From the NCBI GenBank assembly GCA_003166335.1, contig PMWA01000101.1, positions 1-12,586 of the forward strand: a stretch of DNA of 12,586 nt, written 5' to 3'. The translations under genes and the position numbers were made by a program. This document shows positions 1 to 12,586 of this stretch, one piece after another (positions within the stretch are counted from its first letter, which is position 1; the number at the start of each line of letters is the position of its first letter). The stretch comes from Methanobacterium sp. Its GTDB lineage: Archaea; Methanobacteriota; Methanobacteria; Methanobacteriales; Methanobacteriaceae. The notes beneath the pieces were generated by a model. It was not told the origin of the DNA, did not search any database, and saw nothing but the letters and a program-made list of their open reading frames with translations.

Positions 1-2
1 CA

Positions 3-473
3 CACCCCGACCTTACCTTAGAATTAGTAGAGAGATTTGCTGATAAAGTTGATTGGATAATTGTGGCCGCATGGCAAGGTGAAGGCTTCAAAAACCAGTT
101 AGAAACCCATGAGAATGTCACTTGTCCTCCTATTATGTGTGAACTTGAAGAAAACAGTAATCCCCTCTTTGATGAGTTTATAACTCAAATTGGAAAACCA
201 AAAGTAGAATTAAGATTTGATGGAAATAAACTTAAAGACGTAGAGGTTTTAAGATCTTCTCCCTGCGGGTCAACCACATTTGTAGCCGAATATATAAAAG
301 AAAAATATCTAGATAAAAAACCGGATATTAAGAATTTACCAATAGAAGCTGGGTTGAAATTACAACATTATCCTTGCAGAGCAGCTAAGATGCGTCTTTT
401 ATCTGATGAAGAATGTAAAAAAGAAAAAGCATCCGGACTTCACAGAGACGCATTTGAAGACGCATTAAACTGA
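3..473 (+). CDS. DUF166-family protein, 5' truncated by window edge
   Basis: The frame is open from position 3 ([24 protein letters not shown]...), so the GTG at 63 is not the true start. HPDL, CPPIMC, '[12 protein letters not shown]' and 'HYPCRA' match my recollection of the archaeal DUF166 family. Confidence 0.75.
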
Positions 474-480
474 ATTTTTT

Positions 481-1017
481 TTATATGGTATCCGGGTCCT
501 GTCCTGAAATGCAAAATCCGCAAACCGCACTAGGATTGTTTTTCTGCCGTTCTTTCACTGGACAAAGATAATTATCACCATTATATTTAACTCGGAAGCC
601 GCCGGGAAAAGGCGTACCAACAGGATGAACAGGTTCCTCCAGCACAAAGGTGGTGTATAAAGAGATAATTTTATAAATCTTAAAAAAAGCTGGATCGAAT
701 CCATCAACGTCTGATGCATGTTTTCCCTGTTCCAAAAGCAGTTTAATTGCGTCCTGAATTTCATGCACATTTAGATAATCTTTATCTACGGGCTGGTGTT
801 CCTTGACCTCCCTGATGCGAGTTATAAAAGCTAGAGTGTAAGCCTTGATATATTCCTTACGGTAACTTCCCTGCACGTAACAGGCATCTTTAATGAGGAA
901 GAGACTAGCCTGCATGATGTCTTGGAGAGTTATAAGTTGTGCTTCACTTCTTAACAAAGTAAGAAGTTCATCCCGACTTATTTCCCGATATGAAAGAACA
1001 TCCTCTATTCTTTTCAT
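481..1017 (-). CDS. DUF2115 (UPF0305) family protein
   Basis: 178 aa with C-terminal 'HPVGTPFPGGF...YLCPVK...CGFC', typical of methanogen DUF2115. SD-like GAGTGA upstream of the ATG. Confidence 0.85.
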   Translation of the reverse strand: MKRIEDVLSYREISRDELLTLLRSEAQLITLQDIMQASLFLIKDACYVQGSYRKEYIKAYTLAFITRIREVKEHQPVDKDYLNVHEIQDAIKLLLEQGKHASDVDGFDPAFFKIYKIISLYTTFVLEEPVHPVGTPFPGGFRVKYNGDNYLCPVKERQKNNPSAVCGFCISGQDPDTI

Positions 1018-1115
1018 TTGATAATCACTCGCATAGATAAAAACAAAATTCTTAAATCGTTTTATATTATCGAGAAGGTTTTAGACAAGCTTAAGCTCTC
1101 TCAACCAATTTTTTT

Positions 1116-1496
1116 TTACCTATCTATTTCCTTTTTTATTTTCTTTTTTAGATACTCTACGCAAATTTCCCCTTCCTCATCTAATCTGGAAACATCAAGG
1201 GGTTTTAAATTCACTTTATCCAGTTCCTCTAAAACGTTAAGATTTTTAGTTGCTTTAACTCCTTTTTGTTCCAGTATTTTAGTGGTGCAGTTATTTTCAC
1301 AGCCATTTATAGCTATAATTGGATATTTTTTGATTAAGGTAATGAATCCCTCTTTATCAGCAGCGGTGGCTCCCATGCAAATAGATACTATATTATCGTT
1401 TTCAGCCACTATATCTGTCGATGTCACACGGGCTACCAGACCATAGGGACTCATCCCACTGCAGGCAGCCAGGGCTATTTTCTTTTTGTCAGTCAT
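1116..1496 (-). CDS. DGC-domain putative zinc-binding protein
   Basis: 126 aa with 'ACSG', 'ICMG' and 'IAINGCENNC' (variant of the IDGCxxxC motif), giving four Cys ligands. Confidence 0.8.
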   Translation of the reverse strand: MTDKKKIALAACSGMSPYGLVARVTSTDIVAENDNIVSICMGATAADKEGFITLIKKYPIIAINGCENNCTTKILEQKGVKATKNLNVLEELDKVNLKPLDVSRLDEEGEICVEYLKKKIKKEIDR

Positions 1497-1555
1497 CTAT
1501 ACACTTCCCAATGGTAAAAATTATAAAATCAAATTTTTATTTAATGCTCAAAAAT

Positions 1556-1606
1556 TATCAATATATCCAAATATGTAAATATATAGATAAATATGTAATA
1601 TTGATA
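1556..1606. promoter_or_regulatory. Candidate tandem operator upstream of the DGC gene
   Basis: AAATATGTAA repeated with a 20-nt period (1569-1578, 1589-1598). Imperfect 24-bp palindrome at 1561-1584 (18/24). Flanking 9-bp inverted repeat TATCAATAT/ATATTGATA (1556-1564/1598-1606). The region is very AT-rich. Confidence 0.4.
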
Positions 1607-1685
1607 TTTAAATCTATCCAAAAAAAAAATTAATCAAGGAGTTAAAAATTATTTTATGCCCATTACATTCAGAGACAATTCATTT

Positions 1686-2519
1686 TTATAACAAAGAATT
1701 CAAATCCTGAACAGGATATAGATAATCAAATCTAGTAGTTTTCAATATATTATCTTCGTTGATATAATTCAGGGATTTTTTAATGGCTCCAAGGCTTGAA
1801 AACATCAATAATGTGGGCAAGCTAACTCTGGCTACTCCATATTTTTTTAAATCATTAATAGTAAAATTTTTAATATTATAATGCAAACCAGCAGCGATAC
1901 TAATCGGTCCTTTAACTTCTCGAATTATGGTTTTTACTTCTTCTAAAAGTTTCCACATAAGTTATAAAAGCAATATCCGCCCCTGTTTCAAGATATTGAT
2001 TTGCACGATCTATGGCAAGTTCTAATCCCACTGATCTATCCACAGTAGATTTCAAAGCATCTGTACGGGCATTAATAATAAAATCAAGATTATCTTTAAC
2101 GTCTGCGGTTTCCCGGGCCACGATGATTTTTTGTCCCATTAAATCACCATCTACCACAGAAATTTTGTTCTTCCCGTCTGGTATCTGATCTTCCAGGTTA
2201 ACACCAGCAACTCCAGTCTGCATAAATCTTTCCACAGTATCTATTAATTCTTCAGGACCGCCATATCCATCTTCAGCATCAGCCATAACTGGAACATCCA
2301 CTGATTCCACAATTCTACGGGTCCATTCAATATTTTCATCTAATGAAACATCAATCTCTCTTTTGTATCCTGAACAATGGAAAAACTATAACCTGAACAT
2401 TGAATGGCCTTAAATCCTGTATTTTCAACTAGTTTAGCACTTATAGGATCATATGCATCTGGCATGATCAACGTTTCTCTAGAATTTAAAAGATTCTTAA
2501 GTATTAAACTCTTATCCAA
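1686..2519 (-). pseudogene. Isocitrate lyase/PEP mutase superfamily gene with two frameshifts (pseudogene or sequencing errors)
   Basis: TTG at 2519 follows a GGGGGG SD (2529-2534) and gives MDKSLILKNLLNSRETLIMPDAYDPISAKLVENTGFKAIQCSGYSFSI. After a frameshift at ~2368-2385 it continues GYKREIDVSLDENIEWTRRIVESVDVPVMADAEDGYG...GVNLEDQ...INARTDA...GADIAF. After a second frameshift at the T4 run 1945-1948 it continues LEEVKTIIREVKGP...GVARVS to TAA at 1686. Total span is 834 nt = 278 codons. Confidence 0.88.
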
Positions 2520-2825
2520 AAGGAAATACCCCCCAAATTTTAACCATTACTTTGATTATTCTCCTACATATTATATTGCCTGTAATATACTTAAAACCAC
2601 TCAGGAACCGAGAAAAAAAATATTCACCTATAAACCTATACAAAATAAGATCATCTACTAATTTTTTTATTTTGGACGTGTACTTCAAGTGTAAATTAAT
2701 TCACTTATAAGGAAAAAAATAAGAAATGTTAAATCAGAGATCATTACACAATATATACAAAATAGGGTTACAATCATGTTAAAAAAAATTGAATTTTTAA
2801 TAAGAAAACTAACGGAGTATAAAAA

Positions 2826-3254
2826 ATGAATTCTCAAAAAGTTAAAGTGAGTGTTTTAATTATTTGCTACCACAACTCCGCCAGATCTCAAATGGCTGAA
2901 GGACTTCTAAAAACATTATATGGTGAATATTATGATGTTTACAGTGCAGGAAGTGATCCTACCATTGTAAATCCTTATGCAATAAAAGTCCTAGCAGAAT
3001 TGGATATTAATATATCAAATAATCGATCCAAAAGTCTCAAAGAATTTGAGGACTTAGAATTTGATTACGTGGTAACCGTATGTGGAGGTGTTGAAGCAGC
3101 AGCATGCCCATATTTCCCGGGAGGAAAAAAATATCTCCACGAATCATTTGAAGACCCCGCAGCAGTTGATGGAACTGACCATGACAAAACGGAAGCATTC
3201 AGAAAAAGTAGAGATGAAATTAAAGAATGGTTAACAAAAACATTTAAAGCTTAA
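2826..3254 (+). CDS. arsC: Arsenate reductase, thioredoxin-coupled LMW-PTP fold
   Basis: P-loop CX5R 'ICYHNSARSQMAEG', 'YSAGS', distal Cys pair 'TVCGGVEAAACPYFPG', and 'FEDP...FRKSRDEI'. GGAG SD at 2814-2817. Confidence 0.85.
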   Translation: MNSQKVKVSVLIICYHNSARSQMAEGLLKTLYGEYYDVYSAGSDPTIVNPYAIKVLAELDINISNNRSKSLKEFEDLEFDYVVTVCGGVEAAACPYFPGGKKYLHESFEDPAAVDGTDHDKTEAFRKSRDEIKEWLTKTFKA

Positions 3255-3641
3255 TGATAACGTTAAAAAAATTTACAAAATAGCTCAAAGAACTGTCTCG
3301 TCATAAAAAACACTTCTTCATTTTTTTGCAATTAAAATTAAATACTTACTAATTATTTATTTTAAATTTAAATGTGTCTTTTTTAACCATTTGAAATCTT
3401 ATGACTCCTAAGAAATTTCAGAATAAGGAATAATAATTAATTTATAAAAATATCACAATTTTTTTAAATAATTTTATATTATTAGATACCAATTATAAAA
3501 AATAATGAATTTCTTTATAAATTCAAACATTATTATTCTAGATTTTTTATATCATTTATTAGTATCATGCAGTCTAGTTAAGGTGGATGAAAATTTGTAC
3601 ATCATGGATTATATTTGTAAGTTTACGTTGAGAGGTAAAGT

Positions 3642-4553
3642 ATGTATGAAACACTGACATACACAGGGGGAGTTCACAAGCACGAGGAAATGATCGAGTT
3701 AATAGAAGATCTAGGCGGATTTGTGCTTCAAGAAAATATTAGTCAAATGGATCTGGTTTTAACCCTCGCCGTTCCCATGGAAGACGTTGAAAAGGTGGAG
3801 GAAAAAGCAAAACAACTTTTAGGAAAAGTTAAAATAGCCCCTATGGCCGGAACCGAAATAGCAATAGTTTCACCCACTCTAGCCAGACAACACCTTCCCC
3901 ATTCAGCATGTGACATATCTGAATATCTGCGCCGATACGGAACCAAAGATAATATGATTGGTCTACAACGCGGAGCAGGAAAAGGCATATCCCGGATTTC
4001 AGAAGATGAGAAGAAGCTTATAGAAGAACATGACTTAGCAGTTTTTGCGTTAGGAAGCTTCAGAGAGTGCATATTAAACAAAACCCATCTATTTGAAGAT
4101 ATAGAAATCCCAGTAATTGTAACAGGAGCACCACAAATAAAATTGGAAGATATACCCGGTGCAGATGCCTATGTAGGAGGACTAGGTAGAATACCACGCA
4201 GACTAAAAAGAGGAGAAAATATAAGAGCACTTAAAGAATTAGCGGAGGTGGCGGAAGAAATTCTAGACCAGAAAAGAGTGGAAATGTCTGATGATCCTCC
4301 ACTTGTACCGTCTATTCTAGTTAAAACAGAGATAGAAAATCAGGTGCCAGCTATAAAACAGGTTTACTCACCAGCACCCGTAGTAAGCCAGTTAGATGGA
4401 GTAAGAGTTAAACTCAACTACGACCAGTATCATGATGAAATAGCAGATGTAGAAGTTAATAATTACAAATTAATTGACATCTCAGAAATCCGGAAATCCA
4501 TGATGTACGATTATACATTAGTCAAGCTGCTGCCGGAAACTTCTATAATCTAA
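3642..4553 (+). CDS. Methanogenesis marker protein 7 (Mmp7, McrC-related)
   Basis: 303 aa with '[16 protein letters not shown]...IEDLGG', '[29 protein letters not shown]' and '[16 protein letters not shown]'. SD GAGGT at 3632-3636. Confidence 0.9.
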
Positions 4554-4641
4554 AACAAAAATTTTTTATTAAATAATTAATTTCTATTATTTTATAAACT
4601 TATTTTAAGCATTAAAAATCTATTATAGGGGTTATTTAAAT

Positions 4642-5724
4642 TTGAAAAAAATAATTCAATTCATACTAAGTATTTTTCTATTTTTTTGGGGGTTTTTAGT
4701 CCTTAATTATGTTGTTTTATATGGTGTAAGTACCTTTTTTAATTTACCCAGAACAAGCACGCTATATATTTTAATGCTTATTGTTACTTTATTTTATCCT
4801 ATTTCATCTTCTCTAGAGAGGATTTTTTCAAACCTTCCATCTAGAATCTTTTATTTCATTTCTGCTGCATGGGTTGGAATATCCATTTATATAGTTATTT
4901 CATTGGCTTTATATGTAATATTTATCTTTTCAATCAGTCTTTTAATAAAAATACCCACCTTAATCATAGGAGAGCTATTTATAATCATAGCAGTTTTAGT
5001 AAGCATATATGCAATAATTAATGCCACTCGATTAGAAGTTAAAGAAATCAATGTTCATTTGGATGGTCTTAAAAATAATATAAGGGCGGTTCAACTCAGT
5101 GATGTTCATATAGGTCCCATAAGAAATGTTGGATTTATTAAAAGAATAGTAAATAAAACCAATGAACTAAATCCTGACATAATTTTTATCACCGGCGATC
5201 TTTTTGATGGCACATCAAAACTTCATAAAGAAATTCCAAAGGCTTTAAATGAGTTCAAAGCTCCAATATTATTTGTAACGGGGAATCATGACACATATCA
5301 AGATTTAAATGAAATATCTAAAATATTGGCTAAAACCAGAGTGAAAACACTAACTAATGAATTATTCCACTTCAAAGACTTGCAAATAATAGGGGTAGAT
5401 TACTCTCTAGAGAAAAGATATTTAGAAAACGTACTCCAAAACATTGAATACGAAAGAAATAAACCCCTAATTCTAATGTATCACCTACCACGGGAATTTG
5501 AAGCTGCTAAAAATGCGGGAATTCAACTACAACTTTCAGGCCACACCCACAACGGTCAATTCTTCCCCATCAACTATATTGTAAAAATGATTTTTCCCCA
5601 CATCAAAGGTCTTTATGAGTATCAAGGAGCACAACTCTACGTATCCCAGGGAACAGGTACCTGGGGCCCTCCTATGAGGCTTGGCTCAAGATGTGAGATT
5701 ACGTTGATTAAAATAAAAAAATAA
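4642..5724 (+). CDS. Membrane-anchored calcineurin-like metallophosphoesterase (YkuE/YaeI-like)
   Basis: About four hydrophobic N-terminal segments, then all five metal motifs: SDVH, TGDLFD, GNHD, MYHLP, SGHTHNGQ. C-terminal 'YVSQGTGTWGPPMRLG'. TTG start after GGGG (4628-4631). Confidence 0.9.
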   Translation: MKKIIQFILSIFLFFWGFLVLNYVVLYGVSTFFNLPRTSTLYILMLIVTLFYPISSSLERIFSNLPSRIFYFISAAWVGISIYIVISLALYVIFIFSISLLIKIPTLIIGELFIIIAVLVSIYAIINATRLEVKEINVHLDGLKNNIRAVQLSDVHIGPIRNVGFIKRIVNKTNELNPDIIFITGDLFDGTSKLHKEIPKALNEFKAPILFVTGNHDTYQDLNEISKILAKTRVKTLTNELFHFKDLQIIGVDYSLEKRYLENVLQNIEYERNKPLILMYHLPREFEAAKNAGIQLQLSGHTHNGQFFPINYIVKMIFPHIKGLYEYQGAQLYVSQGTGTWGPPMRLGSRCEITLIKIKK

Positions 5725-5742
5725 ATAGAATTATAATTTAAG

Positions 5743-6993
5743 TTATTTTTTCCTAACCCCAAAGAAGTTTATAGCTTCTATTAAATCCTGAAAAGCATAT
5801 AATTCAGCTTTAAGCACATCTTTCCCGCTAAGAGTGCTGCTCATCTCACCATCTACAGAAAGTTTTTCAGGACCCCTAGCTACTATTCTTTCTACACCGT
5901 CACGGCTTAGGAGTTCTGTTGCTTTTTTATCATGTACTAAAGCACGTCCTGGAATTAAAACTGTTTCTTTCAATTCTTTAAGATTTATTTCTTCCAGATC
6001 CTTTTGAGTTATTAAACAGGCAATATCTTTATCAGCGGTAACAACGTTTACCAATTCATCTGCCCCCATATCATGCATGATCTTTGTTATGAAGGGTGCT
6101 GCAATTTTGCTGGTTAGTATGGTGGCTTCTGATGTTACTTCAGATAAAATATCCAAATATTCCTTATTTTTTGTTTTAGAAAGGGCAAATGGAGCATCAT
6201 TTACAGGATCATAGAGTGGAGTACCTGTAACCCGGAAACTGAATTCTTTATTCACCTGCCGAACCAGATTTTCAAATTCTTCCAGAGAATGTGGATTTAA
6301 ACCATCGATAATTGGTTCATTACCCAATATAAGACCTTGATTTTCAAAATTAGCAAATCTCATAAGTATAAATGCTTCGACACCCCATTCTTCTAGATCA
6401 CTGCAGGTTTGGAATAATTTTTCTCCATCATTAACTCCGGGCAATATTACTGAAGCAGCATGGACTTCACAGTTTTCACTGAATATTTTAAGAGCTTTTA
6501 ACGATTCTTCCGGGTTTTTATCACCCATCCACTTTTTCCTAAGCAAAGCATCAGTTGAAAAAACAGTAAATGTTACTTCTTTAACCCCAAGTGAAATTAG
6601 ATCCTCAGCTATTCTTGCATCATCTATTCCTTTACCACTAGTGTAACCCAGATGAATAGGTAGATCTAATTGCTTAAATGCAGATGTAACTTCCAGTAAA
6701 TGTGGATAACAGCTTACATCTCCCCCTCCACTTATGTTAACTTTTAAATCATGGTCTCGGTATCCGCCGAGCATTAATGAATTTTGAACAGAGCTAACAA
6801 CCATGAATGGTGGAATAAATTCGCTTTTAATCTCCCTAATACCAGTTGTACAATGATCACATCCAACTCTACCGGGATTGCAGAATTTACATCCAAAAGG
6901 GTCTCCATTTTTAACTTTTAGAAAATAACAATATTTACAAAACCCTCTGCAGTTCTTGCCAGGTATACCACCTACATCTGCTATTATTTGCAT
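5743..6993 (-). CDS. mmp10: Methanogenesis marker 10: radical SAM, cobalamin-dependent methyl-coenzyme M reductase arginine C5-methyltransferase
   Basis: CX3CX2C 'CRGFCKYCYF', extra 4-Cys site 'CKFC...CDHC', 'SGGGDVSCYP', 'LGYTSGKG', 'DIACLIT', 'IPGRA'. Canonical divergent position next to mcrB. Confidence 0.95.
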   Translation of the reverse strand: MQIIADVGGIPGKNCRGFCKYCYFLKVKNGDPFGCKFCNPGRVGCDHCTTGIREIKSEFIPPFMVVSSVQNSLMLGGYRDHDLKVNISGGGDVSCYPHLLEVTSAFKQLDLPIHLGYTSGKGIDDARIAEDLISLGVKEVTFTVFSTDALLRKKWMGDKNPEESLKALKIFSENCEVHAASVILPGVNDGEKLFQTCSDLEEWGVEAFILMRFANFENQGLILGNEPIIDGLNPHSLEEFENLVRQVNKEFSFRVTGTPLYDPVNDAPFALSKTKNKEYLDILSEVTSEATILTSKIAAPFITKIMHDMGADELVNVVTADKDIACLITQKDLEEINLKELKETVLIPGRALVHDKKATELLSRDGVERIVARGPEKLSVDGEMSSTLSGKDVLKAELYAFQDLIEAINFFGVRKK

Positions 6994-7091
6994 AATATCT
7001 ACTTTTTAAACATAAAAAAAATAAGTATTTTTTGCTTCCGGGTATGCACCGAAAAAGTATGTAACAATTGAATTAATTTGAGGGATTATAC

Positions 7092-7106
7092 CTTATAAAT
7101 CTTTCT
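7092..7106 (-). promoter_or_regulatory. Putative mmp10 promoter (BRE + TATA)
   Basis: Minus strand reads AGAAAGA-TTTATAAG, matching the archaeal BRE/TATA consensus. Predicted start ~7065-7070. Confidence 0.55.
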
Positions 7107-7118
7107 AAATGAATCAAG

Positions 7119-7133
7119 AAGAAAGTTTAATAT
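7119..7133 (+). promoter_or_regulatory. Putative mcr operon promoter (BRE + TATA)
   Basis: AAGAAAG followed by TTTAATAT (7126-7133). The predicted start ~7154-7158 coincides with the 5' edge of the folded leader. Confidence 0.6.
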
Positions 7134-7154
7134 CATATAAACCAGTAAAGTTAG

Positions 7155-7254
7155 ATTCGTATATCAAATATTGTATCAGTTGTGATCCATCCCAACAAAT
7201 AAATCAGAGATTACTGATTCATATGATACATTTAGAAAATTGATGTACAAGAAT
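7155..7254 (+). ncRNA. Structured 5' leader of mcrB (three-way junction, candidate cis-regulatory RNA)
   Basis: Nested helices: ATTC/GAAT (7155-7158/7251-7254); GTATATCAA/TTGATGTAC (7159-7167/7240-7248, one G-U); TGTATCA/TGATACA (7172-7178/7224-7230); GTTG/CAAC (7179-7182/7193-7196); AATCAG/CTGATT (7202-7207/7214-7219). Confidence 0.6.
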
Positions 7255-7271
7255 ATTGTAGGAGGGACAAA

Positions 7272-8603
7272 ATGGCAAAGTTTGAAGATAAGATCGACTT
7301 GTACGACGACAAAGGAAAACTCGTTGAAGCACAAGTACCAATCGAAGCATTAAGTCCGTTAAGAAACCCAGCAATTAAAGGAATCATTCAGGGTATCAAA
7401 AGGACCGTAGCTCTAAACTTAGAAGGTACACAGAAAGCCTTAATGACCGGAAAAGTCGGTGGACCAGCAAATAAAATAATGGGAAGAGAAATCGACATAG
7501 ACATCGTCGGAAATGCAGAAGCCATTGCAGAAAAAGCAAAAGCAATGATTCAAGTTGAAGATGGTGATGATACAAATGTTGAGTTGTTAGCCGGTGGAAA
7601 AAGAGTATTAGTACAGTTACCACAAGCTAGATTTGAAGCAGCAGCCGAATACTCAGCAACACCACTCGTTACAGCTTCAGCATTCATCCAAGCAATAATT
7701 GATGTTTGTGGTGTAAGCATGTACGATGCAAATATGGTGAAAGCAGCTATTCTAGGTAGATACCCACAATCAGTTGAATACCTGGGTGGAAACGTAGCTA
7801 CTATGCTTGACCTGCCTCAGAAATTAGAAGGTCCAGGTTATGCACTAAGAAACATCATGGTAAACCACGTAGTTGCAGCAACTCTTAAAAACACCATGCA
7901 AACAACTGCTCTATCCAGCATATTAGAACAATCAGCAATGTTTGAAATGGGAGACGCAGTCGGAGCATTTGAAAGAATGCACCTTTTAGGACTTGCATAT
8001 CAGGGAATGAACGCTGATAACATGGTATTCGATCTGGTAAAAGAAAACGGTAAAACAGGTACAGTAGGATCCGTTATAGCAGATACAGTAGACAAAGCAA
8101 AAGCAGATGGCGTAATAGGTGTAGAAAAAGACTTGCACGGTTTCAGCGTCTACGGAACCGACGACATGGCAAAATGGAATGCTTATGCAGCAGCAGGATT
8201 GCAAGCAGCTACAATGGTTAACCAAGGTGCTGCCAGAGCTGCACAAGGTGTATCATCCACTATTCTATACTACAACGACATACTTGAATTCGAAACTGGC
8301 TTACCAAGCGTTGATTTTGGTAGAGCTGAAGGTGTAGCAGTAGGATTTTCCTTCTTCAGTCACTCCATATACGGTGGTGGAGGACCAGGTATTTTCAACG
8401 GAAATCACATTGTTACTCGACACAGTAAAGGATTCGCTATACCACCAGTAGCAGCAGCCATGTCTTTAGATGCCGGTACACAAATGTTCTCCCCAGAAGC
8501 AACCTCCGGATTAATAAAAGAAGTGTTCAGCAAAGTTGATGCATTCAGAGAACCACTAAAATATGTGAATGAAGCAGCTGCTGAAATAAAAAACCAAGTC
8601 TAA
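7272..8603 (+). CDS. mcrB: Methyl-coenzyme M reductase beta subunit
   Basis: 443 aa with '[13 protein letters not shown]', 'GRYPQ', '[14 protein letters not shown]' and '[30 protein letters not shown]'. SD GGAGG at 7261-7265. Confidence 0.99.
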
Positions 8604-8637
8604 AAAAATAAATCCAAACTTGGGGGTAAATCAGTAA

Positions 8638-9075
8638 ATGGACATCGAAATTTTTCCACACAGATTATTAAGCGCTGATACCACTGAAAGATTGTTAAAC
8701 GATCTTGAGGGGATTGAAGGCATTAAAAGAATAGTTATTCAAGGACAAAGACTTCCTCCTAAAGAAATAAACGAAAATCACAGAACTATCATCCTTAAAG
8801 GTGAAGAAATAGATTTACAGGTTCAAACGGGCCGTATTTTAATGGACATAGAAGACGAGGAAATCATAGAGGATATAAGAACTATCTGTGAAGATCATCT
8901 GCCATTTGGATTCAACATACATCTTGGAACCTTTATCAGAAAGCAGAAAACCGTTACAGATAACATAAAATACGGAGAAGCCTTAAAACAAATACCAGAG
9001 GAAATGGTCGGTTTAACTGATCAAAACGCTCAACTCAGTGAAAGAGCCACCATAATCAAAAGAGAAAAACAATAA
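8638..9075 (+). CDS. mcrD: MCR operon protein D
   Basis: 145 aa with '[21 protein letters not shown]', 'IQGQRLP' and '[10 protein letters not shown]'. Follows mcrB. Confidence 0.97.
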
Positions 9076-9674
9076 TGATTGGTAAAACCACACATGTTGT
9101 AGACTGCAGAGAAGCAATGGGAATGGGTGAAGGTGGAGGAATAGCCCAGAGAGGAACTTTTGCAGAGTGTGGAAATGATGTACTGGCTATTGCCATGTCT
9201 CCCGGAAGAAGGCATATAACTAAACCAGTTTGCGAAATAACATTTGCCTTGCGGGAAGCTAATATACTAACCAGCACTTTAGTATTAAATGCAGGGGCTG
9301 GAGTTCCACATGATGCTCCAACAGCAGGATCCGGCAGCCTTTTTGGACTCACTCCTACGGAGATTGAGCAAATTAAAAGGTTCCGTCTTGTAGTAATGCA
9401 TCTTGGAGGAGTAAGGCATCATATCATATACAAGGCTCGTTTGATTTTACGTAAAGTTAAAAGACCATGTATTGTTATATGCGAGTACCCCGTTGACTTT
9501 GAAGATTTCGCTAAGATCGGTGTCAAAACTAAAGCTGTAATGCCCGAAGAACCTAAAACTAAAGGTGAAATCGTGGATATTATAAGTGGAGTAATTAGAG
9601 GAGAAACAGCTCCCCAAGAAAAGTTGGATGAAATAATAAGAAAGGTAAGATTAGCATTAGGAGGTGCATTATAA
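9075..9674 (+). CDS. mcrC: MCR operon protein C
   Basis: 199 aa with '[21 protein letters not shown]', '[16 protein letters not shown]' and '[13 protein letters not shown]'. TAATG overlap with the mcrD stop. Confidence 0.97.
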
Positions 9675-10424
9675 ATGGCACAATTTTATCCAGGAACAAG
9701 TAAGGTTGCAGAAAACCGAAGAAAATTCATGAACCCAGATATAGAACTCGAAAAATTAAGGGAGATATCTGATGAAGATGTTGTACAGATATTAGGTCAC
9801 AGAGCTCCCGGAGAAGAATATCCAAGTGTACATCCACCACTAGAAGAGTTGGATGAACCAGATGATGCAATAAGGGACATGGTGGAACCACTCGATGGTG
9901 CAAAAGCAGGTGATAGGGTAAGATACATCCAATTCACTGACTCAATGTACTTCGCCCCAGCACACCCATTCGTAAGATCCCGATCATATCTACACAGATT
10001 CAGAGGAGCAGATGCAGGTACTTTATCAGGAAGACAAATCATCGAAACCCGAGAAAGAGATCTAGAAAAATACGCTAAAGAATTATTAGAAACAGAATTC
10101 TTCGACCCAGCCCGAACCGGTATAAGAGGTAAAACAGTTCACGGACACGCTTTAAGACTAGATGAAGATGGTATGATGTTCGACATGTTACGAAGACAGT
10201 TGTTCGACAAATCTACTGGAATGGTTAGTTCAGTTAAAAACCAGATTGGTGACGAATTAGACGAGCCAGTATTATTAGGAGAACCATTAGAAGAATCAGT
10301 CCTCAAAGAAAAAACAACTATCTACAGAAAAGATGGTGAAGCATACCGAGACGACAAAGACGCAGTAGAAGTACTCCAAAGAATCCACGTATTAAGATCA
10401 ATGGGCGGGTACAATCCTGAATAA
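9675..10424 (+). CDS. mcrG: Methyl-coenzyme M reductase gamma subunit
   Basis: 249 aa with 'MAQFYPG', 'GDRVRYIQFTDSMY', 'GTLSGRQIIETRERDLE' and 'VHGHALRLDEDGMMFD'. SD GGAGGTG at 9660-9666. Confidence 0.99.
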   Translation: MAQFYPGTSKVAENRRKFMNPDIELEKLREISDEDVVQILGHRAPGEEYPSVHPPLEELDEPDDAIRDMVEPLDGAKAGDRVRYIQFTDSMYFAPAHPFVRSRSYLHRFRGADAGTLSGRQIIETRERDLEKYAKELLETEFFDPARTGIRGKTVHGHALRLDEDGMMFDMLRRQLFDKSTGMVSSVKNQIGDELDEPVLLGEPLEESVLKEKTTIYRKDGEAYRDDKDAVEVLQRIHVLRSMGGYNPE

Positions 10425-10439
10425 GCAGGAGGTGAAAAT

Positions 10440-12092
<1,653 letters not shown>

Positions 12093-12093
12093 G

Positions 12094-12130
12094 TAGGTGT
12101 TAAATGTAAACACCTATTTTTTTTTATTTT
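12094..12130 (+). terminator. mcr operon terminator (hairpin + oligo-T)
   Basis: Perfect 8-bp stem TAGGTGTT/AACACCTA (12094-12101/12109-12116) with a 7-nt loop, followed by T9-A-T4, immediately after the mcrA stop. Confidence 0.85.
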
Positions 12131-12159
12131 ATTAAAAAATAATATGGAGGAAAAATAAC

Positions 12160-12586
12160 ATGGCAGACCCTATAATAGCAGGATTAGGTGTTGTAGCTTT
12201 GATGGGCGCCGCTGCAACAATTTCAGGAGCTGCAGAGGACCTAGAATCTGACGTTGGTTCTATGAGTAACCCTAACTCACAGGTTCAACTAGCACCACAA
12301 ATGGGTAACCTTCACAGGATATTCAACAAGGCTGTTTCTGGAGAACCAGTACAAATGGGAACCATGGCAGGTATAGCGGGTTCAGTTGCATTTGTGCTTA
12401 TTTCATTAAACCTTCCAGTAATAATGGCATTAGCTGGAGGAGCAGCATTTGCAGCGTTAATTCACACAACATTCGCCACCACATCACACTTAGGAAGAAC
12501 TGTAAGTGTATCAAAATTCGGACAACCCTTATTTCTAGATGTGGTCACAGAACACTTAGGACCAATAGCTGGCCACGGATTTATAG
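12160..12586 (+). CDS. mtrE: N5-methyl-H4MPT:coenzyme M methyltransferase subunit E, 3' truncated by window edge (absent from ORF track)
   Basis: ATG at 12160 after GGAGG (12146-12150). Translates MADPIIAGLGVVALMGAAATISGAAEDLESDVGSMSNPNSQVQLAPQMGNLHRIFNKAVSGEP..., the MtrE signature. Confidence 0.97.
   Translation, partial: MADPIIAGLGVVALMGAAATISGAAEDLESDVGSMSNPNSQVQLAPQMGNLHRIFNKAVSGEPVQMGTMAGIAGSVAFVLISLNLPVIMALAGGAAFAALIHTTFATTSHLGRTVSVSKFGQPLFLDVVTEHLGPIAGHGFI

Follow-up and report, generated by a model that had tools for sequence, protein, structure and literature searches.

The locus examined here raises the question of whether the leader of a very abundant methanogen mRNA holds an RNA structure that is maintained by selection, and of what such a structure might do for the operon behind it. 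Methyl-coenzyme M reductase (MCR) catalyses the step that releases methane, and its transcript ranks among the most abundant mRNAs of methanogens. To our knowledge, conserved and covarying cis-acting structures in mRNAs have rarely been documented in Archaea. The control of MCR I versus MCR II in Methanobacteriales is described as still unexplained in the accessible part of a preprint (10.64898/2026.05.29.728764). The window, by which we mean the whole stretch of DNA that was analysed (12,586 nt of a Methanobacterium sp., contig PMWA01000101.1), contains the mcrBDCGA operon. For its leader, an original prediction made from the letters alone had drawn nested helices around a three-way junction, and had offered an mRNA stabiliser, a protein-binding or processing element and a riboswitch-like sensor as possible functions.

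The leader element sits in the 278-nt spacer between mmp10 and mcrB (Table 1), and the genome gave one mcrB match. The mmp10 gene had tblastn matches in 102 of 128 loci, including loci of genera g8, g9 and g10. Where the flanking sequence is long enough, it is mostly found next to mcrB, on the upstream side and divergent from it; in several Methanobrevibacter loci it lies farther off or in a different orientation. On the other side of the operon, mtrE runs from 12160 on, 67 nt (12093-12159) after the mcrA stop, and the two operons, mcr and mtr, are neighbours on a common strand. Farther upstream, methanogenesis marker 7 (TIGR03274, 489.6 bits), a metallophosphoesterase and an ArsC-like protein were found at 3642-4553, 4642-5724 and 2826-3254, respectively; the last belongs to a low-molecular-weight phosphatase family and scored under the family cut-off.

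Table 1. Coordinates of the mcr leader, its promoters and the neighbouring genes in the window.
Feature	Position	Strand	Basis
mmp10, McrA arginine methyltransferase, divergent from mcr	5743..6993	-	TIGR03278, 643.6 bits vs cut-off 350
Distal TATA-like box and purine-rich BRE-like hexamer (TTATAAATCTTTC, 7093-7105)	7093..7106	-	fixed at -66 to -54 across genera
Predicted BRE (AGAAAG, 7120-7125) and TATA box (TTTAATAT, 7126-7133), mcr promoter	7120..7133	+	alignment
Covariance-model match, extent	7156..7251	+	51.6 bits, E 3e-7
Predicted transcription start site (TSS)	7159 (or up to ~5 nt upstream)	+	25 nt after TATA end; pyrimidine-G step
P1 5' arm (GUAUAUCAA)	7159..7167	+	MFE fold, comparative alignments
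P1/P2 internal loop, 5' side (AUAU; DNA ATAT)	7168..7171	+	MFE fold
P2 5' arm	7172..7178	+	MFE fold, alignments
P3 hairpin	7179..7196	+	MFE fold, covariance-model alignment
P4 hairpin	7202..7219	+	MFE fold, covariance-model alignment
P2 3' arm	7224..7230	+	MFE fold, alignments
P1/P2 internal loop, 3' side, purine-rich (UUUAGAAAA)	7231..7239	+	MFE fold
P1 3' arm (UUGAUGUAC)	7240..7248	+	MFE fold, comparative alignments
Shine-Dalgarno (SD) GGAGGG	7261..7266	+	sequence; invariant in 52 aligned leaders
mcrBDCGA operon	7272-12092	+	Pfam; NCBIfam
mcrB, first gene of mcrBDCGA	7272..8603	+	Pfam MCR_beta_N and MCR_beta
McrC	9075-9674	+	NCBIfam

Folding of 7155-7254 with RNAfold returned a minimum free energy (MFE) structure equal to the earlier drawing, with helices P1, P2, P3 and P4 and a three-way junction whose linkers are 0 nt, AAATA and CATA, and the identical MFE structure was obtained when 7159 to 7310 was folded. 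P1 comprises 9 bp, including the U-G pair 7162/7245, and P2 comprises 7 bp; in the internal loop between them ATAT faces TTTAGAAAA, and two A columns on the 3' side are 91-94% conserved among 53 Methanobacterium-type leaders. P3 pairs 7179-7182 with 7193-7196 and 7184-7185 with 7190-7191, and P4 pairs 7202-7207 with 7214-7219. These helices and linkers stood as drawn, but the outer 4-bp helix (7155-7158 with 7251-7254) was rejected: it pairs completely in only 30 of 89 relatives, and no compensatory changes were seen in it. A GATC in or beside the P3 loop (7184-7187 in the window) is conserved in the own genus (L001-L016) and not in other clades.

The expected stability relative to shuffled sequences was seen in part. 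The exact 100 nt (7155-7254) reached -19.7 kcal/mol and z -2.44 on coordinates picked to suit the fold, with 5 of 200 shuffles equally good, but wider context weakened the value to z -0.18 for 7120-7290 and z -0.46 for 7159-7310. The antisense strand gave z -1.70. In the own genome, which is AT-rich, 127 P1-like stems (at least 8 bp, G-U allowed, partner 40-160 nt away) were matched at 1527 GTATAYY sites; outside the mcr leader these were chance-type stems, and none carried the mcr arms. Taken by itself, the single sequence is not beyond chance, and the support for the fold is comparative.

We collected mcrB upstream regions from 30 relatives' genomes, five further genera and 80 contig loci. 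Of 98 distinct regions, drawn from four GTDB families of Methanobacteriales, 95 kept P1 as a stem of 6-14 bp. This stem opens with GTATA, some 91-141 nt ahead of the start codon (287 nt in a single case), and its end lies 23-36 nt ahead of that codon. The three exceptions were a Methanothermus-like relative, the sole representative of genus g10 (L030), a contig cut 89 nt upstream (L064) and a region containing Ns (L073). After de-duplication 89 leaders remained, with 29 distinct combinations of P1 arms. Since these rows had been chosen for at least 6 pairs, positions 1-6 are paired by construction, and the informative part is the kind of variation. Position 6 is C-G, U-G or U-A, with a T-A to C-G change, position 7 is C-G or U-A, with a C-G to T-A change, and positions 1, 2 and 4 alternate between Watson-Crick and G-U pairs. 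The 5' arm is near-invariant (GUAUAYYAA), with GUAUA in 89 of 89 leaders.

Alignments that were blind to structure recovered the basal part of the fold. With RNAalifold on MAFFT alignments, P1 was found among 52 leaders, with seven pairs free of any broken cell, and P1 plus P2 among 29 leaders. In the latter, 98.2% of cells of the 15 pairs were paired, as against 20-46% in slid controls with the partner moved by 1-3 columns, and 6 of the 15 pairs showed double changes compared with 0.5 in shuffled alignments (0 of 500 shuffles reached this), a significance which such shuffles overstate for related sequences. Covariance models were then used because MAFFT aligns P3 and P4 inconsistently. A first model, built from 15 close sequences with the full structure and searched against 91 sources, gave 53 full-length matches, one per locus and all on the mcrB strand. 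In the alignment fitted to it, 92.8% of 1398 cells were paired (79.6% shuffled), both sides had changed in 21 of 29 pairs, and 163 double-change cells were counted against 38.5 shuffled; none of 500 shuffles matched any of the five observed measures, a test that the relatedness of the sequences inflates here too, and slid controls paired at 29-48%. Double changes were found in 5 of 5 pairs of P3 (helix 3) and in 9 of 9 pairs of P4 (helices 4 and 5), support that rests on the model-fitted alignment, which itself favours structure.

In addition, the interior between the P1 arms was folded alone in each of the 89 leaders, which involves no alignment. The mean z was -2.72 (median -2.51); 99% of the leaders had a negative value, and 70% had a value under -2. 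The unconstrained MFE structure contained exactly two hairpins in 77 of the 89. The layout of these hairpins differs between genera. Of the 53 Methanobacterium-type leaders, 41 had both enclosed by P2 and 2 had two adjacent hairpins directly inside P1; among the 36 leaders from other genera, the corresponding numbers were 1 and 33. The helices are under selection as structure. The original claim of a conserved and covarying RNA in the mcrB leader was thus borne out by both the structure-blind and the model-fitted alignments, and the element occurs once per genome.

The inverted repeat might instead act as DNA, either as half-sites of a transcription-factor operator or as a cruciform. GTATAC, itself palindromic, does occur in some genera, and the arms flank a promoter-proximal region, but the arms in the window are not self-palindromic and the interior covaries as well. 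The kind of mismatch also bears on this point. Over all helices of the 53 Methanobacterium-type leaders, 152 G-U cells were found against 25 A-C cells, and P1 showed 72 against 0; at P1 positions 1-7 of the 89 leaders there were 95 G-U and one C-A. Such an excess indicates pairing in sense-strand RNA, since neither a DNA palindrome nor an antisense RNA predicts it, and an operator made of inverted repeats should carry symmetric mismatches with no excess of G-T. A role at the DNA level is therefore hardly credible, and the G-U pair 7162/7245, once proposed as a sign of RNA, generalises to the relatives.

A broader covariance model built from the 53 leaders was used to examine distribution. In the own genome its sole match was the element itself, with nothing more up to E 10. 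Among 151 sampled genomes of the order, 48 had one match each, in six genera: g1 (10 of 10), g12 (3 of 4), g14 (15 of 17), g16 (6 of 9), g18 (12 of 12) and g26 (1 of 1). No match was obtained with this model in g5 (0 of 35), g3 (0 of 13), g8 (0 of 9) or g9 (0 of 5), whose leaders share P1 and have different interiors. The full fold thus spans at least six GTDB genera, and the basal stem spans the whole order. All 16 matches whose neighbourhood was checked, out of the 48, lay about 20 nt upstream of an MCR-I-type mcrB, and none of the 16 was at a second, mrt-like copy; the leaders of these copies lack the P1 stem. Where present, the element is found once in a genome and goes with MCR-I-type mcrB. 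It also lies outside known RNA families, as the original prediction had supposed: Rfam 15 contained no matching family, with no match at the gathering threshold in the window or in five relatives' loci, and a search of 6900-7400 with E up to 10 gave three matches, which scored 14-16 bits where the gathering scores are 44-50.

Where the transcript begins was judged from promoter geometry. In an ungapped alignment of the 89 leaders, anchored on and counted from the first G of P1, the BRE/TATA block occupies -39 to -26, and P1 starts at a pyrimidine-G step 26 to 33 nt past this conserved block. All 89 leaders have a pyrimidine at -1 (C in 76, T in 13) and G at +1. According to the accessible part of one study on Methanosarcina (PMC11409679), transcription there starts some 23 bp past the TATA box, where a purine follows a pyrimidine. 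The BRE/TATA spacing together with the pyrimidine-G step predicts that P1 forms the 5' terminus of the mRNA, and from this geometry we infer that the mcr TSS is the first G of P1 or lies within about 5 nt upstream of it.

A second promoter-like block lies farther upstream. On the minus strand, 7093..7106 reads as a purine-rich hexamer followed by a TATA-like box, and because mmp10 is divergent upstream, this block is probably the mmp10 promoter. Across genera, the part of the window from 7093 to 7133 contains two AGAAAG-plus-TATA modules that face apart with 13 bp between them and align without gaps. To judge by its sequence, the arrangement looks like a compact divergent promoter pair, serving mmp10 on the minus strand and mcr on the plus strand.

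Contigs from RNA libraries (assembled peat metatranscriptomes) join mcrB to its leader as far as 7172, and their leader part covers P2, P3, P4 and the 3' arm of P1. On the mcr side they start at 7172, 7181, 7190, 7202 (twice) and 7233, and two of the ends carry adapter letters. In these assemblies 7034-7171 had no RNA contig of high depth; one contig of low depth in run X6 extends over 6700-7357 and may be DNA. A contig of run X11 matches mcrB from 7237 on, and upstream of that point it carries the leader of a related species, in the form known from L005 or L007. That sample thus contains several related strains whose leader interiors differ, and since the divergence falls within the leader, the ends of RNA contigs may be branch points between strains; they are uninformative on the TSS and on transcription of the P1 5' arm.

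Downstream of the fold, the SD GGAGGG lies 12 nt past P1 and 5 nt ahead of the ATG. In 84 leaders its predicted mean unpaired probability was 0.768 with the native domain compared with 0.487 with a shuffled domain, and the native SD was more open than the shuffle mean in 93% of these leaders; the window's own leader deviates, with 0.35 native and 0.44 shuffled. An anti-SD pairing seen in a wider fold (CCAUCCC at 7187-7193 with the SD) was dropped, being unconserved by inspection while the SD is open in most relatives. An upstream ORF starting at an ATG in the P1 3' arm was also rejected, as the ATG is missing where the arm reads UUGGUAUAC.

These observations bear first on the proposal that the leader senses a methanogenesis metabolite or a metal in the manner of a riboswitch. 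Its topology, a three-way junction, is like that of some aptamers, and its location, the leader of a key metabolic operon, would suit a sensor. As in the purine and TPP riboswitch aptamers, a basal stem closes a two-hairpin junction in a 5' leader. Unlike them, the mcr leader lacks a conserved core in junction or loops, an expression platform and an Rfam match, and its interiors vary by genus. Just two interior unpaired columns are at least 90% conserved among the 53 leaders, interior sequences and helix layout change between genera, and alternative pairing that hides the SD was not found, the SD being mostly unpaired in the 84 leaders. No terminator-like site was found in 6900-7400 by a scan that models bacterial terminators. 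Varying interior loops and junctions, genus-specific architectures and an open SD argue against an aptamer with an expression platform, and they fit a self-contained protective domain. We consider a sensor very improbable, and that part of the original prediction did not hold up. Of its other suggestions, an mRNA stabiliser and a protein-binding element both remain plausible.

We tentatively favour the first of these, a reading with nearly an even chance of being right: 7159-7248 would be a cis-acting 5'-terminal domain that protects and insulates the mcrBDCGA mRNA. If the start site is the first G of P1, or no more than about 5 nt away from it, the mRNA would begin base-paired. A paired end would hinder decay that depends on the 5' end, such as attack by the host's RNase J, and would thereby make a very abundant mRNA longer-lived. 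Moreover, the leader of about 90 nt would fold on itself, so that the strong SD 12 nt downstream would stay unpaired. The proposed mechanism involves no sensing of a ligand. A protein of the RNase J family is encoded in the genome (L127:373-1722; TIGR00649, 545.1 bits vs cut-off 400), and RNase J-like activity has been reported for all Archaea in the accessible part of a published study (PMC3997798).

The preference for a stabiliser and insulator is based on the self-contained fold, the RNase J, an analogy with the ompA and aprE leaders and the long leaders of other methanogenesis mRNAs. In bacteria, 5'-terminal stem-loops together with strong ribosome-binding sites stabilise mRNAs such as ompA of E. 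coli and aprE of B. subtilis. The mcr leader resembles them in having a stable structure at what is predicted to be the 5' terminus of a very abundant mRNA, with a strong ribosome-binding site downstream, in a host with a nuclease of the RNase J family. It differs from them in being archaeal, in forming a three-way junction of about 90 nt instead of a simple hairpin, and in a basal stem whose sequence is conserved across an order; its start and function are predicted. The long 5' UTRs of mtaA and mtaC in Methanosarcinales are reported to aid transcript stability (PMC5378194, accessible part). These are, like mcr, methanogenesis mRNAs with long leaders, but they come from another order and concern other genes, and the accessible part of the same paper describes no conserved covarying fold for them.

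Some observations stand against a protective and insulating domain. A single hairpin would be enough for the 5' end, and the order-wide two-hairpin junction and the P1 sequence suggest a further constraint. In addition, the Methanothermus-like relative and the mrt leaders lack the element and yet express MCR, and the window's own leader departs from the trend towards an open SD. The near-invariant P1 5' arm and the persistent two-hairpin junction are unexplained by stability, so a protein-binding role stays a serious rival, although we hold it to be unlikely on balance. The leader would then be the site of a dedicated RNA-binding protein that reads the P1 sequence and the junction shape and tunes the translation or decay of mcr, as in a balance of MCR I and MCR II that depends on H2 or growth phase. 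The constancy of GUAUA exceeds what pairing requires, the junction recurs in 77 of 89 leaders despite differing sequences, and the element is tied to MCR-I-type mcrB and missing from mrt leaders; the mechanisms of differential mcr/mrt regulation are said to await investigation in the accessible part of the preprint (10.64898/2026.05.29.728764). Against such a protein, no candidate is known, constraints on an initiator or on the initially transcribed sequence at the promoter could explain the conserved 5' arm just as well, and genomes with a single MCR, the own genome included, carry the element too.

A wider form of this idea is a lineage-wide regulatory RNA of MCR I, in which a factor, whether protein or small molecule, would read P1 and the junction and make the synthesis of MCR I depend on the supply of hydrogen or on cofactor and maturation status, with mmp10 sharing the control region. 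We regard it as distinctly unlikely. Alternatively, the leader could direct RNA processing or give rise to a stable small RNA, with an endonuclease cut at or near P1 that releases the structured domain or makes a new 5' end for the mRNA. The domain is compact, self-contained and stable, and widespread mRNA processing has been described in a methanogen (PMC5499594, accessible part). However, a bulge-helix-bulge was not evident by eye in P1/P2, and processing seems improbable. The same informal check by eye, extended over P1, the loop and P2, found neither K-turn nor bulge-helix-bulge motifs.

The mcr leader is best filed as a new RNA motif, whereas its general kind, a structured cis-acting 5' leader, is already known. 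No published description of the fold was found in the full-text literature, where subscription journals are thinly covered and an earlier mention of the inverted repeat is possible. If the leader does act as a stabiliser or insulator, PmcrB would owe some of its strength to it, and the engineering of methanogens would gain a useful part. Direct testing is possible because reporters and a PmcrB construct now exist in Methanothermobacter.

Two further variations were observed inside the basal stem. Oligo-T tracts are archaeal termination signals. The P4 loops of nine Methanobacterium-type leaders (L056, L059-L063, L069, L070 and L124) contain runs of 5-8 T, so premature termination in these leaders is conceivable; the P4 loop of the window has no such run. 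In a leader of genus g2 (L031:109-403), the P1 arms are kept around an AT-rich interior of 239 nt with about five predicted hairpins, which looks like an expansion within the basal stem.
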